Shown here: one piece after another, positions 1 through 64,000 of the stretch | Numbering within the stretch: the stretch's first letter is position 1 | Layout of the letters: each line of letters starts with the position of its first letter | From: a virus | Lineage: Duplodnaviria > Heunggongvirae > Uroviricota > Caudoviricetes | Length of the DNA stretch: 64,000 nt | IMG/VR virus record: IMGVR_UViG_3300031853_000005 | Span: 53,469 to 117,468 of that record | Direction: 5' to 3' (one strand) | Notes under the pieces: generated by a model | The model's database searches: none | Told to the model about the DNA's origin: nothing | What the model saw: only the letters and a program-made list of their open reading frames with translations | Made by a program: the position numbers and the translations under genes

Positions 1-76
1 AGATCATCGACGCTCATATCCCAGACGTGGAAATGTGGACAGTCTTTTGTCCAGCAATCCTTTGGAAATCTATCCA

Positions 77-340
77 TTACTCAGCCTCCTGTTTCAACCA
101 AGCAAGGATGTTTTCCCAACGAGTCATCTCTTTCTCGTCGTAATCAGTATAGCCAAAAGCATCGCACACCGACTTGAATATAAACATCTGATTTCTAAAT
201 ATCCACTCAGCCAACTCTTCATCCGTCATATTCCGAATGTGGTCAGCGTTTGTCTCCGGTCTGAAGTCTTCGCACTCTGTTATCCTGGAATCGTATCCTG
301 TGCAACTTTTATCCGCACATTTTGAACAAAGCTCCATCAC
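77..340 (-). CDS. hypothetical protein (87 aa)
   Basis: ORF in minus-strand block, tandem with neighbouring minus ORFs; no recognisable motif. Confidence 0.4.
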   Translation of the reverse strand: MMELCSKCADKSCTGYDSRITECEDFRPETNADHIRNMTDEELAEWIFRNQMFIFKSVCDAFGYTDYDEKEMTRWENILAWLKQEAE

Positions 341-585
341 TCTGCCACCGTCTTTTCGCCTTTAATCGTTGCGACCAGGGAAACTGTCCTTCCGTCTTTC
401 ATTTTCCATTCATATCCGAAAGAGTTCTGCCCATTTTTCATGTTCGACAAGTACCAGTCGAGAACAGCTCTCTCCGCTTCGTCGGTCACGCAGGACTTGT
501 TCTGCCACTCATAACCGTTCTTCTTGAGCGTACCGGCGTAAATACCGGCAAGTCCACATGAAACATGATATTCAGCCATCTGCAT
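337..585 (-). CDS. hypothetical protein (~82 aa; start trimmed to internal Met)
   Basis: ORF 337..660; N-terminal 25 aa are low-complexity and overlap the upstream gene, internal MQMAEYH start preferred. Confidence 0.4.
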   Translation of the reverse strand: MQMAEYHVSCGLAGIYAGTLKKNGYEWQNKSCVTDEAERAVLDWYLSNMKNGQNSFGYEWKMKDGRTVSLVATIKGEKTVAE

Positions 586-892
586 TCCTCCGATCCCGTT
601 CCGCCCAGAGTTCCTGTTCCCACTTGACCCAGCCTGGTTTATCGATGGTCGTGCTGCCATAGTCGTTGTATTCTCTCTGCCGCTTACAGTCAGCGATCAT
701 AACGCCGAGAGCTTTGTCTCCGATCTTCGGAAGGAGCGGTCTGACTACATCTCTGATCAGAGAGGGCATATAGGTCTCGCGCCCCATACAGTATCGCAGA
801 GCGCAAGTGCAGAGACAGCCGAAGTCCTGCTCATCCATTTCCACTTTGAGCGTTCCCTTTTTCTGTCTCATATAAACAGCACCCCCATTCAC
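572..892 (-). CDS. hypothetical Cys-rich protein (106 aa)
   Basis: ORF, same orientation as block. Confidence 0.45.
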   Translation of the reverse strand: MNGGAVYMRQKKGTLKVEMDEQDFGCLCTCALRYCMGRETYMPSLIRDVVRPLLPKIGDKALGVMIADCKRQREYNDYGSTTIDKPGWVKWEQELWAERDRRNADG

Positions 893-1162
893 TCATAAAG
901 ATGTAACTTGGAGCGTCTTTCTCGCAGCCAAGCATATATTCAAACTGACTCACCTGATCTTCTTTATAATGTTTACAGGTTTTACAAGGTGTTACAATCA
1001 CCATTCAATCACGCTCCATACTTGCTTTAGTCAAAGTCTTCATCGCCATGCTCATTCTCGCACTCTTCCTTGTCCTGATAACCGAGCTTGCATCCTTCGA
1101 TGTAATACTGCTTGCCGCCGCCGATAAATTCTTCGCAATCCCAGATTGCATATCTACATTCA

Positions 1163-1411
1163 TTACAGTTCATTTACAAGTCTCCACTTGCAGCCATCGC
1201 AGGCACCGATGTGGCGATCCACATATTTTCCGCACTTCAGGCAGAGTTCATTACGACACTCATTAAAGAGCTTGCGAGAAACAACGTCTGCCGCAGGAAT
1301 CATGTTTACATACTTTCTGGCAAGGTTCAGTGCAATATTGTTTCCATTCTGATCTTCGATCCACTCGTCGATCTCGTCCAGGGCTTTCTTCTTCTCGATA
1401 AACTCAATCAT
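1163..1411 (-). CDS. zinc-ribbon protein (82 aa)
   Basis: CxxC..(n)..CxxC pairs (CLKCGK...CDGCKW). Confidence 0.5.
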   Translation of the reverse strand: MIEFIEKKKALDEIDEWIEDQNGNNIALNLARKYVNMIPAADVVSRKLFNECRNELCLKCGKYVDRHIGACDGCKWRLVNEL

Positions 1412-2100
1412 TGTGATGCCCCTCCGTTGTAGCGCGGAATGTGATTAAGGATCTCTTGGATTTTGAACTTGTTCCCGGTTTTCTCTAATTCGTCGGATTT
1501 AAATCCGTCGCAAGTAGAACCGTCGCTGAAGATCAGGTAGATGTTATCTTTATAATCAGCATTGGTGACAACGCCATAGATTCCGTCCCTGATAATTTTA
1601 ACTTCGTCGCCGACGCGGATCTCTTCCTGGTACTCTTTAATCATCCTGATGATGTCCTCCGCATCATACATCTCAAAGATATCGGTGATCAGGCGAGTAC
1701 CAAAGATTTGGTTGATCTCGTTATCGCTCAGACCAGTCTTGCCAGCAGGGAATAGGATTGCGCAGACTGCGTTGTACATGTCGGACAGACCTCTGTCATA
1801 ATCATCCTCGTAAGCCATTTTGCCATCAGCGTATCCTTTCTGGTAGCATTTGGTCTGCTCATTAACGAGAGATGTGAGAGTGTCAGAGTCGATTTTGTAC
1901 TGGTGATCTGAACCATCTTTGAATCCAGTGTCGTAAACCTTGTCGCGCTCGATCTCAGCGTCAAACTCCGGTAGCTTTGATAGACCGAAGTCATCGAAGA
2001 CGAGAGAGTTGAAACCTTTGACCGGATAGAGGGTCTTACCGTTGAGCTTAAAGCCATCGCCAAGCTCGATCACATATTTCTTACCGCTGTTATCTTCCAA
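1408..2100 (-). CDS. hypothetical protein (230 aa)
   Basis: ORF with AGGAGG RBS (rc of gcagtaacctcct at 2101-2113); 4-nt overlap with downstream gene. Confidence 0.6.
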   Translation of the reverse strand: MEDNSGKKYVIELGDGFKLNGKTLYPVKGFNSLVFDDFGLSKLPEFDAEIERDKVYDTGFKDGSDHQYKIDSDTLTSLVNEQTKCYQKGYADGKMAYEDDYDRGLSDMYNAVCAILFPAGKTGLSDNEINQIFGTRLITDIFEMYDAEDIIRMIKEYQEEIRVGDEVKIIRDGIYGVVTNADYKDNIYLIFSDGSTCDGFKSDELEKTGNKFKIQEILNHIPRYNGGASQ

Positions 2101-2394
2101 AGCAGTAACCTCCTAAAAGTTATTGTCTATTGCAGATAGAACCGAATAAAGAACAGCTCCGGGGAGCTTCCTTTCACGGTGAGCATTGTACCACCTTGAA
2201 GAACAATTGTCAATAACTAAATATGAATTATTTGTAAACGAATGCTCCGCAGCGCCTTTTCCACCTTCACCACGGAGCATAGCCATCGAAGACCAGGATG
2301 ATGATACAACAGATCGGAGTTGGAGTCAAGCGAAAAGGGGAGGGGAGCGGAGATCCATCGCCGGATACTTTTCTTCTTTCTTTTAAAACCCTAT

Positions 2395-2580
2395 GTACAT
2401 ATATAGGTAATGTACATTTATTTTCTTTCTTCTTTTGTAAATTACTATATATATACTATATATAAGTAATTACCAAAGAATAGTAAATTACTCTTTAGAG
2501 TAATAAACATTACTTTTAATCTTCTTTAATTACTATATATAGTAAATTACTCTATTAAGAATCTTAAAAGTAATGTTACG
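2395..2580. repeat. cluster of >=7 palindromic GTAAT(N)TTAC / TAATTACT sites in AT-rich DNA
   Basis: Direct reading: gtaatgtac, gtaaattact, agtaattacc, agtaaattactc, taattactatatatagtaaattactc, agtaatgttacg. Confidence 0.6.
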
Positions 2581-2689
2581 ATGACTGCTCGTCTTTTACA
2601 GAATGTTCAACCTGGAATCAGGTAAACGCCAGATGTAAAATCCGATCAGTATCGTATTCATACCTGACATAATATTTTTTTTATTTTCT

Positions 2690-2800
2690 TTTTAATTAAT
2701 CTGAAATCATAACAAATAATTATTAAAAGTTTTGAATTTAGTTTATTTTTGTAGTATTTAAAAACTATTTTAATATGTTTACTTTCGTATGTTAAAGTTT
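2690..2800. other. extremely AT-rich tract (DNA-unwinding-element-like)
   Basis: Greater than 85% A+T over ~110 bp, no ORF. Confidence 0.5.
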
Positions 2801-3274
2801 GAGTTTCGCAGAATCGTAAGTTGCCTGGGTTACGATCTCTCTTGCGTTGGCTGTTTTCGGCTGGTGGTATAAGTTTTCGCTGTTTTATGTGATTTCAGCC
2901 GATTTTTCGCCGGAGTAAAATTGACTATGGTTTTTTCATATAAGCTGCCTGATCGTGGGAAGTTTATACTTCTGAAATTTAGTACGGTCAGATTTCATCT
3001 ATTGGTGGTTTAGGATCATGATTTTTTGGGTTAACGGTAAACTGCCAGTAATAGGGAAGTGATAGATTTGCAGTTGTGAAAAGTGAAATTCGTTTTGAAA
3101 GTGGCTATTTGCGGGAAAAATATGTGGGGGAAATGAAACACATGCCCGGGATTCGCCTGGAATTCAACGGTCTACAGATGTAAACCCATGCCGTCATGAA
3201 ACGTTTCATGATCAGGCTACAATTGTAGACTGTCGCAACTGAAGAAAAGCGCATTATCTTCAGTTACCACCAGG

Positions 3275-3374
3275 TTAATTAACAGAGTGAATTAATAGGT
3301 TGTTCAACAGTGTTAATCAAATAATTGTTCAACAGCGTGAAACAATCGATTGTTTAACAGAGTTAATCAATGCA
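3275..3374. repeat. iteron array: 4 direct ~25-bp repeats TTGTT(C/T)AACAGnGTnAAnCAA
   Basis: Copies at 3275, 3300, 3325, 3350 with exact 25-bp phasing. Confidence 0.75.
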
Positions 3375-3419
3375 GCGTCCGAGGCGAATGACAAATAATT
3401 AACATTCGATCCCATCCGT

Positions 3420-3457
3420 CAAATTCTTGTCAATCCTTGCCAAATTCTTGTCAATCC
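3420..3457. repeat. tandem direct repeat 2x CAAATTCTTGTCAATCC
   Basis: Exact 17-bp copies at 3420 and 3441 separated by ttgc. Confidence 0.8.
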
Positions 3458-3701
3458 ATCCGCTTTTTCTCGCGTATAATTGTAATATATATTTCAATAT
3501 ATAGGCGAAAAATCCAGGTCAGGGGAGTATACAGAAAAATGCATAAACGCAGCCAAAACATGAATAAATATTTTTTTACATGAATTTCCGGACGCTAAAA
3601 TGCCGATCCAGTTCAATTCTATTGCACTTTGACCGCGATTTTGATCACTTTCGGCATGAATAAGTTAGCATAATCGCAAAAAGTACAACAAAAAATAGTT
3701 G

Positions 3702-3730
3702 TTGACAAATGCACTTTGACGTGCTATCAT
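3702..3730 (+). promoter_or_regulatory. sigma-70 promoter (TTGACA-17-TATCAT) preceded by A-rich UP-like element
   Basis: aaaaaatagttgTTGACAaatgcactttgacgtgcTATCATaagg; member of the promoter family repeated through the window. Confidence 0.6.
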
Positions 3731-3736
3731 AAGGCC

Positions 3737-4190
3737 ACAGTCAAGGAACGGAGGCGAAAACTTAATCACCTGAGCGGACTTCAATGATTCTTCAAAGTGG
3801 TAGGCTATGAAACAATGCTAATTTAGTGCCTCATGGGAGGGAGGCAAGAGAAGGCAAGAAAGCAAGTGCCACAAATTCAACTGTACTTTGACAACTGAAG
3901 ATAGGGAAGGTCAAGATACCATCTTGAAACAAGCTTGTGAAAATTGCTTTAAGTGGCTTCTTAATAACCTGCAAAAGCTTTGAGGTGCTCATGCACGACA
4001 GTAAAAGCAAGTAGCAACTGCAAACACTCTAAATCATAGCTCATTCGCGATAGAGTAAAGGCAATTGGTGGAGGTGAAGACAAGCTAAACCTGAAGCAAG
4101 TCAAGAGTAGCGAGGACTCTTTCAAGAATGACCGCGAGGTGAGAAGCCTGGCGAGGGGAAACGGACTAAAGACAACTTGAAGGTTGTTTC
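3737..4190 (+). ncRNA. ORF-less purine-rich transcript/leader downstream of strong promoter (candidate regulatory RNA or long 5' UTR)
   Basis: No ORF >=60 aa on either strand from 2386 to 4191; GA-rich caag/gaag repeats. Confidence 0.3.
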
Positions 4191-4255
4191 TTGTGTTCTG
4201 AAAACAGAATTCAAGAAAGAGCTTTCAAAGCTCTGAAATTTATGGAGGTGCTAAT

Positions 4256-4562
4256 TATGACTTATATCATGTTCCTGGGTCTCAATGATCAAAACGCAAA
4301 AATCCAGCTTGTTTCCACTGAAGACGCGAAAAAGACAGTTTCCGATTATTGCGCGCATGTACTGGGATTTGCCACTATATCCGAGGCAAGCGGTGTATAC
4401 ACGCATGAAAACGGCACGACAGTTCAAGAAACGACACTTCAAATCAAAGTTAGCGGATGCAGTGAAGAACAGATCCGCGAGGCTGCCAACTTTTTCAAAG
4501 CAACTTTCAATCAAGAGTCAATCGGACTTCTTTCGATCCCTTATGATATCGGTTTAATCTGA
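4256..4562 (+). CDS. hypothetical protein (102 aa)
   Basis: GGAGG RBS 8 nt upstream of ATG 4256 (ORF track 4191..4562). Confidence 0.6.
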
Positions 4563-4606
4563 TCAAAAAAACAATAGTCAATGACTAAAGACGGAGGTAC
4601 AAAACA

Positions 4607-4915
4607 ATGACAAAACGCGAATTGAAGACAGTACGCGATACTTTCAACAATGTTTCAAGAAATTTCACATGGTGCGACAACTATGCAACTGAAGAGCTGA
4701 AAACACTCTTCAAAATTCTTGACAGTTTCGGTCTTTCCTGGTCATGCACCGAGGACAAATACCACTGGATCGATGGAAAACCTACAACAAAAAGTCAAGT
4801 CTATAGAATCGAAAAAGATGAGGAAATTTTGGAAACCGTCCTGATCATTGACAGATACTATGGTGCGGATTTTTTGGATAATGGACACTGTGAACTTAAC
4901 TGCTATCTTGCCTGA
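4607..4915 (+). CDS. hypothetical protein (102 aa)
   Basis: ORF with GGAGG RBS. Confidence 0.6.
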   Translation: MTKRELKTVRDTFNNVSRNFTWCDNYATEELKTLFKILDSFGLSWSCTEDKYHWIDGKPTTKSQVYRIEKDEEILETVLIIDRYYGADFLDNGHCELNCYLA

Positions 4916-4918
4916 AAA

Positions 4919-4977
4919 GTTTCAACTAAAGCGGATTTTTTGATGGAAAGTCCGCTTTGATGGGAACTTTTCCCATA
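4919..4977 (+). terminator. conserved intergenic hairpin element copy 1 (TCAACTAAAGCGGA...TCCGCTTTGATGGGAACTTTTCCCATA)
   Basis: Inverted repeat agcggat..(loop)..atccgct followed by second small hairpin tgggaa..ttccca; 3 copies in window. Confidence 0.5.
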
Positions 4978-5004
4978 TAAAAAATACTTTGGAGGTTAGA
5001 AAAA

Positions 5005-5262
5005 ATGAAAGAACTGAAAACGCGCTATGATCATGCGAAGAGCTTTTACGGAAAAGCTCAAATCATTGTGGAAAATGGGATCATTTATCTCAAGTCCTAC
5101 AATACAAGAGTTTGTTCCATTGGAAAAGATGGAAAATTTCGGCGGCATTGGGGAGGATATTCCGCGACAACTATGCGGCATATCAATGAATTCTGTAAGC
5201 AGTACGGAATTTCCGATGGCGGAAAATCCTGGTGGTGCGGACTGGAAGTTGTCAACTGGTAA
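5005..5262 (+). CDS. hypothetical protein (85 aa)
   Basis: ORF with GGAGG RBS. Confidence 0.6.
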   Translation: MKELKTRYDHAKSFYGKAQIIVENGIIYLKSYNTRVCSIGKDGKFRRHWGGYSATTMRHINEFCKQYGISDGGKSWWCGLEVVNW

Positions 5263-5263
5263 A

Positions 5264-5326
5264 GTTTCAACTATAGCGGACAATCGGAAAATTTGATTGT
5301 CCGTTATGATGGGAACTTTCCCATAA
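5264..5326 (+). terminator. conserved intergenic hairpin element copy 2
   Basis: tcaactatagcggacaatcg..cgattgtccgttatgatgggaactttcccata. Confidence 0.5.
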
Positions 5327-5344
5327 AATTAAGGAGGTTTAAAA

Positions 5345-5527
5345 ATGAGCACAAAAAGATTCTATGATGTGGAACGTGACGAGGTTTACACCCTGGAAGA
5401 TTTGAAAGAATCTTTCATGGAAGATTTGACGGAGGAGGAAAGAGAAGAATATAACGGCAACTTTTGGCTGTACCTGAAAGAATGCACAAGTAAAAACGGA
5501 ACTTTGGAAGAATTGACGGAGGTATAA
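5345..5527 (+). CDS. hypothetical acidic protein (60 aa)
   Basis: ORF with AGGAGG RBS. Confidence 0.55.
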   Translation: MSTKRFYDVERDEVYTLEDLKESFMEDLTEEEREEYNGNFWLYLKECTSKNGTLEELTEV

Positions 5528-5531
5528 GAAA

Positions 5532-5954
5532 ATGTTCAAGAAAGAATACAGTTTGGAAAATTTCAGAATCGATTGTAACAAGCCTATTCTGTCTACAACT
5601 GGACAGTTTGTTAGTCCTGCAACATGGGAAGGAAAATTCTGGAATATCAATCTTTCAAGTATCTTGTCAAGATTGATTGTTGATACTGGAAGATTTGCGG
5701 AAAATTACGCAAGCGATTTGTTCATAAGCTGGAAGTCGTTCGAAAAAGAATTGGAAAATCCTGACTATAGCGGAGGCAAGTATCTATTCGGAATAAGACA
5801 AAGCGGTGTAGATCATGAGAGTTTTCTGATTAGTCGGTTCAATGATATGCAGTATCATGCAGAAAATTACTATCGGAAAATTTATGTGATGATTGTCACC
5901 GTCGAGCCTGATGGTTATATGACAGTTGAGTTAGGGGAGGCGAGTATCAGATAA
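5532..5954 (+). CDS. hypothetical protein (140 aa)
   Basis: ORF, 4-nt spacing after previous gene. Confidence 0.6.
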   Translation: MFKKEYSLENFRIDCNKPILSTTGQFVSPATWEGKFWNINLSSILSRLIVDTGRFAENYASDLFISWKSFEKELENPDYSGGKYLFGIRQSGVDHESFLISRFNDMQYHAENYYRKIYVMIVTVEPDGYMTVELGEASIR

Positions 5955-6086
5955 CGGAAAATTTGACAACACTTTGGAATAATCCAGCGGCTTTATTGAT
6001 GGAGGTTTACCGCTATAACAACAAAATTCCATTGCCACTGATCAAAAATGATCAAAACACTTTGGAAAATATGGAGGAAAATTTGA

Positions 6087-6275
6087 ATGAACTATCTTGT
6101 TATTGAGAAGCTGCCTGTCCGCAATGGTTACAAAATCCATGCGGAAATCTTTACGGAAAAATCCTGGTGCTATGATTCTGTAAAATACTATGACTATTCT
6201 TTGAGAGAAGCGGAAAAAAGATATCGCCATCAGTTCGGACTTGTTGGAAAACATCTTATCAAGACAACTTTTTGA
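6087..6275 (+). CDS. hypothetical protein (62 aa)
   Basis: ORF with GGAGG RBS. Confidence 0.5.
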   Translation: MNYLVIEKLPVRNGYKIHAEIFTEKSWCYDSVKYYDYSLREAEKRYRHQFGLVGKHLIKTTF

Positions 6276-6288
6276 GGAGGAAAAGATC

Positions 6289-6627
6289 ATGGAAAAAATC
6301 ACAAGAAAGTCTTTCACTGAAGCAATTTGCGGAAACAATACGGCATTCTTTGGAGCACCGAGGCACGAGGCTGCCTGGGTTTGTGACCGTCTGGAAAATG
6401 CCATCAAGAATACAGATTTCTACATGGTAGAACAGAGGACTGCTACACCGAAAAGCAATGCAATTCAGTTCTGTAACGGTTCAATGCTGTACTTCAATCA
6501 GAAGTGCGAAAAAACTTGTTACCATGCGGAAGTTATGGGAAAACATGTGTACATGTTTGAGGAAAAATACATTGATCGGATAAACGAAACGGAAAATTTC
6601 ATCACTTGTGTTTATTGTGTTGTATGA
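6289..6627 (+). CDS. hypothetical Cys-rich protein (112 aa)
   Basis: GAGGAGG RBS then ATG 6289 (ORF track 6241..6627). Confidence 0.55.
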   Translation: MEKITRKSFTEAICGNNTAFFGAPRHEAAWVCDRLENAIKNTDFYMVEQRTATPKSNAIQFCNGSMLYFNQKCEKTCYHAEVMGKHVYMFEEKYIDRINETENFITCVYCVV

Positions 6628-6754
6628 AGATGGAAGAAATGATTAGAAAAGAATTTGGAAAAGATGCGGAAGAAATAATTGCTTATATCAATTGCGGATA
6701 TTCTGTTGATGCTGCAATTCAAACTGTTATTGAAAAATAAGGAGGAAAAATTAA

Positions 6755-6990
6755 TGAGAAAATTTAAGTATGCAACTGTATCGAGGACTATGGATCTTGG
6801 ATATCATGCCACGATATCCGATGCGGAAAACCTGGTGGATCATAACACGGCGGTGTTCGCTGATTTAGTCGGAAATATTAACTTGCTGCCTGACGATATT
6901 TACGATATCTCTGTACTGAGCTATAGCGGATTTGAAACATGGGAAGAGCTGGAAAAATTCTGCAAAGAAAGAGACTATACAATCGTATAA
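6755..6990 (+). CDS. hypothetical protein (78 aa)
   Basis: AAGGAGG RBS + ATG 6755 (ORF track 6679..6990). Confidence 0.55.
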
Positions 6991-6992
6991 CA

Positions 6993-7037
6993 TCAACTAA
7001 AGCGGATAATTTGAAAAGATTATCCGTTTTGATGGGT
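6993..7037 (+). terminator. conserved intergenic hairpin element copy 3
   Basis: tcaactaaagcggataat..attatccgttttgatggg. Confidence 0.5.
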
Positions 7038-7077
7038 GCTATGCATCACAACTGGAAAATTTAAGGAGGAAAATTTA

Positions 7078-7638
7078 ATGCGAGACCTGATGACCTATGC
7101 AAACTTCTGTATGGAAATGTTGGATGATATCGATGTTCCGTATCGCAAAGTAGAACAGTTCACGATCAACACAAGAGCGAGAAGATGGGGACTGTGTTCC
7201 CTGCGAGATGGAAAATATTATATCCAAATCAATGTAACGCTCCTGGATGAACGCAATGGAGAAGATGGATTAATCAACACAATTCTTCATGAGCTTCTTC
7301 ACACTTGCCCTGACTGCATGAATCACGGTGCGCAATGGAAATTTTGGGCTGAGAAAGTCCGGAAGGCATATGGATATAATATCAAGAGAACAAGCGACAA
7401 CGACGAGAAAGAGGTAACAACTGGAAATCTTAACTACCATCAGAGAGAATACAAGTATCATGTGTATTGTGAGAAGTGCGGAAAACTTGTCACAAGAAGA
7501 AAGAGAAGAAGCGATCTGCTGGATAATTTGGGAAGATATGTTCATAGTGGCTGCGGTGGAAAACTTTACTACACCGATACTGAATATCCTGATTCTAAAT
7601 TTGTTGTGTATTCCATCAAAACTGCCGCGAATAACTGA
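7078..7638 (+). CDS. SprT-like zinc metallopeptidase with C-terminal zinc ribbon
   Basis: HELLH (HExxH) motif in ILHELLHTCPDCMNHGAQW; CEKCG..CGG ribbon. Confidence 0.55.
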   Translation: MRDLMTYANFCMEMLDDIDVPYRKVEQFTINTRARRWGLCSLRDGKYYIQINVTLLDERNGEDGLINTILHELLHTCPDCMNHGAQWKFWAEKVRKAYGYNIKRTSDNDEKEVTTGNLNYHQREYKYHVYCEKCGKLVTRRKRRSDLLDNLGRYVHSGCGGKLYYTDTEYPDSKFVVYSIKTAANN

Positions 7639-7648
7639 GGTGGAGAAT

Positions 7649-7861
7649 ATGACAAACGATCAAATTATCCAGGAAGAAACAAAGAGACTGCGACAGCTTG
7701 GAAAAATTGGAAAGAATGAAGAGATCAATACATATGACTTTTGGAAAAACTTAGGAATGACACCGAGGCAAGAGGCACCTATCACAAGACTAAAGATGAA
7801 GAACAGTAAAGGATATTACTGCTGGAAAAGTTTTTGGAGTACATCACAAATTAGTTGTTGA
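7649..7861 (+). CDS. hypothetical protein (70 aa)
   Basis: GGTGGAG RBS + ATG 7649. Confidence 0.5.
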   Translation: MTNDQIIQEETKRLRQLGKIGKNEEINTYDFWKNLGMTPRQEAPITRLKMKNSKGYYCWKSFWSTSQISC

Positions 7862-7886
7862 CAATTGTACATAAAGATGATAATAT
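7858..7886 (+). promoter_or_regulatory. sigma-70 promoter TTGACA-17-TAATAT
   Basis: agttgTTGACAattgtacataaagatgaTAATATaag. Confidence 0.5.
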
Positions 7887-8021
7887 AAGATCGATGGGAG
7901 GCAATGACAATGGAAAAAATCAAATGGTTCTTATCTGAGTTGGCAAAGGGAATGATCCTGGGCTTTTCTATTACACTGTAATTGGAAAATTTTACACAAC
8001 TGTGAAAGGAGAATGGAAAAT

Positions 8022-8258
8022 ATGCGAAAGTTTACGAAGAAGTTCATTAGAGATTATATCACAGACTGCGGCGCGGAAGACCTGACAAATGAGAACTACA
8101 TCACGGTGAGGGAACTTTTCAAGAAAGAAGATGTTCATGAAATCGGTTATCACTGTGGAACTTATGGTCAGGATGCCGGACTTTTTCAGAGTCGCAAGAC
8201 TGGAAAATTCTATGTGATCCTGAAGCGCAATACCACACTGCTGGCAAACGTAATCTGA
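8022..8258 (+). CDS. hypothetical protein (78 aa)
   Basis: AGGAG RBS + ATG 8022. Confidence 0.55.
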   Translation: MRKFTKKFIRDYITDCGAEDLTNENYITVRELFKKEDVHEIGYHCGTYGQDAGLFQSRKTGKFYVILKRNTTLLANVI

Positions 8259-8342
8259 TTGTCTGCTGAAAGATTGGATGGAGTTGGAGAATTCCATCCA
8301 TGATTTGAACAAACAATTCAAAATAATAAAGGAGAAAATAAC

Positions 8343-8630
8343 ATGGAAAAATTAGTTCTGAGAAGAGAGTTCGATCCGTATCGATGTGCCTGGAATTTCC
8401 TGGCGGTGTTCCCTGGTGATCCTGCAAATGGTGGAAGACTTGCTGCCACTGCGTTCTATTTTGACAACTATGGTAGAGCAATGTTTGAACCGTATGGAGA
8501 AATTGATAGACAGTATTACTACTGCAAGACAAAGCGAGTGCGGAAAAACTCATTCGAAGCTGTGAAGTGCAAAGCTGTTCTGGAAGCTTACTACAATACA
8601 GAATTCAAACTTATGGAAAAGATCATGTGA
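8343..8630 (+). CDS. hypothetical protein (95 aa)
   Basis: ORF with AGGAG RBS. Confidence 0.55.
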   Translation: MEKLVLRREFDPYRCAWNFLAVFPGDPANGGRLAATAFYFDNYGRAMFEPYGEIDRQYYYCKTKRVRKNSFEAVKCKAVLEAYYNTEFKLMEKIM

Positions 8631-8637
8631 GGAGGAT

Positions 8638-8874
8638 TTGATCATGACAAAGAGACAGAAAGAGATTATTGCGGATAACCTGAGAGCGTTCACCGTCAAC
8701 TTTGGAGACGTTCGTATTGAGAAATACGGAAGAGGATACTATGTGTATTATCCGGCAACTGCGGAGAATTACATCCAGTATTGCTACGATATCAACTATC
8801 TGAATGGATGGCTGTATGGTGTCGTGCAAGGGCATATGCGCGGAGAGTTTAAACATAGCTCTCTTGATGATTAA
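8638..8874 (+). CDS. hypothetical protein (78 aa)
   Basis: GAGGAGG RBS. Confidence 0.55.
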   Translation: MIMTKRQKEIIADNLRAFTVNFGDVRIEKYGRGYYVYYPATAENYIQYCYDINYLNGWLYGVVQGHMRGEFKHSSLDD

Positions 8875-9042
8875 GGAGGTGGAAACTATGAGACCTGGCA
8901 AGCTGGAAAATCTGGTGTCGAGTGGTTTCTGTTTCCTGAGAGAGTGCGGAGAAAATGCTGCGATCTTTGAAAACAAATTCACTGGACTGTGGTTGGAATT
9001 TCACTTTGATAATAATACTTATAGGATTATGGAGGTATAAAA

Positions 9043-9228
9043 ATGGATGAGCTTGAAATAATGGCAACAAAACTTATCGAGCTGTCTGGAATTGAAACAG
9101 ATGAATACACAAGAGATGATGTTGCGGCGGCACTTGGAGATATCCGTTATTGGGCTGGAAAGTTTGAAAATGAGGAACCATATGGATGGCATGAACTGTG
9201 GAGAGTTCTGAAAGGAGTTACGAAATGA
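9043..9228 (+). CDS. hypothetical protein (61 aa)
   Basis: GGAGG RBS. Confidence 0.5.
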   Translation: MDELEIMATKLIELSGIETDEYTRDDVAAALGDIRYWAGKFENEEPYGWHELWRVLKGVTK

Positions 9229-9458
9229 AAGTATATATTGTTTCTGCTGATCTGTGGAGCTGTGCTGACCTGGTGGCGAAGGATGATTCACTTGGAGTTC
9301 TGAGCCATTATGATGCGCTGGAAAATCGCGCTGTGTTTAGTAGCAAAGAAAAAGCTGAAGCTTTCGCGAACGAACTTAGAGAAAGCAATAAGTGGGATGT
9401 GGAGAATCTTGGCTGCGATCATATGGAATATGTTGTGAATGAATGGGAGGTTATTTAA
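9225..9458 (+). CDS. hypothetical protein (77 aa)
   Basis: AGGAG RBS + ATG 9225, 4-nt overlap with upstream gene. Confidence 0.55.
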   Translation: MKVYIVSADLWSCADLVAKDDSLGVLSHYDALENRAVFSSKEKAEAFANELRESNKWDVENLGCDHMEYVVNEWEVI

Positions 9459-9641
9459 ATGAAACTTTACTACCATCAGACCAGCGGTGGAGCTGAGTAT
9501 TACAGTACAACTTTTGTTACCTGTCCTAATGGAGAAAAAGAAGGAACATTTGATGGCGTGATTATGCGCGTCGATGGTGGAGAAATTGAAATCTTCACCG
9601 AGCAGTTGAAGAGACAGAACATCAAACTTGTAATTAATTAA
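9459..9641 (+). CDS. hypothetical protein (60 aa)
   Basis: GGAGG RBS. Confidence 0.5.
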   Translation: MKLYYHQTSGGAEYYSTTFVTCPNGEKEGTFDGVIMRVDGGEIEIFTEQLKRQNIKLVIN

Positions 9642-9654
9642 GGAGGAAAAATTA

Positions 9655-10011
9655 ATGAAGATTCTTTATAACATCAAGATGTTTGCCCTGGTTATCGCGA
9701 TTGTCGCAACTATGTTTAACACTACTGCCGATGCGGAAAATCTGGAAGACTTCACGCCACCCTGGGTGATCGATCATGTATATGCAAAAGTTGCAATTGT
9801 GGATAAGATCGATGAAGAGAATGATCTGGTTTACTTCCGGATTAATTATGGAGAAGATGGTCATTGGTATGTGATGGAAGGCATCGAGGATCTTTTTGTT
9901 GGAGATATCTGCGGACTGCTGATGAACGACAACGGTACACCGGAAATTTTCGATGACATCATTCTGAGCGCAACCTATAGCGGCTGGACTACTGAAGACT
10001 TTAACATCTGA
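9655..10011 (+). CDS. secreted hypothetical protein (118 aa; N-terminal signal peptide)
   Basis: AGGAGG RBS; hydrophobic h-region FALVIAIVATMF then ADAEN. Confidence 0.55.
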   Translation: MKILYNIKMFALVIAIVATMFNTTADAENLEDFTPPWVIDHVYAKVAIVDKIDEENDLVYFRINYGEDGHWYVMEGIEDLFVGDICGLLMNDNGTPEIFDDIILSATYSGWTTEDFNI

Positions 10012-10019
10012 TAGGAGAT

Positions 10020-10262
10020 TTGATAATGGAAAAATTGGTTTACTCTGGAGATCTTGAGCTTGTCGTAAGCGCTGCCAATCAGGCTGGATATATGGAAAGC
10101 AACGGAAGCATCTACGTAGATGATGATACGGAACTGACGGAGTTCATCCTGGAGATTCTCTACGAGTACGGAGAGCTTCCTGAAGAGAACACACAGTCGT
10201 TTGTAGACTACGCCTGTGATCGTCTGCTGGAAGAATACGGAACGGATGTTGCAACACACTGA
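10020..10262 (+). CDS. hypothetical acidic protein (80 aa)
   Basis: ORF with AGGAG RBS. Confidence 0.5.
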   Translation: MIMEKLVYSGDLELVVSAANQAGYMESNGSIYVDDDTELTEFILEILYEYGELPEENTQSFVDYACDRLLEEYGTDVATH

Positions 10263-10286
10263 GGTGGCTTGGAAAAGGAGAGACAT

Positions 10287-10532
10287 ATGGAAATCAAATA
10301 CTTTGAAATCATTTTTTCTGATGATGATCATGAACCGGAATGTTTGGCTGATGAAGCAATGTGTATTAAAGGATATCGACAGCCATCAATTGAAGAAGCA
10401 AATAGGTTTTGCAGATATGATGTGGAAAACATCTTTCATATGCCTGTAACTGGCGTATACGAAATCGACGAAGAACGCGCAAGAGCTTGGTATGATTTCA
10501 GTAATGAATCTGAATGGCCGATATTTAATTAA
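10287..10532 (+). CDS. hypothetical protein (81 aa)
   Basis: AAGGAGAG RBS + ATG 10287. Confidence 0.5.
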   Translation: MEIKYFEIIFSDDDHEPECLADEAMCIKGYRQPSIEEANRFCRYDVENIFHMPVTGVYEIDEERARAWYDFSNESEWPIFN

Positions 10533-10570
10533 ATTGATAAAAGGTGGAAAATTTATAATAAAACCATCCT

Positions 10571-10756
10571 TTGATTGGAGAAAATGAAATGGATTATAAA
10601 GAAATGTTTATCAAAGAAGAACCTGGGCTGTATGGAAAACCTGAATACAGAGTGCATCGAATCAAAGCAAACGGAGAAGATGATCCTACGCCTTGGACAT
10701 ATGCATATAGAGAAACAGCAATTAGTTATATAGTTGCTCATTCCATCAAAGAATAA
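10571..10756 (+). CDS. hypothetical protein (61 aa)
   Basis: ORF. Confidence 0.45.
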   Translation: MIGENEMDYKEMFIKEEPGLYGKPEYRVHRIKANGEDDPTPWTYAYRETAISYIVAHSIKE

Positions 10757-10791
10757 TTAGACGTTTAATTTATAAAAATGGAGGGTTAAAA

Positions 10792-11004
10792 ATGAAGAAC
10801 AGAAAGAACAATCATATTCCGAGGACTGCAAAACATCTGACCGTAAAGTGGCTGGTCGGAAACAGCGCATGTGCTGCCGGACAGATCGTCGAATTGGAAA
10901 AAGTTGAAAGCGGCTGGCATGAAGAAATCAACGGGCAAGGTTATTTCGTTTTCGCATCGATGGTACGCAATGGAAACTTGTGTGAAATTCTAAAGGTTGC
11001 ATAG
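10792..11004 (+). CDS. hypothetical protein (70 aa)
   Basis: GGAGGG RBS. Confidence 0.5.
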   Translation: MKNRKNNHIPRTAKHLTVKWLVGNSACAAGQIVELEKVESGWHEEINGQGYFVFASMVRNGNLCEILKVA

Positions 11005-11049
11005 GATAGCGGAATGGAGAATCAATAAAACTTTAATGGAGGGTTAAAA

Positions 11050-11256
11050 ATGAAAATTCTGTGGCCTTGGAAAATGGCAGCTCGTTTCGATGATGATTTT
11101 GAAATCGAAGTTTGTGGGAATAGCGACGAAGAGTGCATTGAAAAAATCGCAAATCTTCAGGGGCAGCATGGCGAATGTGTGTGGTATAGCGGAGTTTGCG
11201 ACGAAGACTATGTAAACGGCGAATATGTCGGAGCAGAAAATTTCATCTACGAATAA
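11050..11256 (+). CDS. hypothetical Cys-rich protein (68 aa)
   Basis: GGAGGG RBS. Confidence 0.5.
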   Translation: MKILWPWKMAARFDDDFEIEVCGNSDEECIEKIANLQGQHGECVWYSGVCDEDYVNGEYVGAENFIYE

Positions 11257-11282
11257 AAGAATTTTTGATAGGAGAAAATGAT

Positions 11283-11450
11283 ATGACATTGACGGAGATC
11301 AGAAAGAACGCGAGGAAAGCGGCGAAACGTGACGGATATGATCAGGTGATTATCTGCGCAAACGATGACGGAAGCTATTCTTTCAGCCGGAAATATCCTG
11401 GTTGCTGCCCTGATTGGTATGGAAAAATCATTGAAGTAGTCATTGCATAA
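11283..11450 (+). CDS. hypothetical protein (55 aa)
   Basis: AGGAGAAAATGATATG; ORF track 11196..11450 trimmed to RBS-supported ATG. Confidence 0.45.
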   Translation: MTLTEIRKNARKAAKRDGYDQVIICANDDGSYSFSRKYPGCCPDWYGKIIEVVIA

Positions 11451-11473
11451 TGGGTTAGGAGGATGTGGAAAAT

Positions 11474-11686
11474 ATGAAGAGAGCTGCGCAGGAAACAAGA
11501 GTGCTGTCTATCACAACTTTAGGTGGAGAACTTGTGATTGAGAAGTTCTGCCCAAAAGGATTTTTTATGGTGCGAATCAGCGGCAGGAACTATGTTGTCA
11601 AGTCTACTGTCGAAGAGCTGGAAGAGCTTATCAAACAGGACAAGATTATTGATTACACATCTTTAGATGCATGGAAAATTAAGTGA
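11474..11686 (+). CDS. hypothetical protein (70 aa)
   Basis: AGGAGGATG..ATG 11474. Confidence 0.5.
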   Translation: MKRAAQETRVLSITTLGGELVIEKFCPKGFFMVRISGRNYVVKSTVEELEELIKQDKIIDYTSLDAWKIK

Positions 11687-11695
11687 TAGGAGGGT

Positions 11696-12010
11696 ATGGA
11701 AAATATGGAACTTCCGATTGAAGTAAATGGTTGGTATCTTCTTGACTATGATTCCGCAATGTATCACAGAGAGACACCTGAAGGACATGAGTTTATAGAC
11801 ATGACCTGGCTTGACACAACAGAAGATGATCCTGAGTACGGCACCGGCAGAGAGTATTGTGTATGTACAAATCTGGAAGAAACGAAAGACTTTGAAGAAG
11901 CGGAGAATGATTTCTTTGATCTTCACCATGTCGATGCGTTCTGTATTTCAGATGTTGTAACAAAGGAAGAGGCGCAACAGATCATTCTGGATTATATAGC
12001 CAATCATTAA
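11696..12010 (+). CDS. hypothetical acidic protein (104 aa)
   Basis: AGGAGGG RBS. Confidence 0.55.
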   Translation: MENMELPIEVNGWYLLDYDSAMYHRETPEGHEFIDMTWLDTTEDDPEYGTGREYCVCTNLEETKDFEEAENDFFDLHHVDAFCISDVVTKEEAQQIILDYIANH

Positions 12011-12021
12011 AGGAGGTAGCA

Positions 12022-12237
12022 ATGGAAAATCCGAGACAGATTCAGCGCGAGGAAATCAAGATCGGTCGGAGAGTTGTAATCATCAGCATGATTGAGTATA
12101 AGCCTGGATGGTATGAAACCATCGCAATGAACCGCAATGGCAAGGAGTTTGCTTTGCTTAGATCGGATAGTCTGGAAAAATCGAAAGCATTCTTCGATGA
12201 GCAGGCGAGGAAATACAAGGCAGAAATCAGTCTTTAA
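12022..12237 (+). CDS. hypothetical protein (71 aa)
   Basis: AGGAGG RBS. Confidence 0.5.
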   Translation: MENPRQIQREEIKIGRRVVIISMIEYKPGWYETIAMNRNGKEFALLRSDSLEKSKAFFDEQARKYKAEISL

Positions 12238-12256
12238 AAACAAATAAAAAAAGTTC

Positions 12257-12285
12257 TTGACTTTAGCACTTGAATGTGCTAATAT
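12257..12285 (+). promoter_or_regulatory. sigma-70 promoter TTGACT-17-TAATAT with embedded palindromic operator TAGCACttgaatGTGCTA
   Basis: aagttcTTGACTttagcacttgaatgtgcTAATATacatc; 6-bp inverted arms span the spacer. Confidence 0.55.
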
Positions 12286-12329
12286 ACATCATGGATGGAG
12301 CAGACAACAAAATTAAGGAGGTAAACACA

Positions 12330-13001
12330 ATGCTGAAATCCACTATTATCAAAGAAAAGATCACTGAGAATCACCAGAGATCGTCAGAACTGGAAAAACT
12401 GATCAATAATCGTGCGACACCTTCTTCCATCCAGGAGATGAAAGAAGAAGCATGGCAGAGCTACAAACAGGAAGTTGGTAGATGGAGTGATGAACTGAAC
12501 TTCAGAAGAATCCTTGGTAAGATTCTGAAGGACAATTACAGAATAGCAATCTTCACCGAAGTGATGCCGGTTCTACATGAAGTGCTGCTCAAGTACAATG
12601 GAAAATCCATTGGCCCAAAGACACAAGACAAGATCAGCCATGAGCTGGAAGAGAAGACTGGGTTCAAGTGCTCTCTGTATAATGACACATACGATTCCAA
12701 GATCGTGATTTACTCTTATGAATGTGGTCTTTATTATAAAGACATGGAGATTTGGAAATACGGAATGTTCGACGGCAACAAGCTTGTTGTGTTTCCGATT
12801 GAAGAATACAAGCTGTCTTATTGCTCTGAGTATGTGGATGATCCTGAAGCAAGAGCAAACGAGATTAAGGCTGGTATGGAAAATCTGGTTCATCTGTATG
12901 ATAACTTCAGAGAAGCTTGTGACAAGTTCAATGATCTTCTGCCGAGCGGAATTGAAAATGCTTCTGCGTATAACTTCAAGCCTTATATTTCTTATCAATA
13001 A
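12330..13001 (+). CDS. hypothetical protein (223 aa)
   Basis: AAGGAGG RBS + ATG 12330 (ORF track 12270..13001). Confidence 0.6.
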   Translation: MLKSTIIKEKITENHQRSSELEKLINNRATPSSIQEMKEEAWQSYKQEVGRWSDELNFRRILGKILKDNYRIAIFTEVMPVLHEVLLKYNGKSIGPKTQDKISHELEEKTGFKCSLYNDTYDSKIVIYSYECGLYYKDMEIWKYGMFDGNKLVVFPIEEYKLSYCSEYVDDPEARANEIKAGMENLVHLYDNFREACDKFNDLLPSGIENASAYNFKPYISYQ

Positions 13002-13102
13002 ACAACAGAAAATAATTATTGACAGAAACACAGACCACACCGGAAGTCCGGTGTAATGTGGCCGATGCCTGTTGGCAGCCAGGATAATAAGGAGGATTAC
13101 AT

Positions 13103-13327
13103 ATGGATTTCGACGGTTGGATTGCCGGATGCAAAGTAAGAGTTTTCGATTGGATTGATGGAAAGCATATCTATATGAATGCCGAGTATTACAAGCCTGG
13201 TTCTTCTCTGAGCCAGAAGCCAGCGATTGAGAAATCGGTTTTGTTCGATAAGGCAGATGTGGAAAAATTGCGGAACAATCTGCATAGCATTGTTAATGGG
13301 ATTATGTTTGGAGGTCTTGTTGCATAA
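13103..13327 (+). CDS. hypothetical protein (74 aa)
   Basis: AAGGAGG RBS. Confidence 0.5.
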   Translation: MDFDGWIAGCKVRVFDWIDGKHIYMNAEYYKPGSSLSQKPAIEKSVLFDKADVEKLRNNLHSIVNGIMFGGLVA

Positions 13328-13584
13328 TGAGAAAAACATACAATGCGGACAAAACAAGATATATCACAGAGTCTATCGGCAGACATTGGGAACACAGAAT
13401 AGAAATCTGGGATAAGCGCGGCGGATTCTGGGGACTTGCCTACTGGAACACAGACAAAGAGGAAGCCTGGAAACATTGGGAGCAGATCAAAGATGAACCG
13501 ATCAAGAAATATGACATGGGATGGATAGATTTTAGTGATGAAGGAGGAACTGATCAATGCTGTATCCAGGCTGTAAGTGCATGA
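13327..13584 (+). CDS. hypothetical protein (85 aa)
   Basis: ORF, start overlaps previous stop (ATAATG). Confidence 0.5.
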   Translation: MRKTYNADKTRYITESIGRHWEHRIEIWDKRGGFWGLAYWNTDKEEAWKHWEQIKDEPIKKYDMGWIDFSDEGGTDQCCIQAVSA

Positions 13585-13826
13585 CGGTAGACGATGCAGA
13601 GGAAATGGAAAATCTCAACTATAAAAATGGCTGGGGTTTTACATATGTTGAACTTGGAAATCTTTTTGTCGAGCATTATAAGGCGAGAAACAAAAATGAT
13701 ATCCGCACGATGGAGAAGATCGAGTATCGCCTGACTGATGCGAATTTCCACAGCGAAGCAAGCAAATTACATGATGGTTCATACATGGATCTTATGTGTG
13801 AAGTAATGGAAAATCTGGATGATTAA
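13557..13826 (+). CDS. hypothetical protein (89 aa)
   Basis: ORF with GGAGG RBS. Confidence 0.5.
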   Translation: MLYPGCKCMTVDDAEEMENLNYKNGWGFTYVELGNLFVEHYKARNKNDIRTMEKIEYRLTDANFHSEASKLHDGSYMDLMCEVMENLDD

Positions 13827-13841
13827 AAGGAGGAAAGAATC

Positions 13842-14636
13842 TTGGCAAAGAATGATAAAAGACTTGTAAGAGATCCACACCAGAAGAAAATCGTCGAGCT
13901 GTTCAGCCGCTTTGATGGTAGCAAGAATCGCAGAAAGATCTTCGAAGATTTCATTACCATGTCTGCAATTGCTGTGTCGAATGTTGTGGACAAAACGCAT
14001 TTTGATGAACGAGAGCAGCGTTATCTGGATATTGCGAAGCAGTACAGCAAAGAAGAGCTGGAAACTTTTGCTGAGATGAACGCGCATATTGTCATGGGCA
14101 TGGATGACAATCCGAATCAGGACTTTCTTGGCGAAATGTATATGAACCTGAACTTTGGCAGTGAGACAACCGGACAGTTCTTTACTCCGTATAGCGTTTG
14201 CCGCGTGATGGCAGAAGTTACGACAAACTTTGAGCGCCTTGAACATGATCTGGAAGAAAAGGGATTTGTTTCTGTAACAGATCCAGCTTGCGGAGCCGGC
14301 GCGACACTGATTGCATTTGCCAATACATGTAAGGAATATGACATCAACTACCAGGAAAAAGTGTTGTTTGTTGCGCAGGATATTGATGAGGTCGTTGGAT
14401 TGATGTGCTATCTTGCACTGTCTTATATGGGTTGCCCTGGCTATGTTGTGATTGGAAATTCTCTTACGAATCCAACCGTGAGCTTTGACAAGCGTTCTCT
14501 TCTTCCGAAGGATGATGGGAACATTTGGAGAACGCCGATGTTTCAGACACACTGGATGTGGCAGGGAAGACAGCAGGCTGCAATGATGGATCTGCTTCTC
14601 TCCGGATTCTTTGACAAGAAGGAGAATGTCGCTTGA
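13842..14636 (+). CDS. HsdM-like N6-adenine DNA methyltransferase N-terminal fragment (motifs X and I present, catalytic NPPF/Y motif IV absent)
   Basis: GQFFTPYSVCRVMAEV (motif X, cf. G-x-Y-x-TP), DPACGAGATLIAF (motif I, cf. DPACGSGGFL), AQDIDEVVGLMCYLALSYMG...IGNSLTNP (cf. GQEIN..MNLLLHGI..GDTL); ORF ends at 264 aa before any NPP[FYW]. Confidence 0.6.
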   Translation: MAKNDKRLVRDPHQKKIVELFSRFDGSKNRRKIFEDFITMSAIAVSNVVDKTHFDEREQRYLDIAKQYSKEELETFAEMNAHIVMGMDDNPNQDFLGEMYMNLNFGSETTGQFFTPYSVCRVMAEVTTNFERLEHDLEEKGFVSVTDPACGAGATLIAFANTCKEYDINYQEKVLFVAQDIDEVVGLMCYLALSYMGCPGYVVIGNSLTNPTVSFDKRSLLPKDDGNIWRTPMFQTHWMWQGRQQAAMMDLLLSGFFDKKENVA

Positions 14637-14893
14637 AGCAAAAGAAAATCCGTGGAAATCCAGTTTACTGGGAATCTGATAACGGATTTGTTGCCGTAAC
14701 CTACAATGTATTTGGAATGGGTAGCCAGTTTAAAGTCTATCGGAAAGCTTATTACCACCAGGATGAATTGGAAAATTTCATGACTTACTGGGACTATGTT
14801 ATTTCATTTACATTTGTAGGTGAGGCGATTGAATACGCAAAACGCATGGTGGATGCCCCAGTATATAGAAACAAATTTGATTATAACAATTAA
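14633..14893 (+). CDS. hypothetical protein (86 aa)
   Basis: ORF, 4-nt overlap. Confidence 0.5.
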   Translation: MKQKKIRGNPVYWESDNGFVAVTYNVFGMGSQFKVYRKAYYHQDELENFMTYWDYVISFTFVGEAIEYAKRMVDAPVYRNKFDYNN

Positions 14894-14914
14894 TACATAA
14901 AGGAGAGAAATAAT

Positions 14915-15145
14915 ATGGCAGCTATGGAAAATTTGAGAGTGATTTGTGAAGACGCATCCAATGGAAAGTTTCCTGAAGGCTTTACACTGATGCAGGTATG
15001 GCATCTGATTGATATCTATAACGATCTTGAGCGTGGGAAGAAGCATGAATTCATCGAGTATGAAATTGCCAGACTCCTGGACTCCGTAGGAATCAAGACG
15101 GAGCACAAGGGAATCGGCTGGGAAGCAATTCCGGTGGCTGCATAA
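14915..15145 (+). CDS. hypothetical protein (76 aa)
   Basis: AGGAGAG RBS. Confidence 0.5.
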   Translation: MAAMENLRVICEDASNGKFPEGFTLMQVWHLIDIYNDLERGKKHEFIEYEIARLLDSVGIKTEHKGIGWEAIPVAA

Positions 15146-15774
15146 TGGTTTGGGTTGATGAATTAGGCAGCACTGAGAATAAGCTTGTTGTTTCTGGATT
15201 AATGATCAGAGTTCCTGATAGCATTGAGTTTGATCCTTATTATGATAGGGAAGAATCGAAGGAATATGTCCCTGTTTATGAGGATTATTTGGGACTATGT
15301 GCGAAAGAGATCGGTATGATAATGTCAGAAATTTTGAACAAGTTTAAATTGAATACTGTCGTGCTGTCACATGACTGCCAGATAAAATTAACTTTTGATC
15401 AGTATGAATTGCATGATCGAGATGAAGTTCTGAAGGAAATTCTGAATATGATCGAGGCATTTCCGGCACGATGGACATGGGCAAAGGTTCATTGGATTAC
15501 GATTCCAGTTTCAGGTGCGGCTGATCGAATGGCTGCAAACATCTGCGAAGCACTGAAGGATGAATATGTTCATATCGGAAAACGAGTTGGAAAGCTGACG
15601 CGAAATTCTGATGGAGCATATATCTTCAAGAAAAAGTTTTCAAAACATAATGGATTCTGCTTGACTGCCGAACAAATCTGTGAGGAATATTTGTTGAACC
15701 ATGCGTTCTTCAGACATGGAAAAGGAGAATCCAAGGTTACAACAAACCTGAGTGCAGCCGCATCGTGGAGATAA
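15145..15774 (+). CDS. hypothetical protein (209 aa)
   Basis: ORF, ATAATG overlap with previous stop. Confidence 0.55.
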   Translation: MVWVDELGSTENKLVVSGLMIRVPDSIEFDPYYDREESKEYVPVYEDYLGLCAKEIGMIMSEILNKFKLNTVVLSHDCQIKLTFDQYELHDRDEVLKEILNMIEAFPARWTWAKVHWITIPVSGAADRMAANICEALKDEYVHIGKRVGKLTRNSDGAYIFKKKFSKHNGFCLTAEQICEEYLLNHAFFRHGKGESKVTTNLSAAASWR

Positions 15775-16001
15775 GAATGAGAGATTACATAATTGGATTT
15801 TTAATATGCTGGTCTGTCTTTGGTGCCGTAATTCTGATTGCGGATACGTTTGATATGTGCATCAAAATTAATAACGTTGCCGTATTGATCGCCATGAGCC
15901 TCCCAGTGTTCATTCCAGTGGCGTTAATAGCGGTATCGTATGGATGGATCTGGCATCTTGTATATGTGATAAAGAAGAAATGGAGGATGGTTCATAGATG
16001 A
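15765..16001 (+). CDS. small membrane protein (78 aa, 2 predicted TM)
   Basis: Two hydrophobic stretches IIGFLICWSVFGAVILIA and VLIAMSLPVFIPVALIAV. Confidence 0.5.
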   Translation: MEIRMRDYIIGFLICWSVFGAVILIADTFDMCIKINNVAVLIAMSLPVFIPVALIAVSYGWIWHLVYVIKKKWRMVHR

Positions 16002-16342
16002 AAGTCAATCGTTATAAGATCAAGGATGGCGTAACGTTCGATGATATTCTGAAGCTTCCGAGAATCCAGGATGGCGGCAATTATGTTGAGCCGTCTGCGA
16101 AGAAGATGCTCTGGAAGGAATTATATAAGAACATCGATGTAAACATTGCATTTCCAGAAGACCTCTCTACATGGGATGATTTCAATTTCATCCTGGTGAT
16201 CGATGACGATTTTGGACAGCCATATACTCCGTTCTACAGTCACCTCAACAATCCTGACAGAGTGCCGTTCTCTTTTGTTGGTACAGTAATTAACAATTAC
16301 AATCAGTTTATGAGCGAGCTTGGTATCTTTGAGGAGGTATGA
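15998..16342 (+). CDS. hypothetical protein (114 aa)
   Basis: ORF, 4-nt overlap. Confidence 0.5.
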   Translation: MKVNRYKIKDGVTFDDILKLPRIQDGGNYVEPSAKKMLWKELYKNIDVNIAFPEDLSTWDDFNFILVIDDDFGQPYTPFYSHLNNPDRVPFSFVGTVINNYNQFMSELGIFEEV

Positions 16343-16343
16343 G

Positions 16344-17138
16344 ATGTCTGTTTGCGATCCAATTAATCCGAGAATGATTGCGAGAGCTTGGAATCTGAAT
16401 CCGAAATCATTTCCGATTGGTAGTGTTGTGTACTTCCTGAGAAACAAGAAACATAGTTCCGAGAAAGAAATTTATTACGGAACAGTGATTGAACATTATG
16501 CATCGGAGATTGCAATTCAGCTTTATGAGATGATTGATGTACGTGAGATCGATGGAATTCCAGTAAAGGAATTTGATACACCGACAGAATGGCGTAAACT
16601 TCCGAAGGGCTGGACATGGGATACAACTCTATTTGAAGTTGAATGGAAGATGACAAAATTCCAGCGTAATTATGAGATGGATTTAAGAAAGCCGGATGAC
16701 ATTCTGAAGGCTATCAATGATGGTATTTTGGTAAAAGTTTCTGAGAATGATCATGCAATGTTTCGTTCCGAAGTGGATAGCAAGCTTGGCTGGCGAATCG
16801 TCAGAGAATATTCCGAAGACTGGATGACGGACTATACATGCGAACCGTTCTATCAGTGCTATGCTACATGGGAAGAAGCCCAGGCAGAACTTGACGCAAT
16901 TCTGGAAGAAAACCAGAGGCAGGCTTCTTTGACAGACTATGAATGGAGCGTTGAGCAGATGGATGAAAAGCTAAACCGCTGGGCATACATCTACAGCATC
17001 GCGCCTGAAGCAAAGAAACAGGTAAGAGATCGGCTCCTCGCCCTGGATAACTTTGAAGATGTGTGTCTGCGCATTTCTGGCGGTGGTTTGGAATGGAAAT
17101 ACGATAGGAATAAGAGGTGGATTCGCATTGAGGTGTAA
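16344..17138 (+). CDS. hypothetical protein (264 aa)
   Basis: GAGGAGG RBS + ATG 16344. Confidence 0.55.
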   Translation: MSVCDPINPRMIARAWNLNPKSFPIGSVVYFLRNKKHSSEKEIYYGTVIEHYASEIAIQLYEMIDVREIDGIPVKEFDTPTEWRKLPKGWTWDTTLFEVEWKMTKFQRNYEMDLRKPDDILKAINDGILVKVSENDHAMFRSEVDSKLGWRIVREYSEDWMTDYTCEPFYQCYATWEEAQAELDAILEENQRQASLTDYEWSVEQMDEKLNRWAYIYSIAPEAKKQVRDRLLALDNFEDVCLRISGGGLEWKYDRNKRWIRIEV

Positions 17139-17142
17139 GTAT

Positions 17143-17313
17143 ATGAACAAAGAACAGAAAGAGAAATGGAATCTGTCGCAGTATCCAAACTTCTCTGTAA
17201 CTGGCAGTATAACAGGTATGAAAAAGCTGTACTATGGAGAAGATGCACTTCTCGTTCGTAGTGGTAGATGGATCTATAAAGTGCCGCAGGATGTATACGA
17301 CGCAGCATCATGA
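17143..17313 (+). CDS. hypothetical protein (56 aa)
   Basis: ATG 17143 in frame with ORF 17053..17313. Confidence 0.4.
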   Translation: MNKEQKEKWNLSQYPNFSVTGSITGMKKLYYGEDALLVRSGRWIYKVPQDVYDAAS

Positions 17314-18020
17314 GAATCATTGACAAGAACACAGATTTCTATGATTACTGGCAGAATGTTTATCGAGATGATTCAATTACATTCGACAGAACGGATTCAT
17401 TTCTTGTCACAAAAGAGATTTTATGTGAACATCTCTGGGTTGAGAGCGTGAGACATGGATTCATAGCGGAACGAAATAAAAATCGTTTTCTCCTGCTTCA
17501 GATATGCAATACATTCTGGTTGTTCCTGGTAGAGATCACGAAAGAATCAAATTACGATAAGCCTATAGATTATGATTTAGAGTTTTTGACAACTTGGAAA
17601 AACTATAATAAAGATCGTAAGTTGATCAGCCTGGATGTAATCGATCTGGATTTCTCTGTCGATATGCAGTTGTATCAGAAACGAAATTATCATACTTATG
17701 ATAAAGATAGAATCAGAAGTCGAATGGATTCGATTATCCAGGCGATTGATACGAATAACTTTCGCGCCAGGAGCAGTATTGATTACTATGCTTTTTGCAA
17801 AGGCGATTATCAGAACAAAGTTGAAAAGCATATTCCGCTTCTGAAGGCATGTGGTATCGGTAATTGCATTGATTCGCTTGAAGTATTCCTCGCGTTTGAA
17901 GAATATTTCTCCCATGAAAAGACAAGTACAGAAAGAACCGCATCGATAGGACTGACGAATGATGAAAAGATATCAAATCATGGATTTGATCTAAAAGAAT
18001 CATTCCGAGGAAAGACATAG
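17310..18020 (+). CDS. hypothetical protein (236 aa)
   Basis: ORF, 4-nt overlap. Confidence 0.55.
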   Translation: MRIIDKNTDFYDYWQNVYRDDSITFDRTDSFLVTKEILCEHLWVESVRHGFIAERNKNRFLLLQICNTFWLFLVEITKESNYDKPIDYDLEFLTTWKNYNKDRKLISLDVIDLDFSVDMQLYQKRNYHTYDKDRIRSRMDSIIQAIDTNNFRARSSIDYYAFCKGDYQNKVEKHIPLLKACGIGNCIDSLEVFLAFEEYFSHEKTSTERTASIGLTNDEKISNHGFDLKESFRGKT

Positions 18021-18035
18021 TGAAGGAGATAATAT

Positions 18036-18413
18036 ATGCGCAGAGTTACGTATTATATTAATGACATAGAGTGGTTCAGAAATGATCTGACACATCACAA
18101 TCCAGAGCTTACAATCGCCCAGATCGAGGACATTCTTGGCAACATGAGTCCGGCATTCATAGCTGAGTACAGTCTGATTGGAGATACGCAGCCTGATCGT
18201 TATGAGCTTTCTGTTGCGAATAACAATGGTGGTTTTGATAAATGCAGCATTAATGCTCCTCGTCTGAATGGATATCATCACATGATTCTGAATGACTGCT
18301 GGCGGCATTACATGGGCAGAGAGCATACCGGCACAGACATTCTTGTAGGGTATCCGAAAGAAGATGTATTCGGTTGCATTGAAATCATTGAAACGGAGGA
18401 AAAAGAATCTTGA
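18036..18413 (+). CDS. hypothetical protein (125 aa)
   Basis: AAGGAG RBS. Confidence 0.55.
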   Translation: MRRVTYYINDIEWFRNDLTHHNPELTIAQIEDILGNMSPAFIAEYSLIGDTQPDRYELSVANNNGGFDKCSINAPRLNGYHHMILNDCWRHYMGREHTGTDILVGYPKEDVFGCIEIIETEEKES

Positions 18414-18997
18414 CTGAACTGACAAAGAAACAACTTGCCGCAATTCAGCGTGTGATTAACAGATGTGAGCGCAGATATGCTGTCGCAAATGATCCGTATT
18501 CAGGAGAGATTTTCACGGATGATGGCATTTGTGTAACAGATGGCTATATCGCTATTTATTATCCTGAGTCTCAGAATCTTAAAAAGAATGAAAAGATCGA
18601 TAAGATAGCGATGCAGAAGATGATGAGTTACAAAGAAAAGTTCTTCGGATATCAGGGTTATATCGTTAATGAACCGTTTGATATGAAGCTATATGATCAT
18701 CCGCAGACCTGGCTGAAAACGCAGATGGAGGAAGTTCCGGTTGTTGTGTGCCAGAATGGAGACGGAATTGATCTGACAGCGAGATATGGCAAGTGGCCGC
18801 TTGACTGTTATAAAGCGAGATTCATCAGGAAAGATATCATTGATGCCTGCGAAGCGGTAGGGAAGAACGCCGCCTGTTATCTGGTGAAAAGCGAGAATGG
18901 AATTGTTTCCATGCTGGTTGCTCAGTGCATAAATGGTAAATTGCAGAAAGACGAAGTTTGTGCATGTATCATGCCGGTTAGAGTAAGAGAATGGTAA
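18410..18997 (+). CDS. hypothetical protein (195 aa)
   Basis: ORF, 4-nt overlap. Confidence 0.55.
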   Translation: MTELTKKQLAAIQRVINRCERRYAVANDPYSGEIFTDDGICVTDGYIAIYYPESQNLKKNEKIDKIAMQKMMSYKEKFFGYQGYIVNEPFDMKLYDHPQTWLKTQMEEVPVVVCQNGDGIDLTARYGKWPLDCYKARFIRKDIIDACEAVGKNAACYLVKSENGIVSMLVAQCINGKLQKDEVCACIMPVRVREW

Positions 18998-19191
18998 GAG
19001 ATATTACATATTGCACGAACGATGATTGCCCATTTGAAGACTGCTGGCGAAATCCAGAGAACCTTAAGAATGAAACAGCGAAGTATGTCAGTCTCGCAAA
19101 CTTCGGTGGCGTATGTCGAAGATATCTCTGTCATCTGATCGGTGAAATTCATGATGAAAATGTCGAAGATTATTATTTGGGAGATGAATAA
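18991..19191 (+). CDS. hypothetical Cys-rich protein (66 aa)
   Basis: ORF. Confidence 0.45.
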   Translation: MVRDITYCTNDDCPFEDCWRNPENLKNETAKYVSLANFGGVCRRYLCHLIGEIHDENVEDYYLGDE

Positions 19192-19458
19192 ATGGAACAT
19201 CTGTTCAGCGGTTATAATCGAGGATATCAGAAAGCATTAATCGATCTGAAGAACCTGTTTGAGAACGGCGAAAGTCAGTATACGAAGACAAAGAAGCAGT
19301 ATAAGACAATGGTCATGTCTGTTCTGAAGCTCCTGTCAGAAGATTCATATATCAGAGATCAGTTCCAGCAAATGGGCGGTCTGAATGGGATCGTCAACCA
19401 GTATGTGTCCGTGAAGCAGAAACCTGACGGCACAGTTTTTGCTCAGTACGAGCGTTGA
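19192..19458 (+). CDS. hypothetical protein (88 aa)
   Basis: ORF. Confidence 0.5.
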   Translation: MEHLFSGYNRGYQKALIDLKNLFENGESQYTKTKKQYKTMVMSVLKLLSEDSYIRDQFQQMGGLNGIVNQYVSVKQKPDGTVFAQYER

Positions 19459-19520
19459 TTAACTTGTTTATGACACAGAATGTGTTATAATAAATCTATC
19501 TTACTTGGAGGGGTTAACCT

Positions 19521-19742
19521 ATGAAGAAGTATTCTGTTGAGAGATGTGTTGAAAACGATATTGAAGTCCTTGGAATCTATGAAACCAAGGAAGAGATGCT
19601 GGCTGCGAAGGCTCAGTTTGAAGCGCAGTATAACGGACAGCCTGGTGTAATCAATGGTGTCTATGCCGACATGGACGAGAATGGAAACGTGATTCCTGCG
19701 ACGGTAAACGGACAGCCTCAGTATTTCCGCAAGCTGTTCTGA
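19521..19742 (+). CDS. hypothetical protein (73 aa)
   Basis: GGAGGGG RBS. Confidence 0.5.
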   Translation: MKKYSVERCVENDIEVLGIYETKEEMLAAKAQFEAQYNGQPGVINGVYADMDENGNVIPATVNGQPQYFRKLF

Positions 19743-19751
19743 TCTTATAAA

Positions 19752-19790
19752 GAAAGACTGGGCGTACCTCCCGCGCCCAGTCGAAAAAAA
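19752..19790 (+). terminator. rho-independent terminator ending the early operon
   Basis: gactgggcgtacctcccgcgcccagtcgaaaaaaa: 9-bp GC stem + A/T run. Confidence 0.7.
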
Positions 19791-19817
19791 TATTTTAAGT
19801 AAAATAGAAAATAACTA

Positions 19818-19846
19818 TTGACAAATGAAGAGAAATAGTGTATCAT
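19818..19846 (+). promoter_or_regulatory. sigma-70 promoter TTGACA-17-TATCAT (conserved AATAACTATTGACAA family)
   Basis: aaaataactaTTGACAaatgaagagaaatagtgTATCATagc. Confidence 0.6.
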
Positions 19847-19878
19847 AGCACCATCAGATGAAAGGGGAGGTCAAAGAT

Positions 19879-20838
19879 ATGACATACGAAACGAATGGTA
19901 ATGTGGTTCGTCTGTTCCATGAGAACCAGGTTGAGCATATTGGTGCGGAAGTGATCGAGCTTCCGACTGAGAAGCGTGAGCCTCGCGGCAAGAAGCGTGG
20001 TCAGAAGTCTGAAGTGTTTGCCTATGATCCTGCGGACATGGCAAAAGTCATTGCGTTCTTCGCAGAGAAGAACATGTGGATTCATTATCTTCTGTTCACC
20101 ATCCAGGTGAATTCCGCTCGTCGTGTCGGAGACCTCATCGGTTACGTCAATAAGGACACCGGCAAGAAGGTTGATGGTCTGCGATGGGAAGACTTCATCG
20201 ATCCGAAAACTGCCAGGGTGCGTAGCGAGATCAAGTCTTTTGCCGAGCAGAAGACCGGCAAGCTGGCAAGTCCGATGATCAATTCCGCGATGATCGCCGC
20301 AATCAATCTCTACTGTGAGAAAACGCACTGCCATCCGTCAGACAATGAATACAAGAATCCTGTGTTCATGCAGCTCTGCGGTACGCATCGTGGCAAGGTT
20401 CTGTCCTACAGCGGTGCGATGTATGCCCTGAAGATGGCGGCGAAGGAATGCGGTATCGAGTATAACGTCGGTACGCATAGCGCACGTAAGACCTTTGGTG
20501 CTACCACGAAGATGCTTCATCCTGGCGATGCCAATGTTATGGAGGCTCTTCAGAGCATCTACAATCACAGCAGTACCAGCATCACGAACAGATACATTGG
20601 TCTTGAGAAGAAGCAGACCGATGGTTACGCAAACGACATGGGAGAATTCTTCCAGGAGTATGTCGTTGAGGGGAAAGAAATCCCCCTTGAGCTGGGCAGT
20701 CCTGTCCTATCTGTTGACACCGAGAAGCTGTTCGACCTGATCGGTGCTGCGTTCCAGGCTGGCAAGAACAGCGACGGCACGAACGATGCTGCGCTGATGA
20801 TGAACCTGATGAAGCAGGTTGAAAAGATCAGAAGGTGA
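19879..20838 (+). CDS. tyrosine recombinase (phage integrase family), second copy in window
   Basis: Arg box NSARRVGDL, HSARKTF (HxxR), HSS...TNRYIG catalytic Tyr; GGGAGG RBS + ATG 19879. Confidence 0.65.
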   Translation: MTYETNGNVVRLFHENQVEHIGAEVIELPTEKREPRGKKRGQKSEVFAYDPADMAKVIAFFAEKNMWIHYLLFTIQVNSARRVGDLIGYVNKDTGKKVDGLRWEDFIDPKTARVRSEIKSFAEQKTGKLASPMINSAMIAAINLYCEKTHCHPSDNEYKNPVFMQLCGTHRGKVLSYSGAMYALKMAAKECGIEYNVGTHSARKTFGATTKMLHPGDANVMEALQSIYNHSSTSITNRYIGLEKKQTDGYANDMGEFFQEYVVEGKEIPLELGSPVLSVDTEKLFDLIGAAFQAGKNSDGTNDAALMMNLMKQVEKIRR

Positions 20839-20848
20839 GGTTACATAT

Positions 20849-21007
20849 ATGAATGTTGTTACAATTATTCTCGCGGTTTTTCTGGTAGTTGTCATTGCCC
20901 ATGACTTTTACCAGAGCAGGCTTCTGGACAAGCTGGCTGACAAATATCATGTCAGCAATCTCGCTTTGAAAAAAGTGACCAAAGAACTTCTTAGGGATAA
21001 TTACTAA
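20849..21007 (+). CDS. small single-TM protein (52 aa)
   Basis: ATG 20849 in-frame with ORF 20819..21007; VVTIILAVFLVVVIAHDFY hydrophobic segment. Confidence 0.4.
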   Translation: MNVVTIILAVFLVVVIAHDFYQSRLLDKLADKYHVSNLALKKVTKELLRDNY

Positions 21008-21033
21008 AATCTAAACACAATAGAAATAAATTA

Positions 21034-21062
21034 TTGACAAATAATTACATTCGTGTTACAAT
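21034..21062 (+). promoter_or_regulatory. sigma-70 promoter TTGACA-17-TACAAT
   Basis: aaataaattaTTGACAaataattacattcgtgtTACAATgtcc. Confidence 0.6.
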
Positions 21063-21095
21063 GTCCTTGACACTTAAGGAAAGGACGATGGCACG

Positions 21096-21494
21096 ATGTC
21101 AGAACACAGAACGCCGTCCATCCCTCGCTGTGGCGAGATTTGGACTTGTCATCTTGGCGATAATGGCCCAGGCGTACAGAGTGGTTACAGACCTGTTTTG
21201 ATTCTGTCGAATGATCAGAATAATCTGTTCTCATCTGTGGTAAACGTCGCGCCATTGACCAGCAAGATGCATAAGCGTAGCCTCCCGGTACACGTAGAGC
21301 TTTGGGATTATGAAGCCTATGGGCTGAAGTCACCGAGTACGATTCTGATTGAGCAAACGACAACAATACAAATGAGCTGCCTGGATTTCCGAGTAGGGAA
21401 GATCCATGATAAAGAAATCATGGAACAGATATGGCTGGCAATTGAAGTTCAGTTTGCAATCAGAAAAGACCCGGCATATCCGAAAGCATCATGA
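21096..21494 (+). CDS. MazF/PemK-family endoribonuclease toxin-like protein
   Basis: GEIW..HLG...G.E..GYRPVLILSND..N.....V.VAPLTS......P..V.L...E..GL...S.IL.EQ..TI family pattern; own promoter, GGAAAGGA RBS. Confidence 0.6.
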   Translation: MSEHRTPSIPRCGEIWTCHLGDNGPGVQSGYRPVLILSNDQNNLFSSVVNVAPLTSKMHKRSLPVHVELWDYEAYGLKSPSTILIEQTTTIQMSCLDFRVGKIHDKEIMEQIWLAIEVQFAIRKDPAYPKAS

Positions 21495-21509
21495 TAAACT
21501 TTTTTGTTG

Positions 21510-21538
21510 TTGACAAACAATATAAATGAGTTTATATT
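21510..21538 (+). promoter_or_regulatory. sigma-70 promoter TTGACA-17-TATATT
   Basis: ttttttgttgTTGACAaacaatataaatgagttTATATTtag. Confidence 0.5.
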
Positions 21539-21562
21539 TAGTGTACATAGTGGGGTGAGACA

Positions 21563-22612
21563 ATGACCAATACCAGAGAAATTATAGAAGAATATTGCGA
21601 ACAGAAATTTGCCAATGATGCCACGCGGAAACCGAAGATCATGGCATCAATGTCGAGAGATGATCTGTTCGAAATGGAAGAGCGTCTTGGTAAAAGCTTT
21701 TTCGAATTTACATCGGATGAGATGGAAGATTATTTTATCAACCTGTCAACCGAGAAAACGTATAAAGGCAGAAACAAACCGATCTCTGCGACATATATGA
21801 ATCAGTTGATCTCGTATTATCGCGATATGATTCAGTGGCATATGAAGCAGACTGGGATCTATCATGAGAATGTTCTGTTTGATAAGCGTTTTAAGTTTTC
21901 TCTCAGCGCAAGCAGGAAAGATGAGACTCCAATTGTAACCAAAGAAACCCTGGAACGTGTCTGCCTTTCTCTTGATGAAATGTTTGATTCGGTTGAAGCC
22001 GATTTATATAAGCTGCTGTATTGGTTGTGTTATTCAGGATGTTTCGACTACAATGATCTTCTGACATTCAAAGATAAAGACATCGATATGGATGCCAGGA
22101 CGATCAAGATTGGCAATAGAAAAATTCATCTGAAAGATGAGTGCTTCGAACTTCTAAAACATCATCATGATGAAAACATGTATCAGAATTATCGCTTTAC
22201 CAGCATCATGGTTCCGTATCATGGCAGCTTTATCTGGATTCCGTTCTGGGTAAGCGCGGAAGATAAAGACAAAAGCGATATTGAACTGTTTGAGAAGTAC
22301 CAGGAATTGAATAACGAGAGATCAATGAACCGTGTCGCGAATCTTCTGAGTCGAAAGATGGCGCAGTTCAGAAAAGAGAAAAATATCATGATCTCTTTTG
22401 ATGTTCTTTACTATCGCGGAATCTATGACTATATGCTTCAGAAGATTGGATATGATAAGACTGTGGAACTGATCAGATCAAAAGGTAACAGAGGCAACAC
22501 AGAGGATTTGGCTGAGTTAACCAAGATTCTGAAAGAATATGGCGCGAGATGTGAAATCAAGAATGACATTTATCGCACGAAATACAGCATTGATTCTAAC
22601 TTTATCAGGTGA
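21563..22612 (+). CDS. hypothetical protein (349 aa) with weak integrase-N-terminal-like segments
   Basis: ORF; no RHRY tetrad recognisable. Confidence 0.55.
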   Translation: MTNTREIIEEYCEQKFANDATRKPKIMASMSRDDLFEMEERLGKSFFEFTSDEMEDYFINLSTEKTYKGRNKPISATYMNQLISYYRDMIQWHMKQTGIYHENVLFDKRFKFSLSASRKDETPIVTKETLERVCLSLDEMFDSVEADLYKLLYWLCYSGCFDYNDLLTFKDKDIDMDARTIKIGNRKIHLKDECFELLKHHHDENMYQNYRFTSIMVPYHGSFIWIPFWVSAEDKDKSDIELFEKYQELNNERSMNRVANLLSRKMAQFRKEKNIMISFDVLYYRGIYDYMLQKIGYDKTVELIRSKGNRGNTEDLAELTKILKEYGARCEIKNDIYRTKYSIDSNFIR

Positions 22613-22650
22613 ATAGCGGCTCTCCAAGGAGAGCTTCTATTCCAGACTCA
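22613..22650 (+). terminator. stem-loop terminator-like element
   Basis: gaatagcggctctccaaggagagcttctattc: nested inverted repeats. Confidence 0.5.
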
Positions 22651-22685
22651 AAGTGCAATGGAAATAGACTGAAGGAGGAGTCGAT

Positions 22686-23372
22686 TTGCGGATTGAGTAT
22701 ACAATTAAAGATCAAAATAACCGATATATCCACAGAGATATTATAGGGAAATTTGGTTTCACAACATCAGAGACATTGGCTGAACACTATGAGACCAGGC
22801 AGACAGCGAAGAATATTTTAGAAAACTGCCTTCCGAAAGCGATGAGAAAAGGCTTTGATGTTTATGAAATTATGGTAGAGGAATCCGTAAAAGACTCAGA
22901 GAATCAGGAAGAAAATCAGGATACAGAGAAGACAGAAAATCCTGGGACTCAAATAAACACAATCAGACCGAAGGTAGAAGAAGCATTCAGGATCGCAAAC
23001 GAACCGATTGTGAAGAACAGAATGTCTGATCTCGCAGCTTCGTTCGACGGCCTGAAAGAAATCATTGGCAACATCACAGAACGTAAGACGGAACTATATG
23101 AAAGTCTGAGCGCGATTGATTCAGAGATTTCTGACATCAATCATTACATAGAGTTTGTCGATGGATTGAATGCGTACCAGGGATATCTCGCATATCGTAT
23201 GCTGAGACAGAAGCTTCGGCAGCGCAGACAGATCAAGGATGAAATTCTTATTTCAAAAACAATAGAGAACTGTAATATCAGTGTATCCGAGTTGTCCAGG
23301 ATCTCTAATTGTATCGCCGGACTTGAGAATCGAAAGTATGAACCAAGAGTTCTCGATGAATTATTCGCATAA
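22686..23372 (+). CDS. hypothetical coiled-coil protein (228 aa), TTG start
   Basis: GAAGGAGG RBS + TTG 22686. Confidence 0.5.
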   Translation: MRIEYTIKDQNNRYIHRDIIGKFGFTTSETLAEHYETRQTAKNILENCLPKAMRKGFDVYEIMVEESVKDSENQEENQDTEKTENPGTQINTIRPKVEEAFRIANEPIVKNRMSDLAASFDGLKEIIGNITERKTELYESLSAIDSEISDINHYIEFVDGLNAYQGYLAYRMLRQKLRQRRQIKDEILISKTIENCNISVSELSRISNCIAGLENRKYEPRVLDELFA

Positions 23373-23400
23373 AAAATTTAAGATAAACAGAAAATAACTA

Positions 23401-23429
23401 TTGACAATGAAAAAGATGTGTGGTATAAT
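23401..23429 (+). promoter_or_regulatory. sigma-70 promoter TTGACA-17-TATAAT with TGn extended -10
   Basis: cagaaaataactaTTGACAatgaaaaagatgtgtggTATAATctc. Confidence 0.65.
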
Positions 23430-23661
23430 CTCTACCAGAGTTGAGCGAGAGACAAACTCTTTTGTTTAAACTCTAAGCTACAATAGACAACAACTAAAAC
23501 CTGCGGCGAGACAATTTACCTCCTTTCCTCCTTTCCAACCATTCTCCACAGTCTTGCCCAAAACGCAGCGAACTATCGCTGTGATCCCAAAGTTGCCCAT
23601 AGGTTGGTGGTTCAAGGTCTTTGGGATCTATATAAAAAGGAGAGCAGATGTGAACAATAAT

Positions 23662-23817
23662 ATGACGGATGAAGTCAGGGAATACCTGGAAGAAAAAGAA
23701 TGGGGGTATCCATACGGTAGATATTACCAAACGCCAAGAGTCAACCAGGTTGATATTGACGGATACTTCAATGATGATGAAGACGATGATGATTCTGATG
23801 ACTGTCTGAATTGTTGA
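23662..23817 (+). CDS. small highly acidic protein (51 aa; DEDDDDSDD tail, CxxC end)
   Basis: AAAGGAG RBS; ATG 23662 within ORF 23554..23817. Confidence 0.4.
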   Translation: MTDEVREYLEEKEWGYPYGRYYQTPRVNQVDIDGYFNDDEDDDDSDDCLNC

Positions 23818-23827
23818 TTAGATACAA

Positions 23828-23904
23828 GCTGGTGTAGCTCAATTTGGCAGAGCGCGGCACTTGTAACGCCGATGTTGTGAGTTCGATTCTCACCACCAGC
23901 TCCA
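23828..23904 (+). tRNA. tRNA-Thr (anticodon TGT), CCA encoded
   Basis: Manual fold: acceptor GCTGGTG/CACCAGC, D arm GCTC..GAGC, anticodon loop CTTGTAA, T arm GTGAG-TTCGATT-CTCAC. Confidence 0.7.
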
Positions 23905-24290
23905 CCGGATCACATGAGGTCGTGACTTGTGTGATGCGCAGCGCCACCTTGTTCGTGCGGGGACAAGTGAGAGGGCCGCATCCCTCAAAAGGTCAGGAAC
24001 GTATCCTTAAGCATCCTGGACACCGCGCCCATTGAGGCGGGAAGAGCTGGGTAATTTCGCACCTACCCCAGACGCCAGAAAGTGACGGCAGAGCTGAATG
24101 GCAACGCAAGGTGCAACAATTCTTCGCCCGTAGAGTAGATTAACGTAGACCTGTATCGGGTGTCTGCCGGTGTGGAAACCGGTTAGTAAGCGAGTGGCGA
24201 CTGCCTACGTTCGGATGTTGCGGCTACCGAGTCCGTTAAGAGGAATCCAACCTTCGGTGGCCTTAAGCCTAAAAGAAAGAGTCGTGATCT
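23905..24290 (+). ncRNA. GC-rich (~55% GC vs ~40% background) ORF-poor structured region between tRNAs: candidate large structured ncRNA
   Basis: Numerous local hairpins (gccggtgtggaaaccggt, ggccttaagcc), no credible ORF; class undetermined. Confidence 0.3.
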
Positions 24291-24291
24291 G

Positions 24292-24489
24292 ATGGAATTT
24301 AAATTTGGCAAATGGAAGAAACTTGAAGGGCATTATATGACTCCTGGTGGAACTCCGTTGTATGTTTGCGCTCAGTGTGGTGGCTCTCAGCATCTTCATG
24401 GTGTTGAATTTTCACGGCGAAAGATGGTCTGTGATGACTGCGGCTGCGTGAATTCATATCCGTGGGAGAAGACATACGACGAAGAATAA
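24292..24489 (+). CDS. zinc-ribbon protein (65 aa)
   Basis: CAQCG..(n)..CDDCGC. Confidence 0.45.
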   Translation: MEFKFGKWKKLEGHYMTPGGTPLYVCAQCGGSQHLHGVEFSRRKMVCDDCGCVNSYPWEKTYDEE

Positions 24490-24505
24490 AACGAAAATTT
24501 AAAAT

Positions 24506-24581
24506 GGGCTGTTAGCTCAATCGGTTAGAGCCTGTGACTTATAATCGCAAGACCAGCGTTCGAATCGCTGACAGCCTACCA
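24506..24581 (+). tRNA. tRNA-Ile-like (anticodon TAT)
   Basis: Manual fold: acceptor GGGCTGT/ACAGCCT (G-U at 1:72), anticodon loop CTTATAA, T arm CAGCG-TTCGAAT-CGCTG, CCA encoded. Confidence 0.6.
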
Positions 24582-24584
24582 TAT

Positions 24585-24661
24585 GCTTCCGTGTCGCAAT
24601 CGGTAGACGGTGCTGGCTCAAACCCAGTTGTTTCACAGTTCGAATCTGTGCGGAAGCACCA
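24585..24661 (+). tRNA. class-I (short variable arm) tRNA with anticodon CAA (Leu codon UUG), A73 discriminator
   Basis: acceptor GCTTCCG/CGGAAGC, anticodon stem GCTGG/CCAGT loop CTCAAAC, 5-nt variable loop, T arm CACAG-TTCGAAT-CTGTG, CCA. Confidence 0.6.
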
Positions 24662-24782
24662 ATAGCACGTAAAGGCTGATAAAGAACGAGATACAGATAT
24701 GAAGAATATCCGAGGTCGAAAAACTACTGGCTGGATGATATCGTTCCAGCGCGTCCGAGATCGTTTAGTGGACGCATTCATA

Positions 24783-24859
24783 TATCCCAGTGGTGCAACT
24801 GGTAGACACAACAGATTTAAGCTCTGCGGTCTGAGAGTTCGAATCTCTCCTGGGATACC
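24783..24859 (+). tRNA. class-I tRNA with anticodon TAA (Leu codon UUA), G37, A73
   Basis: acceptor ATCCCAG/CTGGGAT, anticodon stem CAGA/TCTG loop TTTAAGC, 5-nt variable loop, T arm GAGAG-TTCGAAT-CTCTC, CCA. Confidence 0.6.
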
Positions 24860-25176
24860 AACCGTTCTTAGGGAAGCGCACATAGTACCGAAAGAACCGT
24901 GAGGATGGCAAAGCATGTGACTCACTGTCTCACGTAAATAAAGATGAGAATAATGCTAACTCTGGCACATTTTCCCACTTTACACGCTTATCTGAATTGA
25001 GAGATTAGGGGCAAAAAGTGGCGCTGGGTAGGAGGTTGAGTGCGCACCGTCCTACCCATGCGAGAAAGTAAAAATCATGGGGCGTTAGTGTAAAGAACAC
25101 ACGCAGAAAGCAAGGGCTGCGAAATGTGGGCGCGATACCTACACGCTCCACCAAATAAAATATAGGATTAATTACA
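24860..25176 (+). ncRNA. ORF-free structured spacer (8-bp GGGTAGGA/TCCTACCC hairpin and others) downstream of tRNA cluster
   Basis: No ORF; local GC-rich hairpins. Confidence 0.2.
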
Positions 25177-26199
25177 ATGCTGATAGGATTGATTGACGTA
25201 GACGGTCATCACTTCCCGAACCTGTGCCTGATGAAACTGTCGGCGTATCACAAACAGCTTGGAGATGATGTCGAGTGGTATTCAGAAGACAGAGAGATGT
25301 ACGACATTGTGTATATGTCAAAGGTCTTCAATGAAGAATACTCACCAGACATTCCGGAACCAGGCAACACAAGAAAAGTGATCAAAGGCGGGACTGGGTA
25401 TGCCATAAAACTGGAAGGCGATAGGGAAGTATATCACAAGGAGTTAGACCCCCCCCTACAACCTGAGATTGAACACATCTATCCTGATTACAGCTTATAT
25501 CCTGAGTATACTGGATACGGATTGCCGCTGAAGAAACAAACAGCATACGGATTCTTGACACGAGGATGTCCAAGAGGCTGCGGATTCTGTCACGTAGCCC
25601 CAAAGGAGGGAAGATGCAGTCAAAAAGTTGCTGATCTCTCGGAATTCTGGAACGGGCAAGGTAATATTTGTCTCTCTGATCCGAACATTCTGGCTTGCAA
25701 AGATGCTCCTGACTTGCTTCGGCAGTTGGTTGAATCCGGTGCAAAAGTTGAACTGAATCAGGGGATTGATGCCAGACTTATTACTCCTGAGAAAGCTGAT
25801 CTCCTGGCTCACATGAATCTCAAGATGCCGCACTTCGCGATGGACTCCATGCAAGCGATGGAACCGGTCAAGCGAGGACTGAAGCTGTATGTCGAAGCGT
25901 GTAAGAGAGTCAAAGGTAAATGGAACTGGCGAAATGCCAAGGTGTTCTGCCTGACAAACTTCGATACCACACACGAAGAAGACATGATGAGAATCAAGGC
26001 AATTCAGGAATGCGAGTGCTGGCCTTATGTGATGATCTACAACAAGATGACCGCGCCGCAAGTGACCAGAAGATTGCAGAGATGGACAAATGCTCCTGCC
26101 GCATACGCCAGAACGCAGGACTTTGACGAGTATCAGAGATTTACATATAAGAAACCGCCGAAAGAAATCGGGAATCAGAGACGGTTTAATGTGGCGTAA
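25177..26199 (+). CDS. radical SAM enzyme with N-terminal B12-binding-like region
   Basis: CPRGCGFC (CxxxCxxC) cluster motif; N-terminal DVDGHHFPNL. Confidence 0.6.
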   Translation: MLIGLIDVDGHHFPNLCLMKLSAYHKQLGDDVEWYSEDREMYDIVYMSKVFNEEYSPDIPEPGNTRKVIKGGTGYAIKLEGDREVYHKELDPPLQPEIEHIYPDYSLYPEYTGYGLPLKKQTAYGFLTRGCPRGCGFCHVAPKEGRCSQKVADLSEFWNGQGNICLSDPNILACKDAPDLLRQLVESGAKVELNQGIDARLITPEKADLLAHMNLKMPHFAMDSMQAMEPVKRGLKLYVEACKRVKGKWNWRNAKVFCLTNFDTTHEEDMMRIKAIQECECWPYVMIYNKMTAPQVTRRLQRWTNAPAAYARTQDFDEYQRFTYKKPPKEIGNQRRFNVA

Positions 26200-26219
26200 T
26201 AAAATTATAGGAGACAACA

Positions 26220-27005
26220 ATGGATAAGACATCAATAGGGGATCGGATGAAGGGATATGAAAACATCTCCCGAATCTATCTTCCGCGCCGGATTCCTGTG
26301 ATCATCCGCCTGGATGGTAAAGCATTCCACTCGTTCACAAGATGTTTTTGTAAACCGTTTGATAACGTTCTGATGAAAGCTATGCAGAACACAATGAAAA
26401 GACTGTGCGAAGGAATCCAAGGCTGTGTGTTTGGATATACGCAATCAGATGAAATCACTTTGATCTTGACGGATTACGCAACGATCAATACGGACGCCTG
26501 GTTTGGATATAATGTTCAAAAGATGGCGAGTGTTGCGGCATCTATGGCAACAGTATATTTTAATAACTCATGGCTTTTAGAGTGCAACCGTTTGCCTGAG
26601 AGTAACGACCGCGAATTTTATTTTGAGCAGCAAGGCAAAGCAATGTTTGACGCACGTTGCTTCTCCATCCCGAAGGATGAAGTCTGCAACTGCCTGATCT
26701 GGCGGCAACAGGACGCAACCAGAAATAGTGTTCAGGCTGTCGGTCAAGCACACTTCAGTCAGAAAGAACTGAATGGTAAATCCTGCAATGAGATCCAGGA
26801 TATGCTCTTCACCGAGAAGAACATCAACTGGGGAGATTTGCCTACAGACTGCAAGCGTGGTGCTGCCTGTTATAAATCCGATGAAGAAGCAAACTTCTTC
26901 TTTAGAAATGGAGAACAGACAATATACAAACGCGCTGGATGGGTGATTGACACAGAAATTCCGATCTTCACCAGCGACAGAAATTATATCGAACGCTGGC
27001 TGTAA
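26220..27005 (+). CDS. Thg1-like protein (tRNA-His guanylyltransferase / 3'-5' polymerase family)
   Basis: RLDGKAFHSF and GYTQSDEITL match Thg1 RLDGRNFHRF / GQSDEYSF; LIWRQQDATRNS cf. LSWRQADCHINN. Confidence 0.7.
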   Translation: MDKTSIGDRMKGYENISRIYLPRRIPVIIRLDGKAFHSFTRCFCKPFDNVLMKAMQNTMKRLCEGIQGCVFGYTQSDEITLILTDYATINTDAWFGYNVQKMASVAASMATVYFNNSWLLECNRLPESNDREFYFEQQGKAMFDARCFSIPKDEVCNCLIWRQQDATRNSVQAVGQAHFSQKELNGKSCNEIQDMLFTEKNINWGDLPTDCKRGAACYKSDEEANFFFRNGEQTIYKRAGWVIDTEIPIFTSDRNYIERWL

Positions 27006-27011
27006 CTTCAG

Positions 27012-27371
27012 ATGGATGAATCTTTCAGAGTAATCATCGCCGGTTCTCGCGGATTCTCAGACTACGATCTGCTGTGTGAGAAATGCGATAAACTCTTTTC
27101 CATGCGAAAGCCTACTGCGATTGTCTGCGGGGAAGCCAAAGGTGCTGATCTGCTTGGCAAACGATATGCAAAAGAACATGGGATTCCTGTGTGGTCGTTT
27201 CCTGCAAAGTGGGATCAATACGGCAAAGCTGCCGGTATGATGCGGAACAAGCAGATGCTTGCCTTTGCTGATGCTCTGGTTGCATTCTGGGACGGAGAAT
27301 CGCGTGGTACTGAGAACATGTTGGATATCGCCGCAAATAAAGGAATCCCAGTCAGAGTAATTTGTTATTAA
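27012..27371 (+). CDS. DUF2493/SLOG-family Rossmann-like protein
   Basis: VIIAGSRGFSDYDLL...IVCGEAKGADLLGKRYA...FWDGESRGT pattern. Confidence 0.55.
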   Translation: MDESFRVIIAGSRGFSDYDLLCEKCDKLFSMRKPTAIVCGEAKGADLLGKRYAKEHGIPVWSFPAKWDQYGKAAGMMRNKQMLAFADALVAFWDGESRGTENMLDIAANKGIPVRVICY

Positions 27372-27611
27372 TCAAAACCAGTTGGAGCGCCTGTTTCACG
27401 GTGGCAGAATAGTAAATAGGTGATGCCCTAACGACTCCACGAACCGCTGGTCTGGACGCGGACACGAAAGCGTAGGTACACGGTTGGCTGCCGATGACCT
27501 GCTGGATACGCCTTCCGCAGCAAGAGCCTGTCAGTGTTGATGGTCTGATAGGCAATAATGAGTGGGAGTAGCATACAATCAAACACTACTCCCACAGCGC
27601 TTAAAATATAT
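27372..27611 (+). other. noncoding GC-rich spacer with 10-bp perfect hairpin (GTGGGAGTAG...CTACTCCCAC) preceding tRNA-Ser
   Basis: Direct reading. Confidence 0.3.
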
Positions 27612-27698
27612 GTACACGATCCGGCTGGATGAGGAAGCAGTCCTGAAAACTGTCGGGGTTGATATCCCTTGGGGGTTCGAGTCCCTCCGTGTACGCCA
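27612..27698 (+). tRNA. tRNA-Ser (anticodon TGA), class II with variable arm, CCA encoded
   Basis: acceptor GTACACG/CGTGTAC, anticodon stem GCAGT/ACTGT loop CCTGAAA, variable stem GGGG..CCC, T arm GGGGG-TTCGAGT-CCCTC. Confidence 0.6.
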
Positions 27699-27705
27699 TA
27701 GAAAA

Positions 27706-28371
27706 CTAAGCTACAAAATTTGGATCTGCAAAAATATCAATGCATTTTTGCTTGTTGCGATTTGCGTTTTTAACAACTGAATGTGGATGAAAGATTTTGA
27801 AATGATCTTCCAGGCGAATATCATAACTCATCCGCTGCATTTCAGTCCAGCGATATTCTGATGCGATCTGCGAAAGACCGAACCAGTCACGGATATCTGC
27901 CGGTCTCTTAACTCTCATCCTGATCATTGCTGGAATCGGTGCAAGAAGAGAGGCGGCGAAGTAGTCAGCTTCTTCTTCCATATCCTTGTAATGTGATGGT
28001 GTTAATATCGCTTCGCCTGATTCAAGCAGTTCGATGAAATGTCCTGATGCGATATGCCCCAGCTCATGGGCTGTTGTCCAGCGGATTCTCTGCTTGCTGG
28101 CGTTGTATTTATCGGATGAATTAATCGCAATCAGATATCTGCCGGTTGATGGTTCATAGTTTGTGCATCCGTCCAGGCTGTTGCAGGCTTGAACAACTTC
28201 CTGATAAGTTACGCTGTTGATCTCAGCAAGTTTTTCGTATGTGATATGTCTGCACCTGGCGATCTTTCTTTCGATGGCGATTGGCTCAATAGGGAATGAA
28301 GCAAAGCGAAGAAAACCATCGTAAAGATCAAACACAATATCATCGATTCTTTGTTTGACTTGTTCTCTCAT
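27706..28371 (-). CDS. ImmA/IrrE-family zinc metalloprotease (anti-repressor protease)
   Basis: HELGHIASGH HExxH motif; coupled to upstream XRE gene by 4-nt overlap. Confidence 0.7.
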   Translation of the reverse strand: MREQVKQRIDDIVFDLYDGFLRFASFPIEPIAIERKIARCRHITYEKLAEINSVTYQEVVQACNSLDGCTNYEPSTGRYLIAINSSDKYNASKQRIRWTTAHELGHIASGHFIELLESGEAILTPSHYKDMEEEADYFAASLLAPIPAMIRMRVKRPADIRDWFGLSQIASEYRWTEMQRMSYDIRLEDHFKIFHPHSVVKNANRNKQKCIDIFADPNFVA

Positions 28372-28724
28372 TTCTCTTTGAATGCGTATTCGAAACCAGC
28401 GCGAAGAATGTTGTTCGCTTTTGTGCGGTCTTCTGGTTTGAGATTTTGAATGGCACGTTGCAGACTGATAAGATCAGAGTCAACCAATGATTCTGGATTC
28501 TCCTTCAGATCGGTTCTTCCGCAGAGATAGTCAACCGACACATGAAAGTATTGTGCAACTGCATTGATGCGATCTGTACCAGGCGTACTTTTCGGCCAGC
28601 GATAGGACGATCCGGCAGAGAAGCCAAGATCACGCTCCATCCTGGCAAGCGATATTCCTCGCTCTGCGCAAAGATCTTTGACACGGCTGAGAAGAACAGC
28701 GTTGTTCATGGATTCTTTTGCCAT
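28368..28724 (-). CDS. XRE-family helix-turn-helix transcriptional repressor
   Basis: LSRVKDLCAERGISLARMERDLGFSAGSSYRWP HTH pattern. Confidence 0.7.
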   Translation of the reverse strand: MAKESMNNAVLLSRVKDLCAERGISLARMERDLGFSAGSSYRWPKSTPGTDRINAVAQYFHVSVDYLCGRTDLKENPESLVDSDLISLQRAIQNLKPEDRTKANNILRAGFEYAFKEK

Positions 28725-28880
28725 AAAGCATACCTCCTGTTTAAAATTATGAAAAATATTTCATAACTGGTATTGACATATGAAAAATTTTGTAGTATAC
28801 TGCGCAATGTTCCAAGGTTGAAGCGATGCGAATCATAGTCAACCATTTTCATTGACATTGTATATGAAAATTTTCCTGAT
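28725..28880. promoter_or_regulatory. divergent switch region: promoters plus three reiterated operator-like sites TATGAAAA(A)TTTT
   Basis: ttatgaaaaatatttcataa (palindrome), atatgaaaaattttgtag, tatatgaaaattttcctg; two TTGACAT boxes. Confidence 0.55.
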
Positions 28881-29919
28881 GTCAACAGAAAAACAAGAAA
28901 ATTTGCATGAAGTGAGGGTGATTTTGTTGAATTTGGAGAAGTTTAATAGCATCAATGAGCTGAGAAGTTCGATTGAAGTAAGAAAGAAGTTCGTTGAAGA
29001 GTTTGAGATTCCGATTGATGTTTTCGAAGATCCTTATTTCAGCCAGAGATTGATCACTCTTAATCAGCTATACAATTGTCGCAAACTGTGGGATATGTTC
29101 ATTCAAGAAGTTTCAAGCTTTGAGTCATTTGATGATTACATCAGGTTCTATGAGTTTGAAGCTGCCGCCTGGAGGAATTATTTCAAGGATGCTGAATCAT
29201 ATATCACAAATGATCTGATTCAAAACAGCATAAAAAACGATATGATCTATCTTCCAGATGATGAGAACGTTCTTACTTGGCAAGATCATGGAAAGATGTT
29301 TATCAAATTCAGTTTCAAAGATAACGGATATGCAATGATGCATAAGATGCTACCAGAAAAGTTTACCTGCGAAACCTGGGCTGATATGTTGGATGATGGT
29401 CATCATCCTGAACATCTGAAGTACAGCAAAGAGTTCATGAAGAGAGCGTTTTTCGGATTCAGATTTCGCGGAATCCAGTTGCGATACATAATCTTCGGAA
29501 TGATCAGAGAAGGGATGAACAGGCTGACCGCTTCAAGATTCAGATACCAGACGATAGATGAACTTGTGTTTCAGATTACTGGTATTGTTGAACGCAGCGA
29601 CATCAATAGAATTCTGGATGACATTCCGAATCAGTTCGGTGAAACAGTCGATGTGGATATCATACAGGTTCAGGCTATCGGACACAAAGCGGAATATGGA
29701 TTCTTGGCTGAATCGATGCTGTCAGGAAATGTTAAGGTTATCGGATGTGATAACAAGTTCATCAATCAGGTCATGCTTTATATGAAGCGAGATTTGTTCT
29801 CTGCGGATGATCTGATCTTCAATTCGGATGGACACCTGGCGAAATTCTTAAACCCAATTGAGAATCCTTTTACATATATAAATCGCCCAGCAAAATTTAA
29901 TATTCCAGGGCTTTATTAA
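28864..29919 (+). CDS. hypothetical protein (~350 aa), start uncertain
   Basis: ORF 28852..29919; first codon of track lies inside -35 box so a later start is assumed. Confidence 0.5.
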   Translation: MKIFLMSTEKQENLHEVRVILLNLEKFNSINELRSSIEVRKKFVEEFEIPIDVFEDPYFSQRLITLNQLYNCRKLWDMFIQEVSSFESFDDYIRFYEFEAAAWRNYFKDAESYITNDLIQNSIKNDMIYLPDDENVLTWQDHGKMFIKFSFKDNGYAMMHKMLPEKFTCETWADMLDDGHHPEHLKYSKEFMKRAFFGFRFRGIQLRYIIFGMIREGMNRLTASRFRYQTIDELVFQITGIVERSDINRILDDIPNQFGETVDVDIIQVQAIGHKAEYGFLAESMLSGNVKVIGCDNKFINQVMLYMKRDLFSADDLIFNSDGHLAKFLNPIENPFTYINRPAKFNIPGLY

Positions 29920-29973
29920 GCCCTGTTTATATAAATCAATATACAATGGTCAATGACCAAAAGGAGAAGAGGA

Positions 29974-30099
29974 AATGGCAAACAGAGCGAAAGGCTGGAA
30001 TCTGAAGAACACATATGTTCAGAAGATGGAGAACAAGCAGAAGAAGCGTGACCGCAAGGAACGTATCAAAGAGTATGAAAAGATGAAGAAACGCGCATG
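29974..30099 (+). CDS. small basic protein (41 aa)
   Basis: GGAGAAGAGG RBS + ATG; K/R-rich. Confidence 0.3.
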
Positions 30100-30140
30100 A
30101 GATTGATACATATGGCAACAATAGAAGGTGGTGATGATAG

Positions 30141-32059
30141 GTGAAACATTATGGTGATATCACTAAACTGAAAGGCAGTGAACTTCCAGTTGTAGATTGT
30201 ATTACTGGTGGTTCACCTTGTTAGTCAGGATCTTTCTGTAGCTGGGAATCGCGCTGGTCTTGCTGGTGAACGATCTGGCTTGTTCATGGAACAGATTCGA
30301 ATTGTTAGGGAGATGAGAGAACATGATAGAGAACAAGGAAGAACTGGATCTGATGTCAGACCGCGATTCATGGTCTGGGAGAACGTCAAAGGCTGCTTCA
30401 ACAGCAACAAAGGAAAAGACTTCCAGGCAGTCCTCACGGAAATCTTCCGTATCGCAGTCCCGGATGCCCCTGATGTGCCTATGCCTGATTCGGGAAAATG
30501 GCCCTACTCCGGACTCCTACTCGATGAGGTGGGGGGGGGTATCAGTTGCCTGGAGGCTACACGACGCTCAATACTGGGGTGTACCCCAGCGTCGTGAGAG
30601 AGTCGCGATTGTCGCAGATTTTGGAGGATTGTCCGCAGGAGAAATACTATTTGAGTCCGAAAGCCTGCAAGGGAATCCTAACGAGAGCGGAGAGGCGCGG
30701 CAAGGAACTTCCACCGGAGCTGAAAGCAGCACTGATTGCGCAGTCAGCGTAAACGAAGACCGTGTTATTTCAAGTACAGTGGGGGGGTATATGCAAGCTT
30801 CCGAGAACCAGGTTGCAACTCTGATGGCAAGGGATTTCAAAGATCCCCAGATCATCATGAGAGCCTGATTGAAGATGCGGATAAGAATGGGTCGCAAGAG
30901 AAAACATTCTGTCTGGAAGGTAATGGTCAGAGACCATCACACCGAGGCGATGGATACATAGAATCAGACATCATGTACACGTTGAATAGTATTGAGCAAC
31001 ACGCGGTTTATGCTTTTGATTCTCTTTCCAGTAACAGCATGAAGTCCAAGAATCCACATAGCGGATGCAGAAAAGTTGAAGTGTCGAAAACACTTGATTG
31101 TTTTGATCCGAATCCATCAAAGAACCAGGGCGGTATTGCGGTTGTTGAAAGATGCGCCGGGTTCAAAGCTGGACAAAGCATGGCTGGAAGTCTTGGATAC
31201 GAAGATGAAATAAGTCCTACGCTTTCTGCAATGCCAAGTGGATTAGAGCCAACGGTGGTCATTTATGGAAATGAATAGGTTAATCTACGATGCCAGGGGG
31301 AATGGTGGGGGTATGATTAGCCCTACGATTACTGGTGATCATCAGGATAGGATCACAGATTATACTGCAATCATTGTAGAGTGTTATGCCAAACCTGGAT
31401 TTGATCGTTATGTGAAACAGGATATTTCAGATACGATCAGAGCATCCGGTGGAGATGTAGGGGGGGGCAGCGAAATGCTGATCGTTACACATGAGAGTGT
31501 ATGACGGTTGTCGGAGACACAATTACGAGTGTCTGGGTGAAGTATGTTGCACCGTACAGGCGTTCTGGGGTACAGGTGGGGGCAACATGCCGATAGTTCT
31601 GGAAGAAAAATCCATAATAAAAGCATCGTTTGATGATGATATTAACGATAAGAATTTGTGTGTGAATGGAAAGAAGGTGGTCGAATGAATGGTGTTTTGT
31701 CTGTAAGAAGACTTACACCTCTTTGACTTGAGTGCGAAAGACTTCAGGGAATGCCTGACGGTTGGACGGACATTGGTGATTGGGTAGACGAAAAAGGCAA
31801 GAAGCACAAAGCAGCGGACAGCCCACGTTATAAAGCCCTCGGAAACGGAATCGCATTGCCTTTTTGGGAATGGCTTCTCGGAAGAATTTCTGCTCAGTAT
31901 GACAGACCGGCTACACTTGGCAGCTTGTTTGATGGTATCGCAAGTTTTCCCCTGGCATGGTCAAAGTTCAACGGCAAAGAGAATTGTCTGTGGAGTTCTG
32001 AAATCGAACAGTTTCCGATTGCTGTAGCAAAGAAACATTTTCCAGATACGGAGGAATAA
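30141..32059 (+). pseudogene. C5-cytosine DNA methyltransferase, circularly permuted (IV-VI-VIII-TRD-IX-X then I) and disrupted by frameshifts and in-frame stops
   Basis: Across three frames: GDITKL..ITGGSPC (motif IV), QDLSVAGNRAGLAGERSGLF, MVWENVKG (VI), GVPQRRERVAIVADFGG (VIII), EKYYLSPK, ATLMARDFKDPQII, ISPTLSA, RRLTPL*LECERLQGMPDGWT, RYKALGNGIALPF (X), then LFDGIASFPLAW..ENCLWSSEIEQFPIAVAKKHFPD (motif I region) immediately before the stop. Confidence 0.75.
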
Positions 32060-32061
32060 CA

Positions 32062-32283
32062 ATGTTATGCAGTCGTTGCGGAGAAGAAATGCATCACTTT
32101 ATCGGAGCAGATGGAAAACGGTTAACTGAATTTCTGCGTTGTCCGAAGTGCTGGCTTGAAACAAAGCGGATGCGCTTTCATTTTGAGCCAGAAAGTACAA
32201 TAGAAAATAACCATAAAAAGGATGTGAAGAAAGTTGCTGGTAAACGGCGAAAGAGCACTGGCGTATGTCGTAAGCATCGATGA
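32062..32283 (+). CDS. zinc-ribbon protein (73 aa)
   Basis: CSRCG..(n)..CPKC. Confidence 0.45.
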   Translation: MLCSRCGEEMHHFIGADGKRLTEFLRCPKCWLETKRMRFHFEPESTIENNHKKDVKKVAGKRRKSTGVCRKHR

Positions 32284-33415
32284 GATCCAGCCGCTTGAAG
32301 GCTATGATCGCGTTGAATATGCGAGAACCAATGGCTGGTGGTGTATCATCGGCAAGGCTGATGGTATGAAGGTTGGGGATAAAGCAGTCTACTTTGAAGT
32401 GGACAGCAAAGTTCCTTCAACAGATAAGAGATTTGAGTTCCTTGAAAAGCGAAACTACAAGATCAAGACTCAGAAGATGTGCAAGGTATACAGCCAGGGA
32501 CTTCTGATGCCGCTGTCTGTATTTCCTGAACTTGGTGATGCGAAAGTGGGAACTGACGTAACCAAGAAGCTCAACATTACATACGCAGATCCAGAAGACA
32601 ATCAGCGCAAGGGCGGCGGTGATCCGAACGCTAAGTATAAATCAATGGCTGCGAGACATCAGAAGCTTTTCAAGTCAAAGCCTATTCGTTGGATGATGCG
32701 TCGCAAATGGGGCAAGAAACTGATGTTCTTGTTTTTCGGCAGAAAGAAAGATAAGCCGAAAGGATTTCCGTCTTTCGTTACGAAGACTGACGAAGAGCGT
32801 GTAGAGAACCAGCCGTGGAGAGTCGGAGACGGCAAGACCTATCTGGCAACCGAGAAGCTTGACGGTACGTCATGCACTTATGCTCTGAGGAGAATTCCTA
32901 AGAAGGCATTTCATAAAGCTGACTATGAGTTCTATGTTTGTTCCCGTAATGTCCGGCAGAAGGACGAAGACCAGAAGTGCTATCATGATCACAATATCTA
33001 CTGGGATCTCGCGTTCAAGTATGATATTGAAAAGCATCTGCGAGAGTTCCTGATCTGGCATCAGTCGTATGACTGGGTATGCATTCAGGGCGAGGGAGTC
33101 GGTTCTGTTCAGGGTAATCCTCTAAAGCTGAAAGAAGATGATCTGTACGTCTTCAACTTCATCGATTCGGTCAACGGGAGGTATCCTTCCGATCTTGGAA
33201 AGAAGACGATTGAAGAGTGGGGAATGAAGTGGGTTCCGATCCTCGGCGAAGTCACGCTGCCGGATACGATGGAAGCTCTGAAGGAAACCGCTGATGGCAA
33301 GTCTGTAGTGAATCCTGCGGTTGACAGAGAGGGTATCGTCTACAGATCCCTTGATGGTAAAGACTCATTCAAGAATGTTTCAAGAAAGTATCTTCTGAAA
33401 CATCAGAACGCTTAA
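32234..33415 (+). CDS. ATP-dependent RNA ligase (nucleotidyltransferase motifs I, IV, V)
   Basis: KLDGTS (motif I lysine), DREGIVYRS (EGxV), FKNVSRKYLLK; TTG start in track. Confidence 0.65.
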   Translation: MLVNGERALAYVVSIDEIQPLEGYDRVEYARTNGWWCIIGKADGMKVGDKAVYFEVDSKVPSTDKRFEFLEKRNYKIKTQKMCKVYSQGLLMPLSVFPELGDAKVGTDVTKKLNITYADPEDNQRKGGGDPNAKYKSMAARHQKLFKSKPIRWMMRRKWGKKLMFLFFGRKKDKPKGFPSFVTKTDEERVENQPWRVGDGKTYLATEKLDGTSCTYALRRIPKKAFHKADYEFYVCSRNVRQKDEDQKCYHDHNIYWDLAFKYDIEKHLREFLIWHQSYDWVCIQGEGVGSVQGNPLKLKEDDLYVFNFIDSVNGRYPSDLGKKTIEEWGMKWVPILGEVTLPDTMEALKETADGKSVVNPAVDREGIVYRSLDGKDSFKNVSRKYLLKHQNA

Positions 33416-33433
33416 GTTTTGTTTACATAATAT

Positions 33434-34441
33434 ATGAAACCTAAATTTTACATGCTGGTCGGTCTTCCTGGAAGTGGTAAGTCTCAGATTGCGGAAGAAT
33501 ATCGGCAACATTATGTTTGCGTACACTCTTCTGATGCGATCCGTAAGGAGCTTTACGGTGACGAGACTGATCAGAAACATAACGCAGAAGTCTTTGCTGA
33601 ACTTCACAAGAGAATCAAGAGATGTCTTAGCGACGGCTTTGATACCATGTACGATGCCTGCAATATCAGCAAGAAGCGCAGAGCGGCGTTTCTGAAAGAG
33701 CTGAAGAACATTGACTGCGAGAAGATCTGCCTCTGTGTGATGACTCCGTATGAGATCTGCTTGGAACGCAACAAGGCAAGAGATAGATCCATTCCGGAAC
33801 ACGCAATCAAGAAAATGTATCTCAATTGGTGTCCGCCTGATGTTGCTGAAGGATTCGATAGCGTGAAACTTCTGTTCCCGTTTGAGATTGAGAAGTCGTT
33901 TGAGAAATATGATCTCGATAATCTCTTCCGCAAAGGAACGGAGTTCATGAAGTTTGACCAGAAGAACAGGCATCATTCTCTGACGGTTGGCGAACACTGC
34001 TGGGCTGCTGCAAATTTTGTGTCCGATCTGATAAATAAGTATCATGACGTGTCGATAATAAAATTTAGAGAAGATGTTTTGGATAATCTGTGTCTTGTCG
34101 AGGATGCCGCTTGGCTTCATGATATAGGCAAACCGTTCACTGCTTCTTACTACAATGGGCGCGGTGAAAAGACGGACGAATTACACTATTATCAGCATCA
34201 TTGTGTTGGCGCGTATGACAGTATCTTCTATCTTAGAAACAATACTCCTGCGCGTGATCTGGATGATGAGTATGAAAAGTCGAGATGGCTTGCAATTTCC
34301 AACCTGATTTACTGGCACATGCATCCATTTACTGCCTGGAAGCAATCTTATAAAGCGATGAACCGTGACAGAAAGCTGATGTCGGAACGGACATTCAGGA
34401 ACGTTCTGCTTCTTTATGAAGCTGATAGGTCTTCGCACTGA
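33434..34441 (+). CDS. polynucleotide kinase (P-loop) fused to HD phosphohydrolase domain (Pnkp-like RNA/DNA end-healing enzyme)
   Basis: LVGLPGSGKS Walker A; C-terminal H..HD signature HSLTVGEHCW...LHDIGKP. Confidence 0.7.
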   Translation: MKPKFYMLVGLPGSGKSQIAEEYRQHYVCVHSSDAIRKELYGDETDQKHNAEVFAELHKRIKRCLSDGFDTMYDACNISKKRRAAFLKELKNIDCEKICLCVMTPYEICLERNKARDRSIPEHAIKKMYLNWCPPDVAEGFDSVKLLFPFEIEKSFEKYDLDNLFRKGTEFMKFDQKNRHHSLTVGEHCWAAANFVSDLINKYHDVSIIKFREDVLDNLCLVEDAAWLHDIGKPFTASYYNGRGEKTDELHYYQHHCVGAYDSIFYLRNNTPARDLDDEYEKSRWLAISNLIYWHMHPFTAWKQSYKAMNRDRKLMSERTFRNVLLLYEADRSSH

Positions 34442-34455
34442 GAGGAAGATAATAA

Positions 34456-34563
34456 TATGAATATTGTTTTCTGGTTTTTGGTTCTGCTGGTTCTCGCTGG
34501 CGTATGGTTTGCGGCAGTTCCGTTATTTAAGTATATCGGCATCTTCTTCAAGACAATTGTTGA
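34456..34563 (+). CDS. 35-aa hydrophobic single-TM peptide upstream of SPFH gene
   Basis: MNIVFWFLVLLVLAGVWFAAVPLFKYIGIFFKTIV, TGA stop at 34561. Confidence 0.3.
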
Positions 34564-34623
34564 TGATGCGCGAGATGAAATAAAAGAACCTGATGAAGAT
34601 CAGGATAGAGTTGAAGGAGAATA

Positions 34624-35532
34624 ATGATGGCAAGATTTGGTGCTGTTATCCTAGCGTTGATCCTTATTATTGCGATGTTTTGCGCGGTGATTTGCCTTGA
34701 GAAGATTCCCGCTGGTTATGTCGGTGTTGTTTACAACATGAACGGCGGTGTCGATGGAGAGATTCTGACTCAGGGCTGGCATGTTGTATCGCCTACAAAG
34801 AAGGTAACAACTTATAGTATTGGAATTGAACAGAGCTACCTGAGTTCTGAGAACAAAGGAGACTCCAAAGAAGATGAAAGCTTTTCGATTCCTACCAGCG
34901 ACGGCAAGACCGTCCGTGTAAACCTTGAGTTTAGTTACAGATTTGATGAAGCGCGAGTAGCGGACACGTTCATTCGCTTCAAAGGCAAGTCCGGCGAGTC
35001 AATTAAGGACACATTCATTAAGCCTAAGATTGTTGCCTGGACGCAGGAAGTCAGTGCAAATTATCCGGTTACAGACATCTTTGGTGACAAGCGCACACAG
35101 ATTAATGCAGAGCTTGACGATTATCTGAAGTCTAAGTTTGATAAGTATGGAATCATCATTGATACGGTGAACTTTACTGATATCAGCGTTGACGATGAAA
35201 CCGCAGCCGCGATCCAGAAAAAAGTTACTGCCCAGCAGGAGCTTGAGCTTGCCCAGGTAGAAGCGCAGACAGCAAAGGTTCAGGCTGAGAAGGATAAACA
35301 GGTTGCTCAGATTGCCGCAGAAACAAAGATTATCGATGCGAATGCCCAGGCTGATGCAATCCGTATTGCTGCCGAAGCTGAAGCGGATGCAAACAAGGCG
35401 ATTTCGGAATCTCTAACAAAGGAACTGATTGATTACACCTATGCTCAGACATGGAATGGTGAGCTTCCAAAGATTACCGGTGGTTCAAACGCGATTGTCG
35501 ATGCGAGAGATCTGATTGATCAGACAGAATAA
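34624..35532 (+). CDS. SPFH/band-7 (stomatin/prohibitin/HflC-like) membrane protein with C-terminal coiled coil
   Basis: N-terminal TM, GYVGVVYNMNGG..ILTQGWHVVSP core, AQQELELAQVEAQTAKVQAEKDKQ coiled coil. Confidence 0.65.
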   Translation: MMARFGAVILALILIIAMFCAVICLEKIPAGYVGVVYNMNGGVDGEILTQGWHVVSPTKKVTTYSIGIEQSYLSSENKGDSKEDESFSIPTSDGKTVRVNLEFSYRFDEARVADTFIRFKGKSGESIKDTFIKPKIVAWTQEVSANYPVTDIFGDKRTQINAELDDYLKSKFDKYGIIIDTVNFTDISVDDETAAAIQKKVTAQQELELAQVEAQTAKVQAEKDKQVAQIAAETKIIDANAQADAIRIAAEAEADANKAISESLTKELIDYTYAQTWNGELPKITGGSNAIVDARDLIDQTE

Positions 35533-35547
35533 TCATAGGAATACTAA

Positions 35548-35724
35548 ATGTGGTATGAATTAGAGAAACATAAGCCGAAAGTCGGAGAAGCTGTGATTAT
35601 CTGGCAGGAAGGATGGCTGCGTGGTACTGGTGCATATTACAGAAGTGACGGCACGTTTGGCGTGAAGGATGTGAAATATAATCCTTCACACTGGACGCAC
35701 TTTCCAAAACCACCAAATACATAG
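35548..35724 (+). CDS. DUF551-like small protein (58 aa)
   Basis: Not in ORF track (<60 aa); C-terminal SHWTHFPKPP resembles DUF551 THWMPLPEPP ending. Confidence 0.4.
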   Translation: MWYELEKHKPKVGEAVIIWQEGWLRGTGAYYRSDGTFGVKDVKYNPSHWTHFPKPPNT

Positions 35725-35734
35725 AGGAATAGCA

Positions 35735-35953
35735 ATGGAAATCATTCAACTTGTTCGTGCGATCAGTACAGATATGGAATGCCCACAGTGCAAAAGAGGG
35801 AGGATGCGTCCTCTTGGTATCATCATGGGTCAACTGCCTCCCAATTACGCACATATCTGTACTGCATGTGGGTTTAAATGTGAGTATGACAAAGCCTATC
35901 CTACGCTTGTCCAGGTAGGAGAAGGGGAAGTCCTGAAAGTAGAAGAGGGGTAA
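35735..35953 (+). CDS. zinc-ribbon protein (72 aa)
   Basis: CPQC..(n)..CTACG. Confidence 0.45.
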   Translation: MEIIQLVRAISTDMECPQCKRGRMRPLGIIMGQLPPNYAHICTACGFKCEYDKAYPTLVQVGEGEVLKVEEG

Positions 35954-35956
35954 CGA

Positions 35957-36847
35957 ATGTTTGAGAAAGTAAATCGCCATCATCCAGATAAGATCGCAGA
36001 CCGTATCGCTGGTGCGATAGTTGATGTCGCATATAGAGAAAGCATCGATCCGAAGGTTGCATGTGAAGTCCTGATTGGTCACGGCAAATGCACGATTATC
36101 AATGAAACCAGCGAGTTCATCGATCCGAAAGAAGTTGAAAAGATCGTTCATCGTATTGCCGGCGAGGATGTCGATGTCAACTATATCGAAGTTCCGCAGG
36201 ACAAACATCTTTCCGATAACCAGGTAAACGGATTCCGTTGTGGTGATAATGGGATCTTCAAAGGTGTTGATCCGAGCAAGGAAGAGATTGCGCTTTCCAA
36301 TTTTGCCAGGTACATGGATTACTTCTTTGACAGTGATGGCAAGTATATCATTGCTGATAACACCATCACGGTTTGCCAGAGTGATCCTTCCGGCATTGGA
36401 CTTGAAAGACTGGAAGCCGCTGGATATGACATCAAGGATATTCCAACATCCGAGCTGATTCATAGAGTCGCAACGAATGTCTGGAATATGCAAGATCCGT
36501 TCTCGCTCAAGAAGAAGCCGATCAGATTCATCATCAATCCTCTTGGAGACTGGACTGGCGGTATCTCTGTCGATTCCGGTGCAACAAATCGCAAGCTTGG
36601 TTCTGACATGGGCAGAGGCGTAACTGGCGGTGGACTGCATGGTAAGGATTTGTCGAAAGCGGATGTGAGCCTAAACATCTATGCGTTCTACAAGGCGATT
36701 GAAACCGGAGAGCCTGCTGAACTGTGGTGCTCGATTGGTGATGATATCGTAGATGGCAAGACCTATTCCGAAATCGTTAAGGGTGCAAAGAAGATCATCT
36801 ATTCTGTTGGCGGATTTGAAAAATTCGCAGAGTATGGTCTGTTCTAA
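35957..36847 (+). CDS. metK: compact S-adenosylmethionine synthetase (MetK)-like protein
   Basis: HHPDKIADRIAGAIVDV..DPKVACE (cf. MetK EGHPDKIADQISDAVLDA..DPKARVACE), GDNGIFKG (cf. GDQGLMFG), FIINPLG, GGGLHGKDLSKADVS (cf. MetK signature GGGAFSGKDPSKVDRS); 296 aa vs ~385. Confidence 0.6.
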   Translation: MFEKVNRHHPDKIADRIAGAIVDVAYRESIDPKVACEVLIGHGKCTIINETSEFIDPKEVEKIVHRIAGEDVDVNYIEVPQDKHLSDNQVNGFRCGDNGIFKGVDPSKEEIALSNFARYMDYFFDSDGKYIIADNTITVCQSDPSGIGLERLEAAGYDIKDIPTSELIHRVATNVWNMQDPFSLKKKPIRFIINPLGDWTGGISVDSGATNRKLGSDMGRGVTGGGLHGKDLSKADVSLNIYAFYKAIETGEPAELWCSIGDDIVDGKTYSEIVKGAKKIIYSVGGFEKFAEYGLF

Positions 36848-36900
36848 AACTCCACCGAAAGGTGTTTATATATAACAAATATAATTATAGGAGTGATATC

Positions 36901-37539
36901 TTGGCAGAAAAAGTTAAGAGTATTTTCGAAACGCTGTATGCAATCGACGCTACCGACAAGGTAAAAAAGAAACAGGGACTCTCTTATATCTCATGGGCTT
37001 CTGCTCTGGCAGAGGTCAAGAAGGTCTATCCTGAAATGACCTTCCGTGTGATTCCTCAGATCATGGATGAGTTTGGCAATGAGCGTTTCTGGCATGAAGA
37101 TGGCAAGACTGGCTGGGTTGAAGTTGAAGTTACAATCCAGGATTTTCCGGTAAGAATGACTCTTCCGATTATGAATCTCCGCAATCAGTCAATCCCTGCC
37201 GGAGAGATCACATCTTTTGATGCGAATAAAGCGATGATGCGTTGTCTTGTGAAAGCTCTCGCGGCACATGGTTTCTCAATGCACATCTTTGAAGGCGAAG
37301 ATCTTCCTGAAGATGTCTCCAAGGCAAACGAAACTCGCGATAAAGTGGCGGAACTTGCCAAGAAGAAAGCTTCTCTGTCTGATAAGGCGAAAGAGAAGGT
37401 CGCAGAATTCTGCAAGGCTGCCGAAAAGAAAGCGTTCCCCGAACTTCCTGATGATGAAATCACAGGTAATTATAACAATATTGAAGATCCTGAGATCCTT
37501 GAATCTCTGGTGCGACAGCTTATGTCTGTCAGAAAGTGA
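36901..37539 (+). CDS. putative Rad52/Sak-family single-strand annealing protein
   Basis: TTG start after AGGAGTG RBS; position immediately upstream of SSB; weak similarity pattern GLSYISWA..ERFWHEDGKTGWVEVEVTI. Confidence 0.4.
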   Translation: MAEKVKSIFETLYAIDATDKVKKKQGLSYISWASALAEVKKVYPEMTFRVIPQIMDEFGNERFWHEDGKTGWVEVEVTIQDFPVRMTLPIMNLRNQSIPAGEITSFDANKAMMRCLVKALAAHGFSMHIFEGEDLPEDVSKANETRDKVAELAKKKASLSDKAKEKVAEFCKAAEKKAFPELPDDEITGNYNNIEDPEILESLVRQLMSVRK

Positions 37540-37548
37540 GTGTGAACT

Positions 37549-38007
37549 ATGGGATTTGGTTTTGGTCAGCTTGTTAAGGTCTGGTCGGTTGATACGGAGG
37601 CAAGCGAAAAGTATGCCGTTTGCAGCGTGAGCGCGTCGCAGAAGAACCGTGATGGCGATGGATACCAGGTGAACTTCAGCAATAAGTTCGTGCGCTTCAT
37701 TGGCCCCGCGAACACCAAGATTCGTGAACTTGAGATTCCTGAAAAGGGTCTTGACATCTTTATGGGCTACGATGACACCACACAGTACAAGGGCAAGGAC
37801 GGCACGTATAAGAGTGCCAATGTTATCAAGACGTTCTCCACGATGCATTGGGAGAATAAGAAGCCGGTTCCCGATGACGATGACTGGAAGACCGAACCTT
37901 ATGGGCAGTCCCAGCCTGCTCCCGCAAAGAGCACGAAGACCACGGCGAAGAAGGAAACGAAGGCAAAGTCTTCCGCACATACGGATGATTCCGAACTTCC
38001 GTTCTAA
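37549..38007 (+). CDS. ssb: single-stranded DNA-binding protein
   Basis: OB-fold-like N-terminus, G/P/T/K-rich linker and acidic C-terminal tail DDSELPF. Confidence 0.65.
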   Translation: MGFGFGQLVKVWSVDTEASEKYAVCSVSASQKNRDGDGYQVNFSNKFVRFIGPANTKIRELEIPEKGLDIFMGYDDTTQYKGKDGTYKSANVIKTFSTMHWENKKPVPDDDDWKTEPYGQSQPAPAKSTKTTAKKETKAKSSAHTDDSELPF

Positions 38008-38010
38008 AAT

Positions 38011-38661
38011 TTGCCGATGAACAACGAACTGATTGAGAGATACGAATCCCTGTTGAAATCAACCAACAGGGATGGTATCGACAAACTGATTGAGTTTATC
38101 AGGAAGTCTGATTTCTATACTGCACCTGCCAGTACAAGATTCCACAACTGTCATGAAGGCGGTCTCCTGGAACACAGTCTGAATGTCTACGATTGTCTGT
38201 ACAACAAGGTCAAGAGCACCGATGTCTTTAAGAAAGCTCTGAGTGATTCATCAAAGGAATTCTGGGATACGGATGAATTCGAAAAGACAATCGTCATTGT
38301 GGCTTTGCTTCATGATCTCTGTAAGATGTTCATGTATGAAGTCGAGATGAAGAACAAAAAGATCTACAGTGATCATGGTTCGAAGAAAGACAATCAGGGA
38401 CGTTATGACTGGGAATCTGTGCCTGGTTACACGGTCAACGACAGAGTTCCTTATGGTCATGGTGAGAAGAGCGTGATGATGATTGAACAGTTTATCACGC
38501 TGACGAAGGAAGAACGCTTTGCGATTCGGTGGCACATGGGGTTCACCGAGCCGAAAGAAAACTGGAACACGCTTAACGCTGCCATTCGTATATATCCTCT
38601 CGTCCTGGCGGTTCATGAAGCGGATCTTGAAGCGACATATATGCTGGAAAAGGAAGAATAA
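38011..38661 (+). CDS. HD-domain phosphohydrolase
   Basis: FHNCHEGGLLEHS ... VALLHDLCK (H...HD). Confidence 0.55.
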   Translation: MPMNNELIERYESLLKSTNRDGIDKLIEFIRKSDFYTAPASTRFHNCHEGGLLEHSLNVYDCLYNKVKSTDVFKKALSDSSKEFWDTDEFEKTIVIVALLHDLCKMFMYEVEMKNKKIYSDHGSKKDNQGRYDWESVPGYTVNDRVPYGHGEKSVMMIEQFITLTKEERFAIRWHMGFTEPKENWNTLNAAIRIYPLVLAVHEADLEATYMLEKEE

Positions 38662-39194
38662 TGGCGAAGTCAGATATTAAAATCTGCCCTTATTGTAATT
38701 GCCCTTTCCCGAATCACGAAGTCAACATTACAACAGATCAATTTGTTAAAAACAAAAGCAACAGATACTACCACAAGCAATGCTACGAAGAAGAGCAGAA
38801 AGCAAGCAGAAAAACCGCACAGGAAAAGGCTGATATTGCACTGATCATTGATCTTTGGAATAAGAATATCAGCAACACTGTGAACTATGGCTATCTGCGC
38901 AAGATCATAAATGAATATATGATGCGTGGGATATCATCTGATTATCTTCTGTTCTGTTTGGAGTATGTAATTGCGAATCGTATGTCTTTGAATTATCCAA
39001 ATGGATTCAAGTATTATGTTGACAGAAGAGAGATTAAGGATGCTTACGAAAAGAAGCAGACGCAGAAAAAACTGGATGCCATGCAGAAAGAATTAAAGGA
39101 GAAGAAACCTGATCATCCGATTGGTTCAAGCAATGCGCCAAGCTTTGCTTTGAAGAAACAAAAGGAAGAAGGATTCGGAAGTATTTTAAAATAA
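38661..39194 (+). CDS. hypothetical protein (177 aa), possible replication initiator/helicase loader given position
   Basis: ORF directly upstream of dnaB-like gene; N-terminal CPYCNC. Confidence 0.4.
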   Translation: MAKSDIKICPYCNCPFPNHEVNITTDQFVKNKSNRYYHKQCYEEEQKASRKTAQEKADIALIIDLWNKNISNTVNYGYLRKIINEYMMRGISSDYLLFCLEYVIANRMSLNYPNGFKYYVDRREIKDAYEKKQTQKKLDAMQKELKEKKPDHPIGSSNAPSFALKKQKEEGFGSILK

Positions 39195-39206
39195 GGGAGG
39201 GATGGA

Positions 39207-40550
39207 ATGGATATCGCCGAACTCTCAGATATTCAGAGCGAAAGCGGCATCATCGGCACACTAATTGCCCACCCTGAATATATTGAACACACAGAATTTT
39301 TACAGCCGAGATACTTCTACAGCCCAGAGAACCAGTTGATCTTCTGGGCAATCAGCGACTTGACGAAAGATGGTATCCAGACAATGGATGCCTACAATCT
39401 TTCAAACAAACTGAAGTCAAATAAAGCCGTACAGAAGAATCTTGAAAAGTTTAATCTGCCGAGCGTCCAGGAATGGATTGAGCGATACCGCATTGTTCAA
39501 AGGGATTCGCTGGAAGAGTATAAGACACTCGCCGAGGATGTCACGACGCTGGCATTTAAGCGCGAGTTGGTCAAATCCCTTGACAGTTTAAGACAGTCTT
39601 GTTTCAAGCGCGATACAAACCTGACGGAGCTGAGTAACAATGTCTATGGTCAGCTCGATCAGTTGACGCAGAAGTTTGTCCAGAGTGAAGAGATCAAAAC
39701 TCTTGGCGATGAGCTGGATGATATCTGGGCAGAGATTGAAAGTCGCAGAACGACGGATGGGATTTACGGGCTGCCGTCGAAGTATCCATCTTTTCTCCCG
39801 TATTTTACATATGAACCAGGCGAGTTGGTGTTGATTCATGCCAAGTATAAACAGGGCAAATCCGCTTTCTTGATGAATGAAGCGGTTCATAAACTCAGAA
39901 ACGGTGTTCCAGTCCTTGTGGTTGACAGCGAAATGTCAACTCGCCAGTACACAGAAAGACTGCTTGCTCATATCTCCGGTGTCTCAAACAAGAAAATTAA
40001 GAACGGCACTTACAATGCGGAAGAGAAACAGCAGGTACAAGAAGCGTTTGATTGGTTGAAGCGTCAGAACTTTGTCCACATCTATGATCCTGGAATGACA
40101 ATGGATAAGCTGTATTCTATCTGCAAAATGCTGAAGAGAAAGATCGGTCTTAGCTTTGTTGTCTACGATTATCTAAAGGACAACTCAGGATCTTCCAGCG
40201 AAATTTATAATGCGCTTGGTGCAAAATGTGATTTCCTGAAGAACAAGATTGCCGGTGAACTGGATATGCCGGTTCTCAGTGCGGCTCAGTTGAATCGTGC
40301 TGGCGATATCGCAGACAGTTATAAGATCAATATGTATCTGTCGGTTGCTATCAAATGGGGATACAAAACCCAGGAGATGCAGGTCAGAGATGGTATTGAG
40401 TGTGGCAACATGTACGCCAAGATTTATATTAACCGTCTTGGTGAGCAGATGCAGGAGGATGATGACTCTGACTACATTGATTTTCTTTTCGATGGAGATA
40501 CGATGACGGTCGAAGAAGCGCAGCAACACGTCCGCGCTGACAATTTTTAG
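39207..40550 (+). CDS. dnaB: DnaB-like replicative DNA helicase
   Basis: DnaB N-terminal domain pattern (IGTLIAHPEYI..NQLIFWAI), Walker A GELVLIHAKYKQGKS, RecA-like core. Confidence 0.7.
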   Translation: MDIAELSDIQSESGIIGTLIAHPEYIEHTEFLQPRYFYSPENQLIFWAISDLTKDGIQTMDAYNLSNKLKSNKAVQKNLEKFNLPSVQEWIERYRIVQRDSLEEYKTLAEDVTTLAFKRELVKSLDSLRQSCFKRDTNLTELSNNVYGQLDQLTQKFVQSEEIKTLGDELDDIWAEIESRRTTDGIYGLPSKYPSFLPYFTYEPGELVLIHAKYKQGKSAFLMNEAVHKLRNGVPVLVVDSEMSTRQYTERLLAHISGVSNKKIKNGTYNAEEKQQVQEAFDWLKRQNFVHIYDPGMTMDKLYSICKMLKRKIGLSFVVYDYLKDNSGSSSEIYNALGAKCDFLKNKIAGELDMPVLSAAQLNRAGDIADSYKINMYLSVAIKWGYKTQEMQVRDGIECGNMYAKIYINRLGEQMQEDDDSDYIDFLFDGDTMTVEEAQQHVRADNF

Positions 40551-40568
40551 ATGGGAGGCGCGTGATCA

Positions 40569-41576
40569 ATGTCAAAATACGATGGCGAAATGCTCAAAGA
40601 GATTGATGATCGCGCCGATCTGATTGCCTATATCCAGCAAAATTATGAAGTTGAACACCGTGGCGATGACCTATATATGCATTGTCCGAAGCATCAGGAT
40701 GATACTCCGTCACTTTCTTTCAGCATAAAAGATGGGTTTTATCATTGCTTTTCCTGCGGTCGCAGCGGTCGAATGATCTGGTGGCTGTATGATTACGAGG
40801 GTCTTTCCTTCGATGAAGCAGTAGAAAAGGCTGCGAAGCTGGCTGAAGTTGATCTTCAGACCATGTGTCAGTCTGATGCGATGATCTATCTGAAAAAAGT
40901 AGGACAGTGTTTCAGCAGAAAACGACAGAAGTTTCAGCATACTGTGATCAATCCTGCTGAGTACAACAAGTACAAACGTGCTCCGATTCCTGAATGGGAA
41001 GAAGAGGGGATTGATCCAGCCGTGATGAAGCTGTTCGACATTCGCCTGGATGAGAGGCAGAACCGCATAGTCTATCCGGTCTACGACATTGATGGGAATC
41101 TCATCAATGTCAAAGGTCGGACGCGGTATGATAACTATAAAGCTTTAAAACTTCAGAAATATATCAATTATTACAAGGTAGGTAAGCTGGACTACTTCCA
41201 ATGTCTGAACCGCAACTTGACATATGTCAAGGAAAAACGTGAAATAATCGTCTTTGAATCCATAAAATCCGTGATGAAAGCATATGGATGGGGATACAAA
41301 AACTGTGTATCAGCGGAAACGCATTCGCTGTCTGATGAACAGATTGATTTGCTGATTAAGCTGAAGGTTAATGTGGTTCTTGCCTGGGATTCAGATGTTG
41401 ACAAGTTCGACTCCGATGTACAGGACAGCTTAAAGAAACTGAAGCAGTTCACAGATGTGTTTTACATCAGCGACAAAGAGCAGCTTCTTGGTGGGAAAGA
41501 AGCCAAGAATGCCCCTGTTGACTGTGGCAAGGAAATCTGGGAAACGCTTTACGAACACAAAAGGAAGGTGGTCTGA
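40569..41576 (+). CDS. dnaG: DnaG-type DNA primase (CHC2 zinc finger + TOPRIM)
   Basis: CPKHQDDTPSLSF..FHCFSCGRSG zinc finger. Confidence 0.7.
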   Translation: MSKYDGEMLKEIDDRADLIAYIQQNYEVEHRGDDLYMHCPKHQDDTPSLSFSIKDGFYHCFSCGRSGRMIWWLYDYEGLSFDEAVEKAAKLAEVDLQTMCQSDAMIYLKKVGQCFSRKRQKFQHTVINPAEYNKYKRAPIPEWEEEGIDPAVMKLFDIRLDERQNRIVYPVYDIDGNLINVKGRTRYDNYKALKLQKYINYYKVGKLDYFQCLNRNLTYVKEKREIIVFESIKSVMKAYGWGYKNCVSAETHSLSDEQIDLLIKLKVNVVLAWDSDVDKFDSDVQDSLKKLKQFTDVFYISDKEQLLGGKEAKNAPVDCGKEIWETLYEHKRKVV

Positions 41577-41606
41577 ATCAGCGAATACAAAGAAGAAATC
41601 GATAAA

Positions 41607-42380
41607 ATGCGCTGGTCGTATTCAAGACTAAGCTCTTTCCGAAATTGCCCCTATGAATTTTACCTAAACTATATCCTGAATGATCCGATGGAATACCTAT
41701 CTGAAGGTAACTTCTATGCGGAAAATGGTTCTCTTGGACATGAAACGCTGGAAAAGATTTTCAAGAAAGAACTGCCGATAGAAGATGCGGCTGAGTATTA
41801 TGTAAACCATCTTGATGATATCTGCTATAAGACCAAGCAATCGATCATGGACAAGAAGATTGAATCATGTATCGATTACTTTGCGAATGTTGACTTTGAC
41901 TGGCTGAGTGGATATGAAATTCTTGGCGTTGAAAAAGAAATGCATTTCAAAATAGCAGGATATGATTTTATAGCATTCATTGATCTACTGATCAGAGACA
42001 AAGAGTCTGGTGAAATCATGGTGATTGACCATAAATCCAGCACATATCCGCTTACCAAAACTGGCAAGGTCGCGAAGAATCATGAAGATACTTTCGCTGG
42101 GTACAAGAGACAGGCATATATCTACGCTTACGCTGTGCATGAAGAGTATGGCAAGTATCCTTCTGTGATCGCCTGGAACTACTTTGCGGATGGTGGTCGA
42201 TGGGTTGAGATTGAATTCGATCAGGCTGAATACGAAGAAGTGATGCGGTGGGCGCACGAAACAATTCTTGACATCCAGAAAGAAGAAGACTTCCCTGGCA
42301 ATCCGCAGTTCTTCTATTGCACAAATCTCTGTAATTTTAGGCATTCATGCGAGTATGCGAAAATGGGTGAGTGGTCATGA
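41607..42380 (+). CDS. PD-(D/E)xK nuclease, Cas4/RecB-like with C-terminal Fe-S cysteines
   Basis: N-terminal RNCPYEFY Cys, IDLLIRD...VIDHKSS (D...DxK), CTNLCNFRHSC cluster. Confidence 0.6.
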   Translation: MRWSYSRLSSFRNCPYEFYLNYILNDPMEYLSEGNFYAENGSLGHETLEKIFKKELPIEDAAEYYVNHLDDICYKTKQSIMDKKIESCIDYFANVDFDWLSGYEILGVEKEMHFKIAGYDFIAFIDLLIRDKESGEIMVIDHKSSTYPLTKTGKVAKNHEDTFAGYKRQAYIYAYAVHEEYGKYPSVIAWNYFADGGRWVEIEFDQAEYEEVMRWAHETILDIQKEEDFPGNPQFFYCTNLCNFRHSCEYAKMGEWS

Positions 42381-45300
42381 GATATAACAACTACCATAAA
42401 CATGACCACTACGGCAATCCTTGGATCTCAGACGTTGTTGTAAAGCCTGAAGATTACATCAAACGTGCGCAGGAGCTTGGTCATACAACGGTCTTCACCA
42501 CAAATCACGGTGTTACCGGAAGCATCTTCGACTGGCTGACTCAGACAAAAGACACGGATTTAAAACTGGTGTATGGCATGGAAGCCTACTTTGTCCGCAG
42601 TTATGATGCGGATGAGGATGGTAAGCGAGACAGAAGCAACAAACATCTGATCATTATTGCGATGAACAATGATGGTGTGATGCAGCTCAATGATATCATG
42701 AGTACAGCGCATGGAGATGGTTTTTATTATCGAGCGAGAGTTGATGCCGACAGATTATTCAGTTTGAATCCGAGAGATTTTGTAATCACAAGCGCATGTG
42801 TGGCTGGAATCTGGGATGATCCAGAACTTCTCCTTGCCTGTAAACGACACTTTGGAGATAATTTCTTCCTTGAGCTTCAGCCTCATAACATTGACCTTCA
42901 GAAGACGGTTAACCAGCAGATGCTTGAGTTTAGCAGATCAGCCGGTATTCCGATTATCCACGCAAACGACAGCCACTATATCTATCCAGGCGATAAGAAT
43001 TACCGAGAGATTTATTTGCGCGGTCATGACATGTTCTACAAGGATGACAACGCAGTTGAAAGCGATATGATCCTCGACTATCCAGATGATGAAACAATCC
43101 TGGAACGATATGAGCGGCAGGGAATTCTCACAAGATCTGAAGCCGAGCTTGCGCTGCACAACACTTTGGTTTTTGACAACTGTGAAAAGATCACACTGAT
43201 CAATGATGACATCAAGCTACCGCAGATATCCAAAACACCGAACGAAGACCTGAAGAAAATCATTAATGATCGATGGCTTGAGGAACGGAAATCAATTCCA
43301 AAGGATGAATGGCCGAAGTATCTGGAAGCAATCCGAGAAGAAGTCAAGGTTGTAGAGGATACGCACATGGCGAACTACTTCCTGATCGACTACAACGTTG
43401 CGAAAAGCGCACAGGAAGAGTTTGGCGGACGTTTGACGAACACCGGGCGTGGTTCTGCTCCGAGCTTTTACATCACAAAAATGCTGGGATTGACCGATAT
43501 TGACCGAGTGGACGCGCCGATTACGCTGTTCCCATCAAGGTTTATGTCGGTTGAAAGAATCCTTGGAAGCCGGTCACTGCCTGATATAGACTTAAATACG
43601 GCAGACCGTGTTCCGTTTATCAAGGCTACCAAGAAACTGCTTGGCGAAGAGAACTGCGAGTGGATGCTTTCCTGGAAACCGCTTCAGTCTGCGTCTGCGT
43701 TCAGGTTATACTGCAAAGGATCTGGTATGAACATCTCTGAATACGACGATGTTGCAAAAGACATCGACGCATACAGAGAAGATCCGAAATGGAAAGACAT
43801 TATCAAAGAAAGCGAACGTTTTGTTGGGGTTATCGACAGCGTTTCTGAATCCCCATGTTCCATGCTTCTCTATGATAAGTCGGTTCGAAAAGAGATCGGT
43901 CTTGTCAGAACAAGCAAAGGTGTTCTGTGCTGCATGCTGGATGGCTACAACTGCGACAAATATAAGTACCTCAAGAACGATTATCTTACGGTCACAATCT
44001 GGGCAATTATCAAAGATGTCTGTGAGCTTGCAAACATTCCGATTCCAACGATCAGAGAGCTTGACAATCTCCTGGATGACAAGACATATAAAATCTATGA
44101 GGACGGTATAACCTGCACAATCAACCAGGCTGATTCGGAATTTGGAACAGGAATCGCAATGCGATATAAGCCGCATAGTGTTTCTGATATGTCCGCATTT
44201 GTTGCAATCCTGCGTCCTGGGTGTGCTTCGTTGCTTCAGGATTTTGCAGATCGTAAGCCATATACAACAGGTGTTCCGGAGCTTGATGATCTTCTGACGG
44301 AAGGAAGTCACAGAATGATCTATCAAGAGCTGATCATGAAGTATCTGATCTGGCTGGGAATCCCTGAAACTGGTTCTTATGACATCATCAAAAAGATTGC
44401 AAAAAAGAAGTTTAAAGAACCGGAACTGAAGGAGCTGAAAGACAAGCTTCTCGCTGGTTGGGTAAATCGAGTCGGCAAAGAAGAGGGGTTTAAAGAAACT
44501 TGGGATGTCGTGGAAGACGCTGCGAGATATTCTTTCAACGCAAGCCACAGCTTATCCTATGCTTACGATAGTCTGTACGGTGCCTATCTGAAGTCGCATT
44601 ATCCGCTTGAATACTACACAGTTGCGCTGAACTACTACTCAGGCGATGAAACCAGAACGATGAAACTCACGCAGGAGCTTTCATATTTTGGTATCAAGTT
44701 GAAGCCGATCAAGTTTCGTTTGTCCCAGGCTGGCTATTCCTTGTCAAGAGAAGACAACAGCATCTACAAGGGCATCGGGTCAATCAAACATATGTCGGCG
44801 CAGGCGGCGCAGGATCTCTACGAGCTGAAAGATAAGAAGTACAATTCATTCATTGAACTTCTTGCGGATATCAAGAATTGTTCCGTTGACAGTAGACAGC
44901 TTAAGATTCTGATTAACCTGAATTTCTTTGAGGAATTCGGCGAACCGAATTATCTGTTGAATGCGTCAGAAATATTCTACAATTTTCCTGACAAACAGAT
45001 CAGCAAAGAACGCCTTGAAGTATTTCATGTAAACGATGATGATGTGCGTCCGCTTTGCCTGAAGGAAACCGCAAAGATGTTTTCTCAGTACAACAAAATA
45101 GATCTTGTCACAGAGATTGTAAAACATGCGCCATATCATAAACGCACGTTGAAAGAGGATCTTGATGCGCAGAATGAATATCTTGGCTATTTCACGGTTT
45201 CCGGTGAGCAGTATCGTGGAATCGGATATGTGAAAGAAGTTGACACAAAGTATTCTCCGAAGCTGAAGGTATACGGTCTGAAACGCGGAGAGATGTTCGA

Positions 45301-45472
45301 CTGCAAGATAGATAAGAAAACATTTAATAAAAATAAGCTGAATAAAGGTGATCTGATCCGCATTACCGGACAGATTACGAAACCGAAATCCAGGCTGATC
45401 GATGGGAAATGGGAACCGATTCCAGACACATCAGACCTTTGGATTACAAAATATCAAGTTGTAAACATATAA
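42371..45472 (+). CDS. DNA polymerase III alpha-subunit-type replicative polymerase (PHP + PolIIIalpha core), 1033 aa
   Basis: N-terminal PHP motif YHKHDHYG, uninterrupted 1033-aa ORF. Confidence 0.75.
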   Translation: MVMRYNNYHKHDHYGNPWISDVVVKPEDYIKRAQELGHTTVFTTNHGVTGSIFDWLTQTKDTDLKLVYGMEAYFVRSYDADEDGKRDRSNKHLIIIAMNNDGVMQLNDIMSTAHGDGFYYRARVDADRLFSLNPRDFVITSACVAGIWDDPELLLACKRHFGDNFFLELQPHNIDLQKTVNQQMLEFSRSAGIPIIHANDSHYIYPGDKNYREIYLRGHDMFYKDDNAVESDMILDYPDDETILERYERQGILTRSEAELALHNTLVFDNCEKITLINDDIKLPQISKTPNEDLKKIINDRWLEERKSIPKDEWPKYLEAIREEVKVVEDTHMANYFLIDYNVAKSAQEEFGGRLTNTGRGSAPSFYITKMLGLTDIDRVDAPITLFPSRFMSVERILGSRSLPDIDLNTADRVPFIKATKKLLGEENCEWMLSWKPLQSASAFRLYCKGSGMNISEYDDVAKDIDAYREDPKWKDIIKESERFVGVIDSVSESPCSMLLYDKSVRKEIGLVRTSKGVLCCMLDGYNCDKYKYLKNDYLTVTIWAIIKDVCELANIPIPTIRELDNLLDDKTYKIYEDGITCTINQADSEFGTGIAMRYKPHSVSDMSAFVAILRPGCASLLQDFADRKPYTTGVPELDDLLTEGSHRMIYQELIMKYLIWLGIPETGSYDIIKKIAKKKFKEPELKELKDKLLAGWVNRVGKEEGFKETWDVVEDAARYSFNASHSLSYAYDSLYGAYLKSHYPLEYYTVALNYYSGDETRTMKLTQELSYFGIKLKPIKFRLSQAGYSLSREDNSIYKGIGSIKHMSAQAAQDLYELKDKKYNSFIELLADIKNCSVDSRQLKILINLNFFEEFGEPNYLLNASEIFYNFPDKQISKERLEVFHVNDDDVRPLCLKETAKMFSQYNKIDLVTEIVKHAPYHKRTLKEDLDAQNEYLGYFTVSGEQYRGIGYVKEVDTKYSPKLKVYGLKRGEMFDCKIDKKTFNKNKLNKGDLIRITGQITKPKSRLIDGKWEPIPDTSDLWITKYQVVNI

Positions 45473-45480
45473 GGAGAAAG

Positions 45481-45819
45481 ATGAAAGAGTTTAACATTAC
45501 CTTTGATCAGTTTGAAAAGCATATCAACCATGCGATTTCAATCATGCATCTTCAGGACAGTCTGTATGGTGTCATAAGCGATTATAACGCAAACCATCGC
45601 GACGAATTTGATTTCGGATATTGGCCGACGCTGCTTGATGATGTTGTGGATCTTCTTGAACTGCTGACAGATGATACAGAGAATCACTGGATTTCATACT
45701 GGTTCTTCGATCTTGACTGCGGCAGGACATATAAAGATGGCTGCATTGAGGATGCCGATGGAAACATCATCAAACTAAAATCAATCAATGACCTTTGGGA
45801 TGTTTTGAAAAACAATTAA
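45481..45819 (+). CDS. hypothetical protein (112 aa)
   Basis: AAGGAG RBS + ATG 45481. Confidence 0.5.
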   Translation: MKEFNITFDQFEKHINHAISIMHLQDSLYGVISDYNANHRDEFDFGYWPTLLDDVVDLLELLTDDTENHWISYWFFDLDCGRTYKDGCIEDADGNIIKLKSINDLWDVLKNN

Positions 45820-45850
45820 AATTATTTTTAAAGACAACAGATAAAAACTA

Positions 45851-45879
45851 TTGACAAAAGAAAATAATGTGGTATAATG
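45851..45879 (+). promoter_or_regulatory. sigma-70 promoter TTGACA-17-TATAAT (TGn extended), conserved family
   Basis: cagataaaaactaTTGACAaaagaaaataatgtggTATAATgacc. Confidence 0.65.
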
Positions 45880-45995
45880 ACCACAGTGTTTTGAAAGGGG
45901 TTGGTTCATTTGATTGCGGCTGACAAAATCGTATTGGTCTTGTTTATTCCGCTTCTGATATTTGCGATAATGAACAACAACTGGGACAAACCGGC

Positions 45996-46241
45996 ATGAT
46001 TCAGATGGAAGACTATTGTGTAGGCTGTACGCCGGATTTGCCGTGTATCGGTGAAGCCTGCCCATATAAGCATCCAATTGGTGTGCGATATTGTGACCAG
46101 TGCGGCGAAGTTGCTGATTACATAATTGAAGATGAAGATTACTGCGAAGATTGCGCGAAACAGTATCTTAATTCTCAGTTCAATGATCTGACGGTTTCTG
46201 AAATGGCAGAGCTGCTGGACATTGATTGTTCTTCAGTCTGA
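45996..46241 (+). CDS. zinc-ribbon protein (81 aa)
   Basis: CVGC..C..CDQCG..CEDC. Confidence 0.45.
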   Translation: MIQMEDYCVGCTPDLPCIGEACPYKHPIGVRYCDQCGEVADYIIEDEDYCEDCAKQYLNSQFNDLTVSEMAELLDIDCSSV

Positions 46242-46278
46242 GGAACAATAGACAATAACCGAAAGGAAGAGAAAGCCT

Positions 46279-46509
46279 ATGGATGAGAAGATTATTTTGT
46301 ATTCGACTGGATGTTCGAAGTGTGGAATCCTTAAGAAGAAGCTTGACACAATCAAAGCACCGTACATTGAGAACCATGATGCTGATGAAATGCAACGCCT
46401 CGGCATGACGGAAGCACCTGGACTTATGGTGAATGGTCAACTGATGAATTTTGCGCAGGCTGTTCATTGGGTTAACGCACACGCGAATGATTTCAGTCAG
46501 AAGGAGTAA
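46279..46509 (+). CDS. glutaredoxin-like (NrdH-like) redoxin
   Basis: ILYSTGCSKCG CxxC active site at N-terminus of ~76-aa thioredoxin-fold-sized protein, directly upstream of nrdD. Confidence 0.55.
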   Translation: MDEKIILYSTGCSKCGILKKKLDTIKAPYIENHDADEMQRLGMTEAPGLMVNGQLMNFAQAVHWVNAHANDFSQKE

Positions 46510-46511
46510 GA

Positions 46512-48437
46512 ATGGATATACAGCTTAAGTTATCCAAGGATTTTGAGCGTTGCCTGGAAGAGCTGAAAGAGAAGTACGGCGAGGACTTCGAATATATTAA
46601 TGGTCTGCATCCGTCGCAGCTTGACTTCTCTGAATTCATTGACAATTTTGTGGACAAAGATACCGTCGCGGATGCAAGCATTGATCCGAATGCCAACGCC
46701 AATCATAAGGACATTCGTTCCTTTATGACGGAGAAGGGCAAAGCGGAAGACAAACTCTTCGGTCTAAACAAGATCTTCATGGAGATCAAGAAGATGTGGG
46801 GTCTGAGAACGGCGAAGAAGTGGCTGGAAGCAGAGTTTTCCAGAGCGTTCTATTTGAATGACAGCACGACGGCGAGTTACTTCCCGTACTGCTGGGCAAA
46901 CGACTTCACCAGGCTTGCAACAGAAGGTCTGTTCTTCCTGTCGAACTACAACAATGAAGCTCCGAAGCATCTGACCACGTACTTCGATGATGTCATTGAG
47001 TTCGTTTCGTTCCTGTCGAACCGTCAGTCCGGTGCGGTTGGTATGCCGAACGTCCTGATCTGGGCATGGTGGTTCTGGAAGAAGGATGTTGAAAACGGTT
47101 ATTACATGAAAGATCCTGATTATTATTTGAGGCAGAATTTCCAGAAGTTCCTGTTCCGACTCAATCAGCCTTTCCTGAGAATTGACCAGTCAGCCTTCAC
47201 AAATTGTAGCATCTTTGACCGCCCTTATCTTGAGAGTTTGTTTGGCGGTGTAGAGTTCCCGGATGGCACGATGGCGATTGACCACATTGAAGATCTGATC
47301 GAATGCCAGAAGGTGTTCATGGATGTTGTGAGCGAAACGAGAGAGATCAACATGTTCACGTATCCTGTGCTTACATACTCTCTGCTCTATCAGAATGGTA
47401 AATTCCAGGATGAGGACTTCGCTCGGTGGTGTTCAAATCACAATATCAAGTGGTCTGATTCAAACTTCTTTGTAAGCGACAATGTTGGCGTTCTTTCCAA
47501 CTGCTGCCGTCTTCTCAGTGACACATCAAAACTTGATGCCTTCATCAACTCCATCGGTGGTACTGCTCTCAGTGTTGGTTCATGCCGTGTAAGCACGATT
47601 AACCTTGTTCGTATCGCTTATGAGAGTGGCTTTGACAAGAAAAAGTATCTGAAGATCCTGAAAGATCGCGTTGAACTTGACTGCAAGGCACTTGCTTCCA
47701 TGCGCCACATTCTGAAGCGCAACATTGAGAAGGGACTTCTTCCGAACTATCAGGACGGAGCGGTGGAACTGGACAAGCAGTTCTGCACCATCGGCGGCAT
47801 CGGTATGTATGAGGTCATGGATCTCTTCGGACTCATCAACACTGATGAACTGGGCTGCAAGAGCTACAGCGATGAAGGTGTTGAGTTTGCCACAGAAATT
47901 CTTGACACGATGAACAAGGTGAAGGACAGCTTCGAATGTAACTTTAGCTTTAACATCGAGATGATTCCTGCTGAGAACTGTGCCGGTGTTATCTGTCAGG
48001 CTGATAACCTTCTGTTTGAGCAGAACAAGTATTTCATTTATTCGAATCAGTGGATTCCTCTGATGGAGAAATGCACGATTCAGGAAAAGTGCAGGCTTGG
48101 CAGTTTGTTTGATCAGAAGTGCGGCGGCGGTTGTATCGCCCACATCAACATCGAGAACCGTTTTGCAAACGAAGAGGAAGCCTGGGAGATGCTGAACTAT
48201 GTGGCTGCGCATGGCGTGATCTACTTTGCGTTTACAACAAAGATCTCAGTCTGCGAAGACAAACATGCGTTCATCGGTGAAGCATACTGCCCGATCTGTG
48301 GAAAGCCAATTGCTGATACATATGCCCGTGTCGTTGGATTCTACACACCGACATCGAGTTACCAGAAGATTCGCAAACGCGAGTTTGATAAACGTCGCTG
48401 GATGAATGTTCTGTCGAAAGACGGAGTGATGCAGTAA
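46512..48437 (+). CDS. nrdD: anaerobic ribonucleoside-triphosphate reductase (class III RNR)
   Basis: C-terminal CPICG..ARVVGFYTP..KIRKREFDKRRW matches NrdD Zn-ribbon + glycyl-radical RxxGY region. Confidence 0.7.
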   Translation: MDIQLKLSKDFERCLEELKEKYGEDFEYINGLHPSQLDFSEFIDNFVDKDTVADASIDPNANANHKDIRSFMTEKGKAEDKLFGLNKIFMEIKKMWGLRTAKKWLEAEFSRAFYLNDSTTASYFPYCWANDFTRLATEGLFFLSNYNNEAPKHLTTYFDDVIEFVSFLSNRQSGAVGMPNVLIWAWWFWKKDVENGYYMKDPDYYLRQNFQKFLFRLNQPFLRIDQSAFTNCSIFDRPYLESLFGGVEFPDGTMAIDHIEDLIECQKVFMDVVSETREINMFTYPVLTYSLLYQNGKFQDEDFARWCSNHNIKWSDSNFFVSDNVGVLSNCCRLLSDTSKLDAFINSIGGTALSVGSCRVSTINLVRIAYESGFDKKKYLKILKDRVELDCKALASMRHILKRNIEKGLLPNYQDGAVELDKQFCTIGGIGMYEVMDLFGLINTDELGCKSYSDEGVEFATEILDTMNKVKDSFECNFSFNIEMIPAENCAGVICQADNLLFEQNKYFIYSNQWIPLMEKCTIQEKCRLGSLFDQKCGGGCIAHINIENRFANEEEAWEMLNYVAAHGVIYFAFTTKISVCEDKHAFIGEAYCPICGKPIADTYARVVGFYTPTSSYQKIRKREFDKRRWMNVLSKDGVMQ

Positions 48438-48916
48438 TGCTGATTAAGGGCGTAACGGATGAGGACTTTGTTAACTACAGAGTCCCATCCATGTTCATCG
48501 CTACAAACGAGTGTACATTCAAATGCGATCATGATGCTGGCGAGGCTGTATGCCAGAACAGCAGTCTTCCAAAAATGAAAACCTATAATGTCAAGATTGA
48601 TGATCTTGTCAAGAGATATCTGAGCAACGATATCACGCATGCTGTGGTGTTTGGTGGTCTTGAGCCTTTTGATCAGTACATAGACATCTATGATTTTATA
48701 TCTGTCATGCGCTATCAGTATGAATGCTTAGATCCCGTTGTGATTTACACTGGATATAACAAAAATGAGATCGATGGCAAGATTTCTTTCCTAGCATCAA
48801 TGCCGAATATCATTGTGAAATTCGGGCGATTTATTCCTGGACATGAGAAACATTTCGATGAAGTGCTCGGCGTGAATCTGGCAAGCGATAATCAGTATGC
48901 TGAACAAATATCTTAA
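48437..48916 (+). CDS. NrdG-like anaerobic RNR activating protein with non-canonical Cys spacing
   Basis: FVNYRVPSMFIATNECTFKCDHDAGEAVC cf. T4 NrdG VANGPGVRTVIFFSGCNLRCPGC; AVVFGGLEPF cf. SGGEP. Confidence 0.45.
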   Translation: MLIKGVTDEDFVNYRVPSMFIATNECTFKCDHDAGEAVCQNSSLPKMKTYNVKIDDLVKRYLSNDITHAVVFGGLEPFDQYIDIYDFISVMRYQYECLDPVVIYTGYNKNEIDGKISFLASMPNIIVKFGRFIPGHEKHFDEVLGVNLASDNQYAEQIS

Positions 48917-49068
48917 AGGAGAGATACAATGTATTCGCAAGAAAAACTGGATCTGATTGACAAGATGATTGAATATTTCAGGAGCGAAGACGCTTACGGA
49001 AGTGATACCGATACGCTTGTTGACTGTATCAAGACCGTGATCAATTTCGGCAAGGAGGAATCTGCCAC

Positions 49069-49497
49069 ATGAAGATCAAAATCAAGTATTTTGATCCTGA
49101 TCTGATTCGTCTTGAAAAGATCGAGAAGGGAAACTGGATTGATCTTCGCGCTGCCGAAACAGTCGAAATGAAGAAGGGCGAGTTCAAGCTGATTCCTCTT
49201 GGTATTGCAATGCATCTGCCGCTTGGTTATGAAGCGCACGTTGTTCCCAGGAGCAGCACATTTAAGAACTTCAAAATCCTTCAGACGAATAGTTTTGGCG
49301 TGATTGATGAGTCCTACTGCGGCGATAATGACCAGTGGTTCTTCCCGGCACTTGCTGTTGAAGACACCGTGATTCACAAGAATGATCGAATTTGCCAGTT
49401 TCGCATTATGGATCATCAGCCTATGATTGATTTTGAAGAGGTAGAAACACTCGGAATGCCTGATCGCGGAGGTCATGGCTCCACCGGAATTGCCTAA
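49069..49497 (+). CDS. dut: dUTP diphosphatase
   Basis: [22 protein letters not shown] motifs. Confidence 0.75.
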
Positions 49498-49511
49498 TAA
49501 GGAGACAAGAT

Positions 49512-49829
49512 ATGTTTCACAGCAACGGAGAACTGTATCTGCTGTACAAAGTTGTAAGCAATAAAAACAATCCGCTTCACAATAAGATTGTAAACACAAC
49601 TTGCGATCTTGAATTTTTAGAAGTTGGAAAGCCAGGTGTGTTTTCTGCTGAGTTGGATGATGGAGAGTTCCACAGAGTTCTTACTTCAACGGTTGAAAGA
49701 ATCGAACTTCCTGATGGATATGACACAGTAATTGTACATACGAGGAACAGTGTATACACATTTTATCGTATCATACCGGAGATTGTTGCGGCAGCTAAAA
49801 TGGGGGATTCACAAAATGTGGGAGAATAA
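49512..49829 (+). CDS. hypothetical protein (105 aa)
   Basis: AAGGAG RBS. Confidence 0.5.
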   Translation: MFHSNGELYLLYKVVSNKNNPLHNKIVNTTCDLEFLEVGKPGVFSAELDDGEFHRVLTSTVERIELPDGYDTVIVHTRNSVYTFYRIIPEIVAAAKMGDSQNVGE

Positions 49830-50019
49830 AGATGTTGTTCTTGTAATCCTTATCATTATCCTTGTGATGCTTGCAAGTTTCTTCATCAATGCCGGAATCC
49901 TCTGGCTGATCTGCTGGGCGTTTCACTTGACATGGTGGAGCTGGCGCATTTGCTTTGGTGTATGGTTGTTGGAAGCGCTTTTATCAAGTGTTTTTAAGTC
50001 AAATTACAACAACAAATAA
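49816..50019 (+). CDS. small membrane protein (67 aa, 2 TM)
   Basis: ATG 49816 within ORF 49732..50019; VVLVILIIILVMLASFFINAGILWLICWAF. Confidence 0.4.
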   Translation: MWENKDVVLVILIIILVMLASFFINAGILWLICWAFHLTWWSWRICFGVWLLEALLSSVFKSNYNNK

Positions 50020-50046
50020 AACTACGATTTCATTAGGAAAAATGGC

Positions 50047-50232
50047 GTGATTTATACATTTTTATGCCCTAAATGTGGGCAAAAACAAGATATTTCAATG
50101 AAAATTGAAACCTATAAATCGACTGGTCATCTCTGTTCGTGCGGAGCGGAGATGATCAGAGATCCGAAAGACTTCTGCCGAAGCTATGATGTGAAATGTG
50201 ATGGCTTCTATGCAGAACATCAGTCGCATTAA
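50047..50232 (+). CDS. zinc-ribbon protein (61 aa)
   Basis: CPKCG..CSCG. Confidence 0.4.
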   Translation: MIYTFLCPKCGQKQDISMKIETYKSTGHLCSCGAEMIRDPKDFCRSYDVKCDGFYAEHQSH

Positions 50233-51502
50233 GGAAGGTGAGGTTCTTTTGATTTACGATATTCATGATAAGCCGCCGATTGGTAAACTCTTGCTCTTCA
50301 GTTTGCAATTGCTTCTGTCCGTGTTTGTCGCAACGGTGTTGATTGCGAATATCTGCGGTGTAGCAGTCAGCGGTGCTCTGGCTGGGGCAGGACTTTCTAC
50401 CATGATTTATCTCTTTGTAACAGGGTATAAATCACCGATGTACATTTCAAACTCCGGTGCGTTCGTTGCGCCGGTTATGATTGCTTTGGCTGCTGGCGGC
50501 TATCCTGCTGTTGCGGTAGGCGGTCTTACTACATGCCTTGTGTACTGCATCTTCGGTCTTGTGTTCACAAAGATTCCAGTTGAAAACATCTACAAGATCT
50601 TTCCGAAGGCGCTGATCGGCGCGGTCACAATGGTAATCGGCATCACGCTGATGGGATTCATCGGGACGTATGTACAGATTGGAGGAGAAACAAATACATG
50701 GGGAATCATGATTGCATTGTTTACCGCGATTGTTATAGCGGTTACAAGCCATTATGCGAAGGGGATTGCGAAGATCCTTCCTTTCCTGATTGGCTCGATT
50801 GCAGGATATGTACTTGCGCTTATCTTGTCTATCGCTGGGATCATCCAGATCGTAGACTTAACCGTGTTCCAGAACATGAAGCTGTTCGCGCTTCCTGATG
50901 TTGCATGCCTGCATTGGAATTCGGTCAATTGGTCTCAGATCCTTCCTGTTATTCCGGTATATATCGCTTTTACAATAAGCGCCATGATGGAATGCCTCTC
51001 TGATCATGCTGCTCTCGGCGGTATTATCGGCAAGGATCTGTATAAGAATCCTGGACTCGCAAGGATTTTTGCCGGTGAAGGTCTTGCGAATCTGGCAAGC
51101 TCAATCTTCGGCGGACTCGGCGCTTGCTCTTATGGTGAGGGAGTTGCATGTGTAGGATTCTCAAGGGTGTCATCGACAATTGTAACCGGTACGGCTGCGT
51201 TTATGATGATACTTCTGGCATATATTCAGCCTGTACAGGCGTTTATCCAGAGCATTCCGAGCTGTGTATTCGGCGGCGCGGCAATTATACTTTACGGCTA
51301 TATTGCTTGCAGTGGAGTGAAGATGCTTCAGGGCGTTGATCTGAATGAGCAGAAGAATCTGATCATGGTTTCCAGTGTTCTGTCTCTCGGTATCAGCGGT
51401 CTCGCAATCGGCGGAGCAACCTTCGCACTTTCTGGAACTGCACTGGCTCTTGTCTTTGGCATCGTCTTAAATCTTATTCTGAAGGAGAAAGTGAATGAGT
51501 AA
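50198..51502 (+). CDS. polytopic membrane permease (>=10 TM), possibly NCS2-type nucleobase transporter
   Basis: Continuous hydrophobic helices, G/A-rich; family assignment tentative. Confidence 0.45.
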   Translation: MMASMQNISRIKEGEVLLIYDIHDKPPIGKLLLFSLQLLLSVFVATVLIANICGVAVSGALAGAGLSTMIYLFVTGYKSPMYISNSGAFVAPVMIALAAGGYPAVAVGGLTTCLVYCIFGLVFTKIPVENIYKIFPKALIGAVTMVIGITLMGFIGTYVQIGGETNTWGIMIALFTAIVIAVTSHYAKGIAKILPFLIGSIAGYVLALILSIAGIIQIVDLTVFQNMKLFALPDVACLHWNSVNWSQILPVIPVYIAFTISAMMECLSDHAALGGIIGKDLYKNPGLARIFAGEGLANLASSIFGGLGACSYGEGVACVGFSRVSSTIVTGTAAFMMILLAYIQPVQAFIQSIPSCVFGGAAIILYGYIACSGVKMLQGVDLNEQKNLIMVSSVLSLGISGLAIGGATFALSGTALALVFGIVLNLILKEKVNE

Positions 51503-52109
51503 TAAGTCCTTTACCGCGTATCTCGCTGGGCCAATTTTTACATACGGAGACCTCCTCCGCAACACGGAGTGGGCATACAAGCTTCGCGCAGTATTTCAGA
51601 ACATCGATCTCTACAGCCCCGTTGAAAACACCGACATCAATGGTGTTGAAGGGAAGAAGAAATTCGCGGACTCCAAGATGATTGCCTCGGCTGACAATGC
51701 GCGGCTTGACCGTACCGACGTTCTGATCGCCTGCATCGACGGCGATGTGCTTCCTTCAGGAACATGCGCTGAGATTGGCAAGTTCCATGAGAAGATCGCC
51801 AGGGGAGATAACAAGTTTATCTGCGGAATCTGCACTGACAACCGCCAGTGTGCGCTGACTCACAGCGAAGCAAAGGATATCGGCGGTGCATCTGAGCTTG
51901 GCGAACAGCAGTACAGTTACCAGAATCTCTATGTCACTGGGCTGATCAAGGAATACGGCGTACTTGTTTCCAATATTGAAGAAGCAATGGCGGCGATTTC
52001 TGAATGGCTCGATGAGCGCAATCACAAGCCGTCTGGATATCATGAAAACGCAGAATTTTGGCGCGAGTCTGAAGGTATCTGCGAATTCGGAGCGGCAACG
52101 AATGAGTAA
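51495..52109 (+). CDS. nucleoside 2-deoxyribosyltransferase
   Basis: N-terminal AYLAGPIFTYGD matches Ndt YLAGPFF motif. Confidence 0.6.
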   Translation: MSNKSFTAYLAGPIFTYGDLLRNTEWAYKLRAVFQNIDLYSPVENTDINGVEGKKKFADSKMIASADNARLDRTDVLIACIDGDVLPSGTCAEIGKFHEKIARGDNKFICGICTDNRQCALTHSEAKDIGGASELGEQQYSYQNLYVTGLIKEYGVLVSNIEEAMAAISEWLDERNHKPSGYHENAEFWRESEGICEFGAATNE

Positions 52110-52686
52110 AAAATTCACCATCCTGGTGGATATGGATGACACGATTGAATATCTTCTTCGTGAATGGCTCAACTGGCTGAATACAAGATACGCCAGAGAT
52201 GTTCACGAGGATGATATCCATGACTGGGACATCATGCTGGCTTATCCTGGACTTTCTGCGCAGCAGGTTTATGAACCGCTACTGTTTCATGAGCTGTGGA
52301 AGAGAGTCAAGCCGATGCCAGACGCGGTTGAATATCTGAAAAAGCTGTATGATGACGGTCATGAGATCTATATTGTGACCAGCTCAAATTTCCGTACCAT
52401 CGAAACAAAGTTAACCGAAGTTCTTTTCAAGAATTTTCCTTTTATTGACTACGATCATGTGATTGTTGCCAGAAAGAAACAGATGATTCGCGGAGACATC
52501 ATGATTGATGATGGCCCACACAACCTGATCGGCGGTGATTACATCAAGATCCTGATGACCGCTGCGCATAACAGAGACTTTGACGCAGAAACAAATGATA
52601 TGGTTCGCGTTTACAACTGGTCTGAAATCTATCAGATCATCAAGCGACTGAGTGACGAAAGCGAGGAAAAGAATGGAACAGATTGA
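52102..52686 (+). CDS. HAD-family 5'(3')-deoxyribonucleotidase
   Basis: ILVDMDDT (DxDxT) motif at N-terminus; ATG 52102 within ORF 51964..52686. Confidence 0.6.
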   Translation: MSKKFTILVDMDDTIEYLLREWLNWLNTRYARDVHEDDIHDWDIMLAYPGLSAQQVYEPLLFHELWKRVKPMPDAVEYLKKLYDDGHEIYIVTSSNFRTIETKLTEVLFKNFPFIDYDHVIVARKKQMIRGDIMIDDGPHNLIGGDYIKILMTAAHNRDFDAETNDMVRVYNWSEIYQIIKRLSDESEEKNGTD

Positions 52687-52900
52687 GAAAAGAAAGATCA
52701 GCCACATTGAAGTACACCGCATGATCTGTGATAAATGCGGTTCTGAAATGACACCAAGCTACGATTCCAACGGCAATGTTGTCGTTCTCACAACAAATCC
52801 TCCGCAGTATGCGTATGTTTGCCAGAACTGTGGCAACCATGAGAACAGTGAAAAGCTGTTTCCGTATACCGAATTCATGTTTGGAGATGTGATTGAATGA
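52652..52900 (+). CDS. zinc-ribbon protein (82 aa)
   Basis: CDKCG..CQNCG. Confidence 0.45.
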   Translation: MTKARKRMEQIEKRKISHIEVHRMICDKCGSEMTPSYDSNGNVVVLTTNPPQYAYVCQNCGNHENSEKLFPYTEFMFGDVIE

Positions 52901-53157
52901 CAAACGAAATCTTTATCGACAAAGCGAAGAAAGCAATTATTCGCTACTACAGAGATATTTCTTTTGCAAATCTGACGATGAATGATGTGTTCGTTGTCTG
53001 GATGTGCAAGACGCTTCAGAATTACAAAGCGATCATGTCAACAAAGATCCCTGATCGCAGGATCTTTGAAGTTACATACAACGGTGATTCCCACGAATGT
53101 TACCTCGATGCATACGAAAAGGAAGAAAATCGTATTGCATGGAGAGATGACGAATGA
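52897..53157 (+). CDS. hypothetical protein (86 aa)
   Basis: ORF, 4-nt overlap. Confidence 0.5.
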   Translation: MTNEIFIDKAKKAIIRYYRDISFANLTMNDVFVVWMCKTLQNYKAIMSTKIPDRRIFEVTYNGDSHECYLDAYEKEENRIAWRDDE

Positions 53158-53489
53158 AAGGGAAGTGCGCTGTCTGCGGTAAGGAAGGAGAAGTCTTCGT
53201 AGCTTGTTCAGCATGCGGAGCAATCTCCTTCGCGTACTGCGAGGATTGTTTGAATACAGGAGCAGAACCTTATGGTGCTCTTGTTGAATATATCTCATGT
53301 GCTGGCGATTCTCCGGAAGACATCAATGACACATATCTCAAAATCATTCGCGACACACTGTCCAGGCTGAATATTACAGAAGAACAGTTCTGGAAAGATG
53401 TCAAACAGTCAATCATTGATGAGAATGAATATTGGAAGGAACTTGCCGCACAAAATGATTCTAAAACAACGGAAGGTTTGCCGTTTTAA
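53154..53489 (+). CDS. zinc-finger protein (111 aa)
   Basis: CAVCG..CSACG..C..C. Confidence 0.5.
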   Translation: MKGKCAVCGKEGEVFVACSACGAISFAYCEDCLNTGAEPYGALVEYISCAGDSPEDINDTYLKIIRDTLSRLNITEEQFWKDVKQSIIDENEYWKELAAQNDSKTTEGLPF

Positions 53490-53491
53490 CC

Positions 53492-54082
53492 ATGCGTATT
53501 AAAAGCTTATTTGCCGCAATGATTCTTTGTGTTTCTATCGTAAGTCCGAATTATACGGTTACAAAATACAAGGATACAAACTCTGAAGAATTCTTGTGGG
53601 AAATATTACACAAAGAAGCACCGAATGATTATGTAGCCGCAGGTATCATGGGCTTCTTCTGGCGTGAATCTTTCTACCGATCCGATGCTGTGACACACTG
53701 GCAGATCGATATGAAAGATATCGGAGAAGATCCATGTGATGAGTTCACAAAAATGCTGGACAGCGCAGACAAGAAAGAATTTGTCAGTGCAATCCAGGCA
53801 GAAGGCGGTTATGGTCTCGGTCAGTGGTACGCAGAAACATATCTTAAATCACTATATGATTTCTGCAAAGGATACGGAACCAGCTTCGCTGATGCGGTGA
53901 TGCAATGCAAGTTTACAGTGCATATGTGCGTCAATGATCCAAAGGTTTGGGAGACACTGAAGGACGCAAAGAACGCTTATGAAGCTGGTAGGATAATCGG
54001 TTATCTGCACGATGGTTCATCCGTTGGCGCAGAAACAATTGGAGCGAAAGCTAATATGATCTATAGAGATCATTGTAAATAA
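53492..54082 (+). CDS. secreted hypothetical protein (196 aa) with signal peptide
   Basis: MRIKSLFAAMILCVSIVSP signal-like N-terminus. Confidence 0.5.
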   Translation: MRIKSLFAAMILCVSIVSPNYTVTKYKDTNSEEFLWEILHKEAPNDYVAAGIMGFFWRESFYRSDAVTHWQIDMKDIGEDPCDEFTKMLDSADKKEFVSAIQAEGGYGLGQWYAETYLKSLYDFCKGYGTSFADAVMQCKFTVHMCVNDPKVWETLKDAKNAYEAGRIIGYLHDGSSVGAETIGAKANMIYRDHCK

Positions 54083-54093
54083 AGGAGCTGCAT

Positions 54094-54633
54094 TTGAAAG
54101 TAATCTGTATTTCAGGTCATGCGCAGCATGGCAAAGATACCTTTGCGAAAATGTTGGAAGAAGAACTTGAGCTGAGAAACCAGAAGGTTCTTGTTACGCA
54201 TTACGCAGATCTTGTGAAGTATATCTGTAAACAGTTCTTTGGCTGGGATGGGCAGAAAGATGAAGCTGGTCGGCATCTCCTTCAGTATGTTGGAACCGAC
54301 ATTGTAAGAAAACAGAACGAAAACTATTGGGTGGATTTCATCACCGATATGCTGAAGTTCTTCGATGGTCACTGGGATTGCGTTTTAATTCCTGACACAA
54401 GATTTCCGAATGAGATTGATCGCCTGAAGGATGCCGGATTTGATGTTGAGTCCGTTCGTATTATCAGAATCAATTTTGAAAATACGCTGACTCCCGAACA
54501 GCGCAATCATCCATCCGAGACATCCCTGGATGACTACTTTTTCAAACACTATATCATCAATAAAAGTTTGGAGTCTATGCAAAAGGATGCTGTCAAACTC
54601 GCAGATAAACTGACCGGATGTACATCAAGGTAA
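54094..54633 (+). CDS. P-loop kinase, dNMP-kinase-like
   Basis: VICISGHAQHGKDTFA cf. phage dNMP kinase ..SGxxxSGKDT. Confidence 0.5.
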   Translation: MKVICISGHAQHGKDTFAKMLEEELELRNQKVLVTHYADLVKYICKQFFGWDGQKDEAGRHLLQYVGTDIVRKQNENYWVDFITDMLKFFDGHWDCVLIPDTRFPNEIDRLKDAGFDVESVRIIRINFENTLTPEQRNHPSETSLDDYFFKHYIINKSLESMQKDAVKLADKLTGCTSR

Positions 54634-54639
54634 CACAAT

Positions 54640-54960
54640 ATGCTTGAATGGAATGTAATTTACGGCAATTTCAATAGTGGTAAAATAGAAACATATAATA
54701 TTTTCAATCATTATCGTTTCCATGAGGACTGCGTTAAGAATGCCAAAAAGAATAGAGACAACAAAGAAGCGTTCGCTGAAAGACTGAAACTTGATCTGAA
54801 ATACTACTACTGGTCTAAATGCGAATGGGAAGTAATTGTTTCTCATTGGCCGCCTGCCGAACGGTTTCATGATGAGAAAATTGATGTGTACGACCAGGTG
54901 ATGAATAACTGGCAAATCTTCCTGGATTATGTTTGGGAACATAGAAAGGAACTGAAGTGA
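54640..54960 (+). CDS. hypothetical protein (106 aa)
   Basis: ORF. Confidence 0.45.
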   Translation: MLEWNVIYGNFNSGKIETYNIFNHYRFHEDCVKNAKKNRDNKEAFAERLKLDLKYYYWSKCEWEVIVSHWPPAERFHDEKIDVYDQVMNNWQIFLDYVWEHRKELK

Positions 54961-55340
54961 TGTCGTTTCTTGTTAACAACAATAGCGTCGAAGAACTGAC
55001 CGATGCAATTCGACAGAAGTTCTATGATCTTGAAAACCAAAATGAATCTCTTAAAAACGAGATTGCTGTTTTTAATAAAGACGATAAAATCCAGGAACTC
55101 ACAAAAGAGCTTAAACACACTTTAAGAAATTCTCTTATGAACATGAGCGATAAGGAATATGAAGCCGATAGACAATTCCGTACACGCCACTGGGCGATGC
55201 ACAACGGCGGCAAGTCGAAGAAGTGCGACGGCAACACTTACTGGTATGAACTGAGTGGAACAGGTATCGGAACATGTATCAAAATCAAATGTCCGATCTG
55301 CGGAGAAGAGAAAGATATTACGGATATAGACAGTTGGTGA
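54957..55340 (+). CDS. hypothetical coiled-coil/zinc-ribbon protein (127 aa)
   Basis: ORF; CPICG near C-terminus. Confidence 0.45.
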   Translation: MMSFLVNNNSVEELTDAIRQKFYDLENQNESLKNEIAVFNKDDKIQELTKELKHTLRNSLMNMSDKEYEADRQFRTRHWAMHNGGKSKKCDGNTYWYELSGTGIGTCIKIKCPICGEEKDITDIDSW

Positions 55341-55344
55341 TTCA

Positions 55345-55830
55345 ATGACCGGAAAAGAATTAAAAACACGATATCCGTTTTTAATTCCGCGCAACAGATT
55401 TACGGATAAAATCTGCGACGGAATCGGAATGACGCAGGAAGAATATGAAAACTGGTCAGAGCTTGATGATATGCCTGACGGCTGGCGTAAAGCATTCGGA
55501 GAACAGATGTGCGAAGAGATCTACCAGGCTCTTCTGAAAAACGGCGGTGAAGAAGCCGTCAACAAATATCGCATCATCCAGATCAAAGAGAAGTGGGGCT
55601 ATCTTCACTGGTATGATTCTAACGGCAACGCTGAAATCAATAAAGTCATTAGGAAGTATGAAGATATTTCTGAGAAGACATGCATCACATGCGGGAAACC
55701 GGCAACAAAAATCAGTCTCGGCTGGATCAGCCCATACTGCGACAACTGCGCAGACGAGCCATCAAAGTATTGTGGCATAAAATTTATTCCGATTGATGAA
55801 AATCCATTAGATGAAGAGGTGCTACCATGA
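55345..55830 (+). CDS. hypothetical protein with C-terminal zinc ribbon (161 aa)
   Basis: CITCG..CDNC. Confidence 0.45.
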   Translation: MTGKELKTRYPFLIPRNRFTDKICDGIGMTQEEYENWSELDDMPDGWRKAFGEQMCEEIYQALLKNGGEEAVNKYRIIQIKEKWGYLHWYDSNGNAEINKVIRKYEDISEKTCITCGKPATKISLGWISPYCDNCADEPSKYCGIKFIPIDENPLDEEVLP

Positions 55831-56453
55831 AAAGAAAACTTGCCATTATCTTTCTTATTTCGCTTGCTGTATGTATGTTATACCCAAGCTTATGGTTCAG
55901 TGTTTTTGAACCTCGTGAACACAACCAGACTGAATCTCTTGGATCTGTCATCATCACACCCGATCAGACCATTATTGTGAACGAACCAGTCCAGCAGAAT
56001 ACTCCGATGATTCAGTCCAACGAACCAAGCATTATCATTCCAGGATTCCAGTCTGATCTGCCGCAAGGCATCAGTCAGAATTCACTGATCGCCGATATAT
56101 TTTCCAGAGTAAATGCCGAGAGAAAAGACAATGGTCTGAATGAGCTTACATATAACGCAGAACTTCAGGAATCTGCCAATGTCAGATCGGCAGAAGCATC
56201 AGAATTGTTTTCTCATACAAGACCAAACGGCAAGTCATGTCATTCAGTTGTTGAAAACTTTGATTATATCGTTACCGGCGAAAATCTGATCCTGGCAGAT
56301 AAGCAGATTGCAACCGCAAGCAGAATGGTTGAAGAATGGATGAACTCTGAGGGTCATAGACATAATATCCTGCTGAAAGATTTTACCAGTACGGCAATCG
56401 GTGTGACCGAAAAGAATGGGCAAGTTTTTGTCGCACAGATTTTTCTTGGGTGA
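55827..56453 (+). CDS. secreted CAP-domain (SCP/PR-1/YkwD-like) protein
   Basis: Signal peptide; NAERKDNGLNELTYNAEL and GHRHNILLKDFTSTAIGV CAP motifs. Confidence 0.55.
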   Translation: MKRKLAIIFLISLAVCMLYPSLWFSVFEPREHNQTESLGSVIITPDQTIIVNEPVQQNTPMIQSNEPSIIIPGFQSDLPQGISQNSLIADIFSRVNAERKDNGLNELTYNAELQESANVRSAEASELFSHTRPNGKSCHSVVENFDYIVTGENLILADKQIATASRMVEEWMNSEGHRHNILLKDFTSTAIGVTEKNGQVFVAQIFLG

Positions 56454-56456
56454 GCT

Positions 56457-56714
56457 ATGGAAATAAAAGCGAGTTGTACGAACTGCTGGCGAGAAAGTTG
56501 TGGTCATGCAGGAGAACACAATCCTGCATGTGACCGCTGGATTAAGCCAGACAGAAAACCGTTCGAAGACTACGTGTATAACATGACAGGAAATCTCGGC
56601 GAGAAAGATGAACCATTCTGTCCATTTTCTGCCGGCGGATACTGTGATGTTAAAGGATTCGATGCATGTTATCACTGCGATTTTGCATGGAAATCATTTG
56701 AGGATGTGAATTGA
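56457..56714 (+). CDS. Cys-rich hypothetical protein (85 aa)
   Basis: ORF. Confidence 0.45.
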   Translation: MEIKASCTNCWRESCGHAGEHNPACDRWIKPDRKPFEDYVYNMTGNLGEKDEPFCPFSAGGYCDVKGFDACYHCDFAWKSFEDVN

Positions 56715-56737
56715 TAAACTGATGGAGGAATGGTTCG

Positions 56738-57043
56738 ATGTATAACAGCAGCCCATACGAACATATGACGGTTGAAATCCGTATCAAAGACAACGATAGG
56801 ACTGTCGCCCGGTGTTCCGTAACGGATCGCTGTATCCACGATCTTGACGTTCACAAGGACTACCGCAGACGCGGATACGCCAAAAGGATGATCGATGTCC
56901 TTGAACGCAACTACGATGCCGACCGGCTGTGGGTGAAAGCTGATAATGTAGAAGCTGTTGCTCTCTATAACAATCTTGGATTCCAAATTGTTGAAATCGA
57001 TGACGGTTATTACAAGATGAAATTGGAGCAATCAGATGAATGA
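56738..57043 (+). CDS. GNAT-family N-acetyltransferase
   Basis: VHKDYRRRGYAKRMI acetyl-CoA binding motif A. Confidence 0.6.
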   Translation: MYNSSPYEHMTVEIRIKDNDRTVARCSVTDRCIHDLDVHKDYRRRGYAKRMIDVLERNYDADRLWVKADNVEAVALYNNLGFQIVEIDDGYYKMKLEQSDE

Positions 57044-57173
57044 TATTAATAAGATGTGGCCGATCTGCCACGATTGCCCATATTGGGAAGTATGTGATCC
57101 TCCTTATAACTGCGTAGCTACAGAGCAGAAAATAAAAGCCTTGTTTGATGATGAAAATAAAGGAAACTAATTT

Positions 57174-58031
57174 ATGAATATACAGTCATTATCTATTGTT
57201 GTTCCTGCTGAGAAGTGTTGGAATCAGTGTCCGTTCTGCGTTTCCAGGATGCACTGTGAAGACTACGGCGAAATGATTCTTGATAATAGAGAACCAATTC
57301 CACAAGAATACCTTAACCGTATGCAGTTTGTCCGAGATGAAGGCTGCAACTCTATGGTGATCACAGGCGACACCGAACCTCAACAGAATCTCAAGTTCAT
57401 CTATAAACTGCTGAGAGCAAACAACGAAAATCTTCGGACTCCGTTTTACAATATCAGTTTGCAGACAACTGGAAGCGGACTCGATCAAATGGATATATGT
57501 AAACTCGCCGGATATGGTTTAACAACTCTCGCTCTGTCGATCAGCTCATTTGATGCAGACAGAAATGCAGAGATTATTGGCATGCCTGAGAAAGCAAAGA
57601 GGAATTTCTATAATGTCCAGCGATGGGCAAAGATGTGTAATCTGGTAACTCGCGCATCTGTGAATCTCACAAGCGAGTTTAACGACATGGAAGCTGAAGA
57701 TTATTTCAACTGGGCGAAAACTCATGGTTTTGATCAGATTACATTCAGGAAGATCTATTCTGATGGAGACAACGATCAGGCAAAATGGATTAAAACACAT
57801 TCATTCAATCCAGAAAATTATGATAATATTTTAGTTTATATATCACGCTATGGAACGCCTATTGCAAGACTTCCATTTGGGTTCATCAAGTATTCTGTAC
57901 ACGGCATCTCTACGGTAGTAGACGGAAACTGCATGGCAAAAAATAATATCGATGAAATGAAGTACGCGATCCTGAGACCGAACGGACATCTGTATAGTCG
58001 CTGGGATGATCCTGGCAGCTTGATTTTCTGA
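57174..58031 (+). CDS. radical SAM domain protein
   Basis: CWNQCPFC CxxxCxxC motif at N-terminus. Confidence 0.55.
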   Translation: MNIQSLSIVVPAEKCWNQCPFCVSRMHCEDYGEMILDNREPIPQEYLNRMQFVRDEGCNSMVITGDTEPQQNLKFIYKLLRANNENLRTPFYNISLQTTGSGLDQMDICKLAGYGLTTLALSISSFDADRNAEIIGMPEKAKRNFYNVQRWAKMCNLVTRASVNLTSEFNDMEAEDYFNWAKTHGFDQITFRKIYSDGDNDQAKWIKTHSFNPENYDNILVYISRYGTPIARLPFGFIKYSVHGISTVVDGNCMAKNNIDEMKYAILRPNGHLYSRWDDPGSLIF

Positions 58032-58273
58032 TGAGAAGAGAGGCTGTTTACTGCGAAAGATGTGGCGCGTACATTCCAGAAACGACAGGTGAGTGTGTAG
58101 CTTGCAAACATAATACCGAGCAATCATCTGATACCAAGATCGCATTTGTCACTTTTGAGTCTGACCTATATGATCCTAATTTTACACCGATTAATGGTTA
58201 CAGACTCTATTATGCAATGGATACACGACTCTATTATTGGTACGGTGATGACGGTATTTTTAGAGAACTTTAG
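58031..58273 (+). CDS. zinc-ribbon protein (80 aa)
   Basis: CERCG..CVAC. Confidence 0.45.
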   Translation: MRREAVYCERCGAYIPETTGECVACKHNTEQSSDTKIAFVTFESDLYDPNFTPINGYRLYYAMDTRLYYWYGDDGIFREL

Positions 58274-58441
58274 AAGGTTGGCTAAATGAATTCTAAAACA
58301 ACATGGCAGATTAATAACATAATCCATGTAATCGGTGCAATATGTGCGGCTATCGGATTTACAAACAATATGCCAGGATTGATTGCTATCGGTCTCTACT
58401 GGCTTACATTGAATCTTCGAGATTAAAGATGTGGTGATATT

Positions 58442-58693
58442 ATGGGCGATAAAATTGATGATAAAAATGTAGTGATCACTGAAATATGGCCTCTTAGCAC
58501 AAATGTGCATCCGAATGGAGGCATTGGCATTTCGTGGGCGGCTAAAGGAATTGGTTTCGGCGAGTATGTTTTGTTCTGGGGCGATGACAATAAGCTCCAC
58601 GCGGACACTGAATATATGGACTGCGGCGAATGTAAATCATTCACAAGAGAAGTCCTGGGTGCTCTTGCTAATGAGGTGATAATTGATTCATGA
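58442..58693 (+). CDS. hypothetical protein (83 aa)
   Basis: ORF. Confidence 0.45.
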   Translation: MGDKIDDKNVVITEIWPLSTNVHPNGGIGISWAAKGIGFGEYVLFWGDDNKLHADTEYMDCGECKSFTREVLGALANEVIIDS

Positions 58694-59262
58694 TTATTAA
58701 ACAGATTGACTTCGTGCTTGAGAATTGCGAAGTTGTTTCAATCCCTGGTTATTACATAGGGTTCATTGACATTAATGACATTAAAACAAGTATCTCAAGA
58801 GTTGCGTGTAACTGCGTCATGGAGATGAAAGTTTGCAATGACTTCGCAGTTGAGATTCATCGCGATGCAAACAAGAAATATGCACCGTTTGATATCGATG
58901 ATCCAGAGCGTATAACCAGCACATTTGACCGTCTCACAAAATGGCGAGATATTACATCAATCGAGCTGACTTTGACGAATAATGATTATTACGAAGAAGA
59001 CTTTGACGAGTATAATGAAATCCGTAAGATCTTTTTGCACTGGACTGGCGATAATGAATTTGAAAATGCTGGTCAGCTTTGCTACATAAATAAATCCGGT
59101 GATCTCTATATTACGGTAAACGACGGAACGAAGTCTATGTATGATGTATTCGGAAAAGAAATTGATGATCCTGAATGCGTTGATTTACATTTTGAACTCA
59201 TGGATGTCGGGGACGATAACCACCAGATTTTTCTTGAACTAATGAAGAGAAATAGCGATTAA
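58690..59262 (+). CDS. hypothetical protein (190 aa)
   Basis: ORF, 4-nt overlap. Confidence 0.5.
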   Translation: MIIKQIDFVLENCEVVSIPGYYIGFIDINDIKTSISRVACNCVMEMKVCNDFAVEIHRDANKKYAPFDIDDPERITSTFDRLTKWRDITSIELTLTNNDYYEEDFDEYNEIRKIFLHWTGDNEFENAGQLCYINKSGDLYITVNDGTKSMYDVFGKEIDDPECVDLHFELMDVGDDNHQIFLELMKRNSD

Positions 59263-59279
59263 GGAAGGATAATTTAATA

Positions 59280-59474
59280 GTGGCAGATCTTAATGATCAA
59301 CTGTTGACATACAAAGATTTGCAAGCTATACTTCATATCGGTAAGAATAAAGCATATGAGTTATTGAAATCAAGTTGCTTTCCAACAATCAAAATTAATA
59401 ATCGTATGTATGTAAATCGCCGAGCTTTGTCAAAATGGCTCGATGATTATACACACAAAACATTCTTAACCTGA
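59280..59474 (+). CDS. xis: excisionase/AlpA-like HTH DNA-binding protein
   Basis: LTYKDLQAILHIGKNKAYELLKS..FPTIKINNRMYVNRRALSKWL winged-helix pattern; position directly upstream of att/int. Confidence 0.55.
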   Translation: MADLNDQLLTYKDLQAILHIGKNKAYELLKSSCFPTIKINNRMYVNRRALSKWLDDYTHKTFLT

Positions 59475-59585
59475 TATGGGTTAGTGTGTAGATAGCGTGT
59501 AGTTACAAATCTGATACTCCAAAGCATTAGTAAATACTACATGATTGGGAGAATGAGCATATGTCTCCAAAACCGTAGGCCGAGG

Positions 59586-59613
59586 GTTCGAAGCCTTCTT
59601 CCCCTGCCACTAT
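59586..59613 (+). other. tRNA 3'-end fragment (T arm + acceptor + CCA) = probable attP core
   Basis: GAGGG-TTCGAAG-CCTTC T arm, TTCCCCT acceptor 3' half, discriminator G, CCA; no matching 5' half upstream. Confidence 0.5.
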
Positions 59614-59619
59614 TTAACA

Positions 59620-59655
59620 AGAAACTCGCCTGAAATGGCGGGTTTTTTGTATATT
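59620..59655 (+). terminator. rho-independent terminator
   Basis: aactcgcctgaaatggcgggttttttgt. Confidence 0.65.
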
Positions 59656-59781
59656 CTGAACAAAATTTCGTCGTTCATAATTTGTCTATTGCCTTATTTA
59701 TGAATATATTGTAAACTCATTTCACTAAGCTTCCCCCACATTAGTGTGTAAAATTGAGTGTACTACATGAAAGGAGGCAAT

Positions 59782-60963
59782 ATGTCAAAAGAAAATAGGC
59801 GAGAGAAAGGAACTGGGGGAATCACCCAGCGAAAAGACGGTCTCTATCAAGGTTGTTTTGATGCAGGAGTAAAACCAGACGGCAAGCGCGATGTTAAATA
59901 CGTATATGCTAAAACCGAGCCAGAATGCAAACGCAAACTGAATGCGCTGATTAAAGAAATCCATAAAACAGAATACGTTTATGTACAGAAAGAATCCGTA
60001 GAATCATTTTTGACAACGTGGCTCACTGCCGTAAAAGTTTTAGATCTTAAACCAAAAAGCTATGATCGCCTGGAACAGACAATTAACAATCAGGTGATCC
60101 CATACATCGGCGATAAGCAGATTCATGACCTTAAAAGCGATGAAATACAAGAGATGATATCAAAACTCGTTGCCGAAGGTAAATCATACTCTTCTATCAA
60201 AAAAGCTTATGAGGCTTTGAATGCAGCATTCAAGTGGGGATTGATTTGCGATCCGCCGAAAATCAAAAAGAATCCAGCGGCAAACATTAAACTCCCAAAT
60301 AAAAAATTATTTACCCAGAAGCAAATCCCATTCTACACAGAAAAAGAAGCTAAGATCCTGATCGCCCAGGCAACATCAAGGAACGGCAAAGGCAACCGCA
60401 AATATCCTCTCGGAGCGTTTGTTCCACTTCTCATTAATACCGGACTCCGAATGAGTGAATTACTTGCACTTAAATGGGAAGACGATATCGACCTGGAAAA
60501 TAAAACTCTTACCGTACACAATAATGTGGTATTTGTTAGAGATCGCGAGAAAGAAAAAGGATATAAATTGTTAGAGCAGGACAGCGTAAAGACGGATGCC
60601 GGACAAGACAGAGTAATTCCGCTAAACGATGCTGCCGTTGATGCACTTAAAAATTTGCAAGAAATCTCAGGCACTAGGACTTGGGTCATGACCACTAGGA
60701 ACAATACCCAAGTCAAGCCTCGCCAGCTTGATCAGATGTTCCGCAGAATTGCAGTCGCGTCAGATCTTCCTGAAGAAAAAATCTATGGCGTTCATGCGCT
60801 GAGACACACATTCGCAACTCTGCTTCTTAAAAACAAAATTGATATTAAGACAGTCAGTAAGCTTCTCGGTCACTCCGATGTATCAATCACGTATAACACT
60901 TATATCCATGTGATTAAAGAGCAGGAGGCTGAAGCCGTAGGAAGCCTGCCAGAGCTGACGTAA
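59782..60963 (+). CDS. int: tyrosine integrase
   Basis: LRMSELLALKWED (Arg box), HALRHTFATLLL (HxxRH), LLGHSDVSITYNTYIH (catalytic Tyr); AAGGAGG RBS + ATG 59782. Confidence 0.85.
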   Translation: MSKENRREKGTGGITQRKDGLYQGCFDAGVKPDGKRDVKYVYAKTEPECKRKLNALIKEIHKTEYVYVQKESVESFLTTWLTAVKVLDLKPKSYDRLEQTINNQVIPYIGDKQIHDLKSDEIQEMISKLVAEGKSYSSIKKAYEALNAAFKWGLICDPPKIKKNPAANIKLPNKKLFTQKQIPFYTEKEAKILIAQATSRNGKGNRKYPLGAFVPLLINTGLRMSELLALKWEDDIDLENKTLTVHNNVVFVRDREKEKGYKLLEQDSVKTDAGQDRVIPLNDAAVDALKNLQEISGTRTWVMTTRNNTQVKPRQLDQMFRRIAVASDLPEEKIYGVHALRHTFATLLLKNKIDIKTVSKLLGHSDVSITYNTYIHVIKEQEAEAVGSLPELT

Positions 60964-61299
60964 CGTTTATTATAACAAACAAAAACTCAATTTTGTTTAT
61001 TAACTTAAACATTTTTACGATACAAATTTAAGTTGCAATAATTATATGCTATTTACAACGAACCTCGTAGGACACACATAAATGCGTTCTGCGGGGTTTT
61101 CTTTTTATATGTGCTTATTCTCATCCAGGAAGCAGAAATCAAACACGGCTCAATTCTGAAGCCACAGCGCAAAAAAAATAAGAGACAATTCCACCGTAGT
61201 GAAAAGTCTCTTATCTTTGGTTATACCCTATCTGATATAATGTGTACGATATTACATGTTAGTATACCTTATAGGGTATAAGAAGTAAAATATTACTGT

Positions 61300-61761
61300 T
61301 TACAGAAAATCATTCTGATCCATGCAGCCTTCGTATGCGGCTTTGATTCTCTCTTTCGCTGTGATCGTTTTGTTGTTTTTGAAGTTTGGATGTGCATCAC
61401 AGTATTTCTCATAATTGTCAATATCGGATAGCACCTGGTCAAAACTTTCCTGCGAGTGCCGGATATTCCTACGCAGTTCATCAGAGAACGACAAAATTCT
61501 TATCCTGCAATTAACTGCTTCTCTCTCTTCTTCAATGGCTTCGGCTGCTTCCTGCCTTGACTGAATTTCATCAACCTTATTTTCAAGATCGCCAATCTTT
61601 TCAAACAGTTCTCTATTCGTCCGTCTTCCGATCCAGTTTAAAAATGCGGAAACAGGGTTCAGCTTGATAGGCGTAAACTCAATAAAAACAGACAGTATGG
61701 CGATGATCCCAAGACCACCGCCGATAAGCTGCCCAACGGTTGCATTCATGAGAGATTCCAT
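61300..61761 (-). CDS. membrane-anchored coiled-coil protein (153 aa), lysis-cassette associated
   Basis: N-terminal TM LIGGGLGIIAILSVFIEF; downstream of holin. Confidence 0.45.
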   Translation of the reverse strand: MESLMNATVGQLIGGGLGIIAILSVFIEFTPIKLNPVSAFLNWIGRRTNRELFEKIGDLENKVDEIQSRQEAAEAIEEEREAVNCRIRILSFSDELRRNIRHSQESFDQVLSDIDNYEKYCDAHPNFKNNKTITAKERIKAAYEGCMDQNDFL

Positions 61762-61783
61762 GATGCAATCCTCCTTTCAAATG

Positions 61784-62086
61784 TTATCCAGCAGCTTTCT
61801 GGATTTCAAGGACAGCAGCTTCAATCGCTACATCGACCTGCTGATCATCGAGTTTAATGTTGTGTTCTTTCAGGAACTCTTCGACATACTTCTTTTTTGC
61901 TTCGCCCCAGCCTTGCTGGTTATAAATCTGCTCTGCGCTCTTGACAGCCAGACGCACCCAGAACATGGCGTTTTCCCACTTCTGCTCAGTGGTCTTGGAA
62001 CGCAGCAACGGAATAAGCCAGGAAGACAGAATAACTCCAACCAGTCCGATCAGAGCAACGATAACCTGAGTCATATCAATAACCAT
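61784..62086 (-). CDS. holin (LL-H family-like)
   Basis: N-terminal TM VIVALIGLVGVILSSWLIPLL, C-terminal ..QVDVAIEAAVLE resembling LL-H holin tail; adjacent to endolysin. Confidence 0.6.
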   Translation of the reverse strand: MVIDMTQVIVALIGLVGVILSSWLIPLLRSKTTEQKWENAMFWVRLAVKSAEQIYNQQGWGEAKKKYVEEFLKEHNIKLDDQQVDVAIEAAVLEIQKAAG

Positions 62087-63255
62087 TATTCTTCTCCTTC
62101 ATCAATTTCAAGCTCTTTCAGAGCGTCTTCATCTACCCATCCAGATCCGATCACACTGAATCTCTGAAGCGGTCTGATCCTGTACGGATGTGCCGCAGAA
62201 TGATTCGTGCCGATAATCAGTACATCCTGCTGTTTGACTTTAATACCGATTCTGCCGTTTGCGGTCAGATACCAGCCATTGCCGATAAAATGTACGATAT
62301 CGCCGATGTGGAATCTGTATCCATCATCAGGAATTTCATCCTCAATGTTTCCACCGATCACGATAGAAGGATACTGATGAACAACCGGCTTAATCACAAC
62401 AGGAGTTTCTTCGTCGATGTTTCCGCCGAGAACAATCGTGGGTTTAGGATCTGGCTGAATTGCATCAATGTTAGTCACTTTACCACTCTCTTCTTTCTTC
62501 TTTTTCAAAGCCTCGTCAATAGCGGCGTAGGTGATTGGCCCAACTTCGCCGTCAATCGGTTCGACTTTATAATCCGTCTGAAACTTCTTTACAGCCTCCC
62601 TTGTGTCTCTGCCAAAATCACCGTCTGCTCCCCAGCGTCCGAGATCATATCCAAGCTTGATCAGATTCTCCTGAACCTTCAGGACATCTGTACCGGACAT
62701 GCCTTTTCTGAGAATACGCTTTTCAGTATTAGCAGGCTCAACAGGAGTGTTTGTCTCAGGAATATAGCTTTCGCTTACACCTTCAACGAGCTTCCAATTC
62801 GGTCTTCCAAATCCTGCAACGTCGCCGCCATAAATCTTATGCGTGACAAGACTAACCTTGTCAGAATAGTTTCCTTCAACAGCCTGGAAAGAATTTCCAT
62901 CGATAGACACGACAATGCCGGTATGGTTGATATCGCCGCCGACATAATAGAAAGACTGGTCTCCAATCTCAGGAGTCTTTACGAATGCACCAGCCGATTT
63001 GAACAGGTCTGCCGAATTCCTACAAGCAGCAGTTCCGCCATATGTAAGACGAGATCCGATATCATATCCAAAGCAATTGAGATAGCACCAGTTAGTGAAC
63101 GTGCAACACCACGGCTGATTCTGCGGAACCCATCCATACAGCTTTGCGATTTTCGGATCGTCAGCATATTTATTGTAATTGTTTGCCCCTTCGCGAGTTC
63201 CAAGCTGCGAACGAACAAACGCTACAAATTTCTCTTTCGCTTCATTTATAGTCAA
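62086..63255 (-). CDS. endolysin: CHAP peptidase domain + peptidoglycan-binding (PG_binding_1) domain
   Basis: CHAP Cys (QPWCCTFTNWCY) and His (DINHTGIV); PGRP-binding repeat GMSGTDVLKVQENLIKLGYDLGRWGADGDFGRDTREAVKKFQ. Confidence 0.75.
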   Translation of the reverse strand: MTINEAKEKFVAFVRSQLGTREGANNYNKYADDPKIAKLYGWVPQNQPWCCTFTNWCYLNCFGYDIGSRLTYGGTAACRNSADLFKSAGAFVKTPEIGDQSFYYVGGDINHTGIVVSIDGNSFQAVEGNYSDKVSLVTHKIYGGDVAGFGRPNWKLVEGVSESYIPETNTPVEPANTEKRILRKGMSGTDVLKVQENLIKLGYDLGRWGADGDFGRDTREAVKKFQTDYKVEPIDGEVGPITYAAIDEALKKKKEESGKVTNIDAIQPDPKPTIVLGGNIDEETPVVIKPVVHQYPSIVIGGNIEDEIPDDGYRFHIGDIVHFIGNGWYLTANGRIGIKVKQQDVLIIGTNHSAAHPYRIRPLQRFSVIGSGWVDEDALKELEIDEGEE

Positions 63256-63294
63256 TATATTTCACCTCTTCCCCTTATCTTTCTCTTACTCTAT

Positions 63295-63759
63295 TCACGT
63301 AGGCAGCTTCCCAGCGTACTTAAAGTATGCGAGATAATTCTCAGTACCAGATGCGTTTACACAAGATACCATCATAATATCCGCCTGCTTCGGGTACACG
63401 CTTGCTCCGTTGCAAATATAGCTTGATCTGTTGACATACACATGAGCAACAAACAGGCAATTGTACTGAAGCGTTTCTTTTTCTCTGACAATGAATGCTA
63501 CATCATCAGGATGAAATTCTCCGACATCCCAGATGCCTTTCGCATAATCGCTCTTGCTCAGTGCGTGATCTGCGATTACTTTCCCCGCGCCAAACCTGTG
63601 GATGCTTGCTGAGTTCTCTGCATCAACAATCTTCTGTGCGGTAGCCTGATTCCCTTGATAAAGCGGAATCATAATGTTATGCTCCGGAATCTGAAGCATA
63701 CCGTATGCACCTTCCGGAATAGTGCATTTTCTCGGAATTGCAAATGCTGATAAGTCCAT
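63295..63759 (-). CDS. hypothetical protein (154 aa)
   Basis: ORF upstream of endolysin in same operon. Confidence 0.45.
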   Translation of the reverse strand: MDLSAFAIPRKCTIPEGAYGMLQIPEHNIMIPLYQGNQATAQKIVDAENSASIHRFGAGKVIADHALSKSDYAKGIWDVGEFHPDDVAFIVREKETLQYNCLFVAHVYVNRSSYICNGASVYPKQADIMMVSCVNASGTENYLAYFKYAGKLPT

Positions 63760-64000
63760 GATTCTTCAACTCCGATCTTAAAGATTGAGCCTCCATGACA
63801 TCGCTATCACAGAGGCTCTTGATGTATAAAAACTGTATTATTATTACGTTAAAAACGTTTTGAATCCAGTGAATTTGACCACTGAATTACGTGGTTATGA
63901 TGCCAAAAAGTTCTGAATTTAAGACTCGCTCAAAGCGGCTTTTTCTCACTTAAGTAGGCCCTTAAGTGACAATCACCAGTGACTCTTACGCCACCAGACC

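Follow-up and report, generated by a model that had tools for sequence, protein, structure and literature searches.

A probable tRNA supply-and-repair island beside the lysogeny switch of a large temperate phage of gut Clostridia

tRNA genes and predicted repair enzymes

Within the 64-kb window (the whole stretch of phage DNA that was analysed), positions 23828-34441 contain five tRNA genes and genes for a radical SAM enzyme, a Thg1-like protein, a SLOG protein, an RNA ligase and a kinase/HD enzyme, together with a lysogeny switch. The original prediction had listed these genes, and their presence and positions are confirmed. Unless noted otherwise, the features described here lie on the plus strand. 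A putative promoter (23401-23429; TTGACA-17-TATAAT with TG, recognised from its 12/12 consensus matches only) lies upstream of the run of tRNA, radical SAM, Thg1 and SLOG genes.

Four tRNA genes were found both by ARAGORN and by Rfam above the gathering score: tRNA-Thr (anticodon UGU; 23828-23904; Rfam tRNA 64.2 bits), tRNA-Ile (UAU; 24506-24581), and two tRNA-Leu genes with the anticodons CAA (24585-24661) and UAA (24784-24860). Both tRNA-Leu molecules are of the 77-nt type-I form, and the CCA end is encoded in tRNA-Thr, tRNA-Ile and tRNA-Leu(CAA). The latter has a short variable loop, a Leu-type D arm and A73, and its homologues in L040, L042 and L050 show compensatory stem changes. The tRNA sets vary between strains: the segment 24261-24667, which contains tRNA-Ile, is absent from the relatives L200 and L201, and tRNA-Leu(UAA) is kept in L198, L200 and L201.

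The fifth tRNA (27612-27694 or 27612-27697; anticodon UGA for Ser, in the loop CCUGAAA) has a long variable arm, a compact D arm, G73 and an encoded CCA. It received no ARAGORN call, and its sole Rfam match, to tRNA-Sec, scored 33.5 bits, short of the 47-bit gathering threshold. Compared with L198, five base pairs (three of the acceptor stem, two of the T stem) are preserved by compensatory double substitutions, and therefore this tRNA is real and structured; it is also 99% conserved in L200-L202. Thus, the predicted number of five tRNAs is correct. The acceptor stems of all five are fully paired, and 5' editing is not needed.

The Thg1-like protein (26220-27005; PF04446, phrog_4717) is predicted to act as a templated 3'-5' nucleotidyltransferase that repairs tRNA 5' ends. 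It matches PF04446 at 109.4 bits against a cut-off of 29.2, and its closest solved relative is the Thg1-like protein (TLP) of Bacillus thuringiensis (BtTLP, PDB 4kgk), with a full-length alignment that includes the catalytic motifs RxDG ('rldGkafh') and SDE ('qSDEitl'). The similarity to BtTLP (E 6.6e-63) far exceeds that to human/yeast-type Thg1 chains (E 1e-7), placing the phage protein in the bacterial TLP clade, whose members carry out templated repair. The SLOG gene (27012-27371; phrog_289) starts 6 nt 3' of the Thg1 gene and encodes a YAcAr-family protein (PF10686; 61.7 bits against a curated cut-off of 28.2), as had been anticipated.

The RNA ligase (32234-33415) consists of an N-terminal OB domain (PF21189, residues 9-94) followed by a nucleotidyltransferase domain (PF09414, residues 202-380), without a C-terminal OB domain, which is the Rnl5 layout of ATP-dependent RNA ligases. 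Its closest solved relative is the Naegleria gruberi RNA ligase NgrRnl (PDB 5cot; E 1.3e-40), with both domains and the catalytic motifs aligned over the full length up to the last residue of NgrRnl, and with the motif I lysine in 'eKLDGtS' (KLDGTS) opposite 'vKLDGsS' of NgrRnl. Compared with NgrRnl, the phage enzyme has an insert of 40-50 residues between the two domains (residues ~123-177 unaligned). It scored 75.3 bits against the NCBIfam equivalog TIGR02306 (RNA_lig_DRB0094), below the cut-off of 151.15, and is a family-level relative rather than an equivalog.

The Pnk-HD gene (33434-34441) starts 18 nt after the end of the ligase gene. Its predicted product combines an N-terminal P-loop 5'-OH polynucleotide kinase (residues 1-150; AAA_33 at 74 bits) with a C-terminal HD phosphohydrolase (residues about 180-335). 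The kinase has an invariant GxxGSGKS P-loop and an invariant SSD containing the catalytic Asp, and a profile search against the PDB identified the CthPnkp kinase domain (4gp7; E 3e-21) and, as a detectable relative, T4 Pnk (1ltq; E 2.7e-5). In addition, phrog_6931 matches the kinase through its own C-terminal half. In the window protein the HD match remained below the cut-off (18.8 versus 22 bits), but HD was matched in 4/4 orthologues (best E 2.4e-7), and the residues H..HD..H..H..D are invariant. This domain most closely resembles the HD domain of class II A-/CCA-adding enzymes (Aquifex A-adding enzyme 3wfp; E 6.6e-7). Thus, the proposed Thg1, RNA ligase, kinase and HD assignments all hold in HMM searches.

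In the window the ligase and Pnk-HD genes are direct neighbours, as they are in the strain relatives L198, L201 and L202 (L200 stops just past the ligase gene), in L092 and in the cultured Bacillus phage Nate. This adjacency is kept across distant phages, even across ligase families.

Inserted and intervening genes

The region lies in an accessory-gene zone beside the lysogeny switch, where unrelated genes split the tRNA and repair genes into two sub-clusters. The gap between the sub-clusters (4.9 kb) holds genes on both strands and a pseudogene, and the two therefore do not form one operon.

The radical SAM enzyme (25177-26199) has the CX3CX2C cluster motif, the radical SAM core fold and an N-terminal Rossmann (B12-binding-like) domain. 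Over 263-277 residues it aligns to MgmA, TsrM and AprD4, without a Pfam B12-binding match. A Rossmann-type fold is shared by AprD4 and methylthiotransferases, which are not known to use B12. The gene is a clean 1-kb indel, absent from relatives with Thg1 proteins 91-97% identical to that of the window. Its family is large and phage-wide and occurs beside replication and DNA-modification genes; across 80 other phage loci it was not associated with Thg1, ligase or Pnk. Although it had been counted as a component of the island, this gene is a hitch-hiking cassette, an unrelated mobile insert outside the repair module.

The lysogeny switch (27706-28724, minus strand) comprises an ImmA/IrrE metallopeptidase (27706-28371; PF06114) and an HTH repressor (28368-28724; PF13443), with divergent promoter-like sites at 28773-28801 (plus strand) and 28885-28857 (minus strand). 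Its inclusion in the module was likewise not upheld: the switch is an interloper with no part in repair and, together with a methylase remnant, belongs to the unrelated genes parting the two sub-clusters. This remnant is a decayed C5 DNA methyltransferase pseudogene (30130-32059) with about eight frame changes, an in-frame stop and a 5' end lacking motif I; its 3' end is the start of a second methylase (~50 codons). The pseudogene is identical in three assemblies and further deleted in L200, and in L201 and L202 it is closely preceded by an HNH endonuclease gene.

Between the switch and the pseudogene, an uncharacterised 355-aa protein is encoded at 28852-29919 (330 aa from the called start). 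It has no match in Pfam, PHROG, NCBIfam, PADLOC or PDB, and its AlphaFold model has a pLDDT of 34. It is homologous (E 3e-20) to the product of a 331-aa gene in L090, which overlaps both the RlaP and the CCA-adding genes, and this context makes it a candidate accessory repair factor.

Gene neighbourhoods of phage Thg1 genes

The neighbourhoods of 30 dereplicated phage Thg1 loci were compared with those of 63 control phage loci over a 10-kb range using Fisher tests. Within this distance of Thg1, an Rnl5-like ligase was found at 9/30 loci (1/63 controls, p 1.2e-4), RlaP at 9/30 (0/63, p 1.5e-5), and a CCA-adding gene and Pnk at 5/30 each (0/63, p 2.7e-3 for both), an enrichment of which part could reflect genome size, since most control loci belong to smaller phages. 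At least one of these four repair partners was present at 16 of the 30 loci and none within 10 kb in the other 14 lineages, and tRNA genes were found near Thg1 at ten loci. A SLOG gene was near Thg1 in 3/30 clusters versus 0/63 controls (p=0.03), and the Thg1-SLOG gene order recurs in L181 and L037/L038, two other lineages with Thg1 proteins 53-65% identical to that of the window. This link is suggestive only, and the SLOG protein may be a Thg1 partner or an independent anti-signalling gene.

Several loci have more compact arrangements. L059 carries a Thg1-60aa-104aa-Rnl5-215aa-PnkHD cluster within 4.3 kb, the ligase adjoins Thg1 in L072, L184 and L190, and RlaP adjoins it in L075. A T4-type Pnkp, Rnl5 and Thg1 occur together in L078, and a bacterial Pnkp lies near Thg1 in L071. 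The syntenic relative L090 has the same frame as the window (ImmA/HTH...Rnl5...PnkHD...Sak), with RlaP, the homologue of the 355-aa protein and a CCA-adding enzyme replacing Thg1 and SLOG. This slot therefore holds interchangeable tRNA-end repair genes.

Proposed function, alternatives and known systems

The enrichment of repair genes near phage Thg1 and the side-by-side ligase and Pnk-HD genes in relatives lend credibility to a tRNA supply-and-repair island that consists of the tRNAs, Thg1, the ligase and Pnk-HD. Of the composite counter-defence and translation-support module proposed originally, this part stands, and the radical SAM gene and the lysogeny switch drop out. The domains identified, the conserved catalytic motifs, the order of the genes and the co-occurrence statistics are observations, from which we infer what the enzymes do, that tRNA is their substrate and that they serve counter-defence; the whole region is probably such an island with two functional sub-clusters. 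Sub-cluster 1 (23828-27697) would be read rightward, possibly from the consensus-like promoter at 23401, and would supply five phage tRNAs for A/U-ending codons (ACA, AUA, UUG, UUA, UCA), while its bacterial-type Thg1-like protein would put back missing tRNA 5' nucleotides by 3'-5' synthesis templated by the 3' acceptor strand. Sub-cluster 2 (32234-34441) would be a heal-and-seal pair, in which the HD domain removes a 2',3'-cyclic or 3'-phosphate, the P-loop domain phosphorylates the 5'-OH, and the Rnl5-type ligase joins the resulting 3'-OH/5'-PO4 break. Together, they would sustain translation when host (or competitor) ribonucleases cleave tRNAs. This mechanism does not involve the radical SAM gene, the ImmA/HTH switch or the methylase pseudogene, and the SLOG and 355-aa proteins are possible accessories.

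In phage T4, Pnkp and Rnl1 reverse the PrrC cleavage of tRNA-Lys. The original prediction invoked this paradigm, which is appropriate as a functional analogy: in both cases a kinase/phosphoesterase would heal the ends and an ATP-dependent ligase seal them. It does not extend to family membership. The island ligase is an Rnl5 enzyme with an N-terminal OB domain rather than Rnl1, and the C-terminal half of Pnk-HD is an HD domain instead of the DxDxT (HAD) acylphosphatase that provides the 3'-phosphatase of T4-type Pnkp. Pnk-HD would thus work like Pnkp without being a T4-type member. The preferred substrate of Rnl5 enzymes (DraRnl, NgrRnl) is nicked duplex RNA, which suits breaks in tRNA stems better than breaks in the anticodon loop, as in the T4 paradigm. 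A parallel in domain content is HD-Pnk from Runella slithyformis, described as an HD 2',3'-phosphoesterase and a P-loop 5'-OH kinase in one polypeptide with an adjacent ligase gene (Munir and Shuman 2017, in PMC6097658). In the Runella protein HD is N-terminal and Pnk C-terminal, whereas the island enzyme has the reverse order, is phage-borne and has a recognisable Rnl5 as its partner ligase. Full-length Pnk-HD orthologues (30% identity, 99-100% coverage) are present in Bacillus phages of the Tsamsa/Nate group (GenBank annotation), where the gene directly follows an RNA ligase gene (in Nate the stop and start overlap), with a SLOG ('GTP-binding domain') gene at a distance of 4.4 kb. The Nate stretch is without Thg1, and its ligase gp172 belongs to a different family with no significant similarity to the island ligase.

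A rather unlikely alternative is that the region is an accessory-gene hotspot beside the lysogeny module, in which repair-like genes are accidental neighbours, each acting alone. The clean cassette indel of the radical SAM gene, the indel of segment 24261-24667, the strain-dependent tRNA sets, the methylase pseudogene with HNH insertion or further deletion in relatives, and the variable immediate neighbours of Thg1 across phages are all consistent with it. However, accidental neighbours are at odds with the strong enrichment of ligase, Pnk, RlaP and CCA-adding genes near Thg1 relative to control loci, with the conserved ligase/Pnk-HD adjacency in distant phages and with the compact L059 cluster. 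A more elaborate reading, which we regard as unlikely, makes Thg1 and SLOG a two-gene unit for tRNA 5'-end repair or editing, acting with the 355-aa protein and nuclease-evading atypical tRNAs in one counter-defence. SLOG would sense or excise a damaged 5' nucleotide and the 3'-5' polymerase would restore the end, while the type-I tRNA-Leu and the compact-D-arm tRNA-Ser would be replacements that escape nucleases; the 355-aa protein enters as a further repair factor because in a relative its homologue is squeezed in between the genes for RlaP and the CCA-adding enzyme.

Two other explanations concern the substrates. Rnl5 and Pnk-HD might mend non-tRNA nucleic acids, such as RNA:DNA-hybrid nicks or RNA-primed DNA in replication or recombination, leaving only the tRNAs and Thg1 for translation. 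The pair lies just upstream of a replication/recombination block (Sak single-strand annealing protein, DnaB, DnaG, Pol III alpha), and NgrRnl, the closest solved relative of the ligase, is a duplex nick-sealing enzyme. Runella HD-Pnk also acts on DNA as well as RNA ends (PMC6097658). This explanation is nevertheless quite improbable given that Rnl5-like ligases co-occur with Thg1, CCA-adding enzyme and RlaP far above control loci and that tRNA nucleotidyltransferases have the HD domain that comes closest to this half of Pnk-HD. Finally, the Thg1-like protein could be a maturation enzyme adding G-1 to tRNA-His, as its database names (tRNA-His guanylyltransferase) imply, or completing the 5' ends of the phage tRNAs among which it sits, two of them structurally atypical. 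ARAGORN found no tRNA-His gene within the window, the fully paired acceptor stems would require no such completion, and the affinity to bacterial TLPs rather than eukaryotic Thg1 makes this role highly improbable.

Compared with jumbo phages, for which ~200 kb is the conventional size limit, the island phage is smaller (~118 kb), temperate and associated with gut Clostridia, and its island lies at the lysogeny switch. The parts list and logic are shared with the jumbo-phage RNA repair repertoire, which, as far as the available text describes it, combines tRNAs with ATP-dependent RNA ligases, polynucleotide kinases and phosphoesterases, and also includes RlaP, CCA-adding nucleotidyltransferases and sporadic Thg1 for 5'-end restoration (Iyer, Anantharaman, Krishnan, Burroughs and Aravind 2021, Viruses 13:63; PMC7824862). 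The ligases named in that text are RtcB, Rnl1 and Rnl2, in contrast to the Rnl5-type enzyme of the island. On this account the repertoire was already known, and the island adds another example and leaves the current picture of phage tRNA repair unchanged. The radical SAM enzyme is removed from the proposed module, and its widespread phage family is a separate question. What the island contributes is a clear temperate, gut-Clostridia case of the known strategy by which phages bring along extra tRNAs as well as enzymes that repair tRNA. The island is modular, the Thg1/SLOG slot of one strain lineage being occupied in a relative by RlaP, an orphan gene and a CCA-adding enzyme, and it offers testable material in the reversed-order Pnk-HD, an Rnl5 ligase in a phage repair context and a possible Thg1-SLOG pair.

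Predicted repair proteins of the island and their neighbours in other phages

The Thg1-like protein encoded at 26220-27005 (+ strand) contains a Thg1 domain (109 bits) and aligns end to end, catalytic motifs included, with BtTLP, the Thg1-like protein of Bacillus thuringiensis (E 6.6e-63), to which it is much closer than to eukaryotic Thg1. The RNA ligase of the Rnl5 type (32234-33415, +), preceded by a 73-aa ORF (32062-32283, +), has an N-terminal OB domain, a nucleotidyltransferase domain and a KxDG lysine, all as in the Naegleria RNA ligase (E 1.3e-40), with a score under the NCBIfam equivalog cut-off. In the kinase-HD protein Pnk-HD (33434-34441, +), the first half is a kinase whose relatives include the corresponding domains of Clostridium thermocellum Pnkp and T4 Pnk. 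The H..HD..H..H..D residues are invariant in the second half, and a four-sequence profile of this half gave a match (E 6.6e-7) to the HD part of the Aquifex A-adding enzyme; the Pfam HD model matched all four orthologues. The original assignment of these proteins as Thg1-like, RNA ligase and kinase/HD enzymes was therefore borne out. An annotated Thg1-like gene is present in 164 GenBank phage records; in the cultured phages FADO and PMBT8 its neighbours are mostly "hypothetical". Pnk-HD orthologues have already been annotated in Bacillus phages.

To examine the neighbourhood of Thg1, 80 viral loci that encode a homologue were grouped at 90% identity into 30 clusters and compared with control loci mostly from smaller phages (80 loci picked by the radical SAM protein, 78 usable, 63 clusters). 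Within 10 kb, an Rnl5-like ligase was present in 9/30 Thg1 clusters against 1/63 control clusters (Fisher p 1.2e-4) and an RlaP nucleotidyltransferase in 9/30 against 0/63 (p 1.5e-5), whereas CCA-adding enzymes and polynucleotide kinases were each found in 5/30 against 0/63 (p 2.7e-3 for both). At least one repair partner lies 10 kb or less from Thg1 in 16 of the 30 clusters, and tRNA genes are found at this distance in 10 of the 30 representative loci. Several loci are compact. In the viral locus L059, a stretch of 4.3 kb holds Thg1, Rnl5 and Pnk-HD in this order, with two small genes after Thg1 and one gene after Rnl5. A ligase adjoins Thg1 in three loci (L072, L184, L190) and RlaP does so in another (L075), while L078 combines a T4-type Pnkp with Rnl5 and Thg1, and L071 has a three-domain bacterial Pnkp close to Thg1. 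In the commonest lineage (the L004 group), Thg1 is followed by four genes, RlaP and a CCA-adding enzyme, with Rnl5 located 9 kb upstream.

L090, a syntenic relative, retains the frame of ImmA/HTH, Rnl5, Pnk-HD and Sak genes, and has RlaP, a homologue of the orphan protein and a CCA-adding enzyme in place of the Thg1/SLOG pair and orphan of the window. The ligase adjoins Pnk-HD in the strain relatives L198, L201 and L202, in L092, and in the cultured Bacillus phage Nate, whose ligase belongs to a different family; the sequence of the strain relative L200 stops just past the ligase gene. Together, the co-occurrence, the compact loci, the exchange in L090 and the ligase/Pnk-HD adjacency support a functional link of Thg1, the ligase and Pnk-HD with one another and with the tRNA genes.

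The SLOG protein of the YAcAr family (PF10686; 27012-27371, +) follows Thg1 in the window. The same order on the same strand was found in L181 (49-nt gap) and in L037/L038 (~590 nt), three further lineages have SLOG 10 kb or less from Thg1, and in phage Nate it is 4.4 kb from the ligase/Pnk-HD genes. SLOG was present within 10 kb in 3/30 Thg1 clusters against 0/63 control clusters (p 0.03). Since SLOG genes are widespread, with 19-31% of medium and jumbo phages carrying them (PMC9503650), these arrangements are suggestive of a link to Thg1 rather than establishing one. The proposed role of phage SLOG proteins is the degradation of ADP-ribose-derived immune signals (PMC9503650). No sequence relative of the window protein was found in PDB, and NCBIfam gave no match for the SLOG, Thg1-like or radical SAM proteins.

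tRNA genes

Five tRNA genes had been predicted in the island, and this count holds; all five lie on the + strand. Four were identified by both ARAGORN and Rfam: tRNA-Thr(UGU) at 23828-23904, tRNA-Ile(UAU) at 24506-24581, tRNA-Leu(CAA) at 24585-24661 and tRNA-Leu(UAA) at 24784-24860. The fifth (27612-27694, or to 27697 in one listing) was undetected by ARAGORN, and its sole Rfam match was to the tRNA-Sec model (33.5 bits, below the model threshold). In the alignment with L198, where the anticodon region is invariant, it shows five compensatory double changes (acceptor stem, three; T stem, two), and it is therefore a real tRNA. It has a long variable arm, anticodon UGA (Ser), G73, encoded CCA, C at position 33, and an unusually compact D arm (4-bp stem and 4-nt loop) straight after the acceptor stem. 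This tRNA has a tRNA-Sec-like shape but a Ser anticodon, and is missed by standard tRNA finders.

The two tRNA-Leu genes are of type-I form, 77 nt long and with a short variable loop; they nonetheless have a Leu-type D arm, A73 and encoded CCA. Homologues of this form with compensatory stem changes are present in other Thg1-bearing phages (L040, L042, L050, L060-L064), and a bacterial precedent is the type I tRNA-Leu of Streptomyces coelicolor, which is charged by LeuRS (PMC6614811). Strains differ in tRNA content, and an indel (24261-24667) comprises a 65-aa zinc-ribbon-like ORF (24292-24489, +), tRNA-Ile and tRNA-Leu(CAA). The 387 nt of noncoding sequence that follow tRNA-Thr (folded as 23905-24291, with ~385 nt separating the tRNA from this ORF) were dropped as a structured-RNA candidate, having no Rfam match and a fold no better than shuffles (z -0.03). 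The phage contig L054 encodes another translation-rescue element, a tmRNA (7174-7515, tag ADYAIAA), 2.5 kb upstream of its Thg1 homologue.

Genes outside the proposed repair set

The radical SAM gene (25177-26199, +) is missing from relatives with Thg1 proteins 91-97% identical to that of the window (L198, L200-L203). In these relatives the aligned DNA reaches window position 25172 on one side and 26208 on the other, and the gene is therefore a clean 1-kb cassette, a precise indel at 25173-26207. Its family is very large: at 50% identity it forms 2587 clusters, and there were at least 8000 word-index matches and 599 or more matches to viral contigs. In 80 other phage loci the neighbours of this gene include DnaB, replication initiators, C5 and N6 methylases, RusA and PAPS-reductase-like genes, with no Thg1, no Pnk and a ligase in one locus only. 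A role as a tRNA-modifying partner of Thg1 was rejected on the basis of the indel and the lack of co-occurrence, and gene context gives no reason to assign this protein to tRNA repair. The original prediction of a composite counter-defence and translation-support module is thus partly supported: it is credible for the tRNAs, Thg1, ligase and Pnk-HD from enrichment and adjacency, suggestive for SLOG, and not supported for the radical SAM protein and the lysogeny switch. The "B12-type" label fairly describes the architecture of the radical SAM protein, for which cobalamin is a putative cofactor, and a BFVD fold search returned nothing more specific than "radical SAM".

In the window, the radical SAM gene contains an in-frame C8 tract (25449-25456). 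Two assemblies, L081 and L082, match the window otherwise but have C7 at this place, and the frameshift splits the protein into 117 and 225 aa; the difference may reflect phase variation or else an assembly error that recurs. In small prophages (L083-L086), a truncated SAM-synthetase-like gene directly follows the radical SAM homologue. The similar protein of the window (35957-36847) is short, with the N-terminal domain only, and its gene is retained in strains without the radical SAM gene.

The ImmA and HTH repressor genes (27706-28724, -) with divergent promoter-like sites are an ordinary lysogeny switch, outside the repair set. The C5 DNA methyltransferase region (~30130-32059, +) is a pseudogene: about eight frame changes and one in-frame stop interrupt it and its 5' motifs are missing, but the other motifs can still be clearly recognised. 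Three assemblies have the identical sequence here, and in one relative more of it is deleted. Stop-codon recoding was rejected as the cause, because there are frame changes and not just in-frame stops, and no suppressor tRNA was present among the tRNAs found. The remnant ends in the N-terminus of a second methylase, which suggests a decayed tandem methylase gene. Just upstream of it, the relatives L201 (14076-14600) and L202 (9107-9631), with 97%-identical Thg1 proteins, carry an HNH (I-HmuI-like) homing endonuclease gene that the window does not have.

In a set of 5.8 billion proteins, the orphan protein of 355 aa (28852-29919, +) has just two clusters close to it. A profile search against PDB gave no match, and its AlphaFold model showed no usable fold (pLDDT 34). 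The gene for its one distant homologue (L090, 2609-3604) overlaps both the RlaP gene and that of the CCA-adding enzyme.

The phage, its probable host and the predicted repair pathway

The window covers early genes, replication genes and accessory genes of a large phage, encoding also an integrase, PemK toxin, Sak annealing protein, DnaB, DnaG, Pol III alpha and NrdD. Two independent assemblies, ENA ERZ27256883 (an 84.6-kb contig) and Logan SRR9036418, have one base different from the window. The former runs ~52 kb past its left edge, and a Thg1 protein 97% identical to that of the window sits on a 118-kb contig, from which we infer a genome of ~118 kb. Thg1 relatives (59-63% identity) in genomes and MAGs of Flavonifractor, Ruminococcus and other Clostridia point to a gut or rumen member of this class as the probable host. 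A megablast search of 50,697 GenBank phage records with the complete island gave no match. PADLOC analysis of the island proteins gave only a marginal Cas3-HD match, and therefore none of them is a known defence component.

Within the replication and nucleotide-metabolism block, a full-length gene of the xanthine/uracil permease family (50198-51502; PF00860, E 1.2e-50) is unusual phage cargo. The PemK/MazF-family endoribonuclease toxin gene (21096-21494) adjoins the integrase gene, 2.3 kb upstream of the tRNA cluster. Toxins of this type leave 2',3'-cyclic-phosphate and 5'-OH ends, the kind that Pnk-HD would heal.

Based on the protein families, a host or competitor ribonuclease would cut tRNA to produce 2',3'-cyclic-phosphate and 5'-OH ends. 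The HD domain is predicted to open and then remove the phosphate, the kinase to phosphorylate the 5'-OH, and the Rnl5 ligase to seal the break. Lost 5' nucleotides could be rebuilt by the Thg1-like enzyme using the 3' acceptor strand as template, and the phage tRNAs may replace isoacceptors for A/U-ending codons.

In function, the pair of ligase and Pnk-HD is predicted to resemble T4 Pnkp/Rnl1 and also Runella HD-Pnk with its ligase. However, the phage enzyme has an HD domain where T4 Pnkp has DxDxT, and the order of its domains is the opposite of that in the Runella protein, so the pair is not a member of either type; the T4 paradigm originally proposed stands as an analogy and not as a membership. 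Thg1 is sporadically present in jumbo phages, for which the same parts list and logic as in this island have been reported (PMC7824862). Thus, both are already described in phages, and the present finding adds another case.

Follow-up and report, generated by a model that had tools for sequence, protein, structure and literature searches.

General features of the tRNA locus

The analysed DNA, hereafter the window, is a stretch of 64,000 nucleotides from a virus of the class Caudoviricetes (IMG/VR record IMGVR_UViG_3300031853_000005). It carries a cluster of four tRNA genes predicted by ARAGORN, all on the plus strand: tRNA-Thr(UGU) (23828..23904), tRNA-Ile(UAU) (24506..24581), tRNA-Leu(CAA) (24585..24661) and tRNA-Leu(UAA) (24784..24860). 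The cluster begins with tRNA-Thr, which scores 64.2 bits against the Rfam tRNA model; tRNA-Ile (63.4 bits) is a canonical class-I tRNA located 3 nt upstream of the first tRNA-Leu. A consensus scan revealed a sigma-70-type promoter-like site at 23401..23429 on the plus strand, with TTGACA and TATAAT separated by 17 nt, 12 of 12 consensus positions and an extended -10 TG. The same scan found no terminator-like site before 25300, and the four-tRNA cluster may therefore be one transcription unit.

Directly downstream of tRNA-Leu(UAA) lies a structured non-coding stretch (24861..25153, plus strand), recognised from its sequence, its folds and its alignment with L334, a viral relative that is 96% identical. 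A conserved block (24861-24925) comes immediately after the tRNA gene. It is followed by a hairpin (about 25027-25060), in which L334 differs by a compensatory change, and by an element of 75 nt (25079-25153) that is shaped like a tRNA and has G3:U70, A73 and CCA. The stretch, including this element, had no Rfam match at E<=10, and the element had no homologue in the 337 loci compared, save the window's own contig and L334. Its position and conservation make the stretch a candidate member of the cluster.

Several genes on the plus strand further downstream are related to RNA repair. They encode a Thg1-like protein of the tRNA-His guanylyltransferase / 3'-5' polymerase family (26220..27005; Pfam PF04446, E = 1.5e-31, 109 bits), an RNA ligase (32234..33415; PHROG 968, E = 7e-64; Pfam PF09414 and PF21189) and a P-loop kinase of the AAA_33 type (33434..34441; Pfam PF13671, E = 1.8e-20). 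The latter is a putative polynucleotide kinase/phosphatase; its match to the HD domain is weak (E = 0.002, below the cutoff). The tRNA-Leu genes are thus located in a predicted island of tRNA and RNA-repair genes.

The host of the phage may be a Firmicute, as suggested by about 52% identity of its DnaE to that of Clostridioides phages. The original prediction, made from the window alone, described the phage as AT-rich, with abundant UUA and UUG codons. The measured GC content is 39-47% in the window and about 43% overall for the phage, and UUA and UUG are minor codons that account for only about 6-7% and 12-13% of leucine codons in phage genes, so that neither description holds.

Structure of the two tRNA-Leu genes

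The two tRNA-Leu genes were called as such by ARAGORN, and both match the Rfam family RF00005 over its full length (1-71 of 71 positions) with 48.6 bits for Leu(CAA) and 51.8 bits for Leu(UAA), against a gathering score of 29. Each gene is 77 nt long, including the encoded CCA. In the parsed cloverleafs of both genes the acceptor stem has 7 bp, the D arm consists of a 3-bp stem and an 11-nt loop, the anticodon stem has 5 bp with a 7-nt loop, and the T stem has 5 bp, closed by the loop TTCGAAT. No mismatch interrupts the acceptor, D or T stem. The D loop of Leu(CAA) contains the motif GGTAGAC. All universal tRNA positions are intact in both genes (U8, A14, G18G19, U33, G53, T54-Psi55-C56, A58 and C61), and the discriminator base is A73. 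The same universal positions vary little or not at all among 79 homologues.

The anticodons CAA and UAA occupy the expected place in the 7-nt loop, after U33, with A37 in the loop of Leu(CAA) (CUCAAAC) and G37 in that of Leu(UAA) (UUUAAGC). The variable loop comprises 5 nt, TGTTT in Leu(CAA) and GGTCT in Leu(UAA). No long variable arm, of more than 10 nt with a stem, was found in either gene, and the length of 77 nt leaves no space for one. Both genes therefore combine a leucine anticodon and a variable loop of the 4-5-nt range with an otherwise complete cloverleaf, as is characteristic of type-I tRNA-Leu. The original prediction of two class-I cloverleafs of 77 nt with CAA and UAA anticodons, 5-nt variable loops and A73, one of them with G37, agrees with these results in all respects but one: of the proposed span 24585-24859 the start is correct, while the end called by ARAGORN, 24860, is one base further.

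The minimum free energy (MFE) structures of the single sequences are not cloverleafs. The cloverleaf has an energy of -19.4 kcal/mol in Leu(CAA) and -17.8 kcal/mol in Leu(UAA), compared to MFE values of -23.8 and -21.9 kcal/mol, and the corresponding z-scores are unremarkable (-1.36 and -0.96). These data could indicate that the cloverleaf or the anticodon is an artefact, and that another fold would reveal different anticodons or a hidden long arm. However, a similar gap is seen in the canonical neighbour tRNA-Ile (cloverleaf -24.0, MFE -27.1 kcal/mol), and since a canonical tRNA misfolds as well, MFE folding is not decisive on this point. None of the other folds of the two genes resembles a tRNA or presents a different anticodon, a long arm does not fit into 77 nt with CCA, and the cloverleaf and the anticodons are the same in two independent finders, ARAGORN and Rfam.

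Further evidence comes from covariation in an alignment of 79 short tRNA-Leu homologues, which were preselected by ARAGORN and partly by the GGTAGAC pattern, a choice that inflates pairing and motif frequencies: 98.8% of the cells are paired and 19 of 20 pairs have changed on both sides. The covariation score of these 79 sequences is 1.11, compared to 0.24 for shuffled and 0.17-0.26 for slid controls. The class-I cloverleaf is backed by strong covariation across homologues, and the likelihood that it is an artefact is negligible.

Leucine-specific features and isotype assignment

Direct alignment of the two genes with Escherichia coli leuX and leuZ revealed a sole structural difference, a clean gap of 10-12 nt at the variable arm. 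This gap, together with the 5-nt variable loop, indicates that neither gene is a class-II tRNA. The D arm of Leu(CAA) is identical to that of leuX at 16 of 20 positions, and that of Leu(UAA) to leuZ at 17 of 20. The A15:U48 Levitt pair, G18G19 and A20a are present in both genes, in which the E. coli LeuRS identity set is complete.

These features are typical of the short format in general. In the gapless alignment of the 79 short tRNA-Leu, where motif frequencies are inflated by the preselection, U8, A14, A15, G18, G19, A20a, A35, the T loop and A73 are invariant, U48 occurs in at least 90% of the sequences, and U33, the 7-nt anticodon loop, the T loop and the encoded CCA are family-wide. Short and long tRNA-Leu of the same loci share a 3-bp D stem with a 10-11-nt loop; A73 has a frequency of 0.99 in 155 short and 1.00 in 55 long tRNA-Leu, and A15:U48 of 0.97 and 1.00, respectively, while in other isotypes the frequencies of A73 and A15:U48 are 0.10-0.78.

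Whole-body nearest-neighbour searches among non-short relatives placed Leu(UAA) closest to the long tRNA-Leu(UAA) of locus L057, with a score of 38, while the next isotype reached 23. Leu(CAA) was not clearly assigned (Val 22, Tyr 21, Gln 20). Classification by the D arm only, a method that assigned 54 of 55 long tRNA-Leu correctly in a leave-one-out test and is weak for most isotypes, gave small margins for both genes (12 versus 10 in the case of Leu(CAA)).

The original prediction also considered that the two tRNAs might be charged with a different amino acid at leucine codons. In that case they would belong to a different class-I isotype, for example Phe or Trp, with an anticodon mutated to YAA, and would insert the other amino acid at UUR codons. 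Such an origin might be expected from the fact that Phe codons adjoin UUR codons and that Phe also uses A73; some nearest-neighbour searches indeed returned 'Phe', and a common consensus of short Leu(CAA) shares 80-84% identity with the tRNA-Trp(CCA) of cluster-L mycobacteriophages. However, the Leu-like 'Phe(aaa)' neighbours proved to be ARAGORN register errors on class-I Leu(UAA) genes, and true phage tRNA-Phe(GAA) mostly have a 4-bp D stem and an 8-9-nt loop without the leucine D-loop motif; a Phe origin was therefore rejected. A Trp origin was rejected as well, since in the tRNA-Trp of phage LeBron the D stem measures 4 bp, the D loop 8 nt and the discriminator is G73, and its resemblance to the short tRNA-Leu is confined to the D-loop motif and the T arm.

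Neither gene of the window has the marks of tRNA-Trp (G73, 4-bp D stem with 8-nt loop) or tRNA-Phe (G34, usually 4-bp D stem with 8-9-nt loop), and both have the Leu-specific D-arm layout, A15:U48 and A20a, besides the alignment with leuX and leuZ. Moreover, according to published identity rules, PheRS and TrpRS recognise anticodon bases that these genes lack. Descent from another isotype with misinsertion at UUR codons is thus highly improbable, and charging with a different amino acid finds no support in the sequences. The genes are most likely leucine-type tRNAs, homologous to class-II bacterial tRNA-Leu and lacking the variable arm; the suggestion that they are structurally unorthodox tRNA-Leu is strengthened by their Leu-type D arm and by the short and long tRNA-Leu pairs found in phages.

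Conservation in related phages

No close relatives of the phage were detected in INPHARED by megablast, and the distant blastn matches were at the level of tRNA only. In L334 the Leu(CAA) gene is identical to that of the window, being located in a block (23.5-24.7 kb) that is about 100% identical between the two, spacers included. The Leu(CAA) homologues in L057, L098, L333 and L335 keep the acceptor stem, and compensatory substitutions are seen in their D stem, anticodon stem and T stem.

Some data would be consistent with one or both genes decaying, or being non-functional, and carried in a mobile tRNA cassette. Leu(UAA) of the window and L334 are 96.1% identical, compared to 96.7% for the neighbouring spacer, so that the tRNA is not better conserved than its surroundings. 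An A27.C43 mismatch tops its anticodon stem in the window, in place of the G27-C43 pair of L334. The two tRNA-Leu score 12-15 bits below the 63-64 bits of the neighbouring tRNA-Thr and tRNA-Ile in Rfam. Finally, the cluster might be read as dispensable, because six viral contigs that share the adjacent radical-SAM gene alone have no nearby tRNAs; they are not syntenic, however, and so carry no information on the tRNAs.

Nevertheless, neither gene has lost any invariant position, any pair of the acceptor, D or T stem, or the encoded CCA, and the preservation of Leu(CAA) in L334, along with the compensatory changes in L057, L333 and L335, which are more distant, argues against decay. A lone A.C mismatch at 27:43 is tolerated in many functional tRNAs. 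Decay of either gene is therefore considered very unlikely.

Distribution of short tRNA-Leu genes

A pattern specific for the class-I format matched 99 viral stretches, 90 of which are located inside tRNA-Leu genes called by ARAGORN. In the corresponding 100 viral loci, the long arm is kept in all 104 tRNA-Ser and in 29 of 31 tRNA-Tyr, while 154 of 210 tRNA-Leu are short; these proportions are conditional on the chosen loci. A pattern with class-II spacing matched at least 120 stretches in viral contigs. The arm is thus lost only in the isotype whose synthetase reportedly does not need it, unlike in Ser and Tyr. Short tRNA-Leu are the exclusive kind in 22 of 43 tRNA-rich loci, whereas both kinds are present in 41 loci, and in only 2 of the latter do they share an anticodon. 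The two formats can be closely similar in the rest of the molecule: in the near-identical Leu(tag) genes of L003 and L070 the acceptor stems, T arms and anticodon loops are identical, while the variable region is ATTTT in the former and TATCGAGAGGTGT in the latter.

The search of bacterial genomes yielded 86 class-I tRNA-Leu(YAA) genes, mostly in dense arrays with 10-34 tRNAs per 8 kb. The hosts of these arrayed genes are Cyanobacteria, in some cases on plasmids, Acidobacteria and rumen Clostridia. The short leucine format is therefore common to phage tRNA clusters and mobile tRNA arrays.

Comparison with other phages showed that short tRNA-Leu are already annotated in LeBron, Francesca and cr112_1. 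No publication on short tRNA-Leu in phages, and no discussion of the missing arm in these three phages, was found among open-access papers and bioRxiv. The format is under-described but not new, being common in phage tRNA clusters, and the two genes are most likely ordinary leucine tRNAs. The expectation that such tRNAs would be unusual is correct with respect to cellular bacteria, but does not apply to phage clusters and mobile arrays, where they are common and, in cultured phages, already annotated. A phenomenon treated as rare when it was described in Streptomyces coelicolor in 2019 now extends to many phage lineages.

Predicted function and possible role of arm loss

With their complete gene structure, Leu-type features, homology to class-II tRNA-Leu, spread in phages and covariation, both genes are most likely functional leucine isoacceptors of a type-I tRNA-Leu lineage that is homologous to class II and devoid of the arm. 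We infer that both are expressed and leucylated. The host LeuRS would charge them with leucine. Studies of bacterial systems place leucine identity in A73, U8:A14, the A15:U48 Levitt pair, G18G19/A20a and the elbow of the D and T loops, all of which are kept in both genes; neither the long arm nor the anticodon carries it. Leucine identity in E. coli is independent of the anticodon and the long arm, and arm-less variants remain active (PMC9976931).

The pair is probably co-transcribed with tRNA-Thr(UGU) and tRNA-Ile(UAU) from the predicted strong promoter at about 23401, and the four tRNAs would decode the A-ending or rare codons ACA, AUA, UUG and UUA during infection. The island encoding the Thg1-like enzyme, the RNA ligase and the kinase/HD protein points to the supply of tRNAs and their repair when the host attacks.

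The same island may also be read as a sign that the tRNAs are produced but are mainly non-decoding, serving as decoys for host anticodon nucleases or toxins, or as substrates of repair by the Thg1-like protein and the ligase, with arm loss marking phage tRNA-Leu apart from host tRNA-Leu. The demand for decoding is modest because UUA and UUG are rare in phage genes, and phage tRNAs have been proposed to counter tRNA-targeting defences (PMC10264068). However, all elements required for LeuRS recognition and ribosome function are conserved family-wide, and the anticodons of short and long tRNA-Leu are complementary within clusters, as would be expected of decoders. No Leu-specific nuclease was identified here, and decoy and decoding roles are compatible with each other. 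A mainly non-decoding role is therefore unlikely, and decoding as leucine isoacceptors is preferred.

As to why the arm was lost, a speculative and rather doubtful proposal is that selection has repeatedly favoured its loss in phage clusters and mobile arrays, as opposed to neutral streamlining. The short form would evade nucleases or toxins that recognise the long arm, or would flag the tRNA to repair by the Thg1-like protein and the ligase, while charging by LeuRS is kept. If this is true, the short format would mark an arms race centred on tRNAs, and the lack of the short form in T4 and T5 would reflect a limit imposed by the host LeuRS.

For annotation, both genes should be called tRNA-Leu, and not recoding devices or artefacts. 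The high frequency of arm-less tRNA-Leu in the phage and array loci examined, where tRNA-Ser and tRNA-Tyr keep their arms, represents a natural experiment that matches the arm-independence of bacterial LeuRS in vitro. It raises the questions of which host LeuRS tolerate the short form and whether arm loss has any advantage against tRNA-targeting defences, and the phage described here, with its island of Thg1-like protein, RNA ligase and kinase, would be a reasonable system for addressing them.

Comparison with known systems

One counterpart is the type-I tRNA-Leu(CAA) of S. coelicolor, which was shown biochemically to be leucylated by its own LeuRS (Fan et al. 2019, NAR, PMC6614811). By its published description, it is similar to the genes of the window in its CAA anticodon (that of the first gene), 5-nt variable loop and A73, and coexists with class-II tRNA-Leu in the same cell. 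Unlike the phage genes, it is a chromosomal housekeeping gene. Its charging depends on U8:A14 and on how many nucleotides the variable loop has; A73 does not act as an identity element, and LeuRS must have a special leucine-specific domain (PMC6614811). E. coli LeuRS, whose leucine-specific domain is reported to prefer large variable loops, fails to charge this tRNA (PMC6614811), and tolerance of the short form is therefore host-dependent.

E. coli leuX and leuZ and the tRNA-Leu of the E. coli phages T4 and T5 share with the two genes the anticodons, A73, the D arm, A15:U48, G18G19, A20a and the T loop, but retain a variable arm of 13-17 nt and are 85-87 nt long in total. Animal mitochondrial tRNA-Leu(UUR) and engineered arm-less E. 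coli tRNA-Leu also accept leucine, with identity in A73, A14 and the elbow (PMC9976931). The former, however, is structurally degenerate and served by a dedicated LeuRS, and the latter are laboratory constructs.

The mobile tRNA arrays of bacteria (PMC8421152) share the short leucine format, and the paper describing them is silent on tRNA-Leu architecture; the window differs from them in belonging to a phage and in having just four tRNAs. A close similarity is seen with cultured phages from other lineages, whose hosts are Actinobacteria and Bacteroidota. Mycobacterium phage LeBron has annotated Leu-caa and Leu-tag genes of 75 nt each, Rhodococcus phage Francesca has a Leu-caa gene of 76 nt together with tRNA-Ile(tat) and an RNA ligase, and the crAss-like phage cr112_1 has Leu-tag (76 nt) and Leu-taa (79 nt), the latter being 80% identical to Leu(UAA) of the window. 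In all three phages, as in the window, these tRNA-Leu combine a 3-bp D stem, a large D loop, a variable loop of 4-5 nt and A73, and are located in tRNA clusters.

Structure of the two tRNA-Leu genes

ARAGORN found four tRNA genes in the window, all on the plus strand and each covered end to end by the general tRNA model of Rfam: tRNA-Thr(UGU) (23828-23904), tRNA-Ile(UAU) (24506-24581), tRNA-Leu(CAA) (24585-24661) and tRNA-Leu(UAA) (24784-24860). The Leu genes score 48.6 and 51.8 bits, respectively, above the gathering score of 29 and below the 63-64 bits of the Thr and Ile neighbours. Each is 77 nt long, including the encoded CCA, and the parsed layout comprises an acceptor stem of 7 bp, a D stem of 3 bp with a D loop of 11 nt, an anticodon stem of 5 bp with a 7-nt loop (CUCAAAC in Leu(CAA), UUUAAGC in Leu(UAA)), a 5-nt variable loop (TGTTT and GGTCT), a T stem of 5 bp with the loop TTCGAAT, and a discriminator A. 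ARAGORN, Rfam and this layout confirm the original prediction of 77-nt class-I cloverleafs with 5-nt variable loops, CAA and UAA anticodons and A73; G37, attributed to one of the two, is present in the UAA species, and the coordinates stand except for the end, which is 24860 and not 24859. The concern that a long variable arm had been overlooked is ruled out, because a gene of only 77 nt leaves no room for one. Single-sequence MFE folding did not return the cloverleaf for either Leu gene; it lies about 4 kcal/mol above the MFE in both, compared with about 3 kcal/mol for the canonical tRNA-Ile next door, and the alternative MFE folds are not tRNA-like.

G37 following A36 (loop UUUAAGC) was observed in UAA-type short tRNA-Leu of several unrelated phages, namely in the window gene (24784-24860) and in the viral loci L001 (2997-3075), L006, L042 and L099. 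Readers of UUR codons usually carry A37, and TrmD methylation of G37 normally follows G36.

Leucine identity and alternative assignments

The D-arms of the two tRNAs, UGUCGCAAUCGGUAGACGGU and UGGUGCAACUGGUAGACACA, have tRNA-Leu architecture, matching E. coli leuX (CAA) at 16 and leuZ (UAA) at 17 of 20 positions. The anticodon loops also align, and the sole structural difference is a clean gap of 10-12 nt at the variable-arm site. Leucine identity in E. coli involves A73, A14 (U8:A14), the A15:U48 Levitt pair, G18G19, A20a and the elbow pairs G18:U55, G19:C56 and U54:A58, while neither the anticodon nor the long arm is needed and arm-less variants are still active (PMC9976931, PMC6614811). Every one of these elements is present in both window tRNAs. 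When relatives were scored after masking of the anticodon and variable region, Leu(UAA) was closest, among tRNAs other than short tRNA-Leu, to the long Leu(UAA) of viral locus L057 (score 38 vs 23 for the next isotype). The same scoring found no close non-short relative of Leu(CAA), with several isotypes at 20-22; its D-arm is closest to that of long tRNA-Leu by a small margin.

The original prediction had also considered that another amino acid might be charged at Leu codons. A Phe origin was rejected, as the 'Phe' nearest neighbours proved to be two class-I Leu(UAA) that ARAGORN had read out of register, and in genuine phage tRNA-Phe(GAA) the D stem is mostly 4 bp long and the Leu D-loop motif is absent. 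A Trp origin might be read from the 80-84% match between a common short Leu(CAA) consensus and mycobacteriophage tRNA-Trp; the resemblance is limited to the D-loop motif and T arm, and mycobacteriophage tRNA-Trp differs in its D stem of 4 bp, its 8-nt loop and its G73. With both origins rejected, recoding is unsupported, and the favoured reading is that of structurally unorthodox tRNA-Leu, with a Leu-type D-arm and identity elements and a gap only at the variable arm. The window genes most likely encode functional type-I tRNA-Leu that would accept leucine. No candidate for a phage-encoded LeuRS was found in the window: its only ORF above 641 aa is DnaE, so that none is large enough for LeuRS.

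In viral loci L013 (at 4123) and L023 (at 4621), class-I Leu(UAA) is called 'tRNA-Phe(aaa)' by ARAGORN, with the anticodon one base off register; such calls are possibly a recurrent mis-annotation of arm-less tRNA-Leu.

Relatives and codon usage

Leu(CAA) belongs to a lineage with a common acceptor stem, GCUUCCG, found in five viral loci (L057, L098, L089, L333 and L335), where the D, anticodon and T stems differ from those of the window through compensatory changes and an 85-nt long Leu(UAA) precedes Leu(CAA) by 3 nt. All four tRNAs recur in L334, a relative 96% identical to the window phage; Leu(CAA) is unchanged there, and Leu(UAA) differs at three sites, one of which turns the A27.C43 mismatch of the window into G-C. 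Selection on the tRNAs is not demonstrable from this pair, because the surrounding spacers are equally conserved.

The phage had been taken to be AT-rich and UUR codons to be abundant in it; this premise proved wrong, since the GC content of the window is 39-47% and UUA and UUG make up about 6-7% and 12-13% of Leu codons (6.9% and 12.6% in 87 crude ORFs; 5.9% and 12.2%, with a GC3 of 0.48, in 36 long plus-strand ORFs). The codons read by the four tRNAs, ACA, AUA, UUG and UUA, are A-ending or rare. The tRNA-Ile (24506-24581, plus strand) has a genomically encoded UAU anticodon reading AUA, a codon that in most bacteria is read by a lysidine-modified CAU tRNA; Ile(tat) also adjoins short tRNA-Leu in crAss cr112_1 and Rhodococcus phage Francesca.

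Short tRNA-Leu in viral loci

A pattern that only a tRNA with a short variable loop can satisfy (GGTAGAC, 9 nt, T, YAA, R, 15 nt, GTTCGA) had 99 matches in the viral contig collection, 92 of them within tRNAs of 74-78 nt, and ARAGORN called 90 of these 92 Leu. The 100 viral loci contain 1,366 tRNAs, including 210 tRNA-Leu, of which 154 have a variable region of at most 6 nt (5 nt in 141); this short set includes tag, gag, cag and aag anticodons, which the pattern did not select. In the same loci the long arm is kept in all 104 tRNA-Ser and in 29 of 31 tRNA-Tyr. This internal control is the most telling result: the arm is lost only in the class-II isotype whose synthetase reportedly needs no arm.

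Short and long tRNA-Leu have in common a 3-bp D stem with a 10-11-nt loop, A73 (fractions of 0.99 and 1.00) and A15:U48 (0.97 and 1.00), the latter two features ranging from 0.10 to 0.78 in other isotypes. The Leu(tag) genes of loci L003 and L070 have identical acceptor stems, T arms and anticodon loops and differ in the variable region (ATTTT vs TATCGAGAGGTGT); such near-identical pairs indicate that both forms are homologues differing by an arm indel. Only short tRNA-Leu occurs in 22 of 43 tRNA-rich viral loci, and where short and long genes coexist (41 loci), an anticodon is common to both in just 2; short genes thus take their place within the set of Leu isoacceptors. When 79 distinct short tRNA-Leu were aligned without gaps, U8, A14, A15, G18, G19, A20a, A35, the T-loop and A73 were invariant, with 98.8% of cells paired in the class-I cloverleaf, changes on both sides in 19 of 20 pairs, and a covariation score of 1.11 (0.24 for shuffles, 0.17-0.26 for slid partners). 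These values are inflated by the pre-selection of sequences with ARAGORN and, as regards the D-loop motif, also by the search pattern.

Genomic context and putative downstream RNAs

A perfect match to the sigma-70-type promoter consensus lies at 23401-23429, with no terminator-like site between it and 25300. Downstream, on the plus strand, are genes for a radical-SAM protein (25177-26199), a Thg1-like 3'-5' polymerase (26220-27005; PF04446, E = 1.5e-31), a SLOG-family YspA-like protein (27012-27371), an RNA ligase (32234-33415) and a P-loop kinase with a weak HD match (33434-34441). Together with the Thg1-like, SLOG, ligase and kinase genes, the tRNA cluster looks like a tRNA supply-and-repair island, in which the four protein genes would form a phage-encoded module for the repair of tRNA or other RNA; a Thg1-like protein is not known to belong to the classical T4 Pnkp/Rnl1 tRNA-repair pair.

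L334 lacks the radical-SAM gene that separates the tRNAs from the Thg1-like gene; in other viral contigs (L326-L331) this gene occurs at 50-77% amino-acid identity, with no other gene in common. Its behaviour is thus that of a mobile cassette, placed immediately behind a tRNA-like element. The source ENA contig has it annotated as two separate genes, of 117 and 225 aa. Two plus-strand tyrosine-recombinase/integrase-like ORFs (19858-20838 and 21563-22612; weak PHROG/Pfam matches) lie directly upstream of the tRNA cluster, and a third (59758-60963, plus strand), a strong match, near a GC-skew switch at about 60 kb; the three could point to mobile cassettes or to the end of a prophage. The replication genes are phage-like, and the approximately 52% identity of DnaE to that of large Clostridioides and Clostridium phages suggests a Firmicutes host.

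The tRNA-like element (25079-25153, plus strand) is a 75-nt cloverleaf-shaped RNA, recognised neither by ARAGORN nor by Rfam, even at E<=10. Its acceptor stem, GGGGCGU/ACGCUCC, contains G3:U70, and A73 and an encoded CCA come after it; a 5-nt D loop lacking GG, a 10-nt 'anticodon' loop (AAAGCAAGGG) and the T-like loop CGCGAUA complete the cloverleaf, which has an energy of -24.9 kcal/mol vs -26.6 for the MFE. The element is 97% conserved in L334, compared with 70-85% in the flanks, and L334 homology stops just past the CCA. As G3:U70 with A73 can make an RNA an AlaRS substrate, the element could, by analogy, be one. Its analogues are T5 RNA1-3 and T4 rnaC/rnaD, annotated as tRNA-like stable RNAs of unknown function within tRNA clusters. 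The preceding spacer (24861-25078), for which no Rfam match was found, is non-random, with a block 90% conserved in L334 after Leu(UAA) (24861-24925, plus strand) and a plus-strand hairpin at about 25027-25060 (GGGUAGGA...UCCUACCC) showing a compensatory change in L334 (GGGCAGGA...UCCUGCCC); it may hold further small RNAs or processing signals.

Comparison with known short tRNA-Leu

Applied to about 596 Gb of bacterial and archaeal genomes, the pattern for short variable loops matched 104 stretches, 86 of which are class-I tRNA-Leu, mostly in dense tRNA arrays of Cyanobacteria (some plasmid-borne), Acidobacteria and rumen Clostridia, and a few in reduced endosymbiont genomes. Apparently native class-I Leu(YAA) outside arrays was seen in genome contigs L117, L123, L138/L148 and L159/L184, from Candidatus Uzinura diaspidicola, a Mycoplasmataceae MAG, the Mollicutes-related endosymbiont DhMRE, which has both CAA and UAA forms, and Candidatus Ancillula trichonymphae, which suggests that streamlined bacteria lost the arm independently.

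No discussion of arm-less tRNA-Leu in phages or arrays was found in the open-access papers and bioRxiv preprints searched. The wider point is the pattern in phages and arrays, where Leu loses the arm and Ser and Tyr keep it, together with a possible dependence of short-form use on the host LeuRS, and it would merit systematic follow-up.

Short tRNA-Leu is already known, though little discussed, and the window genes are further members. Type I is known from animal mitochondria and from S. coelicolor, and in the latter the single LeuRS leucylates a tRNA-Leu(CAA) whose variable loop has 5 nt; E. coli LeuRS does not charge it, and almost all bacterial tRNA-Leu is type II according to the authors (PMC6614811). 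Short tRNA-Leu genes already annotated in cultured phages include Leu-caa and Leu-tag of Mycobacterium phage LeBron (75 nt each, beside an 84-nt Tyr), Leu-caa of Rhodococcus phage Francesca (76 nt, beside an 89-nt Leu-taa, tRNA-Ile(tat) and an RNA ligase) and the Leu genes of crAss-like phage cr112_1 (76 and 79 nt). The E. coli phages T4 and T5 have long tRNA-Leu (87 and 85 nt), in keeping with the reported failure of E. coli LeuRS on short tRNA-Leu.

Follow-up and report, generated by a model that had tools for sequence, protein, structure and literature searches.

Gene layout and motif order

The window analysed here, a stretch of 64,000 nucleotides of phage DNA, carries a permuted C5-cytosine methyltransferase gene in a disrupted state at positions 30141..32059. 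This and all other features described below lie on the plus strand. A Shine-Dalgarno-like site read from the sequence, AAGGTGG at 30125..30131, stands 9 nt 5' of a GTG at 30141 that is the first codon of VKHYGDITKLKGSELPVVDCITGGSPC; relatives have GAGGTGA or GGAGG at an equal distance from the start. Since the same start is used across the permuted family, the "truncated 5' start" of the original prediction does not hold. A TAA at 32057-32059 ends ..LFDGIASFPLAW..SSEIEQFPIAVAKKHFPDTEE, and the peptides quoted in that prediction are all recovered at their positions when the sequence is read.

Between these ends the motif order is III/IV-VIII, target-recognition modules, IX-X and then I-II. Motifs VI (WENVKG), VIII (GVPQRRERV) and X (LGNGIALP) are all present. 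Alignment to Pfam PF00145 gives a permuted order, in which the gene head corresponds to profile positions 46-128 (E 3.7e-25), the IX/X block to positions 275-321 and the C-terminal tail to positions 4-43. Joining the tail to the head yields a match over 4-128 with no break (E 7.2e-32), which bears out the claim that the motif I block is C-terminal and that connecting the 3' end to the 5' end restores the canonical order. The matches of head, tail and join are far beyond chance, homologue matches to the window gene reach E values as low as 1e-170, and the significant profile match places the gene in the C5-cytosine DNA methyltransferase superfamily PF00145.

Motif I reads LFDGIASF in the window and its five closest relatives and LFDGIGGF in the rest of the family. 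The variant is conserved, with a dN/dS of 0.02-0.07 for the tail, and a strongly conserved Met replaces the conserved Phe in motif IX of the window sub-clade. Because of the non-canonical motif I (FDGIAS vs FxGxGG) and the Met in motif IX, this sub-clade may not act as a standard methyltransferase.

The GC content rises to 0.51-0.54 only at about 30250-31000, compared with a window mean of ~0.45 and 0.34-0.42 in the upstream flank. The region had been described as GC-richer than its flanks, which is correct for this part but not for the rest of the interval. As an argument for recent acquisition the GC content is weak, but recombination is evident from the mosaic of alleles shared with relatives.

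Segments and lesions of the window copy

A point absent from the original prediction is that the locus is not one ORF. Its 1919 nt are not a multiple of 3 and have no single reading frame, and tblastn resolves homologous pieces that are spread over three frames and interrupted by six frame changes and an in-frame TGA. Segment 1 (30141..30221, frame a; tblastn, Pfam) encodes VKHYGDITKLKGSELPVVDCITGGSPC, which covers motif III and the part of motif IV that ends with the catalytic Cys, and matches homologue residues 1-27 at 85% identity. Residues 27 and 28 are direct neighbours in the homologue, and in the window they lie 4 nt apart owing to a TAGT insertion at Pro-Cys/Gln (30222..30225, placement ambiguous by 1-2 nt) that introduces a TAG stop and a frameshift. 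The catalytic Pro-Cys-Gln of motif IV is thus split across frames, GGSPC being followed by the insertion with its TAG and then by QDLSVAG in another frame. The close relative L165 is intact here and reads GGSPCQDLS. The 4-nt insertion is known from the single window sequence only.

The next four segments were delineated by tblastn. Segment 2 (30226..30537, frame b; QDLSVAG..ERSGLF..FMVWENVKG..DEVGG) holds the rest of motif IV and motifs VI and VII. Segment 3 (30539..30868, frame c) comprises VSVAWRLHDAQYWGVPQRRERVAIVADFGG (motif VIII), the linker and the ..TLMARDFKDPQII module, and ends in TGA. Segment 4 (30892..31278, frame b) encodes three target-recognition-like modules (CLEGNG..HAV; AFDSLSSNSMKS..GGIAVV; CAGFKAGQ..PTVVIY) and ends at a TAG; its 3' end is overlapped by the ATG of segment 5 (31265..31504, frame c), which encodes the MEMNRLIYDARGNGGG..TGDHQDRITDYTA.. 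module. Segment 6 (31491..31688, frame a; tblastn) encodes the ..VYDGCRRHNYECLGEVCCTVQAFWGTGGGNMPIVLEE module.

The first half of motif IX, VRRLTPL, occupies 31703..31726 and runs into an in-frame TGA at 31724-31726, within a 6-nt insertion relative to L165. The window therefore reads RRLTPL-TGA-LECERLQGMPD vs RRLTPTECERLQGMPD in L165. The tail (31727..32059, frame c; Pfam, tblastn) begins with the rest of motif IX, LECERLQGMPDGW, and continues through motif X, with GNG at 31841-31849, the linker AQYDRPATLGS, the motif I variant LFDGIASF at 31925-31948 and the motif II block SSEIEQFPIAVAKKHFPD at 31994-32047 to the TAA. The 4-nt insertion, an extra G before motif VIII, the TGA in motif IX and the modules in alternating frames lead us to regard the window copy as an inactivated allele. 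Stop-codon reassignment was considered for the fragmented ORFs and rejected, since the reading frame shifts from piece to piece and each of the three stop codons is found.

Close relatives and selection

The useful close relatives, among them L165, L166, L167 and L169, were obtained from a metagenome scan. L165 is 91-99% identical to the window in nucleotide sequence and has breaks near 30870 (preceding segment 4), 31265 and 31485, as the window does. The TGA in motif IX is missing from L165, L167 and L169 and present in L166. Even in the better-preserved L165, L167 and L169 the gene is in several ORFs, so that what appears broken in the window may partly be a normal multi-chain or phase-variable state. 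The permuted layout also occurs in L085, a syntenic relative, and in five close relatives. No near-identical phage was found in GenBank, and relatives in IMG/VR have at most 73% identity over the N-terminal part.

Comparison of sub-clade relatives, at dS values reaching 2, gives a dN/dS of 0.03-0.24 in the N-terminal catalytic part and of 0.02-0.07 in the tail. Head and tail are strongly constrained by purifying selection in the window sub-clade.

Poly-G tracts

All three G runs of at least 6 in the 64-kb window fall inside the methyltransferase gene. The first, a G9 at 30531..30539, has one G in excess for the frame; it is G8 in L165, L167 and L169 and G9 in L166. The second is an in-frame G7 at 30781..30787, where L165 reads GGCGGC, and the third is a G8 within segment 5 at 31460-31467, which is G7 in L165 and G9 in L166. 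All three frames close at most ~15 codons past the 31460 tract. The idea that every frame change sits at a poly-G tract was rejected: only the break at 30531 does, and those near 30222, 30870, 31265, 31485, 31690 and 31724 are outside such tracts.

Family genes contain up to ten poly-G tracts. In 72 genes, runs of G7 or longer have a density of 0.94 per kb vs 0.018 per kb in the flanks, an enrichment of about 50-fold. At gene position ~608 of another clade, 18 of the 20 loci with G6 or G7 have a fused ORF, and the gene is split in all 7 of 7 with G8; L016 and L007 exemplify the fused G7 and split G8 types. In the G8-type split, the first ORF ends after motif VIII and an overlapping second ORF encodes the modules and remaining motifs; a conserved domain is encoded by the second frame of the 75-150 codons over which the two overlap. 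Tract length within the ORF differs among close relatives and shifts the frame, as in phase-variable genes. A literature search of incomplete coverage found no poly-G tracts in phage C5-methyltransferases.

A nested ORF in the +1 frame

A further ORF in the +1 frame is nested within the gene. Its N-terminal part (30323..30538 in the ORF list; ATG at 30323, MIENKEEL..SMRWGG) is severed by the extra G from its C-terminal part (30546..30752), which ends in ..SRLSQILEDCPQEKYYLSPKACKGILTRAERRGKELPPELKAALIAQSA and a stop codon and overlaps main-frame motif VIII and the linker. L165, L167 and L169 have an intact 144-aa equivalent. An alternative-frame ATG inside motif VIII is kept by most relatives and lost in the window.

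The +1 overlapping ORF is found family-wide and is also nested in phage P1 dmt, represented by L248 at 2222-2716. Its last ~47 codons, for which three helices are predicted, are constrained by purifying selection in Firmicutes, Proteobacteria and Actinobacteria phages. LVADFGG in the main frame and LSQILE in the alternative frame are conserved on identical nucleotides, which makes a ribosomal frameshift just after QRRxR an unlikely way to reach the +1 peptide; frameshifting 5' of motif VIII could still give access to it. Searches with the peptide returned no Pfam or NCBIfam family, only a weak match to PHROG 16143, and neither a sequence nor a fold match in the PDB. A supposed likeness to the segment after motif VIII of Dcm-type enzymes found no confirmation. 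Nested genes in C5-methyltransferases did not appear in a literature search of incomplete coverage.

A family of permuted phage methyltransferases

Motif I is not the opening motif of any of the best 120 database matches. Nearly all begin with M-x-H-x-GDITK, and every C-terminus listed among them carries the motif II block. These proteins are 412-1115 aa long. Intact members of the family include P0087 (412 aa) and P0008 (501 aa). Across 79 IMG/VR loci, homology runs from residue 1 with a Shine-Dalgarno site present, and many of the loci are intact ORFs (start codons: ATG 63, GTG 10, ATA 5, TTG 1). No motif I was found within 2 kb upstream of the gene in these 79 related viral loci. Intact relatives have a C-terminal motif I. 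The original prediction had named close relatives with normal I-X order as the case that would speak against it; none was found, the nearest relatives all being permuted, and relatives of canonical order lie further off, at ~51-56% identity in the N-terminal region. Family members were found in metagenomes, of the human gut among others, and in prophages of cultured genomes. Public databases label them ordinary methyltransferases, and this large family of permuted phage C5-methyltransferases is apparently undescribed so far.

In phmmer alignments of the family member P0087 with M.HhaI, residues 370-411 match 16-55, 5-60 match 59-114, 132-161 match 146-175 and 295-365 match 267-325, which maps the chain break between M.HhaI residues 55 and 59. 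The AlphaFold model of P0087 has a pLDDT of 80-94 in the catalytic core, and its best Foldseek matches are M.HhaI, M.HaeIII and M.MpeI. The chain opens between motifs II and III, and motif X leads on into motif I, which is the topology designated Type B. Between motifs VIII and IX, recurrent modules of ~40 aa with the core (S/T)-L-x-A...G...P-x-V are shuffled among homologues.

Comparison with known systems

C5-methyltransferases are a textbook case of fixed motif order. A 2018 study found Type B most active when engineered and absent from natural enzymes (PMC5944983). The permuted cp62M.MpeI and cp58M.SssI, which have the Type B break point, were the most active of all permutants tested, and the authors asked why nature avoids the II/III break (PMC5944983). 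Our own literature search, of incomplete coverage, also found no natural Type B permutants. The two constructs share the topology of the window family, with the N-terminus between II and III and motif X joined to I directly or by a short linker. They are, however, laboratory enzymes monospecific for CG, whereas the window family is natural and has tandem modules, poly-G tracts and a nested ORF.

In the natural permutants of Type H (M.BssHII, M.Alw26I, M2.Eco31I, M.Esp3I and M2.BsaI), motif X precedes motif I (PMC5944983). The window family likewise consists of natural permutants of the same superfamily with X before I. The Type H break, however, lies in the variable region and gives IX-X followed by I-VIII, whereas the window family has III-X first and only I-II moved; the window gene, with the order III-VIII, modules, IX-X, I-II, is not of Type H.

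M.SPRI, M.Phi3TI, M.H2I and M.phiBssHII are multispecific C5-methyltransferases of Bacillus phages. Several short domains for target recognition stand in tandem between their motifs VIII and IX, and the enzymes presumably guard against a large number of host restriction enzymes. To our knowledge they keep the canonical I-X order. References on these enzymes are given in PMC8936443. The window family is also phage-encoded with its modules between VIII and IX, but it has more modules and more shuffling at 412-1115 aa, and its multispecificity is putative.

M.AquI is a split C5-methyltransferase whose two polypeptides are separated after motif VIII, ahead of the variable region. The G8 relatives at ~608 are likewise split after motif VIII. 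Natural bisected C5-methyltransferases are also mentioned in PMC5944983. Unlike in M.AquI, the split ORFs of the family overlap by 75-150 codons with a conserved second-frame domain, and a homopolymer toggles the split. Phasevarions depend on simple-sequence repeats in mod/hsd genes, mainly of bacterial N6-adenine enzymes with one tract. The likeness lies in coding homopolymers that vary in length between near-identical genomes and change the frame; here, in contrast, the enzyme is a phage C5-methyltransferase with up to ten tracts, and switching is a candidate mechanism only.

Interpretation and alternatives

Our data make it very probable that the window carries a gene of a large, naturally permuted phage C5-methyltransferase family, that the copy here is inactivated and unable to encode a complete enzyme, and that the gene is functional or switchable in relatives. 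The protein would start between motifs II and III (M-K-H-L/Y-G-D-I-T-K) and proceed through IV-VIII, a variable module array and IX-X, with a short conserved linker, AQY-x-RP-x-T-L/M-GS, joining motif X to the terminal motifs I-II. Because both chain ends adjoin in canonical C5-methyltransferases, the relocated I-II segment may complete the AdoMet-binding fold. Family members are predicted to be methyltransferases, and intact ones would methylate several target sequences on phage DNA and so evade host restriction. Of the two readings originally offered, a genuine permutant unlike M.BssHII is supported as a trait of the family, with its abundant intact homologues.

The other reading, a local scar, supposes that the 3' part of one normal copy came to lie beside the 5' part of another, either by tandem duplication in the recent past or through a circle that was excised and re-inserted. 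The join of tail to head does restore a canonical ..KKHFPD/..KHYGDITK junction, and duplication is the accepted route to permutation in methyltransferases (PMC5944983). Yet the start, the X-to-I linker and the end recur in all of the best 120 proteins and the 79 viral loci, from many samples, and the syntenic L085 and five close relatives share the arrangement. There are no direct repeats flanking the gene and no upstream motif I, the start codon has its own Shine-Dalgarno site, and the tail is under strong purifying selection. We give a scar almost no credence. The permutation is instead an old family trait. Duplication and truncation is its likely ancient route, most probably through a tandem duplicate that was fused in frame and then trimmed at either end.

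Errors of sequencing or assembly in an intact gene are also very unlikely to account for the frameshifts and the stop. Homopolymers are error-prone, and the window's longest G runs are confined to this gene, but independent contigs carry the same lesions (the G9 and TGA in L166; the breaks near 30870, 31265 and 31485 in L165), which leads us to reject an artefact for most of them. The surrounding genes, including a 1033-aa polymerase, are intact, and differences of 4, 6 and 22 nt are untypical of read errors. Somewhat less remote, though still improbable, is a window copy that remains functional as a multi-chain, phase-variable enzyme, its pieces being translated separately and assembling, with poly-G slippage restoring the frames in part of the population. 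Relatives at dS >1 are all multi-ORF, yet dN/dS for their heads and tails is 0.02-0.24; tract lengths vary among near-identical contigs (G8/G9 at 30531; G7/G8/G9 at 31460) and in the other clade track the fused or split state at ~608; and the module ORFs at 31265 and 31491 open with ATG. However, the 4-nt insertion severs the catalytic Cys from the remaining N-terminal fragment and, as it lies outside repeat tracts, slippage cannot restore that fragment. Motif IX contains a stop codon, every frame closes at most ~15 codons after the 31460 tract, and the alternative-frame ATG in motif VIII of most relatives is lost.

Beyond an inactivated member of a permuted family, the window copy may be a decayed member of an undescribed system combining natural Type B topology, an ancient +1 overlapping gene and poly-G contingency tracts, a reading that we put forward tentatively as possible rather than probable. 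The +1 product would then either be a subunit or regulator in its own right or, in split forms, make up the N-terminal part of the C-terminal chain. The tracts would let the enzyme alternate between a fused, a split and an off state, and possibly between different sets of recognition modules. If confirmed, the +1 ORF and the tracts would extend phage anti-restriction biology by an overlapping gene and a contingency mechanism.

The family would represent a natural use of the II/III break that the engineering study found most active and did not see in nature (PMC5944983). It offers a natural test bed for how far relocation of the AdoMet-binding half-site is tolerated and for the duplication-truncation model of permutation; the window copy itself is ordinary in being an inactivated allele. 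One family member (P0169 / L247) starts in the module region, and both kinds of permutation may therefore occur in the family.

Permuted motif order of the window gene

The C5-cytosine methyltransferase (C5-MTase) gene at 30141-32059 (+) opens with GTG, 9 nt downstream of the SD-like site AAGGTGG on the same strand, and closes with TAA. It does not form a single ORF: ORF calling gives six overlapping ORFs of 65-181 aa spread over three frames, and its 1919 nt are not divisible by three. Three-frame translation and tblastn with homologues gave the order of the homologous pieces, all on the plus strand. KHYGDITKL..GGSPC (30141-30221, frame a) is followed by QDLSVAG..ENV..DEVGG (30226-30537, frame b) and by motif VIII, a linker and an ..ARDFKDP.. 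module that runs into a stop (30539-30868, frame c). Three modules in frame b (30892-31278), one in frame c (31265-31504) and one in frame a (31491-31688) lead to motif IX, which is broken by a TGA at 31724-31726, and then to motifs X, I and II (31703-32059, frame c).

Pfam PF00145 matches the N-terminal catalytic part, or head, at profile positions 46-128 (E 3.7e-25), the IX/X block at 275-321 and the last 50 residues at 4-43; with the tail joined to the head, the match is a single stretch, 4-128 (E 7.2e-32). From these positions and E-values, the permuted motif order noticed in the original prediction is real and beyond chance. The higher GC content also described there is confined to about 30250-31000.

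A natural permutation between motifs II and III

The layout could reflect a permuted enzyme or the local scar of a duplication or excision. We joined the pieces of the gene conceptually into one translation and searched 5.8 billion proteins with it, obtaining 8000 scored matches. None of the best 120 has motif I at the N-terminus, which in nearly all of them reads M-(K/I/R)-H-(L/Y)-G-D-I-T-K; the motif II block (..SEIEEFPIAVTK-x-x-F..) lies at every C-terminus listed, preceded in 107 by motif I, LFDGIGGFPL. These 120 proteins are 412-1115 aa long, with E down to 1e-170, and for many the alignment covers 99-100% of the query. An IMG/VR scan gave 80 loci, every match beginning at query residue 1. 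The start could be located in 79 (ATG 63, GTG 10, TTG 1, ATA 5), with an SD-like site at the usual upstream distance in the loci inspected, and in these 79 the 2 kb upstream of the gene contain no motif I, whichever frame is read. Around the window gene, there are no flanking repeats marking a recent rearrangement. The scar reading is thus wrong, since the layout is a family trait and lacks flanking repeats. A genuine permuted enzyme holds for the gene family (120 best proteins, 79 loci) but not for the window copy, which is an inactivated allele.

Aligned to M.HhaI by phmmer, the 412-aa homologue P0087 matches with residues 370-411 at HhaI 16-55, 5-60 at 59-114, 132-161 at 146-175 and 295-365 at 267-325, an arrangement that places the break of the family between motifs II and III. 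The AlphaFold model of P0087 has a mean pLDDT of 64, with 80-94 in the catalytic core and below 50 in the module region; among its matches, Foldseek ranks M.HhaI, M.HaeIII and M.MpeI highest. Relatives with the canonical order also occur, at a greater distance, as in Streptococcus phage Javan105 and phages NatCom_9291 and NatCom_28274.

Slaska-Kiss et al. 2018 (PMC5944983) screened 20,677 REBASE entries for motif X ahead of motif I and identified 27 permutants in nature, among them M.BssHII, M.Alw26I, M2.Eco31I, M.Esp3I and M2.BsaI, every one broken in the variable region (Type H). The same study engineered Class B permuted enzymes (cp62M.MpeI, cp58M.SssI), in which the chain now starts between motifs II and III, and of all permutants tested these had the highest activity. 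Whereas the natural Type H enzymes are broken in the variable region, the family of the window gene is broken between motifs II and III and has exactly the topology of engineered Class B. It therefore points to a natural Type B permutation, of which we found no later description in the literature searched, whose coverage is incomplete, so that priority is uncertain.

The family member P0169, the product of locus L247 (1952-3190), starts in the module region at a contig end and has the order IX-X-I-II-III..VII; it is either an intermediate of a duplication or a form permuted differently, in a Type H-like way. Another member, P0076 (1115 aa), carries Hint/intein-splicing Pfam domains, which suggest an intein inserted in the methyltransferase.

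Lesions of the window copy

Scanning metagenomes with the 102-aa tail as query yielded five close relatives. L165 shares 91% nucleotide identity with the window over 29900-31525 and 98.8% over 31730-32300. L166 is 95-98% identical upstream and in the tail (98%) but just 77% in the N-terminal catalytic part (L166 3786-4660, window 30144-31016); this unevenness marks it as a recombinant allele, and such mosaics indicate recombination among related phages. The others are L167, L168 and L169.

Lesions were compared by aligning the window with L165 and mapping ORFs in the relatives. A 4-nt insertion between Pro-Cys and Gln is found in the window alone; L165 reads GGSPCQDLSVAG. Because this catalytic-site insertion lies outside any repeat, slippage cannot revert it. 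At 30531-30539, the window and L166 have a G9 tract, and L165, L167 and L169 have G8, which is in frame. Similarly, a 6-nt insertion with TGA in motif IX occurs in the window and L166 and is missing from L165, L167 and L169. Frame breaks near 30870, 31265 and 31485 are common to the window and L165, and the tract at 31460-31467 is G8 in the window, G7 in L165 and G9 in L166. Assembly error is ruled out as the source of the shared lesions, as independent contigs carry several of them alike.

Apparent ATT or ATA starts behind a good SD occur at L165 3506, L166 3783, L167 3883, L169 80 and L085 4358, where the window has GTG; rare start codons in the closest relatives could reflect deliberately low expression.

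Across codons 1-150 of the N-terminal catalytic part, dN/dS among the window, L165, L167 and L169 is 0.03-0.24, and in the tail (MPDGW to end) it is 0.02-0.07 at a synonymous divergence of 1.3-2.2. By these ratios, the lineage of the window gene was, or still is, under selection. Despite the low dN/dS, the module region is in mixed frames in L165, L167 and L169. There, either the enzyme would work as separate chains or the frames would be restored in sub-populations. The window and L165-L169 share a motif I with FDGIAS in place of FDGIGG (window 31925-31948) and a motif IX with Met for the conserved Phe (31748-31753), both conserved at dN/dS 0.02-0.07. In the window, this Met is the ATG of the 102-aa ORF 31751-32059.

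Poly-G tracts

The 64-kb window holds three runs of at least six G, all within the gene (30531-30539, 30781-30787, 31460-31467). In 72 related genes, runs of seven or more G occur at 0.94 per kb, about 50-fold above the 0.018 per kb in 661 kb of flanks; the same 72 genes have no C7+ runs. The nearest relatives have 3-10 tracts each, and frame changes often fall at tracts. Tract lengths vary between near-identical contigs, toggling fused and split ORFs (loci L003-L082 and the window). In one clade, the ORF layout follows the tract at gene position ~608: with G6 or G7 the ORF is fused and full-length (18/20 loci), and with G8 a 206-aa N-terminal ORF is accompanied by a +1 ORF reaching the gene end (7/7). 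The sole run of at least six C in the window is a C8 (25449-25456) inside the radical-SAM ORF 25177-26199.

A nested +1 reading frame

A +1 ORF is nested in the gene, in the window at 30323-30538 and 30546-30752 (+). The later part, in frame a, ends in ..SRLSQILEDCPQEKYYLSPKACKGILTRAERRGKELPPELKAALIAQSA and a stop, and overlaps main-frame motif VIII and the linker. It recurs at L002 2315-2710, L001 3185-3574, L083 1261-1722, L084 1231-1710 and, in phage P1 dmt, L248 2222-2716, and ranges from phage P1 to gut Firmicutes phages, in canonical and permuted genes alike. It ends in a conserved three-helix domain (LSQILE..KYYLS.KAC.GIL.RA..RGK.LP..L..AL), modelled by AlphaFold as three helices, with pLDDT >90 across the final 35 residues; the peptide matches no solved structure or curated family. 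An ATG 15-16 codons 5' of LS-x-IL recurs in most loci and is missing in the window.

By tblastn, the +1 peptide occurs in 115 GenBank phage records (Vibrio, Mycobacterium, Escherichia, Streptococcus, Ruminococcus and others). In every case examined (Javan105, NatCom_9291, Vibrio phage 24, Mycobacterium phage Dove and the phage P1 methyltransferase gene), it lies within the annotated C5-MTase gene, in the +1 frame, in an open ORF of 129-164 codons. Over 45 codons, the +1 frame is stop-free across 89 loci and the third frame has stops in 89/89. In a diverse set, the +1 frame has an identity of 0.50, compared with 0.31 for the main and 0.32 for the third frame. In the overlap, dN/dS is 0.01-0.23 in the +1 frame versus 0.7-2.4 in the main frame, where dS is depressed. 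A profile of the peptide matches 4808 protein clusters (E <= 0.001). Many of the best-scoring are small ORFs, and others, with ~70 residues, the +1 domain, modules, IX-X and I-II, are the C-terminal chain of split genes. These data indicate that the +1 ORF is a real coding frame, and it is under purifying selection; our best guess is that its product partners the methyltransferase or is one of its subunits. We found no description of such an ORF in the literature searched.

Genomic context

The window comes from a large phage genome. On its minus strand, 27706-28724 encodes a repressor and an ImmA-like protease. Just 3' of the gene, a small Zn-ribbon ORF (32062-32283), an RNA ligase (32234-33415) and a polynucleotide kinase-like protein (33434-34441) probably form an RNA-repair cassette, syntenic in L085. 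The L085 gene, which has three ORFs and an ATA start, is likewise placed 3' of a repressor/ImmA module and a ~323-aa ORF, and is followed, as in the window, by the Zn-ribbon ORF, RNA ligase and kinase. At about 4850-4900, it has a 14-residue insertion within motif VIII (WG-KSIVDNRGNLVEAGT-PQRRRR), mirrored in the +1 frame. Farther downstream, the window encodes a DnaB-like helicase, a DNA polymerase and NrdD.
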